From Camelus ferus (taxonomy: Eukaryota), in contig NC_045696.1 of NCBI RefSeq assembly GCF_009834535.1, forward strand, positions 43,092,001-43,156,000: a DNA stretch of 64,000 bases, read 5' to 3'. Under the pieces are notes generated by a model, which was not told the DNA's origin, did not search any database, and worked only from the letters and a program-made list of their open reading frames with translations. Within the stretch, counting starts at the first letter, position 1. Each line of letters starts with the position of its first letter. The translations under genes and the position numbers were made by a program. Below are positions 1-64,000 of the stretch, in pieces.

Positions 1-196
1 TAGTAGTAAGAAAAAAGACTCAAAATGGTAACTGACTTGGCCACATTAGATTATATTATAAAAATTTGAGTAAAGAATATTTTAATGATTTTGTGTGTGT
101 GTTTGGGTGGGGGGAGGCTCCTCTCAAATTCTAAATCAATAGAGAAATGGACAAAGGAGTCCGACGTAAGGAGATCAAACTATTCATTTTATTAGT

Positions 197-900
197 TGTA
201 AAGCTGATACCAGAAGAAGACTAGATCTGCTGACACAAGAAGCTATCTGACACTCCCTGCCCTCTTCATTAACCAGACCTGCTCAGGAGCAGGCAAAGCT
301 GAGCAAAAACAGATTCTCCTTTCACTCAGGGACAGGCTAGTTACTGCAAAGGAGAGGAGAAGGAGTGTAGCTTGAGAGCAGGCTGCTCCCAAGGAGAGAA
401 AACTGTAAAGGGACTGAGCCACACCGGCTTATTTCCCTTCCTCAAGATCTCCATCAATCAGGTAAATCACTTTTCCTCTCATGGTGAGGATTCAGTGAAG
501 GGATGTAGAAAAAAGAGCTAAAAGCCACCTCCAAAATCTTTGACTCCAAGGGAAAATTTTCCTCCCCTCCAGAGAAATATGCAGGTGAGAGATGAACACT
601 TCCTCTTTCACTGGAAGCTCTCACTGGAGGGTGGAACTGGAGTTGCTTTATAAAGAAGATGTGGAGGAATGTGCGTGGCCTGATCATGGGTGTGGAGGCC
701 AGGAAATACAGTCAGAGCTTGAGCAGCAAGACTTTGTTGGACTTTTTCTCCAGGAGTGGAGATTTTTGTCTTATTACCCCAGAATTCATGTCTGACATCT
801 TCATCTGGTTTCCATGAGCCTTTTCCCTACAAACACCATAATTCCACTTATGAACAATAATTATGTCAGGTATTTGAATTTGCTCCTCCGAGAGTCCTAC
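197..900. mobile_element. Possible ancient LTR remnant, family uncertain
   Basis: Starts TGT. Composition is more GC/purine-rich than the flanks and LTR-like. No TSD verified. Confidence 0.25.
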
Positions 901-939
901 ATTAGGATAACGCTCAGTTAATGATGAGTCCGTTGATCT

Positions 940-1345
940 GTTTCTTTCTCATCTCTTCAACCCCATACTCTTCTTTTCTAGTCATTTATCAAGGCCTGCC
1001 AGTTTTCCTCCATGGAATTTTACATAACTGTCCTTAACTCTCTTCCAGACCCACCCTCTTCTAATTTAATCAAAGCACCATCAGATCATCCCAAGGCTAC
1101 TGCAATTATCTGCTGATTGAACTCCCTCCCTCAAGACTCTTGGTAATGCAGTCCATTGCATAATGCATTGCCTGATTAATCTTCCTAAAATGGTATCTTG
1201 TTCATGTCAGACCCTGCTTAAAATCTGCACACTTCTCTATAAAATTCTAATTCTTTAGTCCCAAGTGTAAAAGCCTCACAAGTTGGTTGCCACTTGCTTT
1301 CATTCAAAATCTGTTTACTAAGTGCCTAGCACATTAATAAAACCT
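940..1345 (+). mobile_element. L2 LINE fragment (3' region)
   Basis: L2-like motifs 'ctactgcaattatctgctgattga', 'taatcttcctaaaa...ttcatgtcagaccctgcttaaaa' and 'agtgcctagcacattaataaaa'. Confidence 0.55.
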
Positions 1346-2869
1346 GGGTACTTTAATTTTCTTTTTTTTTTTAACTTAAAAACTGAATGAAGAGGCTTTT
1401 GCAGTTCAGTCTACACCTTAAACATGTGTCAGCTTTGGTCCTTAGTTCATTCATAGAATTCCATAAAGATGACTTTCTAAGGGAAAAGTGAATATGCAGA
1501 AGTTTCAGTCTCCCCCATCATCAAGGCACATTGGTACAAATCAACTTCATGAGATTAATACTTCTTAAAATACTTATTGCATGTAATGGGAGAATGACCT
1601 ATATCTTCAGTTTCCTCTTGTTTTATGACTGTATATTGATGAAAACACAACAAATAATGCTAAGCAAGAATCACTTATCCATTCAGCCTGTTCTCTTTTG
1701 TTAAGTAACAGAATCTTATAATCTTTAGAAAAATGTATAGATGTTTTCCCATTTTTCATTCCCCAAAAGTATTTACATTAAAAATACAAGGGTCATAGGA
1801 ATCACTGGACACTTAGCCATGTCATGGAAAGAAATATGCAAAAAAAATAGTAATGCAGCCAAATTGACAGCTTTTAAAATAACAACAACAACAAAAAATT
1901 GAGGAAGACAATATAGAAAAACAGTTGTAATATTAATTAGTATTTCTTTGGGGCATATTTTTAAAGCTTTTCTTTTGATTAGGCAAATTAAATTTGCCTC
2001 TGAGCCTGCATTTCTTTGCATTCTCTAGAAGTTATTACGTGCATTAAACAAGATAACATTGAAAGAGATTTTTCTACTCATTAGAGTGAATTTTCTGTTA
2101 CGACCATCTCAGTCCTGCAAGTGACAAGAGATTTGCTTTCCCATGAGGCTGACTGCAATTTCCTATTTGCTAGGACTTCTCACATTTAGACATGGCCATG
2201 GCAGGAAAGCAGATACTCAGCACGTTCAGAGTCCTGCTGCTCTAAATATATATGCCCTTGGCCTCGTGCACACACCATGCATACAAGGTATATAGGCCAA
2301 AGGCATTTTGACAGCTGCTTTCCAAAGCTGGAGAGCAGGAATGCTTGCTTCAGGCAATAGCCCACAGATGCCAACTTCATCTGGGTTTCAGTCTATTTTC
2401 AGTGAAGTGGGTTTGGGGACAGAATAAGTGCAGGGTATGTTCCTCTCTTTTGTGATGCGAAGAGCACACGTGCACACTCTCTCCGTGCTTAAAGGTAGGG
2501 GAGGTTGGGTAAATTTTATAATTTAAAATTAAGCTGGGTTAAATGTAAATGTTTAAATTTAAATAGGTACGTGACTGGAAATCTAATTATTTGTACAGGG
2601 CAGAAGTTGTGTCTTATTTCATTATTATTTTAATAACTTTATGGTTATGTAGATGAACAGGTACAAAACATCGGTTAAAAAACAACATACATTCATTGAA
2701 AGTAAAACCTGGAACAGAATTGTATTAATTGTAATCACTGCTTTTGCATTGGTTTCTAAATTATTTCTGGATACCCCTGGGATGTTCTTAGAAAAATTGT
2801 AAGAGGGAAATCCTTCCCTGAGATATTCCTTATCACTGCTTAGACTACACGCGGAACTGTAAATCTCTA

Positions 2870-3310
2870 CTATTCACAACTCTTCCCTTTTCCTTCTATC
2901 TCAGCTAAAGGCCGTATTTGCCTCAATGTAATGATATACAGTAATTCGATTACTGATTTCACTTCCTGATACTACTAAGTTTCAAGAGACCCAGCTAGGA
3001 AACATGAACGTCATCTTTAAATTCTCCCTTTCCTGTGCCCCAGATCATTTGCCCAGTTTCATAATCTACATGTGTGTTGGCTGAGGTATCTGTCAAATCA
3101 CATTGTGTTACTGTTTCCCATTCCTGTTACCACACTTCCTTGGGCTGCCATCACTTCTCACTTGGACGACTGTGATCACTTCTGAACCAGTTATCCAACC
3201 ATGGTCTCTCATGCTCAGTTGCCAGAGCTCTCTCTCCAACGTACTGCTTTGGTACTGGGTTATGTTATTCTCTGCTTAAAAACCTTTCTTACTGCTTAGA
3301 ACATTTAAAA
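2870..3310 (+). mobile_element. L2 LINE fragment
   Basis: 'catcacttctcacttggacgactgtgatcacttctgaacc' and 'ctctgcttaaaaacctt' resemble the L2 3' consensus. Confidence 0.55.
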
Positions 3311-3644
3311 TACTCACAATTGAGGCAGGTAAAAATGTCTCCTCTCCTCATGGGACTGTCACTCATTTGATGAGAGAGCTTTATAGAAGTAAGAGTCAGG
3401 ATTGACATGTTTGAATTGTGCTAGATACTGTTTTTTTGCCCAGGTAAGTTAAAAACACTATTTGATAGAAAATGTGATACTTGATCTTGGTCTTAAAGAA
3501 TAAGTAGAAGTTCACCAGGTGTAATTGGAAAATCAGGAGAGCAAAATAATATTTTAGGTGTGGTGAAATTATATGAGCAAAGGCAAAGTTATTTCAAAGT
3601 ATAGTATATGTTTAGAGAATAATGTTTACATTGATGTGCACAGA

Positions 3645-3942
3645 GCAACATTTCCCAAAATACGTTTCAAGGAGTATCAGTCCTGCAAGAGATCCTATGA
3701 GAAAAAATGGCAGACTGGTGAGATCCAGGGCTAACTTGGTCTGTGAAGTTCGTCAACTTTTGTTTGTTTGTTTTGAAACTCACAGTGAATCAACATTATT
3801 AAGGGCTCTGAAATGTTTTTACTTTTCTTTAAAATTTATCCAGAATTCTGCAAATCTCTTACCTTCCTATTTTAAGTAAGGCAACTGTTAGTATTGCTCT
3901 GAATGAACGTGGTTATATAAAAACTGCTTTGGGAAATTGAAC
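3645..3942. mobile_element. hAT-Charlie-like non-autonomous DNA transposon remnant
   Basis: Imperfect terminal inverted repeats 'catttcccaaaa' ... 'tttgggaaattg', about 300 bp apart. Confidence 0.45.
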
Positions 3943-4554
3943 TGAACAAATACAAATAATTCCTGGGGTTCTTGCACTAAGACAAACATGTAAGTGTCAT
4001 GAAATAACGAAGACAATTTTTATGTAAACGGAAACACTTGATGAGACTATATATATAGTGTGGCCTAAGACAGAGTGTTCTATATTAAAGACATGACATT
4101 TTCTATTCACTTGTAATTTTTGTGGAGGAAATTTGGCAACATGAACCATAAACTATGATGCTGTCTTTTCCAGCATACAAGAAGATAGGGTTGGGGAAAG
4201 GGACAGTTGGAAGTGAAAGGTACTGGTCACTGTAACTGACATTAACACATCAACTCTATTGGTAAATTTTACATAAAAAATGGAAATTACCAGCATTTTT
4301 ATTGCAGACAGTAGAGAGTAGTTCATAACTGAATTGTTTCAGTTGCCCAGTTGGGTACCACTGAGTCCAGAGGGGTGAGAATTAAGCAATTGTATATTGT
4401 ACTATATTCACACTGGTTATGGATCTACTTGGAATTCATCCCCTTCTACCACTTAGTAACTATCAAATTCATTTTTATATTATCTCAAATTCCTTTCCAC
4501 CTTTCAAAGACAAATACCACTCAGGATAATTTTGCTTGACTTAGACATGCAGGT

Positions 4555-4720
4555 ATCATCTGAGTTCTAACGCAGTTTATCTAACAGCTTCAGTAGTTCC
4601 TTCACTGGGAAATATGGGCAATCACAGTAACTACCCTTGTGGAGTTTGGTGCAGATTAAATAATACATGGAAAGTGCTTGGCATGGCCTCTGGAGCATAA
4701 TCACTCAGTACATATAAATT
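4555..4720 (+). mobile_element. MIR SINE
   Basis: MIR core and tail: 'aatatgggcaatcacagtaactacc...gattaaataatacatggaaagtgcttggcatggcctctgg'. Confidence 0.65.
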
Positions 4721-5774
4721 ACAGTGCTGATCACGGCCATGTTGACGATGTTGCTAACGTCCTGTCAAGTGAACAGGATTTATAAATATTTATATTCCTA
4801 ATTATTTGACATGGTATAAGTAAAGTTCACACATGAAGACACTTGGTCTGGTTAAAGCTCTTTAAATATGTACAATTATATAGACTATGTGAGAAAGAGC
4901 TTTTAATATAGTTATTTTAATTATAACTGTTACTTATTTAGCAATATTATTTGGTGTCATTTAACTTGTCTGGGTTAAAGCTCCTAAGTATGTCTTGAGT
5001 TGAAGTCCTTGCTTATGGATTTATTTCCCCTGGATTTTGTTTGGTGTATACCACCCAAAACAGAGACAGAAACAAAGACAAATGAAAACGAAGCAGAAGA
5101 GGAAAAGATGATGAAAAAAGTCTCCACTTATATAAGCAACAAACGCTGATTTTCTTTTCTTCTCTCCAATTCAGATACTTACAGTCCTTGGTGATTTACA
5201 TTTAGATCAGGGGATGAGAAGAAAAAACCTTTGAGATATACTTCCTGGCTGTCAATATTCTTATAATGTTCTTTTAGCAAGACACACCCAATTATTTGGC
5301 AAAGCGTCCCACTATTCATTTACTTTGAAATTTTGAAATTGTAAGTCACTCCTCAGACATGGTAAGGAAAACCTATAGAACGATGATGGAGGCAGGCACA
5401 CTACTGTTGAGAGGCAGGGGGACGCATCTTTTCTGGCAAAGGAAGAAAATCTGCATGAAAGATACACAAGCTTTAACGAATATGAGCAATGTAAGCAATA
5501 TTCTTGTACAATGGGAATTGCTTAATTCAGAGAAAAACTCAGTGTTTAGTTTCTGGTTAATTAAAGAATATACAGGGCTCACCATCATAGCTACCCATCA
5601 GATTACAATTCCCCTAGGTGTCATGGCCGTTCCATTCTTCATTTCCATTTCCCAGTCTTTTTATCATGGCTAAATGAGAATAGAGTACCATACTCGGGAT
5701 GTTTCTGGAAGGATTGTGAAAGGGTTATTCCTCCCTCAGAAAGGGAATTTCTAGTTTGAAGATAGAGCGTCACT

Positions 5775-6140
5775 CCACTTGACCTCCAGGGTGCCGACAT
5801 CATGCACAGAACTTTGTGCAGCCAGTCAAGCTGGTCACCACTGTGCAGAGCAGGTCAGGCTCTGGGCAGGCATGTTGTAGGTGCCAGGCAGGTGCACGTG
5901 GAATTCACGGGGGGCACAAGCAGCTCCATCATCCTAAGCATGAAGCATGAAGACCCTTTGCGCCAGGACAGCGTGCTCACCCTATTGGAGTTGGAGGGAG
6001 AGCGAGCAGCTGGTAGGTTGCTCTGAACTTGGGATGGGTCCGCAAAATGTAGGTGGACCACTTGGTCCACGAGGATCATCTGCAACTGTAAATAAGATGT
6101 TTTATTGTAAGCAAAAACATAAAAATAAAAATATAAAAAG
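5775..6140 (+). pseudogene. RPS28: Processed pseudogene of 40S ribosomal protein S28 (frameshifted, diverged)
   Basis: ATG at 5802 in the context 'gccgacatcATG'. One frame gives VQPVKL (RPS28 VQPIKL). ORF 5802-6026 gives LGR...QVHVEFTGGTSSSII...DPLRQDSVLTLLELEGERAAGRLL*, against RPS28 LGR...QVRVEFMDDTSRSII...[22 protein letters not shown]. Intronless, short 3'UTR, A-rich tail at about 6113-6139. Confidence 0.9.
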
Positions 6141-6844
6141 ACATGGCTGTTCTGGAGGGTGTACCCTTCTTTGTCAACCAAGGCAGGAAGTGGGAGAGAA
6201 TAAAGATAATTCAAAAAGATAAACAAAAATTAATAGGAGTCTCTTGGCATTCTGGACCATGGTTCAGTCATCCCTAGTACCAGAGTAACTCTATCCCTCC
6301 TATAAATTTAGTTAGGTTGAATCCATAACTGTCTTCTTTATGTTTAAAGTGATTTAGATGGCCACATAAAACGTCTTGAATGATAGTGAAATGAGTAGCA
6401 ATCTTGTGGTATATGTTGGAGATGTTTTGTTGTTGTTTAGTTTATAATTGTCCTTTAGTATCTTTATATAATTTAAATATACTTAGGAAAATTAATTATG
6501 TTCCTTATTGAAAGGAAGAACCCTTCTGTTGTCATCCAATTTATCTAGAATGTTAAGTTTTTAATCTCCTTTCATTTATGTTTGTTATATAGGATTGCTA
6601 CTATTAAATATATTGCTTAAATAACAATAAGTTACTTACTGGGAAAGAGTTAAACTATACCGAACAGTTTCATGATATGGCACCTATAAAATATTCTCTC
6701 TTCTGAATGTAGTATTATACATATTCAAATAGTGAACACAATATTTCTCAAACAAGGAGTATTTTAGCTCTGAGATGGTGCATGTGATTCTCCAGTTGCC
6801 ATGATAACTAGTTTTTATTTTACAAAACCACAGATGTACGAAGC

Positions 6845-6866
6845 AAAAAAAAAAAAAAAAAAAAAA
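6845..6866 (+). repeat. Poly(A) homopolymer (22 nt)
   Basis: Directly visible. Confidence 0.9.
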
Positions 6867-8280
6867 GACAAGAAAACGGCAATTTTTCCAGAAATGGCAC
6901 ATTTTGTTTAATCCAAACACTGAATTTCTTTTCGTTGCAACTGATAACTTTTCGATCTTTATTATAAATAAAACATAAAAAAGACTTTAAACTTTAGATT
7001 TTGCAATACATTTTAAAAGAAAAATCTAATACGTTTAGATAATGTACTAAGTGACCTCATCTGAAATCAGAAGGTGCCTGAGTTACCTTACTCATTCTCT
7101 GCTTTCTGAGGTTTCATTTTAGGCACTGATGAAATTCAGAAAATGCTTCTCAGATCTGTTGTGTTTATAGAGAATGGTCATTCTGAAATGAAAGCTGAGA
7201 TGTATTTTGCCTTTACGTGTACTGCCTCAAATAATGTCCTGTTTACATCTCTTAACAAAGTGCCACCAATGCTCTTTATTCAGCAAGGAACAGAATTCTA
7301 TCTCTCACCCTTGTAGATTCCCCAGTGCCTTCAGAATATTCATATTAAATATAAGATACTAAAATATGTTTAAATATGGAGCAATTATCGAATTTTGAGG
7401 TCAGTTCTAAAGAAGCATTGACTTTTGTTTGGAAGGCCAAGCCTCAGTTTTGACTAACTTTGCTTCAGAATTTTATATATTCATATATATGTATTTTTAT
7501 TGTTATAAAGTATTTATAATCCAGGTAAGAAATTGTTGAATTATGTCTAGTCTCTACATTACACAGCTATATGTGGTACAATTGTGAGCAAATATAACTT
7601 CGATGCATCCTCAATCATTATGTGATATCTATTTCTTAATTCTCTGGAAATTAAAAGAATCCTCAGTTTGCTCAACAACAAAACTCCTCACAGAGCTCAA
7701 CAGCAAGATTCTTCTCTTTATATTGATCTTCAGTTAAAGATAGTTTAAAGGCATTTTTCTAGAAACCCATTCAGTAGCCGACAAGAACACCTTTGTTCCT
7801 CCAGAAAGTACCTACTGGGTCTTCTTACATGAAATTCCATGCCGCTGACCCAGTCTATGAAAAAGTAATAGAACACATTATTATCTGTTTTTCCAGTTCT
7901 GACTCTTAAGTTTTTTTATCCTTAAATTTTACTTGATGTTCCTTCCTTCCAGAGAAGCTAGTGTTCAGTCTGTTTTGAGAGCCTCCGAGTGTGTGATGGT
8001 AGAGCCCTTTGAGATGTTTCATCTGAGAGAGTGATTAAAAACTAAATAGGCAGGGAATATCTTCTCACCCACGTCCTGAAATTAGTCTGTAATGAAATCA
8101 CAGAATTAGTACATGTGCTATCTACATCTTTAAAAAGAAAAAAGTATGAAAATTTGTTATAGAAAATACAATTTGATCTACACAGTGAGTCACAGAAACA
8201 TTTCAGCAGGTTAATTGTGTATCTCCTGCATTTTCTTTTTAATCTGCCTCTCCAACTGCTAGAAGCGTGGACAAAATTAC

Positions 8281-8456
8281 AAGCATTTCTTAGAGCTTTG
8301 TAACTCCTTGTGGACCAGGAGTATCAACATCCCCCAAGAGTTTTTTTAAAAATGCCTAATCTTAGGCTGTGTTCCAGATCTGCTCACTCTGAATCTGCAT
8401 TTTACCAAAATACTCAGGTGATTTTTCTTTTGCACATTAGATTATGAGAAGCACTG
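8281..8456 (+). mobile_element. MER5A-like hAT-Charlie MITE
   Basis: 'ggaccaggagtatcaacatc...aaatgc...gaatctgcattttacc...caggtgatt...gcacattagattatgagaagcactg' follows the MER5A consensus. Confidence 0.75.
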
Positions 8457-8716
8457 CCCTAGAGGAGATGTAGATATTTATCACTTGTCTGCCGTTTCTG
8501 CCTAGATCCCCAAATGATCACAAACAAAACATCAAATAGCTCAAAATTCCACCTCCCTGAGTTTATGCACCTGGACCAGTGTGGACTGGAATGAAAGATG
8601 TGAGCAAGCACATTCAAGTCCTGTATGGGCCCGGCGCTCAGTGCGTGCACGTGATTCTTTCAAATCGAATTTTTCTGTCATTCTTTGGCAGGTAATATGG
8701 TCCACACTGATGTTAT

Positions 8717-8730
8717 TGTTGTTAATATTT
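8717..8730. repeat. Target-site duplication of the full-length L1, left copy (TGTTGTTAATATTT)
   Basis: Identical 14-mer at 16329-16342, followed there by AAA (ATTT/AA endonuclease-like nick). Confidence 0.92.
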
Positions 8731-9237
8731 TTTTTAACATTTTTTATTGATTTATAATCATTTTACAATGTTGTGTCAAATTCCAGTGTTCAGCACAATT
8801 TTTCAGTCATTCATGGACGTATACACACTCATTGTCACATTTTTTTCTCTGTGAGTTATCATAACATTTTGTGTATATTTCCCTGTGCTATACAGTGTAA
8901 TCTTGTTTATCTATTCTACAATTTTGAAATCCCGTCTATCCCTTCCCACCCTCCACCCCCCTGGTAACCACAAGTCTGTATTCTCTGTGAGTCTATTTCT
9001 GTCCTGTATTTACGCTTTGTTTTTGTTTGTTTGTTTGTTTTTGTTTTTGTTTTTTAGATTCCACGTATGAGCAATCTCATATGGTATTTTTCTTTCTCTT
9101 TCTGTCTTACTTCACTTAGAATGACATTCTCCAGGAGCATCCATGTTGCTGCAAATGGTATTATGTTGTCGGTTTTTATGGCTGAGTAGTATTCCGTTGT
9201 ATAAATATACCACATCTTCTTTATCCAGTCACCTGTT
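8731..9237 (-). mobile_element. Short 5'-truncated L1 (ORF2 C-terminus, 3'UTR, poly(A)) in tandem behind the full-length L1
   Basis: Near-duplicate of about 9258-9760. Encodes ...DWIKKMWYIYTTEYYSAIK...; own T-tail at 8731-8735. Confidence 0.92.
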
Positions 9238-9577
9238 TTTGTTTTTGTTTTTTTTTTTAACAATTTTTACTGATTTATATTCATTTTACAATGTTGTGTC
9301 AAATTCCAGTGTTCCGCACAATTTTTCAGACATTCATGGACATATACACACTCATTGGCACATTTTTTTCTCTGTGAGTTATCATAACATTTTGTGTATA
9401 TTTCCCTGTGCTATACAGTGTAATCTTGTTTATCTATTCTACAATCTTGAAATGCCAGTCTATCCCTTCCCACCCTCCACCCCCCTGGTAACCACAAGTC
9501 TGTATTCTCTGTGAGTCTATTTCTGTCCTGTATTTACGCTTTGTTTTTGTTTGTTTGTTTGTTTTTGTTTTTGTTTT

Positions 9578-12500
9578 TTAGATTCCACATATGAGCGATC
9601 TCATATGGTATTTTTCTTTTCCTTTCTGGCTTACTTCACTTAGAATGACATTCTCCAGGAGCATCCATGTTGCTGCAAATGGCATTATGTTGTCAGGTTT
9701 TATGGCTGAGTAGTATTCCATTCTATAAATATACCACTTCTTCTTTATCCAGTCACCTGTTGATGGACATTTAGGCTGTTTCCATGTTTTGGCTATTGTA
9801 AATAGTGCTGCTATGAACATTGGGGTGCAGGTGTCATCCTGAAGTAGATTTCCTTCTGGATACAGGCCCAGGAGTGGGATTCCTGGGTCATATGGTAAGT
9901 CTATTCCTAGTCTTTTGAGGAATCTCCACACTGTTTTCCATAGTGGCTGCACCAAACTGCATTCCCACCAGCAGTGTAGGAGGGTTCCCCTTTCCCCACA
10001 GCCTCTCCAGCATTTGTCGTTTGTGGATTTTTGAATGACGGCCATTCTGACTGGTGTGAGGTGATACCTCATTGTAGTTTTGATTTCCATTTCTCTGATA
10101 ACTAGTGATATTGAGCATTTTTTCATGTGCTTTTTGCTCATTTGTATGTCTTCCTTGGAGAATTGCTTGTTTAGGTCTTCTGCCCATTTTTCGATTGGGT
10201 TGTTTATTTTTTTCTTATTGAGTCATATGAGCTGCTTATATATTCTGGAGATCAAGGCTTTGTCAGTTTCACTTGCAAAAATTTTCTCCCATTCCGTAGG
10301 TTTTCTTCTTGTTTTACTTCTGGTTTCCTTTGCTGTGCAGAAGCTTGTAAGTTTCATTAGGTCCCATTTGTTTATACTTGCTTTTATTTCTTTTAGGAGA
10401 AAATTTTTGAAATGTATGTCAGATAATGTTTTGCCTATGTTTTCCTCTAGGAGGTTTATTGTATCTTGTCTTATGTTTAAGTCTTTAATCCATTTTGAGT
10501 TGATTTTTGTATATGGTGTAAGGGAGTGTTCTAGCTTCATTGTTTTACATGCTGCTGTCCAGTTTTCCCAACACCATTTGCTGAAGAGACTGTCTTTATT
10601 CCAATGTATATTCTTGCCTCCTTTGTCGAAGATGAGTTGACCAAAAGTTTGTGGGTTCATTTCTGGGCTCTCTATTCTGTTCCATTGGTCTATATGTCTG
10701 TTTTGGTACCAATACCATGCTGTCTTGATGACTGTAGCTCTATAGTATTGTCTGAAGTCTGGGAGAGTTATTCCTCCAGCCTCTTTCTTTCTCTTCAGTA
10801 AAGCTTTGGCAACTCTAGGTCTTTGATGGTTCCATATGAATTTTATTATGATTTTTTCTAGTTCTGTGAAGTATGTCCTGGGTAACTGGATAGGGATTGC
10901 ATTAAATCTGTAGATTGCCTTGGGCAGTGTGACCATTTTAACAATATTGATTCTTTCAATCCAAGAGCATGGAATATCTTTCCATTTTTTAAAGTCTTCT
11001 TTAATTTCCTTCATCAGTGGTTTATAGTTTTCTGTGTATAATTCTTTCACCTCCTTGGTTAGATTTATTCCCAGATATTTTATTACTTTGGGTGCTATTT
11101 TAAAGGGGATTGTTTCTTTACTTTCTTCTTCTGTTGATTTATCGTTAGTGTAAAGAAATGCAACTGATTTTTGAACGTTAATTTTGTAACCTGCTACCTT
11201 GCTGAATTCTTCAATCAGCTCTAGTAGCTCTTGTGTGGGCCTTTTAGGGTTTTCTATATATAGTAACATGTCATCAGCATATAATGACACTTTTACCTCT
11301 TCTTTTCCAATTTGGATCCCTTTTATTTCTTTCTCTTGCCTGACTGCTGTGGCTAGGTTTTCCAGGACTATGTTGAATAGGAGTGGTGATAGTGGGCATC
11401 CTTGTCTTGTCCCAGATTTTAGTGGGAAGCTTTTGAGTTTTTCACCGTTGAGTACTATGCTGGCTGTAGGTTTGTCATATATAGCTTTTATTATGTTGAG
11501 ATATGTTCCCTCTATACCCACTTTGGCGAGAGTTTTTATCATAAATGGGTGTTGAATTTTATCAAATGCTTTTTCTGCATCGATTGAGATGATCATGTGG
11601 TTTTTGTCCTTTCTCTTGTTGATGTGATGTATTACACTGATTGATTTGCGTATGTTGAACCAGCCTCGTGTCCCTGGGATGAACCCCACTTGGTCATGAT
11701 GTATCATCTTTTTTATGTGTTGTTGGATTCTATTTGCTAAAATTTTGGTGAGGATTTTGGCGTCTATGTTCATCAGTGATATTGGCCTATAATTCTCTTT
11801 TTTTGTAGTGTCTTTGCCTGGTTTTGGTATCAGGGTGATGGTGGCTTCATAGAATGAGTTTGGGAGTATTCCCTCCTTTTCAATCGTCTGGAAGAGTTTG
11901 AGAAGGACTGGTATGAGTTCTTTGTATGTTTGGTAGAATTCCCCGGTGAAGCCGTCCGGTCCTGGACTTTTATTTGTAGGGAGGTTTTTAATTGCTATTT
12001 CTATTTCCTTTCTAGTGATCGGATTGTTCAAGTGTTCAGATTCTTCTTGATTCAGTTTTGGTGGACAGTATGTTTCCAGAAACTTGTCCATCTCCTCTAG
12101 GTTATCCAGTTTGGTTCCATATAGTTTTTCATAATATTCTCGTATGATATTCTGTATTTCTATTTTGTTTGTTGTAATTTCTCCATTTTCCTTTCTTATT
12201 TTGCTAATTTGTGCTCTCTCTTTTTTCTTCTTTGTGAGTTTGGCCAGAGGTTTGTCGATTTTATTTACTTTTTCAAAAAACCAGCTTTTGGTTTGGTTGA
12301 TTTTTTCTATGGTCTTGTTAATCTCTATTGTATTTAATTCCTCTCTGATCTTTATTATTTCCTTCCTTCTGCTGCTTTTTGGGGCTCTTTGTTCTTCTTT
12401 TTCTAATTCATTCAGGTGGTGGGTTAAATTGTTTAGTTGAGATTGTTCTTCTTTTTTTGAGGAAGGCCTGTATCGCTATAAACTTCCCTCTTAGCACTGC

Positions 12501-13373
12501 CTTTGCTGTGTCCCATAGGTTTTGAGTGGTTGTGCTTTCATTCTCATTTGTCTCAAGGTATTTTTTAATTTCAGCTTTGATTTCCTCATTGATCCATTGT
12601 TTTTTCAATAACATATTGTTTAATCTCCATGCTTTCCTTTTTTTCTCCTTTGTTTCTCTGTTGTTGATATCCAGTTTCATGGCATTGTGGTCAGTAAAGA
12701 TGCTTGAGATAATTTCTATCTTCTTAAAATTGTTGAGGTTCCTTTTGTGCCCAAGTACATGATCGATCCTGGAAAATGTTCCATGTGCACTTGAAAAGAA
12801 TGTATATCCTATTTTTGGGGGGTGTAATGCTCTGAAAATATCCACCAAATCTAGTTTTTCTATTGTAGTATTTAATTTCTCTGTTGCCTTGTTTATTTTC
12901 TGTCTGGAAGATCTGTCTAGTGATGTTAATGCAGTGTTAAAATCTCCAACTATGATTGTATTCCCATCAATATCCCCCTTTATCACTGTTAGTAATTCTT
13001 GTATGTACTTAGGTGCTCCTATATTGGGTGCATATATATTAACGAGTGTAATATCCTCATCTTGTATCACTCCTTTAATCATTATAAAATGCCCTTCTTT
13101 ATCTTTCTCTATGGCCTTTGTTTTAAAGTCTATTTTGTCTGAAATCAGTACTGCAACACCTGCTTTTTTGGCTTTTCCATTTGCATGGAATATCCTTTTC
13201 CATCCTTTCACTCTCAATCTATATGTGACCTTCTCCCTAAAGTGGGTCTCTTGTATGCAGCCTATTGAAGGTTCTTGCTTTATTATCCAGTCTGCCACTC
13301 TGTGTCTTTTGACTGGAGCATTTAGTCCATTAACATTTACAGTAATTAATGATAGATGTGCGTTTATTGCCAT
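9578..13373 (-). pseudogene. L1 ORF2p (APE endonuclease, reverse transcriptase, CCHC), about 1264 aa if repaired
   Basis: EN motifs NVNGLN, QETH, GDFN, TDHNA; RT motifs QGCPLSP and YADD; CWRGC-x7-HCWWEC. Extra A in the run at 12452-12458 causes a frameshift. In-frame TGA at 10223-10225. Confidence 0.95.
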
Positions 13374-13591
13374 TTTGAACTTATCTTTGCAGTTGAATTG
13401 GTATATCCTCTTTGTTCCTTTCTTCTTCCTTTTGTGGTTTGGTAATTTTCCTTTGTATTATTGCGGAATTTATTTAATTTTTGTGACTCCCTTGTAAATT
13501 TTTGGCTTGTGGTTACCCTTTTTTGTAAATCTATTAACCCATTACTATAACTGTTTTTATTAAACTGATAGTAACATGATCTCAAGCCCAT
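13364..13591 (-). CDS. Putative 75-aa inter-ORF reading frame overlapping the ORF2 ATG (translation unproven)
   Basis: ATG-initiated; its stop lies within ATGGCAATAA. A homologous in-frame segment is present at 58050-58142. Confidence 0.3.
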
Positions 13592-13776
13592 CCTACTGTT
13601 AAAAAAATTTTAAAAAGAAAGAAAAAAAATTCTATATTTCCCTGCCTCCCTCTCCCACTCTCAGTGGTTTGTATGTCTTCTTTTATAATTTCATGTTTTT
13701 TTTATTTGTAATTCATGAGTTATCACGTCTCCAGTTGTGAGTTTCTCATTTCTGTAGCATCCTGCTGCTTTTCTAT

Positions 13777-14670
13777 TTAGAATAGCCCTTTCAATATTTC
13801 TTTTAGCATGGGTTTAGTGTTGCTAAACTCCTGCAGCTTTTTCTTGTCTGTGAAACTCTTTATTTCTCCTTCTATCCTCAAGGATAGCCTTGCTGGATAA
13901 AGGATCCTAGGCTGCATCTTTTTTTCATTCAGGGCTTTGACTATATCTTGCCACTCCCTTCTGGCCTGTAGTGTTTGTGTAGAGAAATCAGCTGAGAGCC
14001 TTATGGGGGTTCCCTTGTAACTTACTCTTTGCTTTTCTCTTGCTACCTTTAGAATCATTTCTTTCTCCTTGACTCTGGCCATCTTGATTATGATATGTCT
14101 TGGTGTGGGTCTATTTGGGTTCTTCCTGTTTGGGACCCTCTGAGCTTCCTGTACTTGGATATCTGATTCCTTCTTTAAGTTTGGGAAGTTTTCAGTCATG
14201 ATTTCTTCAAAAACCTTTTCAATCCCCTTTGATCTTTCTTCTCCTTCTGGGACCCCTATTGTGTGAAGATTGGGACGCTTTATATTATCCCATAGGTCCC
14301 TTATGCTATTTTCATTATTTTTTATTTGCTTATCTTGTAGCTCTTCTGAATGGGTGCTTTCTATTGCCCTGTCTTCTAAATCACTAATTCGTTCCTCTGC
14401 ATTATCTAGTCGGCTTTACACAGCTATTAGATCATTCCTCATCTCTGTCAATGAGTTTACCCATTCTACTTGGCTCTTCTTTATAGCTTCAATTTCATTT
14501 TTGACATATTTTATATCTCTAAACACTATCTCTTTTAATTCCTTCAGCAATTTGATCACTCCTTTTTTGAAATCTTGATCTAGTAGGCTATCGATGTCTA
14601 TTTCGTTGATCTTTCTTTCAGGGGATTTCTCTTGCTCTTTTAATTGGGAAAGGTTTTTCTGCTGCTTCAT
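13777..14670 (-). pseudogene. L1 ORF1p (coiled coil, RRM, CTD), 297 codons with one premature stop
   Basis: MKQQKN...ENFPNL...RPTPRHIIIK...PIRLSADFS...YPARLS. TAA at 14416-14418 where the copy near 26980 has CAA. Both halves are in the same frame. Confidence 0.95.
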
Positions 14671-16328
14671 CTTCCTCTCTGGCACTGTGGTTTATGGAGT
14701 ATCAGTTGTCTATTATGGTCCTTAAGGGTTTTATCTATCTAATGCCTATTTAGGAATAGAACTTAGGAAAAAAGAAAAGAAATAAGAGAGAAAGAATTTT
14801 AAAAGAAGGGAGAAAGAAGGTTTGAAAACAGTGTATAATAAATAATAGAAGAGCGAGTTGAAGCAGAGTATTAATCGGGTTGAGACGTCCTTTTAAAACC
14901 TTTACAAAAAAAGGGGGGTAGATGAATAGATGTATTTGAAGCCTCTGTCTAATCAATAGCAGGACATCAAAACCCAAGAGAAATAGAAATGAATTAAGAA
15001 GTAAAAATTAAGAGAGTAATAGAAAATAGAACAGGTAAAAACAGGGGGGGGGTGGTTGTCGGTGTTCTCCTGGAGTCTGTGTGCTTTTAATGTGAAGTCT
15101 TTCTGTCTTCGTCCTGTTTTGGAAGCTCAGCTTGCTGTTTTCAGAGGCCTTCCGTTGGCGCCCTCTTCTGTGCTGCTCCCAGCACCTGTTGGCAAGCAGA
15201 TCGCGCCTCCTCTCAACACTGGGTCAGGTGCAGCTCTCCTCTGCTGTGGGCGGGCGGGTCACTGCCCTTCCGGGTGCCGCAGTCAGATGTTGCAGACTGG
15301 CAAGGTAGGAGGGCGGGTCGTGCCCCCTCCCAGCACCTCGGTCAGGGGCTGTGTTCCTGCCCGAAAGGCGGGGGGCCGCTCTCCCTCTACCTGTGCTGCT
15401 GGTAGCTCCGCTGCTCTGTGCGGCTGCGCGCTCCTCCCTGGTCGGCGCTCCGCGGGTGGGCTCGGGGAAGACCGAGGGACAGCCTTGTCCCTGCTTGGAG
15501 CCAGAACCCAGCTCCTTGTTTGTCTTTGTGGAGCAAGTTCTCTGAGGGACCAGGATGGAAGGATCCTATCTGCCCCAGACTGCAGGCCAGTCTCAGTCTG
15601 GCCTTTGAGGCTGCTAAGCCCTTCGGTGCGGATGCAGGTTTCGCTCCCTGCCCCCGCCTCGAGTGCTCAGCGCAGAGGATATGGCGGCTGTGCCTGAGCC
15701 CCGCCTCTCTTCCCCCGAAAACTTTCCGCGGGTTTTCAGAGATGGGGGTGTGCACCCTTCCCCTGAGAGCACATCAACCGTGCTGTTTTATGGAGGGCCC
15801 AGGTTGTTCTGCCCTGTGCACCCACAGCTTCGGCGCGCAGCCCCTTGCGTTCCCCAGGGGCTGCCTCCGTGCAGCGACTTCCGTCCTCCTCCCGGCTTGT
15901 GCAGCCTGGCCCTGCCCGCGGCTGCAGGCCCGCATCTCATGCTGGGTGTCGTGGGGACGCTCTGTGCCCATTTAACTTAGTTCTGTCAGTCAAGGGCTGC
16001 TCTGTACAGATCCGAGCCTCGGAGGCTCCCCCTCCGTCCCGCTGGCCTCTCAGTTGGAGAGAGGAGGCCCAGTGAGCGAGCGCCAGTCCTCCTTTGCCGC
16101 TCCCTCCCCGCGGGACCCGTCCTGCGCTGCTTTGCCTTTTGTTCTTTCTTTTTTCCTTTTCTCATACCAGATTTTTGGCGTCTTTATCTTTTGAAGAGGG
16201 CGATGTTTTGTCGGAGTTCTGCAGGTGCTCTGGTTGGCTGAGTGGGTCTGTAGATGTGGGTCTTGGTGTATCTGTGGGAGAGGGTGAGCCACGAGCGTCT
16301 CTCTACTCTGCCATCTTCTCCGTCTCTC
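14671..16328 (-). promoter_or_regulatory. L1 5'UTR internal promoter, CpG-rich, with YY1-like AAGATGGC at 16310-16317
   Basis: High GC and CpG density at about 15150-16325. 5' end reads GAGAGACGGAGAAGATGGCAG. Confidence 0.8.
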
Positions 16329-16342
16329 TGTTGTTAATATTT
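16329..16342. repeat. TSD of the full-length L1, right copy
   Basis: TGTTGTTAATATTT, identical to 8717-8730. Confidence 0.92.
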
Positions 16343-16459
16343 AAACGTACATAACATTAATACAAATACTAAACTTACATAATACTAATGTAACAGAGGC
16401 TCAAAAAGGTCAATTAAGATCAAACACCTTTCCCAGTATTGCACAACTGGTGAACCCTG

Positions 16460-17035
16460 GAATATTTTCTCTAGGATTATTGAACAGCTTCCTAATTGAT
16501 CTCACTGATTACAATCTTACTATCCTTCATACTGCCACCAGATAATTCCTTTCTTATGCAAATCTAATTCTACCAGCTACCTACTTAAAATTCTGTGTTG
16601 GATTCCCATATGATTTAGGAGAAAGCCTTTCTGACTTTTCCTTGCATATCTTTCTTCTTGTACAGGTAACTACTATAATTCTAGACTTTTTCCAAACTAA
16701 ATTATTTCTTGCTCTCACAACTTCTTTAAATGCACTTTTCTAGCTACTAGAATATTCTTCTTTTATTCATATGCTCAACTTCGATTCTTTTTTAAAACCT
16801 ATTTCATCACTCCCTCTAAGCCTTCCCAGACATCTCAATCTGATATAAATGCATCCTGCATCTGACTTCCTCAGCCCTTATCTCATGCTATTAGGATTAT
16901 TTCATTCCTATAAGCCTTGCCCTTGGAACTACAAGCTTTTGAGAGTGAGAAACTTTCTATTTCTTCCTTTCTCACCAGTTTTTAGCACAGAACTTGGCCT
17001 ACCGCAAGGCACTGATGAATGTTCACTGTGTGAAC
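16460..17035 (+). mobile_element. L2 LINE 3' fragment
   Basis: 'ggattattgaacagcttcctaattgatctc' and terminus 'tttagcacagaacttggcctaccgcaaggcactgatgaatgtt'. Confidence 0.65.
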
Positions 17036-17294
17036 TAAGGTAATGTAAACATTTATTGGGAGCCAAATGAATCTGAAAGATCAATATTTAGATCAAATAA
17101 TAATACTTCAGAAAAACTGACTTTGGTCTTAACCCTGAGGCTCTGCCTTCTTGTCACCTTCCTGATGTCCGTGAATGTGCTGTTGCTGACAGAGACTTAA
17201 AAGTAATCGGGTGGACCCTCTTGATCATAGCTGGAATAGAGCTACCAGGGGATTCTATTCAATGAAACAGCATGTAGTTTCCATATTACATAAA

Positions 17295-17515
17295 ATAATA
17301 ATTAGGTTTTATTGAATTTTGTTGTGTGGTAATCATGTTGTTGGTACTTTACAATTATCTAGTTTAGGATTATTTTAAAACTTGTGAGGTTTACTTTATC
17401 ACCCCATTTTATAGAGTAGCAAGTTGGATTTCAGAGAGGTTAATGTGTTGCCCAAGTTCACACAGGCTGAAAATGACCGAACTAAGGGCTCAAATCCATT
17501 TTGTTTGATTCCATT
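17295..17515 (-). mobile_element. MIR SINE
   Basis: 'ccccattttatagag...tcagagaggttaatgtgttgcccaagttcacacag'. Confidence 0.75.
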
Positions 17516-18879
17516 GTGACTTTGACAGAATGCAAAAGCTCTCCACTTACCTGCATTATCCCTGCAGTCCAGATTAAGCCCTAGTAGGGTAAGCAGTGTT
17601 CCTCTAGGAACGGTGTTCCTGGAACCGTGCTGTAGACAGGAATAGGGTCTACCCTGCGAGCCTTGTGAGCTGATAATTCATACTGACTCTGACTGGCATG
17701 GGTGTCTGGGGAGGGAACCATGCTTTCCATCAGAAATGACAAGGATATTGTTCAAATTATCTTCACTGACTTTTTCAAGCTGCAGTTCTCTAGTTTATAT
17801 CTTCAGGTTCTGTTTAAGTATTTTAGCACCTACTGTCTAATACACTCATAATACACTGCTTGTTCTTGGGCTACTTTCCAGAGAATCTGGGACATACCCT
17901 TGACTTTTGAATTGAGGTCTTTGAAGTACAGGACATGCTGCCTATCAGCCCTCATTGTTCTACCTGTTGGCATTTTTGTTCTTTCCAGCAAACAGTCCGT
18001 GTTTACAGAGACTGTGACTGCATACTCGGCAGAGTGTTATCACACCTGAGTGAGCCATAGGCAGTTGTCCCTGTGGCACAAATTTTTCTTTAAATAATTT
18101 TAACCTAACTGTACTGCTAAGGTATTAAAGAACTATAAAATGTGGAAAATATTTTATTTTAAAATATTCTGTTACTTAATATTCCCTTAGATTTCACATG
18201 TTAAATTTCAATCTACAGTGAGTTTTGGAGCCAAGTTTAAAAACCTCAAAATAGAATTTTAATGGAAATGCTAAGATATTCTCAAGTATAACTGCATAAA
18301 AGCTGCAGCTTTTTTTTCTTCCAAACCATTTCCATCACAGTTTAAAACATATGGCAGGTCTTTTTTGGAAGTTTTCTGATGGTATGTAGAATTTGTAGTT
18401 ACAAATATTCTGCCATTTAAATTAACTCACTCAACTTCACCTTTCTGAATTAGCAGAACTTAACTATTCATTGTCAACTGATTCATGAATATAGAACCAA
18501 GCTCCATTTGGAACATATGGCCTAAAGATAATAAATTTAAATGCCTGATGTAAAGTAAATTAGAAGTGGGATTGTAATGCTGATAGCTTTTTCTACAAGA
18601 CTCTTATAACATCTGTCCAGAAACTTTAATTTTTTTTTCAGATGTTTTTCACACATGCTGCTTCAGATCTCTATATAGGTATTATAACTTTCCTTCAAGA
18701 GAATAATTAGAAAAGTTGGTTATTATTTAAGAATAAAATGGCATACATGACAAGATCAAATTGTATCATTACTTTTGCAAGAGCCTTAAATTTTACCAAT
18801 AGACCAAGAAACAATATTAGGAGGGAAAAAAATTGTGGGTTGAGGTTTGAGGAGGTAAAATACCTCTGAATGAATTTCT

Positions 18880-19340
18880 ATATCAAATATAACCACCTCC
18901 CTTTTTCAGGTTTCCCTTGCATGACAGGAGCTAGAATTTGGAAACTGGGTTTCCCATTATCTCCCACCGGTATGGTTATTTCCACCCATGAGAGATACTC
19001 TCAAACTGGGAAATGAAAGAAAAGCAGAAGTAATTATTCTTCAGCCCGTAGCTGTGAGCAGGCACGTGGCTTTGGCAGATGCCAATTATGAGTTTTTGCC
19101 AGCAACTTCCAAGTGTCCTCCGGAGAGTCATGTATTTTGTTGCTGTAGGTTATTGAGAACATCAGTGGCAATTTTCTACAATCACCTTTGCTAGTTTTGT
19201 GAAATCTCCTTGGAGCTTCCTCATCTTCACTGCCCTAGCTCTTCCAACAACTATGCAAAACTCTCATTTACAGTGTTAAATCCCTTCCTGTTTGAAATAC
19301 CTCTAGTCCTTTCTATATCCGTGATTGACTGACTGATACA
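18880..19340 (+). mobile_element. Ancient ERVL-type solo LTR (LTR16/LTR33-like)
   Basis: 3' terminus 'aaatcccttcctgtttgaaatacc...tgactgactgataca' is typical of this group. Confidence 0.6.
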
Positions 19341-19861
19341 TTTACTATATGAACTTGTGGTTTGCTTGAAGAAATTGGACTAATTTCTGTCATTTGGAAA
19401 TATTAGTATTCATATACACATGTAAATCATGTTTTTCTATTAATTCAAAGGCTTTTCATTAACATATTATATTGATATATGATTTCAAGAAAAAAGTGTT
19501 AAAATCTCATTGACATGAATAAATAGCATCAGAAATTAACAACTGGTGTGAATAGATTCTTAGCCTCCAGCATTTACAATGAAAGCCCCTGTGTTGTAGA
19601 ACTTAGGGTGCATCATTCATATCCCAGGCTGCACAAATGTTACCCATGAAGTTGAGTCAGACAATCTGTGTAGCTGCACCTAATGCCCGTGTTACATCAC
19701 TGTCTCTGTCGAAGAAAAAAGTCATGCTTCCCAATGTGATGAATGTTTTCAGTTGGATACAATTATTGCAGTTTAGTTTCTCAATTAAGTTTGAGCAATA
19801 TTTATATGGCTGAATATATATGTGTATATGCATACATATATAGCCACATAAAATATGAGTT

Positions 19862-20300
19862 CTGTATTTATTCATTTATTTAATAAGTGTGTATTGAGTG
19901 CCTGTTCTAGGCCAAGCACTGTGCCTAACAGTTACAAATATAATGAAGAACAAATCAAATATTTTTCTGTCCCCAGATTTCTTATAGTTTACTGTTGGAG
20001 ACAGAAAATAATATATAAATGTATGGATGGATAGCTCAGTAGATAGAGACCTATAATTGAAAAGGGTGATAGATTCTGAAGCAAAGTACCAGGGTACTGG
20101 AAGCTAAAGAATATTTGGGAGAGTACCTAATCTAGTCTAGGGGATGTAAGGGGAGGGAACCATTGAGGAAACATTTCCCTAGGAAATTTCCCTTAAGGGA
20201 ATGACATTTGAGTTGAAATCTAAAAGATAATATATCAGTTGGGGTTCAGCTAGGGAAGCAGAGTCATTAAAATGGTTTTGGAATAAGGGATTTAGTATAG
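19862..20300 (-). mobile_element. L2 LINE 3' end
   Basis: 'tttattcatttatttaataagtgtgtattgagtgcctgttctaggccaagcactgtgc' and 'tgacatttgagttgaaatctaaaagata'. Confidence 0.75.
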
Positions 20301-20379
20301 GTATTAAACCTGACAAAGTCATGAGGTGGAAGTAAGGGAATTGAAGGTTGGAAGAATCAGAAAACAAATCCCACTAATT

Positions 20380-20800
20380 TCTACCTAAGTACTTTCTTGG
20401 GTGAATTAGTTAAAGTCTTCAGAGAAATTTGAGAAGCCAAGAAAACCCTGTCTTATAAGAAAGCTGGGCAGGTAAATTCCTAAAGAATTTCAGAGAAAAC
20501 TATTGTTTCTGTGGAACTTCTGCCTCTGTTTTGGTCTGGGACCACTGGTAGTTATCAGGTTGTCAGCAGTTGGGTGGGAGAGCTGGACACTGAGTGAAGG
20601 AGAGCAAGAAGAAGGTGGAACCCACCAGGTACCTCTGCATCTCTGCACCATCTACATGACCACAAAAGGGCATTTAGAGGGCAATGCTGTTACCTTACCT
20701 TCATTTCTCAAATCTCCTACAAGTTGCCCTTTGGGCCAAATCCAACCAGGAACCCAACAGGAAAGGGAGTTTAGGCAATGCAGGCCTCTATTTAACCCAG
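20380..20800 (-). mobile_element. Old ERVL/MaLR-type LTR fragment
   Basis: 'ccctttgggccaaatccaaccaggaacccaacaggaaaggga' motif. Confidence 0.4.
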
Positions 20801-22055
20801 GGGCCAATAGGAAAATGTCATATATATGAGTAGGCATTAACTAGAAGAGGACTTCAGGATTAGAGGAAACAGAAGCTAGAGGCAGAGAGATCAGTATGCT
20901 GTATTCAAATTTATATTATTTTATACATGGTAAACCCTTGCTTATATTTAACTTTTGACCAGAATTGAATATTGTAGGCATAGATAATCAAAAGAAAATC
21001 TGTAATTGTTAAGTTGACTTTTTTTTTTTTTTTTGAACTCTTAGTATTAACAACAACTCCAGCATTAAGACATGATAACTGAGAGCTGGCAATTCAGACC
21101 TGTATTGGTCACATTTCATGGATGTTGAAGTGATCCTGAATTAGCTCTCAAAATCTCTGATAGACACACAGAATTACCTTCCCCCAGGCAATTTCCTTTT
21201 TATTTGGGGCCATGAAACAATTCACAGAGTCATGTTCTTGCAAAGAATTTTTTTTCTTTTAATTTTTTTCTTCTTTTCCCTGTCTCTGTCTGCCTGTCTC
21301 TCTCTCTCTAGATTACAATCTATTGTTTCTAGGAAATACAATGACTTAAGTGCTGTTTTCTTAAATATATATATTTTGATTATTTATCATATGTGAAGAG
21401 ATGAGAATGTAAGAACATCACTTTTGTACTGACATGACAAATACTGAGCAACAAGTTAAAGAAACCAACCCTTAAAAGAAAAATAAATAAATAAACAACC
21501 ACCTCATAAAATCAGGGCTTTTATGCAAGCTACAAGATACTGTACCATTTGTATTGTATCCAGTCTTGATGAAAACATCAGTGAGAAACCTCAGTACCAT
21601 ATGTTTTGTCTCATTTAATCACTGAAGTTGAACCAAAAGAAAATCAATAAAACATCATGGAAAAGTGGTTAGTATATAATTTTAAATGTAAATTGTTAAC
21701 ACAGCAGTAGCAGTATCAGATCTCCTCTTTATTTTTCCCTTTTCCAGAAAGTATAAAAATGACATAATTGCAATTTATAGACCTCATGAATACTTCCCAG
21801 ATCACATGTGAGTTATTATGAGAAAAAACAAGAAAAAAATTTGCTCATATATCTTATTTTTTGATGAAGTGAAATTATCCCTTTTTCTTTCTGCTTTTGT
21901 TCTATAGATTGGCAAACAACTACTATGAGTGTCTATACCAAATTTTTTCAGTAATATAGTGAATGCTAAAAGAATCTAATACAGTCAGTGAGTTATTTTC
22001 TATTTAACTATAGTGAGAAGAGAAACCTTCTATGTAACTCCTCAGATTCTTTGCT

Positions 22056-22671
22056 TTTTTTTCTTATAAAAGTATAGGTTTATGATGTGTTAGTTTCTGG
22101 TGTACAGCATAGTGATTCAGTTACACATATATTTGTGTGTGTGTGTGTGTGTATATAAGAATATATATATATATATATTCCTTATCATATTCTTTTTCAT
22201 GATAGGCCATTAAGAGGTATTGAATATAGTTCCCTGTGCTATACAGTAGGATCTTGCTGTTTATCTATTTTATATATAGTAGTTAGTATCTGCAAATCCT
22301 GAGCTCCCAATTTATCCTTCTACCCTCCCCTTTTCCCCCTGGTAACCATAAGCTTGTTTTCTATGTCTGTGAGTCTGTTTCTGTTTTGTAAGTAAGTTCA
22401 TCTGTCTCCTTTTTTTTTTTTTTAATTCCACATATAAGTGATATCATATGGTATTTTTTTCTCTTTCTGGCTTACTTCACTTAGTATGATAATATCCAGG
22501 TCCATCCATGTTGCTGCAAATGGCATTTTATTCTTTTTTATGTATGGCTGAGTAGTATTCCACTGTATAACTGTTCCACAACTTCTTTATCCAGTCATCT
22601 GTCGATGGACATTTAGGTTGCTTCCATGTCTTGGCTATGAACATTGGGGTGCATACATCTTTTCAAATTAG
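22056..22671 (-). mobile_element. 5'-truncated L1 3' end with TSD and internal (TG)n(TA)n microsatellite
   Basis: L1 3'UTR and ORF2 C-terminus. TSD CAGATTCTTTGCT (22043-22055) / CAGACTCTCTGCT (22672-22684). Confidence 0.88.
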
Positions 22672-23114
22672 CAGACTCTCTGCTCTGAATTGATCTCTAT
22701 TTTCAGTTTATATCATGCTTCTAAGGAAAATATTTATGACACAGATAATACCTAACAGATACCAAAATATTTTTGAAACAGAAGAGTAGAAAAGTTACAT
22801 ACACAATATCCCATCAAAGTATAAGGTTAAATGGGTTCTTTTTCATGTGAACTTTTATTTTACCATATGGGTTCATGGTGAATCCAATCTCTGTTCAAAT
22901 ATTATTGATATTTAATAAGATAATCCAAGTAAGGTCATAGTAAATTCCAGGTATAAATCATGTTTGCAATAAATGTGCACTATTAAAATTACATTGTATA
23001 TTTTATGGACACCTCCAGAAAACTCCTTCAAGATTATTTTTATATAGATAATGTACATCACTATCACCAGACATAAAGTCTGTTGTGATCTTCAGTCATC
23101 ACATTTACCTAAAT

Positions 23115-23245
23115 ATTTCAATTCAATTCAAGAAATATATATTAAGTGCTTATTATGTGCCATGTACTTTTTTAAGTACTTGGGATGAATCAGTGAATGA
23201 AACAAACAAAAAGATCTCTACTTTGTAATCTTGCATTCTGAATAT
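23115..23245 (-). mobile_element. L2 3' end
   Basis: 'attcaattcaagaaatatatattaagtgcttattatgtgcca'. Confidence 0.65.
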
Positions 23246-23369
23246 ACTTTAATATGTCTACCTAGATTTTTTTTTACTTCAAATTCAGTATAATTAAAAT
23301 CACATTGGTCATCTTGAGTAAAGGTGTTACTATTTTTGTGTTTCCAGTTTTTGTAACACTACGAGTGTC

Positions 23370-24110
23370 TGAATTGAATTTCTAGTTGTTCCTCCACCTT
23401 CTTTTGCAGTTAATTTCCAATTCTGTCAATTCATCATTTGAGATTATTCTCACATCCATCTTAGTAAATCGTGTTTCCTTTCCTCTTACCCTTTTATTTC
23501 AACCATTAATTTATTGAATGAACATGTATTAAATATTTATATTCTGTGTTACATGTCATGCCTGAATTATTACAATAGTTTCCTAATGGATTTCCTTATC
23601 TCCACAACCTCTTCTAATCTATTTTAGACATTATTACAAGATAAGTTTTTCTTTAACTAGTTTCATTGATGTCAGTTTTCTTTCTATCAACTACCAATGA
23701 CACCCATGTGCCAGCAGGACGAAGTTCATCGCTGTTAATTGATAGCAATATCTGGATATTTTCTTGTCCCAATACCTGTTGTACCTTTATTACCTTCTTT
23801 ATTTTCAGGAACTTTTATTCCAGTTGGATGATCTCTTTCACCAGTCTTTATGTGTGCCTTTCTAATTTCCTCCTTTGCATGTTTTTCTAATGAAAAGATA
23901 CTTTCCCCACTTCTCTTTCTATTTAAGGCTGATCAGTCACTCAATACCAAACTTAAATCCTACTTCCTCCATGAAGTCTTTCCTGCCTGTTTCAGCACAG
24001 TCTGAACTATACCTCTATTACATTTCAATATCACTTAACACCTTTATTTTATGCTTAATCTTACACTGCTTGGATTTCTTTCTGTAATTTTGCCTCTCAC
24101 TGTGATGTGT
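23370..24110 (+). mobile_element. L2 fragment(s)
   Basis: 'cctgaattattacaatagtttcctaatggatttcc' and 'tcctacttcctccatgaagtctttcctg'. Confidence 0.55.
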
Positions 24111-24999
24111 ACCTAAAAGATGTTCATTATTACTATTAATTTGTACTGCACCTTATTTGCAAATAAGTTTGATTTACAAAGTTTGTAAGGGAGATGACAA
24201 CCAAAATGAATACAGTTTGCAAATGAGAAATCTGGCATCTCACATAAAAAAAATGTCAAAAAGAGATAAAGATAAAAGTGTGTATTTGGACATAGCATGC
24301 CATATAAATTTGACTATACAATCCAAGTGGACAAGAGAGTTTCATGATTGGTTATATGATTCACAGTGTATTAATACCTGAAATATCACTTAGAATTACA
24401 ACTCTTTTATCAAAACCAGAGGGGAAAAGTAATTCTTATCCATCCTTACAGAAATTTCAGTATGTAATGTAATAATAATATCCTCAATCTTTAAAATACA
24501 GAAGTTCATTACTTAGAAATTTTTTTAAAATAGCTTTTAAAACTATTGGTCAAACATCTCAGTAAATACTATTACATTAGGATAAAACTGAATCTGTTTC
24601 ATAAATGAAGCTCTTATATAACACATACAGTCCTAGTAATAACTAGGGTATATACAGGAGATGATGGAATATATATTCCTCATGATTCTGTAATTTAAAG
24701 GATTTTTCAATAGCAATTTGACTGAGATCAATTTACATCCTACATGCTGTCAGTAGAATTTAACCATATGTAAAATGTGACTGCACTTTAATCTAAAAAG
24801 GGAACTCTTAATTGGAGAGGAAATTGTGTGAGTGGAATGCTGGTTGTGCATGACTATATTTTAAAATTGTAATAAATAGAAATCTAATTTGAATTAAATT
24901 TAAAACTTTATTAAAGTTTATAATTTTTAAAGTTCGATGCAGTGACAATATTTTATTAATATCTAAAAGTTTGTTTATTACAAAAAAACTAAAAACTCT

Positions 25000-25531
25000 C
25001 ATAGCATACTTACAGAGCTGAGAATTGAGAAAAAAAGAAATGAAAAATTTAAGTATAATATATATTGTTTTATTGGTAAAGGTGAGATATATAGTAGATA
25101 TAAGCACTTTCAGAGTTTAGATAACTAAAAACTAGGGCAAAAAAACTAAAAGCAGCTACTTTTCTCCAGTTACAGGGTTAGGTGGGAAAAATATAGTTGT
25201 TGAAAGCTTACCTGAAGAAAAATAAAAAAGGAAAAAAAGGAAACAGAAGAAATCTAAAAAGTAAAATACAGAAAGCTTAAAGCCAGTTAAGAGATATAAG
25301 ACTTAATAAATAAGTGTATCCTTGAAAAGGAAAGTATTTGGAATGTGTCTTAAAAATACATGAAATTATAAGAGATTTACCAAAAACAAATTGTCTTGAG
25401 AAGGCTGAATATAAATACTGTTCATAGACACAATAAACAAGTACAAAAATTAAGACAAAATCCTGGATCAAGATAGTAATATCATACAAATTTGACCTCC
25501 TGATAAAAAACATCAAATCAGACAAAGAAGT
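25000..25531 (+). mobile_element. Ancient L1M fragment (ORF2 endonuclease region), continuing at 28390-28500
   Basis: Decayed ISDKIDFK...DKEG-like coding ('atatcatacaaatttgacctc...gacaaagaag'), resuming after the nested L1 with 'aaagagaatt...aattttatgca...aaagatatataaag'. Confidence 0.55.
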
Positions 25532-25543
25532 AACTTTTTAATT

Positions 25544-28377
25544 TTTTTAACATTTTTAAATGAGTAATAATTTTATAATGTTGTGTCAAATTCCAGTGTA
25601 GAGCACAATTTTTCAGTTATACATGAACATACATCTATTAATTGTCACATTTTTTTTCTCTGTGAGCTACCACAAGATCTTGTATATATTTCCCTGTGCT
25701 ATACAATATAATCTTGTACATCTGTTCTACATTTTAAAATCCCAGTCTGTCCCTTCCCAACCCCCTCCCCCTTGGCAACCACAAGTTTGTATTCTATGTC
25801 TATGAGTCTGTTTCTGTTTTGTATTTTTTATTTTAAGATTCCACATATGAGTGATCTCATATGGTATTTTTCTTTCTCTTTGTGGCTTACTTCACTCCGA
25901 ATGACATTCTCCAGGAACATCCATGTTGCTACAAATGGCGTTATGTTGTCGGTTTTTATGGCTGAATAGTATTCCATTGTATAAATATACCACTTCTTTA
26001 TCCAGTCATCTGTTGATGGACATTTAGACTGTTTCCATGTCTTGGCTATTGTAAATAGTGCTGCTATGAACATCGGGGTGCAGGTGCCATTTTCAAGTAG
26101 GGTTCCTTCTGGATTTATGCGCAGGAGTGGGATTCCTGGGTCATATGGTAAGTCTATTCCTAGTCTTTTGAGGAATCTCCATACTGTTTTCCACAGTGGC
26201 TTTCCTTGCTTTCCTCTCCCACTCTTAATGATTTAGATGTCTTCTTTTACAATTTTGTGTTTATTCTTTTTGCAATTCATGACAGTTATCTCCTTTCCAG
26301 TTATGAGTTTCTCATTTTTGTAGCATCCTGCTTCTTTTCTATTTAGAGTAGACCTGTCAGTATTTCTTTTAGCATGGGTTTGGTGTTGCTAAACTCTTGT
26401 AGTTTTTGCTTGTCTGTGAAGTTCTTTATCTCTCCTTCTATTCTAAAAGATAGCCTTGCTGGATAGAGTATCCTAGGCCGCATCTTTTTTTCATTCAGGA
26501 CCTTGAATATATCTTGCCACTCCCTTCTGGCCTGTATTGTTTGTGTAGAGAAATCAGCTTAGAGCCTTACGGGGGTTCCCTTGTAGCTCACTCTTTGCTT
26601 TTCTCTTGCTGCCTTTAGGATCATTTCTTTCTCCTTGACTCTGGCCATCTTGATTATGATATGTCTTGGTGTGGGTCTGTTTGGGTTCTTCCTGTTTGGG
26701 ACCCTCTGAGCCTCCTGTACTTGGATATGATTCCTTCTTTAGGTTTGGGAAGTTTTCAGTCATGATTTCTTCAAAGACCTTTTCAATCCCCTTTGTTCTT
26801 TCTTCCCCTTCTGGAACCCCTATTATGTGTAGATTGGCATGCTTTATATATCCCATAGGTCCCTTATATTGTTTTCATTGTTTTTTATTTGTTTTTCTCT
26901 CAGTTGTTCTGATCAGGTGCTTTCTGTTGTCCTGTCTTCTAGGTCACTTATTCGTTCCTCTGCATTATCTAGCCTGCTTTGCACAGCCTTTAGGTCAGCT
27001 CTCATCTCAGCAAATGAGTTTACTAACTCTACTTAGTTCTTCTTTATAGCTTCTGTTTCACTTTTGACATATTTTATATCTCTAAACACTATTTCTTTTA
27101 GTTCCTTCAGTACTTTGATCAGTCCTTTTTTGAAATCTTGATAGTAGGCCATCAATGTCTATTTCCTTGAACGTGCTTTCAGGGGATTTCTCTTGATCTT
27201 TTAATTGGGAGTGGTTCCTGTGCTTCTTCATATTGCTCATATCTCCCTGGCACTGTGGCCAGTGGGCGGGCAGGTCACTCCCCCTCCCGATGCTGCATTC
27301 AGATACTGCACTTGAGGGGAGGCAGGTGGGCGGATCGCACCCCCTCCCAGCACCGTGGTCAGGGGCTGCATTCCTGCCAAGAAAGCGGGTGGCTGCCCAC
27401 CCTCTCCTGGCGCTGGTCACTCTGCTGCTCTGTGCAGCTGCCCTATCCGCCTCAGGTCTGCACTCTGTAGGTGGACTCGGGGAAGATGGCAGAACTGCCC
27501 CGCCCCTGCTCCGTGCCCAAACTCAGCTCCTTGTTTGTCTTGGTGGCATGAGTTCTCTGAGGTGCCAGGGCAGAAAAAGCCTATCTATCTGCCTTGGGCT
27601 ATAAACAAGTCTCAGTCCTGCCCAGGAGGTTGCGGAGCCCCCTGGTGCGGATTCAGGGCTCAGCCCTGGCCCCGCCGAGCGCTGCACACAGGAGGATATG
27701 GTGGCTGTGGTTGCGCCCTGCCTCTCTTCTCACAAGAAGCACGAGTAATGGAGCCGCGGGTCTGAGGAGACAGAGGCAACAGCACCCCTCCCCCAAGGGT
27801 ACACCAGCAGTGTTGCTTTGCTTTTTTTCACGATTTATGGGGGACCGAGGTTGTTCTGCTCTGTATCCCCTCCCAGCACAGTGCGCAGCACCCTGCAGTC
27901 GCCCGGGGCTGCCTCAGTGCAGCTGCCCTAGTCCTCCATCCAGCTCAGGCAGCCTGTCCTGGCCCCAGCTGCCGGCTCGTGTCTCAGGCTGGTTGTCGCG
28001 GGGATCCTTTGTGCCCATTTAACTTAGTTCTGTCGGTCAAGGGGTGCTTGGGGCAGATCTGAGCCTCGGAGGCTCCCCCTCCATCCCGTTGGCACCTCTG
28101 TTGGAGGGGGGAGACCTAGCGAATGAGCTCTAGTCCTCCTTTGCCGCTCCTCCCCTGCAGCACCGGTCCCGCACTGTTTTGTTTCTTCTTTTTTCTTTTT
28201 CCCTTTTCTCCTACCAGATTTTTGGCGTCTTTGTCTTTTGAAGAGGGTGATGTTCTGTTGGAGTTCAGCAGGTGCTCTGGTTGGCTGAGTGGGTCCATAG
28301 ATGTGAGTTTTGGTGTATTTGTGGGAGAGGGTGAGCTACAAGCGTCCTTCTACTCTGCCATCATGCTTCTCTCCCCC
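25544..28377 (-). mobile_element. Internally deleted L1 (5'UTR, ORF1, ORF2 tail, 3'UTR; 2.8 kb)
   Basis: TSD AACTTTTTAATT (25532-25543 / 28378-28389). Collinear with the L1 at 9238-16328 apart from deletions at about 26201 and 27258. Confidence 0.93.
26342..27240 (-). pseudogene. Frameshifted L1 ORF1
   Basis: Fragments MSNMKKHRNHSQLKDQEKSPE and IIGVPEGEERTKGIEKVFEEIMTENFPNLKKE lie in different frames. Confidence 0.88.
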
Positions 28378-28799
28378 AACTTTTTAATTGTTAAAGAGAA
28401 TTATCTGATAAAATTATGTCGAAATAATTAATTTTATGCAACAAAGAAGCCAAAGATATATAAAGAAAACCTGATAAAATTATAACAAAACATCATCAAA
28501 ACACTGACATTTTACATCAAAGAGAGAATATTAGACAACGTGAGTGATGCACACAGAAAGGTATCTTGCAAAGCAGGGTCAGGGATGGGAGGCTTATTTA
28601 AGGTAGGTATTTATTCCAAATATTAAGCAATTTAAATGTAAATAATGAACACTAAGTTAACTTTTCTAAGTTAAATCAGAATGTCCCTGTGTCAGAGGAG
28701 GAATGTGAAAAGGACTGTGTTAAATGGCCACTTGGAAATCACCACATCAAAATGTCACATTTCTAGAAGTGTTTAAGGCCATTGTATTCAGAAGTAATC

Positions 28800-29480
28800 T
28801 TGCTTGGTTCTAGCCTGGAGTTGTATCAGTTTTTTCTTTACCCTTGAAATCCAATATTTTTCAACATGGTATGGCTGGTAGGAGACTTTAAAATAATGTT
28901 TTGTTACAAATTTTGTTTAGATTTTTCTTTCATTTTAATGGAGCATTGTTTCATATCTTCAAATGCATTCTACGATTTACTTGTTCAGTTCTGCAGTCAC
29001 ATCTACTGCCAATCTGATTGATCTACCTCATCTTATTTTTTCATTAATTTCTCTCTTTGCAGTGCATTCAATTCCAGCTGTTTTCCACTTTGTTTTCTAT
29101 ATTATTTATCATGAGTTTTGCTTCCAGCAGTGTCAATGTATTTGTCATTTAAGTACATTTTGAAACCCTTCCAAATACTCTTTTATATCTTATTTTATAG
29201 CATCCATTAAAATTTCCTTGAGAATGCAGTTATGACAAATTTATCTTCTTTTTCTAGGGTGTCTCCTTCAAAAATATATTTTCCATCATTTGCATGTTAA
29301 CAAATATTTGCATAATCTCACTTTTTTTCTTGGTTCTATTAACATTTACACATTTCACTAAAAGTCACTGTTTAGATAAATCCTTCATGGTTCCCCTCCC
29401 TTTTTATCTGAGCAAGATTTTGAGTTTTCTTTGTACTAGAAGGGGGTGCTTGAATGCCTGTGGTTTCTCAAGACCTGTTC
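28800..29480 (-). mobile_element. Ancient L1ME/HAL1-like fragment
   Basis: T-rich decayed ORF1-like antisense sequence. Confidence 0.35.
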
Positions 29481-30718
29481 AGCCAAGTAATTATTTGCCG
29501 CCAGGGTTAAAGAACTGGGTTTCAGGGTAGCAACATAGGGAAAAATTTGCCTCTCTGTGTACTTTTTTTTGATTAAAATCTCTGTATTATGGGACATCTT
29601 TGTTAAATTGAATATAGGCCCATTGTTAGGGAAATGGCTATCTTTCAGATATATGTTTGTTCATTGTTTTAGGGTATGTCAGCCTTTTTAGTGGGAGGTT
29701 GAGTTTGGAAATGCTTCATAATTCTTTGAATTTCCATTTGTCTTTCCACATTGAAATAAAAGTATACTGTATGAGAAACAAAGAGAGCTAAGGTTGCAAT
29801 ATGACACCAGCTCTGTTAAAGAGAATGAATTAAAGTTGGAAAACAATCCGTGAAAAAAATGTAACATTGATCACAAAAATGCAACATTGTAAAGCAATGG
29901 TAATAGGCTGAACTTATAAGATATATCTATAATAAAATAAAACTCAAAAAAAGAGGAAGTCAGGGCGTGTTCATTGCAATGGAAGTCAAGGGAGAGAAAA
30001 AAATTGTTTTTAAGAGATCAGGCTTATCTATTCTTACTATAAGTTTCAGGTGGAGCTGGTGTCCAGAGAAGGGTTCCTTGCTTCTACATCTTTGGTGTGG
30101 CCAAGTGCCACAGGAATAAAATTTCTTCTTAACTCCCCAGCTTTTGCTAAACTTTTAACATGGTCCTGCCTTTTATGAGTCATAGCAGAGTGCAGCAAAG
30201 TACTGATGCTCAAGTATGATCCATAGCTATTTGCTCAATAACTCTGTTGATGATGGATTGTTTGATGTATATGCTGGCAATAATTCTGTCTTCAGTACAG
30301 TGTCAGATATTTTGATCTGAAGTAGCTTAATCATAACTTTTATGATATGGCTGATGGGTTTTTGGAAATTTGTTTGTTTGAGGATAACTCCTATTATCAG
30401 TATGTTAGGCCAGCTGGTTAATACTGTCATTTTTGACAATATGTGACAAAATATTGTCCCCTGAATATAAGCTAAATAATGTATCATGAGTGGATCAATG
30501 AATAGCAACATGGCTGTCTTTTCCTACTTACAATGTAAGACTTTCCAATTAAACAATAGAAATATAAATGCATAAAAACAATAAAAGTTACTTTGAATTC
30601 ATCTATGTAAAACTTTATTAGAATAAAATGGTACCTGTGTTTCATCTTAGTGATCAGCCAGAAATATACCTGAATGGATCCTGGCTCTTGGTTCACTCAC
30701 TCACCAACCTGTGAGTGG

Positions 30719-31572
30719 ATGTCTTAAGGGTATGGAACCAGGAAGCCTGCAAAACGGGATCCCCCACTCAGATAGGGAAATGGACACTTGGTGAGAGTAA
30801 AGCAGGTCTAAAGAGCAGACCTCAAGAATTGTAAGGTTGACAAACATAATAGTAATACATGGCTTAACTGAAGCCTGCCAGGTGAAACAGACATCCAAAA
30901 CTGACTCCAAGGAGAAAACTGAAACAGACCAAAAGTAATGGAAGATATTGGGAAATTTATGGAAGGAAGCAAAAGGAAAGGAAATGAAAGAAAGGGAAAA
31001 AGAAGAAAAAGAGGGAAAGGGAAGGAGGGAAGGGAAGGGAGAAGACCCAGATGGTTTTAACAGTGGGTTTACAAGCAGTGTGACTCCAAGGCAGTTAACA
31101 TCTCCCAAATAGAGTACATAAGTACTGTCATAATGTGTCTGTTTTAGGAGCTGCCAAACTTAGAAATCTTTTCCCCCTTTGGGTCAGGTCTAGTATTAAT
31201 TCTTAAACTGTCATCAAGCAAAAAGTAGCAAAACACCAGGGAACAATGTTTACTGTCCTATTTCCCCCATCTGTGACAGAGCTAAGCAGCATTCACACAT
31301 TAGTCATGCACAACCAGCCCTCTGCCCAAAGTCAGGTTTCTAAAAAATGTGCAGAAAATCCTGACGTGACTGGGCTCAGTTGGTCAGGGGTCGGTATGAA
31401 GGATTTTGACCCCTGCCATAGCCATGCTGCAAGGGTACCCTGGGTGACTCTCTAGGTGGGGAGAAATGTATTCTGACCACCTTAAGTACCCCCATCAGGG
31501 CAGACCTGTGGGACTGTGGTGGTATCTGATCATAAATGTCTTCAAGCAAGGGCAAGTTTATCTTCTGTAACA
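30719..31572 (-). mobile_element. Probable old LTR (ERVL-like) with internal purine-rich low-complexity tract at 30960-31045
   Basis: Ends 'tgtaaca' (TGTTACA start on the minus strand); LTR-like composition. Confidence 0.35.
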
Positions 31573-31799
31573 ATTATGGGTGGCAAGTCAGCTTGAGCTC
31601 CAAACCAGGAGACTTGGAACAGAGTCTACTGATGGTACATTTCCTACGTTCTTCTGGAATAGGGTCAAGGATATCTTACTGTAGCATCCTTAGGAAAAAC
31701 AGACATTTTAAAATGGGTCGTCTTCTCAAGAGAATAGAAAAAATACATAATGTTGTTAGAAGGGCTTGGGATTTCCCTGAGGATCTCCTGAAACACTGA

Positions 31800-32225
31800 G
31801 CCTCGCCTCCTTCTCAATCCCTATTGCCTTCTCTCTTTCCTCTCCATGTTATGCTCTTGCAGGAAGTACGCTAACATAAGTCCACTCACAGTTCCTACCA
31901 ATGTAGTGTGGTTTTCTCTGTGTCTTAGTCTGGAGCTGACAACTGCTGCCTCCCTATTCACCTAGTCAGTCTTCTAAACCTTCCCACCTTCTGGGAAGGC
32001 TGCTCTGTCACTCCCTGAAGACAGCTAGTTCAACAAGCATTCCTCTGTGGTGCCATTGTGCCTTGTACCTACTTCTGTGATGACACTTCTCATTGTATTA
32101 TAATTATTTGCCTGTCTTATATTTCTTCTTGAGTAGAATCTTCGTAGTACTTATGTCTGTTATCTCTAACATCTAGCAGAATGTAGAATGAATTGTAGGT
32201 ATTTAGTAATTGGGTTGAATTTAAA
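31800..32225 (+). mobile_element. L2 fragment
   Basis: 'caccttctgggaaggctgctctg...cattgtattataattatttg...atctctaacatctagcagaatg'. Confidence 0.55.
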
Positions 32226-32429
32226 TAGCTTTGCACCTGCTGGTGTATAAGCAGGCAAAATAGAAAAACAAAAATCCCTAAACAGCTCACTTATAGTTTT
32301 GTTGTTGCTGTTATTTTTGACTATGTGATACATTAATTTGAATGGACCAAATACAAAAGCACCTATTTGTATTAAACAAGTATTTACATAGGAAGGGAAA
32401 GAAAGGTGCCTGTTGAGTCTACTACGACT

Positions 32430-32600
32430 GCAGTACTTACCAGGTTTCAAGCATCAGATGTGGTACCTGGCATGCCGCTCCCATTTAATTTTCATTATAA
32501 TCTTGCTGGAGAAGGTATGGGGCTCAGTTTAGACATGTAGAACCTAAGGATCAGAGAGATTAGATCAAGGTTACTTTGGAACTTCGTCTAACCTGTCACT
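32430..32600 (-). mobile_element. MIR SINE
   Basis: 'catttaattttcattataatc...aacctaaggatcagagagatt...aaggttac'. Confidence 0.5.
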
Positions 32601-32678
32601 GTTTGTCTTTTAGCCCTCTGATTAGGGCTCTGTTGTGTTCATGTTGCCAACTAAAACTTGGCGCTTGCCATCTGCCTC

Positions 32679-32885
32679 TATAAGGATTAAGTCACTAGCC
32701 ACTGCAGTCCCTGACCTTCAGTTTTAAGAGTTCAGGGTGGAGATCAGGAATGGGCACTCTGTGCTCTGGGAAAACCTGGTAGAACAGGCCTTCAGATAAT
32801 AAGATATTTTCAGGAGATTTTATGAGCCCAAATTCTTGCATCTCCTTGTATCTAGAAAAGCACTAAAATCATTAATAGAGACGTA
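32679..32885 (+). mobile_element. Partial ERV1-type LTR
   Basis: 'aggattaagtcactagccactgcag...gagttcagggtggagatcaggaat...agaaaagcactaaaatcattaa' resembles laurasiatherian ERV1 LTR 5' halves. Confidence 0.45.
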
Positions 32886-35316
32886 TGCCACATTTCTAAA
32901 AGGAGAAGGTGGTTTTGTTTGTGCTCTAAAGTTTTCACATTTCTATAATACATATCTGTGGCTGATATAGATGACAAATTCCTTGGGGAACGATGCAGTG
33001 TACTTTGCCTTTAAAATGATTATATTTTGCTTCAGTATCCTTCGTTCTGAATATTCAGTAGTTTATAGAAAAGTGTATGGGTAGCAAAAAAAATTAAGGA
33101 GCTTGATTTTCTTTCAGAAATTGTATTAAGAATATATTTGTTTTTAGGTCATAGTTCTGTTCATCTGCGATAGCTTTGTTTCGTTTTTGCTGTTTTTTTT
33201 CCATTGAAATCTTTGTGATTTTTCCTATTGATGAATAAACTTCAGTTTTAAGAAAAGCAAAGAGGAAATCAAAATACAGCAAACACTTTTCACCCACCAA
33301 AAGGGTTAGGTGTGTTTGGTGGATGGTTATGGAATGAATCAATAAATTGACCAATCAGTGACTGGAAGAATGAAGCAGGAGAAAATGTGTCCAAATCCTT
33401 CCATTCTACAGATGCTTCCCTGTTCTCCTCCGGTGTTAAAGAGTCAAAGGCCAAGTGGATGGTGGGAAGAATTTCAGGGGAAGAAGGGCCCAGGAATTGC
33501 CTCCGGTTAATGTCCTGACACTGGTGATATCTTTACTTTTGGAAGCTGCCTGGTTCTATGATTTATCAAGTCTTGGCAAAATGGGGACTCCCTGAAGCTG
33601 TCTTTATCAGCAGCATCTTTTGAAAAATAATATTAAGTTTCAGCAGTTAAGGTCTAAAATACTTGACTTCTTTCTCGGCTTGAACTTCTTGCCCCCTCCT
33701 CCCTTATATCTTTGAAAACAAATTTCCTGTCAAGTTACAGTTTACATTATACTCACTTTTTACAAGTATATAGGCCTGTGACTAATCCAGAGATAATTAT
33801 AGTGCCAATCCCATTGACAAAATCGAAATGCTGAAATGGAAAAGCATACATTTCCACTCTCTTTTCCCAGTAATATTAGCCTGTCACTTCAGTGCTGTAT
33901 CAGAAATTCCTTGGCTGCTTTACTTATATTTGCCCAAAGCCCTGAGAAATCACATTTTCATAAGCAACTTAGTCAGGGTACATCCACAAGCCCCTGGAGT
34001 GAGATTACCACACTGTCCCCCATCAAAAACTTTTCTTATGTGATATTAAGAACTTTGAAAACTGACTCGTGCTTCCCTACCAAAGTCATCTTCAGGATTT
34101 AGGGGGATTCTTAATTAGCTTCTTATGCTCTAGTTAACGTGCTAACCGATTGCGTTTCCATTTCAAAGGCAACATGATGAAAACGTGCATGTTTCTCATT
34201 TAAGAACTACCACACGCATATTGGCACAATAATTTTGTATGAAAACTCAGCATCATGGAAAGTATAGCAACTGGGAGAGCTATAAATGTGAAGACAAATA
34301 TGCAGAAGAAGAAGAAAAACATTCATGAGGCAATTTGCGCCTCGTTACCTAATTTGAATTTTAATAGGCAGACTCCTACCAGAGTCACATGCTGGAAGGA
34401 AACATTGATTGAAAAGGGCCAAAGAAGATATTACGAGATAATTACCTTACAATTTAAAATGCACATTCCATTGTTCATATACAGTGCTTTTTTTTTTTTA
34501 AATCAGTACATCATAGAACATTCAGAGGTTAGAGCAGAAATGTAATATCAAATGCAAAGTAAAATTATAAATCTCTGGATAATGAACTTTTACTTTTCCA
34601 TTATATAGCAGTTAGGTAGGGAAAACATCCCTTGATGATCAAGGCAAATGCAGTGCCACTAAATATTGCATCAAATGCAAAATAAAAATGTTTGTATAAT
34701 GTCGTACCTTGCAGAGCTGTGCACTACATGTGAAAAGTTACTGAGAGGAAGAGAGGGCATTGCAGCAGGGAGAGAGAAATGCACAGTAAAAGTGTTTTAG
34801 AGCTTGTGATTAACAGGAGCATCAATAAATATCCTAAAGTCAATGTAAGACCATTTAAAAAGCTTTTAAATGCTCCTGGCAATTGGTGAACCCATTACCA
34901 GCAAAAATCTTCTGAACACACAAGAAGAGGACTGATGCCTAAACAAACCTAAAAGCAAACTAAAAGTGACTGTCTTTGGTTTCCTGGGGTGAGTTCTGCA
35001 TAATGCAGCAAGAGAAATGTGTGCTACCTGCCATGCTACATGAACAATGCATACGCACGTGCACACGTCCCCCATACATCACTTTTAACCAGAATGGAGT
35101 CCTGGATGCCTAACCCTGGGTCTCCAAAGAAGCAGTGGATGAAAGACAACTGTTCTTTCACTAGAAAGGCCTCCATAGATAAATGAGATGAGAACTGATT
35201 AAAAACACCTATTGAAGGCAGACAATTTTTTTAAACTGTTATTTTAGGAAGATAGTAGCAGGTAGCACATAGAGACACTATTTCAGTCTTAGCTTGGAAA
35301 CTCCTTCTACTTAATA

Positions 35317-35390
35317 CATATATATATTTACCATATATATTTTATATATATGTATATAAATATGTGTGTATATGTATAATTATACATACT
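35317..35390. repeat. (TA)n/(TATG)n-rich microsatellite
   Basis: Directly visible. Confidence 0.8.
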
Positions 35391-37480
35391 TTGTATTGTT
35401 GGTAAAGCTTTGTTTTTAGTTTCTGTGCTTCCAGGTTTAATCTAAACTGACTCCATAAACACTGAGAAGGGAAGAGGCAAGTTCCATAGTAAATATAAAA
35501 CCCTATTGCCCACCGCCCCAGGGGAGAGACGAGATTAGCCAGATTTGTCATCCTTGCAACTTTTCATCACCTTCTTTTCTTCCTTGTATCCCTCGACTTC
35601 CTCATATCCCACTGTCTCTGTCCCAAACAATTTTTTTAATTTACCTAAATATGTGTATTGCTTTTGTTGCTCTTAACAATTGAGCTGCTTCCAGTCCTTG
35701 TCAGAACCATAGTGCAGTATATGAAGGTGTTCTACACACTTCTACCAGCTACTAGTTTGATAGTATGTATATAAAAAGTAGTTGCTAATTCATTAAGATT
35801 TCATTTGAGAAGTGGAACTTCTAAATAGTTGATGACATCATATCCAGAGAATTGGTGCTTCCATACGAAATTTACCACTGAGAGATATCCAGATTACTGA
35901 ATTCACCTGTATCTACCTGATACTTCCTACACTCAGAAAAATAGGTAAATTCAGTATCTGAAATGACATATCATGGCCCAGTAGGGATTAAGTATTATAA
36001 TTAATGTGTTAATTGAAATATCATTTTGTACTCTAATAGAAGAAAAATAACAAAACTCAAAGATAACCTTTCCTTCATCAACTTAACAGAAAATATTTTT
36101 ATAATTGAACAACAAAAAATAGCTCAAATCATTTTCATGTTTAGAAACTTATAAGGGGACAGGAGGAAAAATTCAGAATACATATATCAAATAACCTGAA
36201 AGAATCTGTATAATTTTCAGGATCTGTGTTAGACAAATTTATTTTTAATCTCTACTTTTGGGAGATTTCATATGATTTTTATTTCATTTGGCCAATAAAT
36301 GGGTAGTGTTTTATATGTTGTAAGTCATATTCTCTCATCAGCTATAAGGGGGTAAAGAAAAATGAAAACTTTGGAACAATGCTTTGAATAAAAATACAAC
36401 TTTGAACATTTGTAAACAATAGCTTTTTTTTAACCACTGATTTGTGAGAGTTGTATCTTTAAGAGATGTTGGTTTTCTCACTTTGGCTGAGTTTTGCTAG
36501 AAGCTTTTCAAATCTAGGTATAAGTGCTGTCCCTTTTTATGCAGACTTTTTGTTTTCTGTTTTCCTCAACTGCCCTACCTATAAGTACATAACAGGTTTG
36601 TACTGGCTCCAGTCACGTAAAATCTGTATTGCTTCAGGGTCCCGCATCATGCAAGTCACCCCCAAATGGCCTGCGTCTTTGAGCTGAGTGACCTGCACAG
36701 TGCGCTTTCTCTGTGAGTGCTTCTGAAAGCGTCTGAAACAAGAGTGCTTGTGTTTTCTCCCTTCGTTTGATTGTTGTGGCAGGCTTGTGAATGATACGTC
36801 TTTGAAGAGAGATTTTTCAAAAGCAGAACGCATACTTACTCACCGAGGGTAAGTTTAGAAAGAAACAGTAGCTTTGACATCCAGGGCCACGTACTGTTGA
36901 AGACCTATTCCAGAATGAAGGTGAAAGTTGGATTCAGAGTACTTAAAACTATTCTAGTTTATTATTTTACCATTGAATGGTGAATTTTCTTTAGACTCTA
37001 CCCTCTCTTGCTGTAAGATGAAGAACTATCATGCTATCTATTTTACCTGTTTATTCTTTGTACAGCAGTATTTAGTTACATTTTATCTACTTGATAAGTA
37101 TTTATTGATGGATTAATATGTGCAGAATACTTTGCCTTATGCCAGAAAATTTTAAAATAGAGAATAAAATATTAATATTCAGTCACATCTTCTCCTAAAA
37201 GACTAAGAGGTAAAACAGAAGATTTTGCAAAGGATTTTCAAATGGCATGGGTTTTGTTTAAATAGACTATTAATCCTACAGATAAAATCACGTGAGAGGA
37301 GAAAAAGATAGACTCTGTCGGATGTGGTCACGGAAGTTTTCCTGGAAATGGTGGCCTTTGTTCTAGGCCTTGCTTTCATAAAGTTAGAACAACAGCAAAG
37401 CTGTAAGCATAAAGGGTGTACTTTTCTCCTTATTCATGCCAAACTGTCTTTCCCTGAGTCAGTAGAACCCAGAAGGTAGC

Positions 37481-37860
37481 TGTGATGGTTAATCTTATGT
37501 GTCAGCTTGACGGGACCACAGTTGCCCAGATATTTGGTCAGCTGTTATCCAGAGTGTTTCTGTGAGGATGTTTTTGGATGATATAACACTTAAATTAGTG
37601 GAATGAGTAAAGATGGCTCTCCCTAATGTGTATGAGTCTCATCCAATCGTTGAAGGCCTAGATAGAACCAAATGGCTCGCCCTCCCCTGAGTAAGAGAGA
37701 ATCTTTTCTGCCTGCCTTCAAACTAGGACACTGGCTTTTTCCTGCTTTTGAATTAAACTGAAATATTGGCTCTTTCTGAATATTGAGCCTGTGGTCTTTG
37801 GACAGCAACTGTGTCGTCATTTCTCCTGGTTCTCAGGACTTCAAACTCAAACTGGGATGC
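37481..37860 (+). mobile_element. MLT2-family ERVL LTR (3' part missing)
   Basis: Diagnostic start 'tgtgatggttaatcttatgtgtcagcttgac', plus 'cccagatatttggtca' and 'ctcatccaatcgttgaaggcct'. Confidence 0.88.
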
Positions 37861-38211
37861 AAATAATCAGTATATACATCTCATTAAGCAATGTAGACAA
37901 GATAATACAGGTTGCCTCCATAAGACGACTTGACTTTTAAATTGAATTTTATAAATTACTGCCTAGGTTTTATTTTTCTCTTGACTAACTGTCAGTAACC
38001 TGACTCCAGATATCCTGAGGCCAGGCATTCCACTTCCATGGACTTAATGCAAGTTAAGTCTGACCTTACAGAGCTCACCTCTTCCCGATGATTACTGGTC
38101 AAATATTCTTAATTAGAAATACTCATCATCATTTTTCTTTTGGAATCTTTTACAACATTATTTAAATCATATGTAAGTATTAGCCAATAAGATATAGATA
38201 TTTCTTTAAAG

Positions 38212-38410
38212 CAGAGCTCTGTAAATTATGGCCCACTGACTACATGTAACCCATGGGCATATGTCTGCTTAGCCCTGGAGATAATATTTTTAAAGTATTT
38301 TTACAGGGTTAAAACAAAGATACTAAAATAAGAAAGAGATACCGTGCATGACTCAAAGTCTAAAATATTTACTATCTGGCTTTATAAAGAAAAACTTTGC
38401 CAACTTTGGG
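38212..38410. mobile_element. MER58-like hAT-Charlie MITE
   Basis: 'aaagtctaaaatatttactatctggc...aaaaactttgccaac'. Confidence 0.7.
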
Positions 38411-38954
38411 TTTAAAGTCACATTTCAGTCTACCAAATATTTCAACATAGATTGTTAATAGCCATTCAAAAGATCAGCATCTTTTATCTCCTTTCACCAA
38501 TGAAATTTGAATTTTATGAAAGGTACCAATAGATTATTTCAAAATTTAAAAATCGGTGTGATAGATTGATTATCACAAAGCATAATGTACGTGGCTCTAC
38601 CTCCAGGTTCCATTCTAACTTATCCTTCTGTCACTGGTGTCAGTGGTTTAGCAACCTCAAGTAACGTGGCCTCGGAGCCAGCCTGACTGTTCATCCCCAT
38701 TTTCCTTATTTTTCATTCTCCCCAAAGGAATCATTAGTTAGTATTGAATCAGGAAGTTGTGGTCATTTGAATTATCATAGTACCACCTATGGAAAATTGG
38801 ATAATTGAAGGTCTCATAAAATTCCACTCGGTGTATCAAATAGAACTGTACAGAGAAATACCATTACCCTTGAGAAAGAATGCACAAACATTAGAGATGC
38901 TGAAAACTTCCAGGTGCAGTTTTCAGAGTTCTTTTACTTTCCTTTACTTATTAA

Positions 38955-41900
38955 ACTTTTTTTATTTTGAATACACACCTGTATTAAATTAGAGGTTCTG
39001 TGTACTGTTTCCCCCTGTGGTAACATCTTGAAAAAATTGACATCTGGAAAAAATGGTAGTAAAACACCATAACCAGGAAATTTTCATGGGTACAATTTAC
39101 CAATCTTATTTAGATGTCCCCAGTTTCACTTACACTCAATTTATGTATGTGTTATTACTTCTATGCAGTTTTTTCTTTCAAACTGAAGTATAGTCAGTTA
39201 CAATGTATCAATTTCTAGTTTAGAGCATAATGTCCTAGTCATACTTATATATACATATTTTCATTTTCATTAAAGGTTATTACAAGATATTGAATATAGT
39301 TCCATATGCTATACAGAAGAAACTTGTTTTTATCTATTTTTATATAAAGTGGTTAATCTTTGCAAATTTCAGACTCCCAATTTTATCCCTTCCCATCCCC
39401 TTTCCCCTGGTAATCATAAAAGTGTTTATTAATGTGCGAATCTGTTTCTGTTTTGTAGATGAGTTCATTAGTGTCCTCTATTTTTCTTTAAGATTCCACA
39501 TATGAGTCATGTAATATGGTATTTTTCTTCCTCTTTTTGGCTTACTTCACTTAGAATAACAGTCTCCAGGTCCATCTGTGTTGCTGCAAATGGCATTATT
39601 TTATTTTTTTAATCGCTGAGTAGTATTCCATCATTTACCACATCTTCTTTATCCAGTCATCTGTCGATGGACATTTAGCTTGCTTCCATGTCTTGGCTAC
39701 TGTATATAGTGCTTCTATGAACGTTGGGGTGCATGTATCTTTTCGAATTAGAGTTCCCTCTGGATATATGCTCAGGAGCAGGATTGCTGGATCATATAAG
39801 TCTATTTTTAGTTTTTTGAGGAATCTCAAATACTGTTTTCCATAATGGCTGCACTGAACTGCATTCATACCAACAGTGTAGGAGGGTTCCCTATTCTCCA
39901 TGCCCTCTCCAGTATTTATCATTTGTGTACTTTTGAATGATGGCCATTCTGACTGGTATGAGGTGAAAGCTCGTTGCAGTTTTGATGTGCATTTTTTCAT
40001 GTGCCTATTGGCTGTATGTCTTCATTGGGAAATTGCTTCTATGCAGTTTCATCATGTATAGGTACATGGATCCACCACCATAGTCAAGATACTAACAGGG
40101 AGCCCTTGTGTTGCCCTAATATAATCACAACCCTCTTTCCTCCTGCCCCTTGACTCCTATACCATGACAACTATTAATCTCTCCATTTCTATAATATTTT
40201 AAATGTTATATAAATGAAAATGCCACATTTTGGATTTTTTTTCACTAAGCATATATCCTTTGAAATCCATCCAAATTGCTTTGTGAATCAATAGCTTGTT
40301 CCTTTTATTGCTGAGTAATATTTAATGGTATGGTTGTTGAATGTTAAACTAGTTTTGCATATGTGGACTAAATCCCACTTGGTATGGTGTTTGTTTTCAT
40401 ATATCATTGAATTTTATTTGCTAATATTTTGAGGATTTTTGTCTCAAAGTTTATGACAGATGTTGGCTTATAGATTTTTGGTGTTCATTTATTTTTGGTA
40501 TGGTTTGGCTTCACAGTAGAACTGGTGACATAAAACAAATTTGGTAGTGTTCCCTCCTGTTCTATTTTCTGGATAAGTTGTTAAAAATTGGTACTAAGTC
40601 TTCTTTAAATATTTGGTGGAATTCTCCAGTGAACCCCATCTGAGCCTGATAATATGCTATCTGGGAACATTTTAGTTAAGAATTCAATAATGGTAATGGT
40701 AATTACTATTCACATTATGTATTTTGTCTTGGTTGAGTTTGGTAGCATAAGGATTTTGAAGAATTAATTTGTTACTGATGAGTTGCTTAAAGTTTTTTTT
40801 TTAATAGTCCCTTGTTATACTTTTAATGGATACAGGATGTGTACTGATATACTCTTTCATTCCTGATATTGATGATTTGTGTCTTCTCAGTCTTACTAGA
40901 GTTTTAATCATTTTATTGATTTTGGGGGGAAGAAAACAACTTTGGTTTCATTTATTTTTTTCTATTCTTGTCATGTTTTAAATTTATTTCTGTTCTTTTA
41001 TTAATATCTTCCCTCTGCTTAGACTTTATTTTGTACTACATTTTCAATTTTCTTAAGGTAGGAATTTATATTGAGACATTTTCTTATTTTTGAAAAAATT
41101 AACTTTGTAGTAATTTTAGATGTTTGGAAAAATCAAGATGTTAATAATTTTCATATATTTTATGTCAGTTTCACCTATTATTAGTAACTCACACGAGTAT
41201 GCTACATTTCTTTTGCTTAGTGAACCAGTATTGATACATTACCTAAAGTGCATGTCTTATTAGCCATTCTTATTTTTGACTTAGTGTCATTTTTCTGTTC
41301 CAGGACCCCATTCAAGACATCACATTGCATTTATTTGTCATGTCTCAACAATACACTTGGCTGTACAATTTTTCAAACTTTTTTTGATGACCTTCACAGT
41401 TTTGAGAAGTACTAGTTAGTTGTCCAGTCAATGTCCGTCTTCTTACTGTTTGATGATTATCTCAGGATTAGACCGAGTTTATGAATTTTTAGGATAAAGA
41501 CCAGAGAGAAGTAAAGTTCCATTTTATCACATTCTATCAAGGGTACATCTCATTGACATGACTTACCAATGTTGATCTACCATTGAAACAATATAAGCAG
41601 GTCCATTAGCAAATAAAGAAATGAAAAGGAAAGCACCAGATTATCTATTTCTCCTTGTATGTGATTTGGTAATTTATGTCATTCAAAGAATTGGTGCATT
41701 TCATCTAGTTATCACATTGGAAGGCCTAGAATTGTTCATATTGTTCCTTTACTATCCATTTAATGTTCATACAACTTTCATTTCTAATATTGGTTTGTGT
41801 CTTTGCTATTTTTTTCTTAGTTAACATGGCTAAGGTTTATTTTATTGTTCTCAGAGAATCTGCTTTTGACTTTATTGATTTTTTTCCTATTGTTTCCTAA

Positions 41901-42310
41901 GGTGGAAACATAGAAAATTATAGTATTAAACACATATCTTAGCTTACTGATTTTCTGTCTTCTAAGTACTGCTATCACTGCATCAAACAAATACAGATGC
42001 TTTAGCATTTCATTCATTCCATTTAATTTTTGATCTATTATTTAGATATTTGGGAATTTATTGCTGACCGTCTCATACTGATTTCTAATTTAATTCAGTT
42101 GTGGTCTGAGAAAATACTTTGTATGATTTCTGTTCTATCTTGAATGCACCAGGTAAACTTGAGAAAACTCTACATTCTACTGTTGTTGGGTAGAGTATTC
42201 TACATATTTCAATTAAATCATGTTGATAATGTTCTTTAGGTTAGCTATATACTTACTAATTTTCTGCCTATTCACTATATTACTGAAAGAGATGCATTTA
42301 ATTATCAAAA
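38955..42310 (-). mobile_element. Old L1M cluster (3'UTR and ORF2 fragments) with nested younger L1 pieces
   Basis: Decayed antisense ORF2 ('tggaattctccagtgaaccccatctgagcctg'), L1MC/MD-like 3'UTRs at about 38955-39170, 40050-40330 and 41090-41580. Confidence 0.7.
39172..40035 (-). mobile_element. 5'-truncated L1 with perfect 14-bp TSD, nested in the older L1M
   Basis: TSD CTTCTATGCAGTTT at 39158-39171 and 40036-40049. ORF2 C-terminal peptide (KDTCTPTFIEALYTVAKTWKQ). Confidence 0.92.
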
Positions 42311-42334
42311 TATAATAATGGATTAATCTTAAGG

Positions 42335-42580
42335 ATGTTAGGCACATGAGGAGAATATTTTGGGTGTTTTGTTATTTATAATAAGCCACTTTCTACCACA
42401 ACTGGATTTATGTAATGAAGTGACTTTTGGAAAACACCTATTCACCTTTATGGCTCTGGAGCAGTTTTGGGAATTGAAGACAAAAATATTAAACTAAAAG
42501 ATGCTCTTATCATTCAGGAAATTCCAAGGGTTTGGTAGCTATGAGCCAGGAAACCATGGATGAAGACCAAATATTACAGC
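42335..42580 (-). mobile_element. MER21-like LTR fragment
   Basis: 'aaaagatgctcttatcattcaggaaattccaagggtttggtagctatgagccaggaaacc...gaagaccaaata'. Confidence 0.65.
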
Positions 42581-43420
42581 CACACACTATCTTCTATAGG
42601 ATCAAAACTTTGTGGTTTGGTAGATTTAACTCTGGCAAAGATTCAGCCTAAGGAGTTGTTTGCTGGAGTCGTTTCAAATTCTTTACACAGTTGTTCTACT
42701 CATCTTCCCAGGGAGAGTGTGAAACCTCCACATCTGCTGAGCATTAACTCCACAGTCACGGATTTCTATTTTCTTTCCAGCTCTGTGCCCTATGAATCTG
42801 AGTTGAAGTGGAGAAAGAAAAACGGTGTACGATACAATGAAATACCAAATAGTTGGAGATTTAATTTCTTAGCACTATCCAATTCAAAACCAAATGTTTA
42901 TTTTCCCTTCTCCTAATAAAGCCTTTTTGTTCATTGTCAGTATGGTAATACCCCCTTTTTCTATTGCTTTCTCCTCTGTTGGTCCTATGGACAGAGCGTT
43001 TTTTGTTGTGGTACCAAAGGAAGACCGTGAAATAGAAGGGCTTCAAAGTGTAAATATTTATCTTATAGCAAGACAGGAGCAGAACAAACAAGACAGATTA
43101 AAGTAGAAGCATTTTTACTTGAATAATCCAGCAGTTTTTCTAGGAGTTTGATAACGTAGACAAGATTGAGAAAGTTCTGTTTTTGTTATAGGATATATTG
43201 TTGTAGACACATAGTTGAGAAACAAGATAGTCCAAGGTAACTTTTACAATACTCCTGGCAACTCCTTTGTGATGAGAACCTAGAATTACATTAGAGGTTC
43301 ACTAAATCACAAGTATGCATAGGGTTGAAGTATTAAGACTCACTGTACTGGTAGAAGTTGTACATGGAGTTCTTATTTAAAATACATTCATTCATTTCTT
43401 ATGGACCCAGTTTCTATTAT
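42581..43420 (-). mobile_element. Probable ERV internal sequence remnant adjoining the LTR fragment
   Basis: Abuts the LTR and resembles MER4-group internal regions. No intact ORF. Confidence 0.35.
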
Positions 43421-43909
43421 CTAAGTCTTTTCATCTGATAAGCAAGCCTCCCAACCTTCTCTATCCCCACTAACATTTTGTATTTATTAACCGTGGTCAG
43501 TAAGGTGGAAGTGCCAGACATTTCAGGTAAGTTGTTTCCAGTTGGTATTTCTAACATACTGTTAGTGATTTGAGAGACTCAAAGAGGTATAAGAATTCAC
43601 AGTTTAAACTTTGAAAGTCATCTTTTTAAAAGGATATGCTGAACAAATGCTTTGAAAACAGTGACAAGCTAGAGAATTTCATTAAACAGAATAGATCTGT
43701 AACTGAATTCTTGCTATTCTTTCCTATAGTAGCTTTTTACTTCCATGAGGCAATAAAAACAGGTATTAAAATATAGAAACATTAAGATTCCACATGAAAA
43801 TGTTTTTTGGAACCTTTGAACCCTCACCACCTTCATATTGAAAGAGAGGACAAAGAAAAGCACCTTAAAAATGTATACACAAATATAAGTTTAATGCCAT
43901 AAATTTGAT

Positions 43910-44034
43910 AAATGTAAATTCTTCTGGTTTCTGTGTAATACCACTAAATTCTTCCCACTTTAGCATGAGATACAGATCTTTATGACTTACATGAATTTGG
44001 TGGTATTACACAGAAGCAAGAAGAATTTGCATTT
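43910..44034 (+). repeat. Inverted repeat: 42-bp arms, 41-nt loop
   Basis: 43910-43951 versus the reverse complement of 43993-44034: 38 of 42 identical. Confidence 0.95.
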
Positions 44035-44770
44035 CTTCACTCAATGAAGAATATATTTACAGCTTCAACCTAATAAATAAATAAAAATTCTTCCTCTATT
44101 GCAGGAGTCCATTCAAACACAGACTAGAGAATGCTCAACTGCATCAGAATCATTTTAGGATCCTATTATTCCAGAATTTGATGAGTGCACCCAGAGAGAT
44201 ATATTACGACAACATCTAAGAGAAACACTGAAATAGTCAATGAGGCTGCAACGCATCATGGTTCCTAGGTTCAAATGTAAATTTATACAACCATCATCTT
44301 GCACAGCCTATTGAAGAGAGCTAACCTCAGTAGTTATTAATAAATGAGAAAGCTGTGCTTAAATTATAAGCAATTATATGGAACTAGACAATTTTAAAAA
44401 ATATTTTAGTATAGATTATCAATCACAAATTATAACTAGGACACAAATAAGAATTGGATCTTTAAAAAATGAGAAACACGGTCTACATTGTGGCAAATAC
44501 TCTCTCTTATGTGTATTAAGAAGTTATTAATTTTGCTTGTCATCACTGAAGCCGCCTTTTATGCTCCAGGTATTCCTGAGTTTGAGACTTGGTAGGTGAC
44601 AGAGATACTGGATGAAGCATCACAGTGCTTGGCTGGGTAGAACCACCACTCTGATCATGGTTAGAGAACCACTCAGTGATTCTGGGGAAACCAATATCCA
44701 CATAATAAATTCATTCCTGGATCCTAATAATTAAGATCCCTGACAGATGGATTTAATAAGATTTTTTAGG

Positions 44771-44826
44771 TAAATATTTCCTTATATATGAATTTTTATA
44801 AATATTTCCTTATATATGAATTTTTA
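44771..44826. repeat. Perfect 28-bp tandem duplication
   Basis: TAAATATTTCCTTATATATGAATTTTTA twice. Confidence 0.95.
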
Positions 44827-45229
44827 AATACAAACTATATATTCCTTAGTTACTGCTTAATTTAATACTGCACTATAAAATGAGAACAATTTAAGTAATA
44901 TGCATTTAATATTAATTTTTACTGTAGTGAGTATTCTTCAATACTGGCTCTATCACTCATTAAAATTGCCTCTACATTACTTTGTTTAAATCTTACAGGC
45001 ACTCTGATGCTCCATTAAGAGCAAACAAAATTGAAATGGTTTATCCAAAGTCATAAAGCCAGGAAATGGTGGTAGAGCCAATGTCTTTTGTCTAAAACCT
45101 TGCGATTTTCAACCTATGACTTATGGTATGTTGCCTTTCAAAGAAGGAAACATTTCTCTAAATGGAACTCTAATTCTTGACCATAGGTAATAAGATTAGG
45201 CAAATTAGAGTTTAGGTATAAAATGATAC

Positions 45230-45355
45230 ATCTCTGTAATAATCTATAATGATAAAGAACATGAAAAGGAATATATATGTACAGCTGAATCACTATGCTG
45301 TACCCCAGAAACTGACACAACATGTAAATCATTTACAATTCACTGAAAAATAAAT
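45230..45355 (+). mobile_element. Short L1 3'-end fragment
   Basis: 'ctgaatcactatgctgtaccccagaaactgacacaacatgtaaatca'. Confidence 0.8.
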
Positions 45356-45922
45356 TAGTTTTATATATATATCACTACATGTGTATCTGTATCTTTATAT
45401 ACACATTACAGACTCTGGACAGCCTACATATTTTCTTTGGTGTCGCCTTGAATACCTGCCTGTGCCCAACCTTCTTCTTGAGAAAGCTTAGAAAAATCAT
45501 ATCCACCTACAATTCTATGGATATTCAATAAAATTCTGAGAAGAGAGAATGAGAAAAAATTCATCCTGATTTTGCTTCATTGTGGCCTAATATAGTTTTT
45601 GAGGTTGACATATGAAAGAATAAACGAACATCAATTGTCACAAGATTTTTTAAAGTTTCCTTCAGCATGCAGCCTGGGACAGCACTAAGGTTGGAGAGGC
45701 TGTGAATGGGAAGCCGTGTTTTCTACAGGCTCACAGCCACTGCTCTTCTGAACTTCTCTTTCCTTCCCTGACTATACTTCCTTAGATTCTCATTCTTGTG
45801 TTACTCCAGAGCAGTTACTCTAGTACTGACTGTGGAGTTTGCATTGAAATCCTATCAACGATAATTCATTTCATTTGATTTTTGAGTCTCAATTTAACAG
45901 CGTTCAATGCTTCTAGTGTTTT

Positions 45923-47171
45923 TTATTTTTCTAAATATACTTTTATTAAAGTATATAGTTAGTTACAAATCAAAACTATAATGAGGTACCACCTCACACC
46001 AGTCAGAATGATCATCATTCAAAAGTCTATAAACAATAAATGCTGGAGAGGCTGTGGAGAAAAGGAAACCCTCCTACACTGCTGGTGGGAATGCAGTTTG
46101 GTGCAGCCATTATGGAAAACAGTATGGAGATTCTTCAAAAGACTAGAAATAGACTTACCTTATGATCTAGCAATCCCACTCCTGGGCATAAATCCAGAGA
46201 GAACTCTAACTTGAAAAGGTACATATACCCCAATGTTCATAGAAGCACTATTTACAATAGCCAGGACATGGAAGCAACCTAAATGTCCATCAACAGATGA
46301 CTGGATAAAGAAGATGTGGTATATTTCTACAATGGAGTACTACTCAGCCATAAAAAAGAATCAAATAATGCCATTTGCAGCAACATGGATGGACCTGGAG
46401 AGTGTCATTCTAAGTGAAGTAAGCCAGAAAGAGAAAGAAAAATACCATATAATATCATTCATATGTAGAATCTAAAAAAAAGGACAAACTTATTTACAAA
46501 TCAGAAACAGACTCAGAGACATAGAAAACAAACTTATGGTTACCAGAAGGGGAAGGGATAAATTGGGAGTTTGAGATTTGCAGATACTAACTACTATATA
46601 TAAAATAGATAAACAAGTTTATACTGTATAGCACAGGGAACTATATTCAATATCTTGTAGTAACTTATGGTTAAAAAATATGAAAACAAATATATGTATG
46701 TTCCTATATGACTAAAGCATGTGCTGTACACTAGAAATTGACACAACATTCATACAAAATAATAAACTCAAAATGGCTTAAAGACTTACACGTAAGACAA
46801 GACACTATAAACCTCTTAGAAGAAAACATAGGCAAAACACTATCTGACATAAATCTCAGGAATGTTCTCCTAGGTCAATCTACCCACCCAAGCAATAGAA
46901 ATAAAAGCAAAACTCGGACCTCATTAAGTTTATAAGCTTTTGCACAGCAAAAGGAAACCATTAGCAAAACAAAAAGACAGCCTATGGACAGGAAGAAAAT
47001 ATTTGCAAATGATGCAACTGACCAGGGCTTAATTTCCAGACTATACAAACAGCTCATACAACTTAATAAGAAAAAAAACCCCAAACAACCCAATCCAAAA
47101 ATGGGCAGATCTACACAAGCAATTCTCTAATGAAGACCTACAAATGGCCAATAGGCACATGGAAAGATGCT
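45923..47171. mobile_element. Rearranged L1 insertion (inverted and permuted segments)
   Basis: Minus-strand tail at 45923-45968, plus-strand ORF2 end and 3'UTR at 45967-46750, plus-strand upstream ORF2 at 46751-47171. TSD 45907-45922 / 47167-47182. Confidence 0.9.
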
Positions 47172-48504
47172 TACAGTGTTTTGCTAGACTTGCAACAACC
47201 AGTGTCATGGATCTCGATCTCAGTACTGTGCCCGGAGCCTCTGTTCTCTCTGTCACCCATCAAAATCTCCTGGAGGACAGCAAGGAAGCCACTTCTGCTT
47301 TCTAACTCAAAACTACTAAACATCTGAAGCTGCTTCTATATTCCCTAGTTCAAATTTTCCAAAGTGTCAACTTGTATTTCTTGTGTTACAGCTGCTGTCT
47401 TTCCTCACTTCACTCTCAATTGCTTGGACCAACACACATGTACAGACACAAACACATCTGCATTATCCCAACTTCCACATATGCTCGCATTTATATTACT
47501 TCTTTGAAAATGCAGAAACCTTCATTGAAAAGGGACTGGCCTCAGGCTCAGCTTTTGAATTTCAGACTGCCTCCAGCCTGTCACATTACCAAACATGGTG
47601 CTTTGGGCTGGAACCCATAGCCTTTCATTGCACTGTGGCCATAAGACAAAGAGAACCCTCATGAGACCCAGCAACTGTAAACAACCTCTACCTGACGGAC
47701 TCCGGCTCTCAGAGGTTCTTCTGGCAGTTAATACTTTGACACCAAATCCCACTTCTTTCACAGTTTGTCAGAAGCACTGGAAGATCGTCACAGGCAACTG
47801 TTAAAATAGAGAAAAGAAATTAACTGAGAGGGATCATAATTCTATCTGTTTCACTTCTTCTTCTCTCAGCCCAAAGGAGAAAAAATTACAAAACCATCTT
47901 TAACCTTTATAGTTCATTTAGCATATCTAGCTGGCTGACAAGGAGAGATACTGAATTCTGAGAAGTGGAAATGTACCTAGAGTTGAAAGTTTTAGCAACC
48001 ATGACATAATAGCATAAGGTTCTTAGAAGAGTGGGAATGGTTCAGAGAAATTGTAGATTAATCATTTATTTAAAAGTCTGTTAGAAAGTCATATCCTCTT
48101 TAATTGCATAAGATCTAGTTAAGAATCCGAAGGAGGGGACACATTTGCCCTCTTTCAGCTCCATCCCATCAGTACTTTTCAGCTTTACAGATCAGAATTA
48201 CAAATCTTTATTGGCCAAACGCAAGAATAATTTAAGGCACCATAAACATAGGGCTTTGAGTTCTCAAAGGAATTAATGATCACAATGAAGAGAATGAATC
48301 AAAGCTTGAAGAGGTATGGGTATGGACTCGTTCCTTATCTTTACAGGTATACAATTCATTTTCCGTCCTTCACTTTTTTCCCTGTTAGACTCTTTTAAAT
48401 CCTAAATGCTAGTGTTGAGACAAGCCTGAGGGCAGTACTTGGTTCCCTTGCCTGGGAACCTTGCTTTCAGTGATTGGAGTTTTACAAGGAGCTAATGGTA
48501 TAAA

Positions 48505-49063
48505 AGCATGTGCATGGGCTCTTTTTGCTTCATAAACGTTCTCGGGGGTTGTGATCCCAGCCATCGTGCCCAAGGAAGAAAGCTCAGCTCTGCTCTAAGC
48601 ACTGGGATTAGCTCTCCTTTTTTGCTTAATCTTTGCATTCACAGTTCTGTGCCTAACCTGTTGGTTCTTTTCCTAGAGCAAAAGTAGTAGGAATGAAGAA
48701 TTAAGTAGTTAAATGCTGACTAGCTCTCTACCCCCAGCAGCCCCCTGAGCAATCCTGCAGACAGACCACACAGATGAGATAACACTTGAAGACAGATCGT
48801 GAGGAGTCAGCCAGCCTGCACACAACGGACAATGGTGCAGAACCTAACCTTCTGCCTCAATGATTAACTGAGATTGCTTCCCCTCTTTTCCCTTTAAAAG
48901 CTGTCATAGCTGAGCAGAATCTTGCTAGTTGGCTTTGGGGTGTAAGTCCGCCTTCTCCCCAGATTGCAGGGTTTTTTGATGAAAGCAACTTAACTTCCTA
49001 CCACCACCTGCCTCTTGAGTATTGCCTTTTGAGTGGTGAGCAGCTGAACCTGAGTTTGGTTAC
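48505..49063 (+). mobile_element. ERV1-type solo LTR
   Basis: TATA-like 'ctttaaaagc' and U5 end 'gagtggtgagcagctgaacctgagtttggttac'. 5' boundary uncertain. Confidence 0.65.
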
Positions 49064-49334
49064 TTGTGTGTGTGGTTTTTTACTTGAAAGCAGAAGAAAC
49101 TGACTTCTGCCCTTCGTTTTCTTGGTTGGGGTTCTAGTTAAGGAATTGTAGGGCATATATAATAAAGCCAATCAAGAATTTCTGTTTCCTCAAGTTTTAA
49201 ATTACATTATTTCATGGGAATTTAAAGATTTCATCATCCACTGGTGTTGGATCTTTGTTCACATTATCCACCCTAGCCAATGGTCAGAGCAACAAAAGGT
49301 TTAAGTGCTACCATATTCAATACAGATTTAGCTC

Positions 49335-49359
49335 TTTTTTTTTTTTTTTTTTTTTTTTT
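49335..49359. repeat. Poly(T) homopolymer (25 nt)
   Basis: Directly visible. Confidence 0.9.
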
Positions 49360-50664
49360 GAGACAACTTCTATTGTGAGAAGGTTTAATAGCCTGAAGCC
49401 ACTTGGGGAAGGGAAATACAGTTCAAAGGGATGATCTTCTGGTCATCTGATTAATAAGAATTGGGAGAGGAAAATTAGCATGGTAAGTGCCTGTCTGCTT
49501 ATGAAAATATCTATTCTACTGGATCTGGTTTAAAAGTTGTTTGTTTTAATATGCTGTTGACAATAGCTATTTAGAGCTACTCCTGAATGTAAGTCAGCAA
49601 GAGGGCAGGGGATGGAGGAAGAGAGAGTTAAAGAGGGAGAAAGAAAGAGATGGGAGATATCAAATGGATGTTGAGGTTTGGAGTTGATTAATCTGTGAGG
49701 GTCACCAGGACAGTTAATAATAGATCACCATTACCCACAAATTCATGTAACAGTTATGTCAGTGCTCCTTTATGAACACTTAGAAAACAACTGTAGAATC
49801 TGTGATTATATTTCACCTACATCAACCATATAATTACCATAAAACTTGACCTAAATTAAAAAAAAAATTTGCTCCATTTCTTTGTTTTGATACCTCACTG
49901 TTTCTCTCTTTAAAGCACATATTCTCTCCCCTGTGATGTCTCAGCACACCCACAGGGCGAGGTTTATTAATATGTGACCCTACTGCTCTATCCATAACTG
50001 AATAAATCAGTACCAATCCACTGATCTCTGATTAACCGGACTTGGAGCTTTTCATGATGAATTAAATCTATGCAGCAAGCAGCACAGTGCATATGAGACC
50101 CTCAACAAATGGTAACTGTTGATAGACTGATATACATTACTGATACAATTATTCCCTTTTTACTCTCTTAACTTTCCGATTGCTTCAATTCTGCCACCTT
50201 CTTAAATTCTTTCACCTTCTAAAACAACATGATTAATGATATGGGCTACCCAAGGTTATATTCCTTTCCTGATTTTCTCCACTAGCCTGCCCTCTGCTCC
50301 CCTTCTCCCCTCCCTTCTTTCCTCTCTTCTCTCCTCCCAACCCTCTCTGTTTCATGGTGTCAACCACTTTTTTCTAGGTAACTATTTTCCATCTGTGGCT
50401 TCTAACTTGTTCTTCAGTTGTGCAGCCTCATTCTCATTCAGTATCTCTAAAGACTAAAAATTTGAAATTTATTTTCTGATGGTTAGTAAAATAGAATATG
50501 GAAATGACAAGTACTGAAGTGCTGAACTGATCAGTTCTGCCCTCCCCCTTTTATTTAAAAATAAGAATTTCACTGGGTGGGGGAGGGGGCAGAGGAGAAA
50601 CTGTAGTTCTCCTTGTAGGGAGATTAGTAGATACAAATAAATCTTTGTCCTCTAAAATTACAGT

Positions 50665-50830
50665 AACTAACATTAGAATGATCATTTGCAGTTTCCCGTG
50701 GACTCCTCATATGCCTGAAATGGCTCTACTCACGTCCATGGTAGTGATGAGGAAACTGGTGTCCAGAGAGCCTGAGCGCCTTGAGTCTGCAGATGGAGCA
50801 GGATCCGACGTTCATTCCACTTGACACCAA
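50665..50830 (-). mobile_element. MIR SINE
   Basis: 'gatgaggaaactggtgtccagagag'. Confidence 0.55.
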
Positions 50831-51189
50831 GACAGATCTGTGTGAAGAAATAAAACATAACACCACTTAAAGCTGCCTCTGTTTCTGCCAGCTGTAAATC
50901 AGGGTCAGGTGGTAGAGCCTGAGGTAAAGGGCAGTCAGAGAAAGGTTAAGTGGCTTCACATGAAACGCCCTGCTTTGTCAGGGGCAAGCACAGCATTTCC
51001 ACGCACAGGAGGTCTTGGCTGTGGGGTCTTGCGGAGTAAGGAGAGAGGCAGACTTTTCCCCCTTGTCAGTGGAAAGCTCCAAGAGGACTTCTTGTAGATG
51101 TACCTTATATAGGGCAGATAAATTAAATCTGGCTCTGTCCCACCAAAAAATAGATTCTAAGTCACTTTAGGAGAGAGTCAATCGAGTGT

Positions 51190-51570
51190 TTAATATCACA
51201 AGCCTTAGCTATGGTCAAACTTGGCTCTATTTGTGGTTCTGGGGCACACACTGGTGCTCTATTTGATTTCTCTGAACCTCAAACTCGTCATGGGTAAATT
51301 GGAGAATAAAACTAACAATTCTTTCGAGAATTAATTGAGATACTACATGTAAAAGGACTTAATTCAGTGCCTAGTGGTGTTATAATGGCTACTATCATCA
51401 TTAGGTAATTACTAAGCTGTAGTGAAAAGGACACACATTTTGGGGTTAAACTGATGTGGGTTCAAGCCCCTCTCCTACCAATTACCCATTGTATGAAACT
51501 GGGCAGATTAGTTACCCTTCTCTGAGCCACATTTTCTCTGTGTATTGGGTCTATTACTACTCTATGGGTC
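51190..51570 (+). mobile_element. Two tandem MIR fragments
   Basis: 'tctctgaacctcaaactcgtcatgggtaaattggagaataa...catgtaaaaggactt' and 'gggttcaagccc...ctgggcagattagttacccttctctgagcc'. Confidence 0.7.
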
Positions 51571-51724
51571 TTAGCAAAATGTATTTTTGTTTAAGCTGCT
51601 CGTCAGCCATGTAAGGGGAAAAATGAGTGCTTTCAGCCTTGGAGACTATACTACCTTGCCTTGCTCAACATTCTCCCAAGCACTTTGTTGACATATAAGT
51701 CACGCTCTGTTCACTTACGCCTTC

Positions 51725-54700
51725 TATTTTTAAACATTTACCATTTAAATAAAATACACAAAATTACAGAAAAACAAAGCATATAATCATACACCCAACA
51801 CAAAGATTAAAGAAATATTAACATTTTCATATTTTGCAGATGTCTCTTTAAGAAATAAAACATTAAGATAGAGTTAAAATTTTACTCTCTTTGTACTTCT
51901 TTCCTTCTCAGAGATATTGACAGCAAAGCATATTAATGCCATTAATGTCTGTATACTTTGTAACATATATCTGTATTCATCAAATATACTATTCAGTGTG
52001 TTTCTTGAAGGTTTGATAGAATTCATCTAAAAACAACTATGTCTTTGTAGTTAGATTTTTACTTACCAATTTGCTATCTTTTATATTCAGAAGTCAACTA
52101 TATTTTAAAAAAATGTTTTAAGGTGCATTTTTCTAATAAACGTTTGCTTAACTTTTTACTACAAAGGGCATCAAGTTGTCTATATGATTTCTTCCCACAC
52201 CATCTGTAGTTATACTCTTCCTTTTAAACCCATTGTTAATTTTCTAAGGTTTTTTTAATTTACGTAGCCAACATTATAGACTATTACTCTTCCTAAGTTT
52301 GCAGATTATCATCTGGACAATACTGTCTTTGATTTCTTTGTTTTCTATTTTATATGTTCTAACTCTTATTTTTCTTATATTCATCACTTTACTTTTATTA
52401 TTTGCCTTTTTTTTTTCTGATTGTGGGAGTTGAATGCTTAAACCGTTCTTTATATATACGTATTTTTTTAACCTTCTAATATGTAAATATGCTGTGACAA
52501 TATAGCTTTTTCTCAAAGTTTCATTTAGTCTCCTCTATAGTAATGTATAATATTGCCACTTTCCTTCACTTCTAATTATTTATTTTACTTCAATTAAATT
52601 TTAACTTAATGTCCACTGCCAGTTAGTTATATAAAAACAAGTTTTGATATTTCTAAATTAAAGGGCTTGGATATAATATTTTTGCCATTGCATTGGGGTC
52701 ACAGAATGTCCTCTCTATAATATTAATTTGCATCTTTGAGCCTCCCGTTTTGGTTTACTACATTAGCAACTTTTTGTTAATGTTTCTAGTGTTCTTGGAA
52801 AGGGTGTACTCTATTGTGCGAGATGTTTTATTGTGTCCATTAGAAAGTTGGAGTTTGTAATTTTTTATTTTGACTGTTCCTGTGGTCTGCTTCATCTGTC
52901 ACTGAGAAACATGTATTTTTTATCTTCAATTGAAGTGGATTTGTCCATTTCTTATCATAATTCTGTCATATTTTGCTTTGTATAGTTTGAGAGTATACAT
53001 TTCATGGCATATTGTATGATAAATGATAGAATCATCAATGTATTTGTCTTTTTTTGTTATTCAGCTACATTTTTATCCTGAGAATTTATTTTTGCTTTAA
53101 ATTCTGTTTCATACACTATTGTTTTTCTTTGGATTAGCTTTTAAAGATATTTCTTTTTCATCTCTTTACTTTCTACCTTTCTGTTTTATTTTGCTTCAGG
53201 TATATCTCTTTTAAAGTACATATACCTGTTTTTTCTTAAAATCTTTTGTCTTTTACATGATGAATTAAACTTAGTTCTTTACTAAGTTTACTTCCGTGTG
53301 TGTGATGATTGCTGATGTATATGGATTAATTTGTAAGTCTTGGTGTGATTTTTTAATTATACATTTTCTATGAGCGTAGTTTTTCCTTCTCTTTCTTATA
53401 TTGTTAAATTTTCACTTATCTTTCTTGGCTTTACCTATTTGAAAATATTGTTTCCTACCTTTATTCTTTGAGGGACTACTCCAAATATTTAACATGCCTA
53501 AAATAAAAAGTAATAATAATAATATAATTTTAAGATAACCGGTATCTCTTTCTCTTCACTAATAACAGCAAAAAGCCTTTAGAATGTTAAGTCTAAATTC
53601 TCCCTCATGTCTTAACATTGTAATTTTTTCTTCTTTTAATTATACTATTATCTGAACTTTAACCTGTATTGTTGATATTAAGAATTCTTCTTTCCTTATA
53701 AATGTTGCTCTTTCACAAAAATTCTGTATTTTCTAACTGCTTTCAAGATTTTTTTTATTTTGATGTTGTATATTTTTACTCTGAGTGTCTAAAATTTTAC
53801 TCTGCTAGAAACTTTTAATGTTTTTGAATCTGAGGATTTGCATTTTCATCACTTCTAGAAATTTTTCAGCCAAATTTTTCCTTTGACTCTTGCTTCTCCA
53901 CCATTTCTAACATACTTTGCACCCAGAATTTCCTTTTAAATCTCTACTGGACCCTCCCATTCTATTCTCTATTGGTTTCCAACCAATCTTAAATCTTTTA
54001 CATATTTTTCCTTCTCTGAAATGCATTCTCTATTATTTCATCTAATGTTGTTCCAATTTATATATTCTCTTTTCACTTGTGTGTACTTCAACACATTTAT
54101 TGTGAGTTTGTTCTAAGTCCCCTTACTACATTTTCACATGTTTTCTTAGATTATTTTACTATTATCTGTTGCTTCTCCAAATTTCTTCTTTATTTAATCA
54201 CTTAAAACACTGTCTTTCATTTTGTTATTTTATTATCTGAATTGCTTGTTACATTGATCTTCTGGTTTGCTTTTACTCATGAGTTTTACTCGTTGTGAAT
54301 TGTTTCTGTGTGTGTCTATGTTTGACCTTGCTGTTAATGGAGCTTTTCTGTTAAGGAGGTACTGAGCCCCAGCTAGACATGGCAAGTTCACTCAGTTTGA
54401 AGTCTGCTTGACCTTTGTGATGTCTACAGTTCATAAATAAATTTTATGTTACTTTCTTAGCTTAAGGTTTCTTAAACCAATTAGAGAAAATAAATTTAAC
54501 CCTCAAACCTATAAAAAGTATAGGTCAAAGTTTTTATTTTCCAGGAGACTGTACTTTCTGCAGCCAGAGCTTCCTTGCCACCTGCCCTAGCCTTTGGCAG
54601 AACATTTAGCAATCACACTTGCACCAAGTGCACTGATCTTGGCAGTTCTGCCTTTATGCAGACCAATAGCTTGATCTCTTGCTTTCAGGTAAGCACTAAA

Positions 54701-54950
54701 ACAGAGGATCTTGGGCTACTGTGGTCAGTGACTACCAGAAAAATGCACATATTTGTTTAAATGGTAACCACTTTGATTTTTAGGGGTTTTTTGTTTGTTT
54801 GTGGCAAGTGGAGATTCCCTTTCTTATCATTGGTGAGATGAGTGATGCATTTTATGGTTGTTTTATTGTTGTTATATTTTATACAGTACTTATAGGTGCT
54901 TAGAACAAAAGACTTATTCATGTTAGTTCACCATCTTGCCTATAATTGGA
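51725..54950 (-). mobile_element. Ancient L1ME/HAL1-like element, heavily decayed
   Basis: Long T-rich tract with antisense ORF2 and ORF1 remnants ('tctagaaatttttcagccaaa', 'tggatttgtccatttc'). Confidence 0.6.
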
Positions 54951-55350
54951 ACTTTCTTCTTGTTGAAATTTAATAAGGCAGCTAAAAACTACAGATGTTT
55001 GAGGCTACCTCTATCTAATATGCTTAGGATTCCTTTAAAAGAAAATTTGACGTATTTTAGTCATTTGCATCCTACCTTCAGGATTTGTGGCATATGTGAC
55101 CATTAGTATTACTTATTTCATAGTTTTTGCTAAATAAATGCACTAAAACAAAAATAAAGCAAAAATAAAACCTCAAATGGATTATTTATCCTGGATCTAA
55201 ATAATATCTGGCAAATCATTATTTTTTTTCAGCAATTGTAATTTTCAAGTTAAGCATCAAATTAGATATGTAACTGTTTTTAATAATGTTGTCAGTCTTA
55301 CCATCTAGGATCACATATGGTAGTAGAGTCATGAAACACTTTAAGAAATT

Positions 55351-58146
55351 GGGGAGCTTCAAGATGGCAGAATAGAAGGATGCAGAGCTCACCCTCTCCC
55401 ATGAATACATCAGAAATAATCTGCATGTGGAATTATTCTCACAGGATACCTACCAAACTTTGGCAGAAGATCTTGTACAATTAGAACTATAAGGAGAATC
55501 TTACCAAAACTCAGTAGGAGAGAAAAAGAAAAAGAAAAAGGAATTCAGGGCAGGACCTGCCCCCTGGGGAGAAGCAGCAAATGAGGAAAAACACCCTCAC
55601 CTGGGAAGCCCCCTGTCCAGCTGGGAAAGAAGGGGAGCTTTACGCCTGGAGGAGAGAGCAGCAGCCACTTGGCAGGCCGAATGCAGAGAAACCAGCACAG
55701 AGGTCTGTGCGATCCCTAGACTGAGATGTGAGCCGGGACTAGGTGCTGGAGCTCAGGCTTCAGAGAGAGGATTGGGGTTGACCACTTAGACGCAGCCACA
55801 GGGGGCTGGAGTGTGGTGCAGGCTGAGGCTGGGAATATGTGCGAAAGAGCCTGGGTCTACCATAGAAAACTCCACTGCTGATACTCAAGCTGGTGAGGGT
55901 CGCAATGCAGCCAGCCATAGCAGCCTTCTCCCCTAGCCCAGAGGGCATTGCTCACCTCACCATTGTTAAGGTGTTCTCACGGAGGGATGGGTGTAATGTT
56001 GCCCGGCCATAGCAGCCTTCTCTGCCAGCCTACAGGGCATTACTTGGCTGCCCCATTGTTAACACATTCTTGGGAAGGAATGGGTGGGGTCCAGACATAG
56101 CAGTCTTCTCCACTTGCTCTGAAGGGGCACAGTAGCTAGTGGGCAGCTCCCAAACAGAGGCAGGGCTGAAACCTGAACTCATTCCCAGGGGTCACACAAA
56201 TTTGCAGGTGGGATAGAAATTTGAGTTGAGCCCCTGGCAGCTGTGGCAGATTTACTCTGCTGGTGCCTTTGTAAGCTCAGTGCCTCTGGGACATCGAAGC
56301 AGAATATTGGTGCCTGGCAGGGGCAGATCTGGTGGTAACAGCTGGTGTGCATATGCAGAGGCAGGACTGGGGTCTGGGTTGACTCTGTAGTCCACGGTGG
56401 ATCCAGGTGTGCGACTACACACGCACTACACCAGGTCCTGATGCCTGACATCAATGGATCTGCACTCGCGACTTTGTGAACACAGAGCCTAAGGGACACC
56501 AGAGCCTGTCAGCATTACCACAGCTGAGGTGGAGACAAGGCAGCATCAAAAAAGTGTACTTTGTAAGCCCACACAATTAGTGATAGGCAATACCACAGAA
56601 CGCATTTTCTGGTGGACATCTGCTATGGAGGAATACTCAGTGGCTCTTCTCCCAGTAAAAGTACTGCAGTCCTGCCTACCACGTACCACAGCTTGCAAAC
56701 AGACCTGGAAACGTCTACTCTAACACCAGGGGAGCAGATCTGGCCCCGGACAGGGCTGTGACAAACACAGAACAAGGAGGAGGCCCTGCTCAATGTCCGG
56801 TGCAGGCTTTGGTCACCACAACACTCCCAATCAAGAGACTAACAGCCAGCACACATGGAGGAAAAAGGTGGCAGCCATCTGTACTAAAAACAGCCCTCAC
56901 AACAAAAATACTAGACACACACAGGAACGCTCCCACGTAAAAACCACCCCTAAAGACCACAGTAGGTAACTGTTACTCCTAAATTCATAAAGTCTGAGAA
57001 ATAAGAAAAATGAAGAAGCTGAGGAACTGCTCCCAATTAAAAGAGTAAGAGAAGTCCCCTGAAAGAATGAACAATGAAATAAACCTTGACAGTCTACCAG
57101 AACTTGAGTTCAAAGAGGAGACGATGTAAGTGCTGATGGGAATAAGAGAGGTTATTAACAGAAATGAAGAATACTGTAAAAAAGAAATAGAAACTGTAAA
57201 GAGGAGCCAGTAAAATCAGAAAACTCAGTTGCTAAGATAAAAGCTGAGCTAAAGGCAATTAATAGCAGATTAAATAATGCAGAAGAACAAATAAGTGATT
57301 TAGATGATAGAATAATGGAAATAACTCCATCAGAACAGCAGAAAGAAAAACAAATTTTAACAAAAGAGAGTAATATAAAGGACCTACAGGATAATATACA
57401 CATATTAGGCGTCCCAGAAGGAGAAGAAAGAGAAATGGGGAATCTAAAACATATTTAAAGAAATTATGACTGAAAACATCCCAAACCTAAAGAAGGAAAC
57501 AGATATCCAAGTACAGGAAGCACAGAGGGTCCTAAACAAGATGAACACAAACAGACCTGCACTGTGACATTTTATAATTAAGATGACCAAATGTAAAGAT
57601 AAAGAAAAGATTCTAAAGGCAGCAAAAGAAAAACAAAAAGTTACAAGGGAACCCCTATAAGGCTATCATCTGATTTCTCTGCAGAAGCACTGCAGGCCAG
57701 AAGGGAGTAGCAAGATACATTCAAACTCCTGAAAGAGAAAAACCTGCAACCTCAGATGCTCTACCCAGCAAGACTATCATTTAGAATAGGAGGAGAGATA
57801 AAGAATTTCTCAGACAAGCAAAAACTAAAAGAATACAGCAATATTAAACCTATCCAGAAAGAAATATTAAAAGGTCTTCTCCAAATAGAAAAGCAGGAAT
57901 CTACAGAGAAGAGAAAACTACAATTGGATATGTGATAACTAGAATGAACAGCAAAAGAAGAAACACAAAGATGTAAAGGAGGACATCAAAATCACAAAAT
58001 GTGGGAGAGGGAAGCAAGAAAATACAGACTTTTTTTCATTCTTTTTAGGATGTCTTTGAGCCTATATGATTACAAGTCTAAAGCAAATAGATATAGCAAT
58101 GGGTTAACATACTTGAAAAATAGGATAACCACAAGTCAAAAGGATA
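55351..58146 (+). mobile_element. Older L1 subfamily copy: 5'UTR, ORF1 and part of the spacer; 3'-truncated
   Basis: 5' end GGGGAGCTTCAAGATGGCAG (YY1-like, 55361-55368). Decayed ORF1 at about 57010-57890. Homology ends at about 58146 with no ORF2, poly(A) or TSD. Confidence 0.9.
57010..57890 (+). pseudogene. Decayed L1 ORF1
   Basis: MKKLRNCSQLKE*EKSPE..., IMTENIPNLKKETDIQVQEAQRVLNK, PIRLSSDFS; several stops and frameshifts. Confidence 0.88.
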
Positions 58147-59264
58147 CTGAAGTAGTAAAAATCTTTATCACCTATGATCATAAAAACTAAGTGAATACAG
58201 TTACTAATGAATTAATGCAGCCTATTCGAATATTTATAGATGAAATGAATAATGTGTTTGAATTTTAATTGTTTACTAGATGATGAATATACTTTATAAA
58301 TATATTTTACATTAATATACAATACTATATAATTTATAACATTATTGATACTGTATATTTTATAGTATTAGTATCCTTTAACCTCAACACTTACTTATAT
58401 TTTTAGTTTTAATAATTCCTAACCTTACTCCATATTTCTAAAATTTTTTTTTTACTAACACGTGCTTTTGAATTTTCTTGTGCTCTTATATTATAGTCAC
58501 ATTGAGGATTAGAAATGTGCCTTACTCGTCTCTGAATTCACTTTAATGTCCAGTAAACTACTTTGGATGGAAATTAAACTCGAAGTGAGTTAAACTGGTC
58601 AAAATAATCAAACCCACTCATTAGGTAGATAACCTTGATAATTACTGAGCAATTGTTTCTTGTAAAATTGGATTCTGATTAACAGCATCACACGAGAAAC
58701 AATGTGTCTGTAGTCATTTACTCATGAGAAAAATACTAGCGCTTTTAGTTTTACCTCAGTTGATTGACTAATGCTTCTGATATTTTCATTTTGTGACTAA
58801 ATGTTCTATAGAATTTAAAAGGAGGTTGACATATCACACTAGCATTTTCCTTTACCAAAATTGCATTTTTGCTTTCAAAATGAACATAAATGTTGCTAGA
58901 AAAATGTAGCAATGAACTATAATAAATCTAATTCAGTTGCATTGTTACAGGTCATTATAAATCCCAATAAAATTGTTATTTTTCCTAATGAAAACATTAT
59001 TGAAAGCTATGACTCAATCTTATTGTTTTGCCCATAGAGGCATGAAAAAGAATATTAAAAATAAAATTATTTTTCTGCTTTGCTTGTATTTGTTATTTTC
59101 AAAATCCAATTACCAAAAATTGGACTGTGATAAAGTAAAAACACATATTAATTTATCAGTAACGGCTTGTCCAACTCCACAGTGACAAAGTTTTCCTCCA
59201 ATATAAATGTCCTGAAAGAGGAAGATTTCACTATAAAAAATTATAAGGCTATAGAAATTGAATT

Positions 59265-59520
59265 TTAATTTAATAAATATTTATCAAGTGCCTAGTCCTT
59301 CTCAAGTATTATGTTAGACACTAGGGAAGCAAAGCGGTCAGATGTTACTCCTGTTCTCAAAAAGTTTAATAATATAATGATTGTAATGATAGAAATATGT
59401 ATAGATTTTCAAGGCAGTACGGGGGCAGGCTATACTTCTGGTTGTAGGAGTAAGATATCTGTGTAGAAAAAGGAATTTGCCTCTTAGAATTGGTTGTAAA
59501 GGCATTTATGGGAGAAAAAT
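59265..59520 (-). mobile_element. L2 3' end
   Basis: 'taataaatatttatcaagtgcctagtcc...ttatgttagacactaggga'. Confidence 0.55.
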
Positions 59521-60209
59521 ATAAAAATCCACAGCGAAATATAATAGTATGACACAGGTGGAATAAAATCATTTGATATTGCGTGATACAAGGACGAGCG
59601 GGAAGCTCTAAGAGATGAGTTGGGAAAGAGGGTACGTGGACATACCTTGTAAGTGACACCGTGAGGGCGTGAGAAGTCCTAAGGAGCTTGTTTCTCCAGG
59701 TTAAAACACATTTTTAAAATCCAGCACTTGGCAGTAGATACTGGTATCTTGTCATGAGCTTTTTCTTCAAATCAAGATACTGAAAACAGAAACAGAAAAC
59801 CAATAAATCATTCTGAGAAGAAATGTTGGCAATTATTTGGAGCACATTTAACAAAAATTTGCAAATATGATGATAGTTATATAGATGTGTGCAGTGGCTG
59901 ATAAAGTATTTTGCAGGACTGATCTAGTAACATTTGACCAAAAGGCCTTTCATAGAATGTGTTTGCCAACAACAGATGAAGAACGCAGACTACATTTTTG
60001 TCGCCCTGACTAGACATAAAAAACACTAGTAAAATGTCTGCTCATTTTAGATATACTTAACTATTAGAAGGACATGTCTGCCATCAGAAAATCACCTTTT
60101 AAATAATTTATTTTCTTCATTTAATAATTTATTGAGTACTGCCATCTATGAATACATGTATATTAATATGGATGAATCTAGTCTTCACTACTATTAATTT
60201 CGTAAAATT

Positions 60210-60430
60210 CAAGTGTTTAAAAGTACCGGCTTTGTAAACAGAATTCCCAGAGCTTAAGTTTTGCCTTTACTATTTGCTAAGCACGTGAATTTGAATAAGT
60301 GCTTTCACTTCCCTTCATTTTAATTTCCTCCTCTTTACAATAGGAATGCATGTACAACAGGGATGCATGTAAAATGTCACTACTTTGTCCCACACATAGC
60401 CGTGCTGATTGTTGCTGCTGCTGTTATTAT
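60210..60430 (+). mobile_element. MIR SINE
   Basis: 'tactatttgctaagcacgtgaatttgaataagtgc...tttcctcctctttacaatagg'. Confidence 0.55.
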
Positions 60431-61049
60431 TATTATAGTACTATTGTTGTCATCAGGATTTTGTACAGAAAGCACATTTACAAGTCCTGCTGATGATCTG
60501 CTACCAAAATCTGCATAACAGTGCAAGTCAATGCTTGTTAATTTTCCCCACCATGTGTCTATCTTTCTTACCAGCACTTCCTACATGTTCTCTTTACAAT
60601 GAAAACTCAATGGACAGTACAGGTCATGATATTCTGTTAAAGATACTATGTATAAGTTCTGTTTCAATTAGTCATCTGGATAATATGGGCTGTTATCATT
60701 TTATCAGATTTAATTGATTTATTGCTGATATTCCCTTATAATAAGGCCAGTAAAAATGTTACTCTTGAGATAAGAGAAATTTTAACCATGATTTTTATCT
60801 TTCCAACATTAGCATTATCTTTAACTTTAGTAGTTTTGAAGAGATCTAAGTCTACTTGGTATAAGTGAATTTAGTTTAAATAGAATATGTGAATTCAATT
60901 CATTAGCACTCATGAACAGTGATATACAACAATATGCTGAAAATTAATCAATGAATATTCAGAAGTATTTCTTGGGTGACCGTTAGATCCCAAAACATAT
61001 TTAGACACACTGAAACATCATGAATTCTACTGGGCAGAATCAGATCATT

Positions 61050-61480
61050 AGAAAATAAAAAATACAATGTATAATGTGTTAAAAGAACTTAAGTCTATGA
61101 AGAAAGATACAACCAGGAGAATGAGAAAGGAAAGGTATGCCTTGTGGTGTGGGCACGAGTGAGAGATGGTGTGTAGCAGCTTTGTAAAACGAAGTCAGGG
61201 AAGACTTCCCTGAGAAAATAACACTTAAGTAAAGATCTGAAAGAGATTAAAGAGTGAACCTTGTGAACAGCTGAGAAAGGAAGGAACAGAAGACGCCTCA
61301 GTGAGAGGGGTGTTGTGCATGTTTCTCAAACACAGAAGGGCAGCACGGCTGCAGCTGGAGGAGCAGGAAGCAAGACCAGAGGGCCATGGGGAGGGATGAT
61401 GAAGGGCCTCGCAGGCCGCTGTCGTGACTCCGGCTTTGCCATGTCATTAGGAAACGTGCTCCGAAGACCTTGAATACCAT
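61050..61480 (-). mobile_element. L2 fragment
   Basis: 'gtcagggaagacttccctgagaaaataacacttaagtaaagatctgaaaga'. Confidence 0.65.
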
Positions 61481-61899
61481 GTAGGCTGCATGACCATCTG
61501 ACACTCCGACCAATTGAGAAAGGCAGTATGAATGTACTAATTAAACAGTAGAAAGTGCAATTTCTTGTTGTGCAGGTAAAAATTAAATGTAAATAAAAAG
61601 TTGTGTTTTGTAGCTTACTATGTAATTGCTGTACCCAGTGGAGTGAGCAGTGTTATGTATCACCCTGCAGCAGCTACATAGCAATGGAAAGCACAAAAGC
61701 GCTTTGCCGTGAGCCATGCCAAACTCTGAGTACCAAAGATGAAGGCAAGAAACAGAGAAAAAGGAAAAGATTTTTAGAGAGCATTAAAAAAGTCAGAATT
61801 AAATCTGCGGACTACACCAACTCATGTCTTCACCCTTCTGAAAACATTTCTTCAGCAAATAATTATTTTGTCCCATTCTATATGAGTAAGGACAAGAAA

Positions 61900-62880
61900 G
61901 AAACCCTTGCCTACATACTACCAGATAAAGGGATAAAATAACACAAGCAAAGGATGAGTCATCAGAGAAATGACTCAGAAAATGGAGGGAGACATTAGAT
62001 AAGCATATCAACCTAGCCTCCAAGAAATCACAAGCAACATGCTATCTCTAAAGAAAGTCTGAAAGTTCATAAAAGAATCTGTAAGACAACAGGGGCCTTA
62101 AAGTGAACTAGTGTATTTGGGACAAAATAAAAGAGAAAAACATTATAGTGATGAAAGTCATTAAAGCAATGAAAATAGAAAAAAAGAGTGGGAACAAAAC
62201 AAACGGCATGGGAGAGGCTAGGCTTACCTAAATCACAGAGGATGAAATGGTAAAGAACAGTCATTACAAAGTAATTATAAAGAAGATGATGTGTATGGAA
62301 GACAGACAAAAGTGATGTCACCAACCTTGGCTGATTCTGAAGAAAACAAAAAGAACAGGGGGAAAAAATCCCAAATAGAATAGAATAAAACTTTTCTGAA
62401 AGGAAAAAAGAGTGGACTTATGTACAGAAAGGGCACAGAGTATGCGAGAATAAAATAATGCAGAATGATTAACCTAAGCACATGTCAGGACAAATTTACT
62501 GTATTTTTAGGATGAATAAAAAGTTATATTTACAGCAAAAAAGGAGCCATGGAGAAGGAAAACTCAAGATGACCTCAGGCTTCACCACATCAATGCAGAA
62601 GAAGGTGGAGTGCTCCCTGCCAAGGTCTGACGAAGATGTGTTTCAAGAATTGTATTCCAAGTAGTTTTTCAAGTATAAAGCAAAAAATAAATACGTATAT
62701 TTTCCTATATGCAAAAAAACCCAGGGAATAGAGTACTAGTGATTCTCTCCTGGGAAACTGCCAAAAAATATAACAGAGTGAATAGACACATCAAAAGAAG
62801 CAATTTAGTAATAGAGATGTGATAAAATGGCTGATGGTGATCACTAAATTTATTTAAATACCAAACTAAAACTGATCAAT
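61900..62880 (+). mobile_element. Ancient L1M/HAL1 ORF1-region remnant
   Basis: A-rich decayed ORF1 ('gacctcaggcttcaccacatcaatgcagaaga...aagaattgtattccaag'). Confidence 0.5.
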
Positions 62881-63097
62881 CATGCCAATCATGGTAGATG
62901 TTTGAAATGAGTGTATTTTAGACACCAAGAGGCCATTTGGCATCTGAAAATTCACCTTCTGTTAGGCAGCCCGACTTCCCACACACTTTAATTACAGGAG
63001 TCTCCAGCACCATTATTTCTATTGACAGAAATGGGTGGACGCCACTCAGTTTTCTCTGAAACCACCCTGGCATCAGAGAAAATACTGCTAGTGAGAT

Positions 63098-63459
63098 TGT
63101 TAATTAAACAAGGGGGCCGTGGGACCGAGGAGGCGCTGATGTCTTGGGAGCCTAGGTCAGCAAACGAGAACCTGAGCCAGAGTCAGTTCCTCTAAATGCA
63201 CTCTTATATCCCACAAAGTGAAATTTAAGAACCATCAATACAAACAGCTAACCAGGCTTTCCCAAACGAGGCAACCACTTAAGCTACAGCCAATCAAATA
63301 ATGTCTTCACTTTATGTCTGCTCTATAAATGCCTCTCCCCTCCCTCCTGTCAACAGAGTGTTCCTAACCACTCCCGGTTTGACACTGCCCAATTGGAATT
63401 GATGTTTGTCTAAATAAAGTCTTAAAAATTTTAATGTGCCTCAGTTTCTCTTTTTAACA
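63098..63459 (+). mobile_element. Complete ERV1 (MER4-group-like) solo LTR, 362 bp
   Basis: TGTTAA...TTAACA termini; flanks GAGAT/GAGGT; CCAAT at about 63290, TATAAA at about 63324, AATAAA at about 63413. Confidence 0.85.
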
Positions 63460-64000
63460 GAGGTAATGGGGCTTCACCCCACAGAGCTGCATAAAACTGA
63501 ACATGTACAGCACTTTTGGGGAGCCCTAGAGTTACAGGAAAACAATTTTATCCAGCTTCTTCTTTGGCTTTGGTAAGTGGTTTAACTGACTGTATGGCCA
63601 CTGTCATCTTAATGATGTATGGGTTTTTAATGGAACCTGTAATTTTCATTGAATATACAGTTCAGTTGTCTGACATCTAAAAAAAAGATCAAAATTTTAA
63701 TTCCCATATGAATAATAACTAGCAAGGATTCGATTTGGAAAAAATGCAAATTCACGGACAGATGAGACATTCTCGAGGCTGGTAACTACGAATAACAGAG
63801 CAGCCAGAAATGAAATCATGATATCTTTACATGAGAATGGGCCCAGGATATTGCCGTAGTCATTTCCATATTACTGGATCCCTTATGATGTATGACAGCA
63901 CAACACACTGGCTCTTATCCTTTGGTGTACTATTGTGTCTAGAGGTACTGGCCTTATTTATTACTGGAAGGTAGATTGCATTTTGGACCACTCCCTGCCT

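Follow-up and report, generated by a model that had tools for sequence, protein, structure and literature searches.

A stop-free reading frame in the ORF1-ORF2 spacer of a camel L1 ends on the ORF2 start codon and may form a third sense-strand cistron

Results

Organization of the L1 element and its spacer

The DNA analyzed here, a 64,000-nt stretch of the Camelus ferus genome that we refer to as the window, carries on its minus strand a young L1 element, whose ORF1, endonuclease, and reverse transcriptase domains are recognized by Pfam and follow one another as expected. The ORF1 piece matches Transposase_22 (4.5e-22) and Tnp_22_dsRBD (4.7e-23), and the ORF2 pieces, on the same strand, match Exo_endo_phos (8.8e-21) and RVT_1 (3.2e-49). 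With RNA-binding domains in ORF1 and endonuclease and reverse transcriptase domains in ORF2, all on one strand, the element is a LINE-1; both of its genes are broken in this copy. A preliminary description, made from the letters of the DNA, had pointed to an ATG-initiated frame of 75 codons within a 403-nt spacer between the two genes, with a stop codon overlapping the ORF2 start. This arrangement is borne out, the TAA of the frame lying within the 10-nt overlap ATGGCAATAA. The features of the region are listed below, in the direction of transcription; counts refer to the young copies of the family considered in the next section.

13777..13779, minus strand: TAA stop codon of ORF1, bordering the spacer on its 5′ side (TAA in 29/30 young copies, TGA in 1/30)
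13374..13776, minus strand: ORF1-ORF2 spacer (IGR), 403 nt, 46% A, bounded by the ORF1 stop at 13777 and the ORF2 start at 13373
13682..13760, minus strand: four AUG-initiated mini-ORFs of 3-8 codons, found by reading and all within the first 95 spacer nucleotides; not conserved in the older subfamilies
13648..13658, minus strand: G-rich block, an 11-nt run identical in young and old subfamilies, within a part of the spacer that has otherwise diverged by 23%
13601..13629, minus strand: pyrimidine-rich tract directly upstream of the AUG of the spacer ORF, in contrast to the A-richness of the rest of the element; a 17-18-nt insertion is found here in the young family
13364..13591, minus strand: spacer ORF ("ORF3"), 75 codons, ATG-initiated and present in the list of open reading frames, pI 10.4, AUG context A(-3)/G(+4)
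13364..13373, minus strand: ATGGCAATAA, the 10-nt overlap of the ORF2 AUG and the ORF3 TAA, with ORF2 in the -1 frame relative to ORF3
12408..13373, minus strand: N-terminal piece of ORF2 with the endonuclease domain (Exo_endo_phos), broken further on

Arithmetic on these coordinates places ORF1, the spacer ORF, and ORF2 in three different frames. The two other frames of the spacer ORF contain six stops each. The ORF2 frame itself is open for 28 codons upstream of the ORF2 ATG, and the 3′ part of the spacer is thus stop-poor in two frames. Both AUGs carry A at -3 and G at +4, that of the spacer ORF in 29 of 30 young copies and that of ORF2 in all 30. The conceptual product of the spacer ORF, of about 9 kDa, has 17 lysine and arginine residues versus four acidic ones. 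The number of upstream ATGs in the spacer is four in 26 of the 30 young copies, three in 3 copies, and five in 1, and an old L1 copy elsewhere in the window has no counterpart of the first two mini-ORF ATGs. In some older copies, and in many of the database peptides described below, the G-rich block is read as MW..., with which a longer or a separate upstream frame begins.

Two further readings of this segment were rejected. The pyrimidine tract and the AG before the AUG could be taken for a splice acceptor; no MAGGTRAGT donor with at most one mismatch occurs on the minus strand from 13777 to 15800. Chained reinitiation from the upstream MW... mini-frame would depend on an ATG that is unconserved, being present in 7 of 24 old copies and mostly out of frame. 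Where it is out of frame, this mini-frame ends at a TAG 1 nt before the ATG of the spacer ORF, and it is missing from most other old copies and from the young family.

Copies of the young family in the genome

Matching the spacer against the 2.09-Gb assembly gave 1988 candidates, the best 40 of which are 96-97% identical. The frame is open in all 30 of the best-matching copies that were fetched, a sample that was chosen on the spacer itself and is biased accordingly; we therefore reject this intactness as a sign of retention and regard it as an artefact of picking the best spacer matches. In an unbiased sample of 39 copies, picked on the neighboring 386 nt of ORF2, the frame is kept in 31, of which 30 end as in the window and one has its last residue changed. 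Among the other eight copies, four have no ATG at the expected place, two have early stops, and two run into ORF2 after indels.

These figures can be set beside the decay of the two flanking genes in 30 sister copies, where ORF1 reaches 300 amino acids in 7 and the first 503 codons of ORF2 are open in 4. Such a rate of decay predicts, by simple arithmetic, that about 74-81% of frames of 75 codons would survive. Since 31 of 39 intact frames is in line with this prediction, the inserted copies decay neutrally, as expected, and are uninformative about selection. A further search, seeded with a 90%-identical copy in the window (26201-26764), led to an ORF2-deleted L1 derivative that lacks the frame.

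Older subfamilies and retention of the open frame

A second, much older L1 copy in the window provides a more distant comparison:

57999..58146, plus strand: homologous frame in the old L1 copy, with the canonical ATG at 58050; homology ends near 58146

Homology of this copy to the young element was confirmed over 56946-58141, and its frame is longer by 17 codons when read from an in-frame ATG at 57999. The preliminary description had reported the sequence aggATG at 58050, with no stop up to the end of homology, and both observations hold; its hand counts (66/93 nt, or 71%; 16/31 amino acids; six identical residues with different codons) proved exact. The 71% identity of the ORF in this old-young pair compares with 76% for the upstream spacer, and the ORF is thus not better conserved than its non-coding flank.

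Using the old copy and two of its relatives as seeds, we collected 64 older copies that span the frame, six of the first 30 loci having been dropped as non-spanning. Their tree has the form of a ladder that leads from a heterogeneous oldest group (O, n = 13) through groups A (n = 27) and B (n = 21) to the young family (Y), which sits at the end of a long branch; copies L047, L111, and L118 were assigned to no group. Searches for intermediates along the branch from B to Y, seeded with L020 and L060, returned only the known groups.

In three of the groups the majority reading has one and the same ATG and TAA with an open frame between them, the lengths being 240 nt (79 codons) in O, 234 nt (77 codons) in B, and 228 nt (75 codons) in Y, while the control frames contain 5-6 stops each in every group. 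The exception is group A, whose majority reading of 239 nt is not a multiple of 3 and is a weak point of the comparison. We attribute this length to a homopolymer column, because the modal length in this group is 240 nt (6/27) and several group A copies are intact at 79 codons; openness in group A is accordingly documented by single copies. Taken singly, 10 of the 64 decayed older copies have an open frame that reaches the canonical end; in two of these it is open only through compensating frameshifts.

The end of the frame is likewise retained. The 10-mer ATGGCAATAA is the commonest form of the overlap in O (9/13), A (17/27), and B (13/21), and it is found in 30 of 30 young copies. A stop codon close to the downstream start, as is expected of termination-reinitiation, is therefore conserved in this lineage, and part of this conservation follows from the first codons of ORF2 itself.

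Two kinds of randomization were used to assess the frame. For its existence, dinucleotide shuffles of the spacer yielded an ATG-initiated ORF of at least 75 codons anywhere in 37 of 5000 cases, and one that also ended no more than 15 nt from the ORF2 ATG in 5 of 5000. When the 215 inner bases of the ORF were shuffled 20000 times, the frame was free of stops in 0.42% of trials, or in 0.56% when shuffling was confined to 54-nt blocks. The frame is thus unlikely by composition, arising in 0.4-0.7% of shuffles.

For its retention, the substitutions observed between groups were placed at random on sites of the same base in 20000 trials, with the frame fixed beforehand. Among the 228 aligned sites, O and Y differ at 52 and B and Y at 40. 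Under the 52 changes separating O from Y, start codon and open frame survive together in 0.77-0.85% of trials, and a stop-free frame survives in 1.6-2.2%; survival is 2.3-5.6% for B-Y and 18-21% for O-B. This is a test of moderate strength (p about 0.01-0.02) that is based on majority readings, that of group O coming from 13 copies with segments of 234-294 nt. The changes in length between groups (240, 234, and 228 nt) are all multiples of 3; the in-frame indels sit in a purine-rich, hexamer-like repeat, in which slippage would yield multiples of 3 without selection.

Relatives of the frame in metagenome databases

Among 1.84 billion representatives, a profile built from six natural peptides detected 276 related clusters at E <= 0.001, of which 45 reached E <= 1e-10. 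Of the best 150 of these 276 clusters, 31 end at the same stop (22 of them complete), 8 continue past it, 32 stop early, and 79 leave the frame; 16 of the 150 run on into an ORF2-like N-terminus, and in 22 the peptide is extended at its N-terminus, beginning within the conserved G-rich block. The complete peptides are 28-46% identical to that of the window. Ten matches that were looked up come from metagenome contigs and belong to clusters of one or two members. A word-indexed protein search found only 2 near-identical peptides, and in metagenome DNA 132 pattern matches yielded 2 loci, namely a decayed L1 copy whose spacer is homologous and a partial one. Database peptides are called ORFs, hence biased towards open frames, and are no measure of selection elsewhere. 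Because 276 related peptide clusters occur in metagenome contigs, we conclude that the spacer frame is probably widespread as well as old.

Divergence of the spacer ORF

The majority reading of 21 old copies was compared with the young element over the end of ORF1, the two parts of the spacer, and the start of ORF2, with the following results (total divergence; divergence at codon positions 1/2/3):

ORF1 end: 11.9%; 7.1/5.7/22.7%
Upstream spacer: 23.2%; codon positions not applicable
Spacer ORF: 22.5%; 17.8/23.3/26.4%
ORF2 start: 9.7%; 9.2/6.6/14.2%

The spacer ORF changes at a neutral rate, its 22.5% being comparable to the 23.2% of the upstream spacer and to the 22.7% at third positions of ORF1, and it shows no codon periodicity.

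Such a rate, with no codon pattern, is also what would be expected had the frame arisen by chance in an A-rich, T-poor spacer, been spared a stop so far, and served no role. The same explanation accommodates the decay of genomic copies at the predicted rate and the scarcity of stops in the ORF2 frame of the 3′ spacer, and it gains from the fact that this frame was singled out for being open. It must, however, accept two events that are each unlikely, namely the existence of the frame (0.4-0.7%) and its retention over 52 substitutions (0.8-2.2%), for the second of which the frame had been fixed in advance. The 5-6 stops in the other two frames of every group, and the wholeness of the frame in many divergent database peptides, also speak against chance, and we consider neutral persistence unlikely.

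Alternatively, the open frame might be a by-product of a sequence that the element needs as RNA. An IRES has been predicted in the ORF2-adjacent part of 32 of 36 long vertebrate L1 spacers, as set out in PMC5381506, and shuffling the spacer of a megabat L1 was reported to lower retrotransposition 8.8-fold (PMC4072516). In the sequences compared here, the ORF is dotted with conserved runs of 11-16 nt, and the conserved G-rich block and pyrimidine tract lie upstream of its AUG. Against this reading, the region of the ORF diverges at the neutral rate, its predicted folding is no better than that of shuffled sequences (z = -1.42 for the spacer and z = -0.91 downstream of the junction), and Rfam gave no match at E <= 1 on either strand over 13250-13900. 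Moreover, the absence of stops from one frame alone would be left unexplained. An RNA element as the cause of the open frame is, on this evidence, decidedly improbable.

Absence of constraint on the encoded peptide

The preliminary description had left open whether the frame serves as a ribosome relay to ORF2 or encodes a small basic protein. The first of these fits the open frame, the fixing of its end on the ORF2 start, and the strong contexts of both AUGs, whereas the second is not borne out. A functional protein of about 9 kDa, such as a factor that serves the L1 particle in nucleic-acid binding or nuclear targeting, would be in keeping with the excess of basic residues, with the same general pattern in divergent database peptides, and with the precedent of primate ORF0 as a third small L1 protein (described in PMC5203782). 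Yet each comparison made at the level of amino acids argues against it. Nei-Gojobori ratios for the ORF frame (0.28-0.71) lie within the range of the control frames (0.28-1.39). When substitutions were placed at random with the frame required to remain open, the observed and expected numbers of amino-acid differences were 30 versus 32.7 +/- 2.5, 26 versus 26.5, and 8 versus 8.9. None of six spacer-ORF peptides matched a Pfam family above the cut-off, and the ESM Atlas gave no usable match for the spacer-ORF peptide. AlphaFold2, supplied with 38 aligned sequences, predicted one long helix at low confidence (mean pLDDT 61.6, pTM 0.25). In addition, the start position and the length of the frame differ among lineages, and the charge of the peptide follows from its DNA, as it is basic because the DNA is A-rich.

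The codon pattern, the restrained amino-acid change, and the recognizable domain or confident fold that characterize a protein-coding gene under purifying selection are thus all lacking, and a functional basic protein is very unlikely. A dN/dS ratio near 1 had been named beforehand as an outcome that would count against the proposal; the ratios obtained do count against a protein, and they have no bearing on a relay. Judged from these comparisons of sequence, the openness of the frame seems to be selected and the peptide does not.

Frameshifting at the end of the frame

Programmed -1 frameshifting follows a rule in which a slippery heptamer, X XXY YYZ, lies in phase ahead of a stimulatory structure. 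That the frame served in older families as an N-terminal extension of ORF2p, reached by a -1 slip at TTTAAAA that lands on the ORF2 ATG codon, would agree with the -1 frame of ORF2 relative to the ORF, with an in-phase TTTAAAA ending on the A of the ORF2 ATG in 12 of 13 oldest-group copies, and with TTTAAAG at the same place in metagenome locus L121, but it is most improbable as an account of the frame, given that the young family and the majority of groups A (15/27) and B (13/21) have TTCAAAA with the frame still open and that no stable structure is predicted downstream. In the family of the window the heptamer is TTCAAAA and the downstream fold gives z = -0.91, neither of which conforms to the rule.

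Discussion

A relay of ribosomes to ORF2

We propose that this long-spacer L1 lineage has, in its spacer ORF, a third cistron on the sense strand, for which the act of translation would matter and the product would not, and we judge the chances that this is correct to be about even. Ribosomes that have completed ORF1 would resume scanning, pass the few and variable mini-ORFs, and restart at the strong-context AUG at 13591. After translating 75 codons they would come to the UAA and terminate there, 7 nt beyond the ORF2 AUG, and a small fraction would restart on that AUG, as in termination-reinitiation. The frame would in this manner bear ribosomes over the last 218 nt of the 403-nt spacer and onto ORF2, where they might otherwise drop off or initiate at spurious sites. 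The anatomy of the spacer, the retention of an open frame whose end is fixed, and the lack of amino-acid constraint are observations; from these we infer translation of the frame and its coupling to ORF2.

A wider form of the proposal, to which we give slightly less than even weight, is that long-spacer mammalian L1 elements share an old and widespread sense-strand cistron of this kind. Selection would act on its openness and on the placement of its stop at the ORF2 AUG, and the peptide would be irrelevant. A bolder and improbable addition, for older families, would be a fusion of the frame to ORF2 by -1 slippage at TTTAAAA.

Reinitiation after 75 codons would be expected to be inefficient (PMC5972666). 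According to PMC5872511, the long spacer of horse L1 has been reduced to about 50 bp in the families that are youngest, and any relay of this kind must therefore be dispensable.

The proposal addresses the question of how L1 makes scarce ORF2 protein from a bicistronic RNA. Long spacers, so far regarded as non-coding and puzzling, are described as lowering retrotransposition when assayed in cells; they nonetheless persist in bats, horse, alpaca, panda, afrotherians, and marsupials. If the relay is real, an open frame fixed at the ORF2 start would supply a concrete and testable reason for this persistence, and L1 would be functionally tricistronic in long-spacer lineages. The frame would then also illustrate, in a natural setting, how selection can act on translation as such and not on its product. 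If the frame is instead due to chance, it serves as a warning against annotating long open frames in A-rich L1 spacers as genes.

Comparison with known systems

In searches of openly accessible papers, no description of a reading frame in the L1 spacer was found. In the parts of the articles that concern it, the spacer is treated as non-coding or as a possible IRES (PMC4072516, PMC5872511, PMC5203782, PMC5381506, PMC9252281, PMC3894237, PMC4408412, PMC5972666).

Primate L1 ORF0 is likewise a third short frame of about 70 codons with no known domain (Denli et al., 2015, as cited in PMC5203782 and PMC5381506). As described there, ORF0 is antisense, located in the 5′ UTR, and specific to primates, whereas the spacer ORF lies on the sense strand between ORF1 and ORF2. 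The IRES predicted in long vertebrate L1 spacers, together with the IRES of mouse L1, concerns the same ORF2-adjacent segment and the same problem of delivering ribosomes (PMC5381506). An IRES as presented in that source needs no open frame; here, by contrast, a stop-free frame is the distinctive feature and no significant structure is predicted.

Analogs outside L1 are the TURBS-dependent systems of caliciviruses and influenza B, in which stop and restart codons also overlap and the restart follows a long upstream ORF (PMC5972666). As outlined in that article, motif 1 of TURBS, UGGGA, lies close upstream of the restart site, at a fixed distance. In the spacer ORF, UGGGA is absent from the last 100 nt, and the single TGGGA of the spacer, at 13653-13657, precedes the ORF2 AUG by about 280 nt.

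Human L1 itself provides a precedent, its ORF2 being made by unconventional termination-reinitiation (Alisch et al., 2006, as cited in PMC4072516, PMC5381506, and PMC9252281). As in the arrangement proposed here, the RNA is bicistronic and synthesis of ORF2 depends on an upstream ORF that terminates close to the ORF2 start. In the human element as summarized in those sources, however, ORF1 itself plays this part and the spacer measures 63 nt, while in the camel element a separate frame of 75 codons bridges the second half of a 403-nt spacer and has a 10-nt overlap with the ORF2 start.

Experimental data on a long spacer come from the megabat L1 studied by Yang et al. (2014), family 1A (lineage 1), whose spacer of 407(445) nt (Table S2, PMC4072516) is likened here to the 403-nt spacer by length and not by sequence. 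The same table lists long spacers in horse, alpaca, panda, elephant, hyrax, and marsupials. By the account in PMC4072516, a reconstructed megabat L1 retrotransposed about 3.3-fold less when every AUG of its spacer was changed, about 8.8-fold less when the spacer was shuffled, and about 6.9-fold less when the 3′ third alone was deleted, whereas the other truncations raised retrotransposition. By analogy, a loss upon removal of the 3′ third is what we would expect if a frame in that spacer kept its AUG and lost its stop at ORF2. The authors remark that the persistence of the spacer lacks an explanation, and they invoke "small ORFs within the IGR" that would help reinitiation. The relay suggested here is a sharper form of this published idea, new in detail and not in principle.

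Reading frames at the ORF3/ORF2 junction

The stop codon of the spacer ORF (ORF3), the 75-codon ATG frame between ORF1 and ORF2 of the young L1, overlaps the start of ORF2, and a heptamer at this junction was read both in the window's family and in loci of the oldest subfamily group, such as L037:

13373-13379 (-), heptamer at the ORF3/ORF2 junction

The heptamer is TTTAAAA, in phase, in 12 of the 13 copies of the oldest group, and TTCAAAA in the later groups and the window's family. As read from the sequence, a -1 slip at the TTTAAAA of the oldest group would reach the ORF2 ATG. In two young genome copies (L150 and L159), ORF3 is joined in frame to ORF2 through small indels, and these copies may be read as natural ORF3-ORF2 fusions.

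Other open frames surround the ORF2 start. The ORF2 frame itself is free of stops for 28 codons 5′ of its ATG (13374-13457, -), with no in-frame ATG, and two of the three frames therefore hold no stop in the ~85 nt at the 3′ end of the spacer. On the opposite strand, an ATG frame of 181 codons (12952-13497, +) faces the ORF2 start and the 3′ part of ORF3; such a frame is expected, given that the antisense strand is T-rich. Antisense L1 frames are reported from some mammals (PMC5203782).

A second small frame lies upstream of ORF3 in the window's older L1 and in other old copies (L032-L060):

57999-58050 (+), small frame reading MW..., starting in a conserved G-rich block

In the window's old copy this frame is in frame with ORF3 and lengthens it by 17 codons. 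Its ATG is kept in 7 of 24 old copies, where it is mostly out of frame and ends at a TAG 1 nt before the ORF3 ATG. Among the best 150 database peptides, 22 carry it as an N-terminal extension.

An L1 derivative without ORF2

A further element was compared with related genome loci (L061-L080):

26201-26764 (-), one copy of an internally deleted L1 derivative

The element is no truncated L1 but belongs to an amplified derivative in which the end of ORF1, followed by the 5′-most ~180 nt of the spacer, runs straight into the C-terminal part of ORF2. The genome has at least 40 copies that share 95-99% identity with the one in the window. Spacer homology ends at one common point in 19 of the 20 fetched copies by BLAST, and the ORF1/spacer-to-ORF2 junction was found by reading in all 20. 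ORF3 is absent from this family, which is presumably non-autonomous. It is HAL1-like and lacks ORF2.
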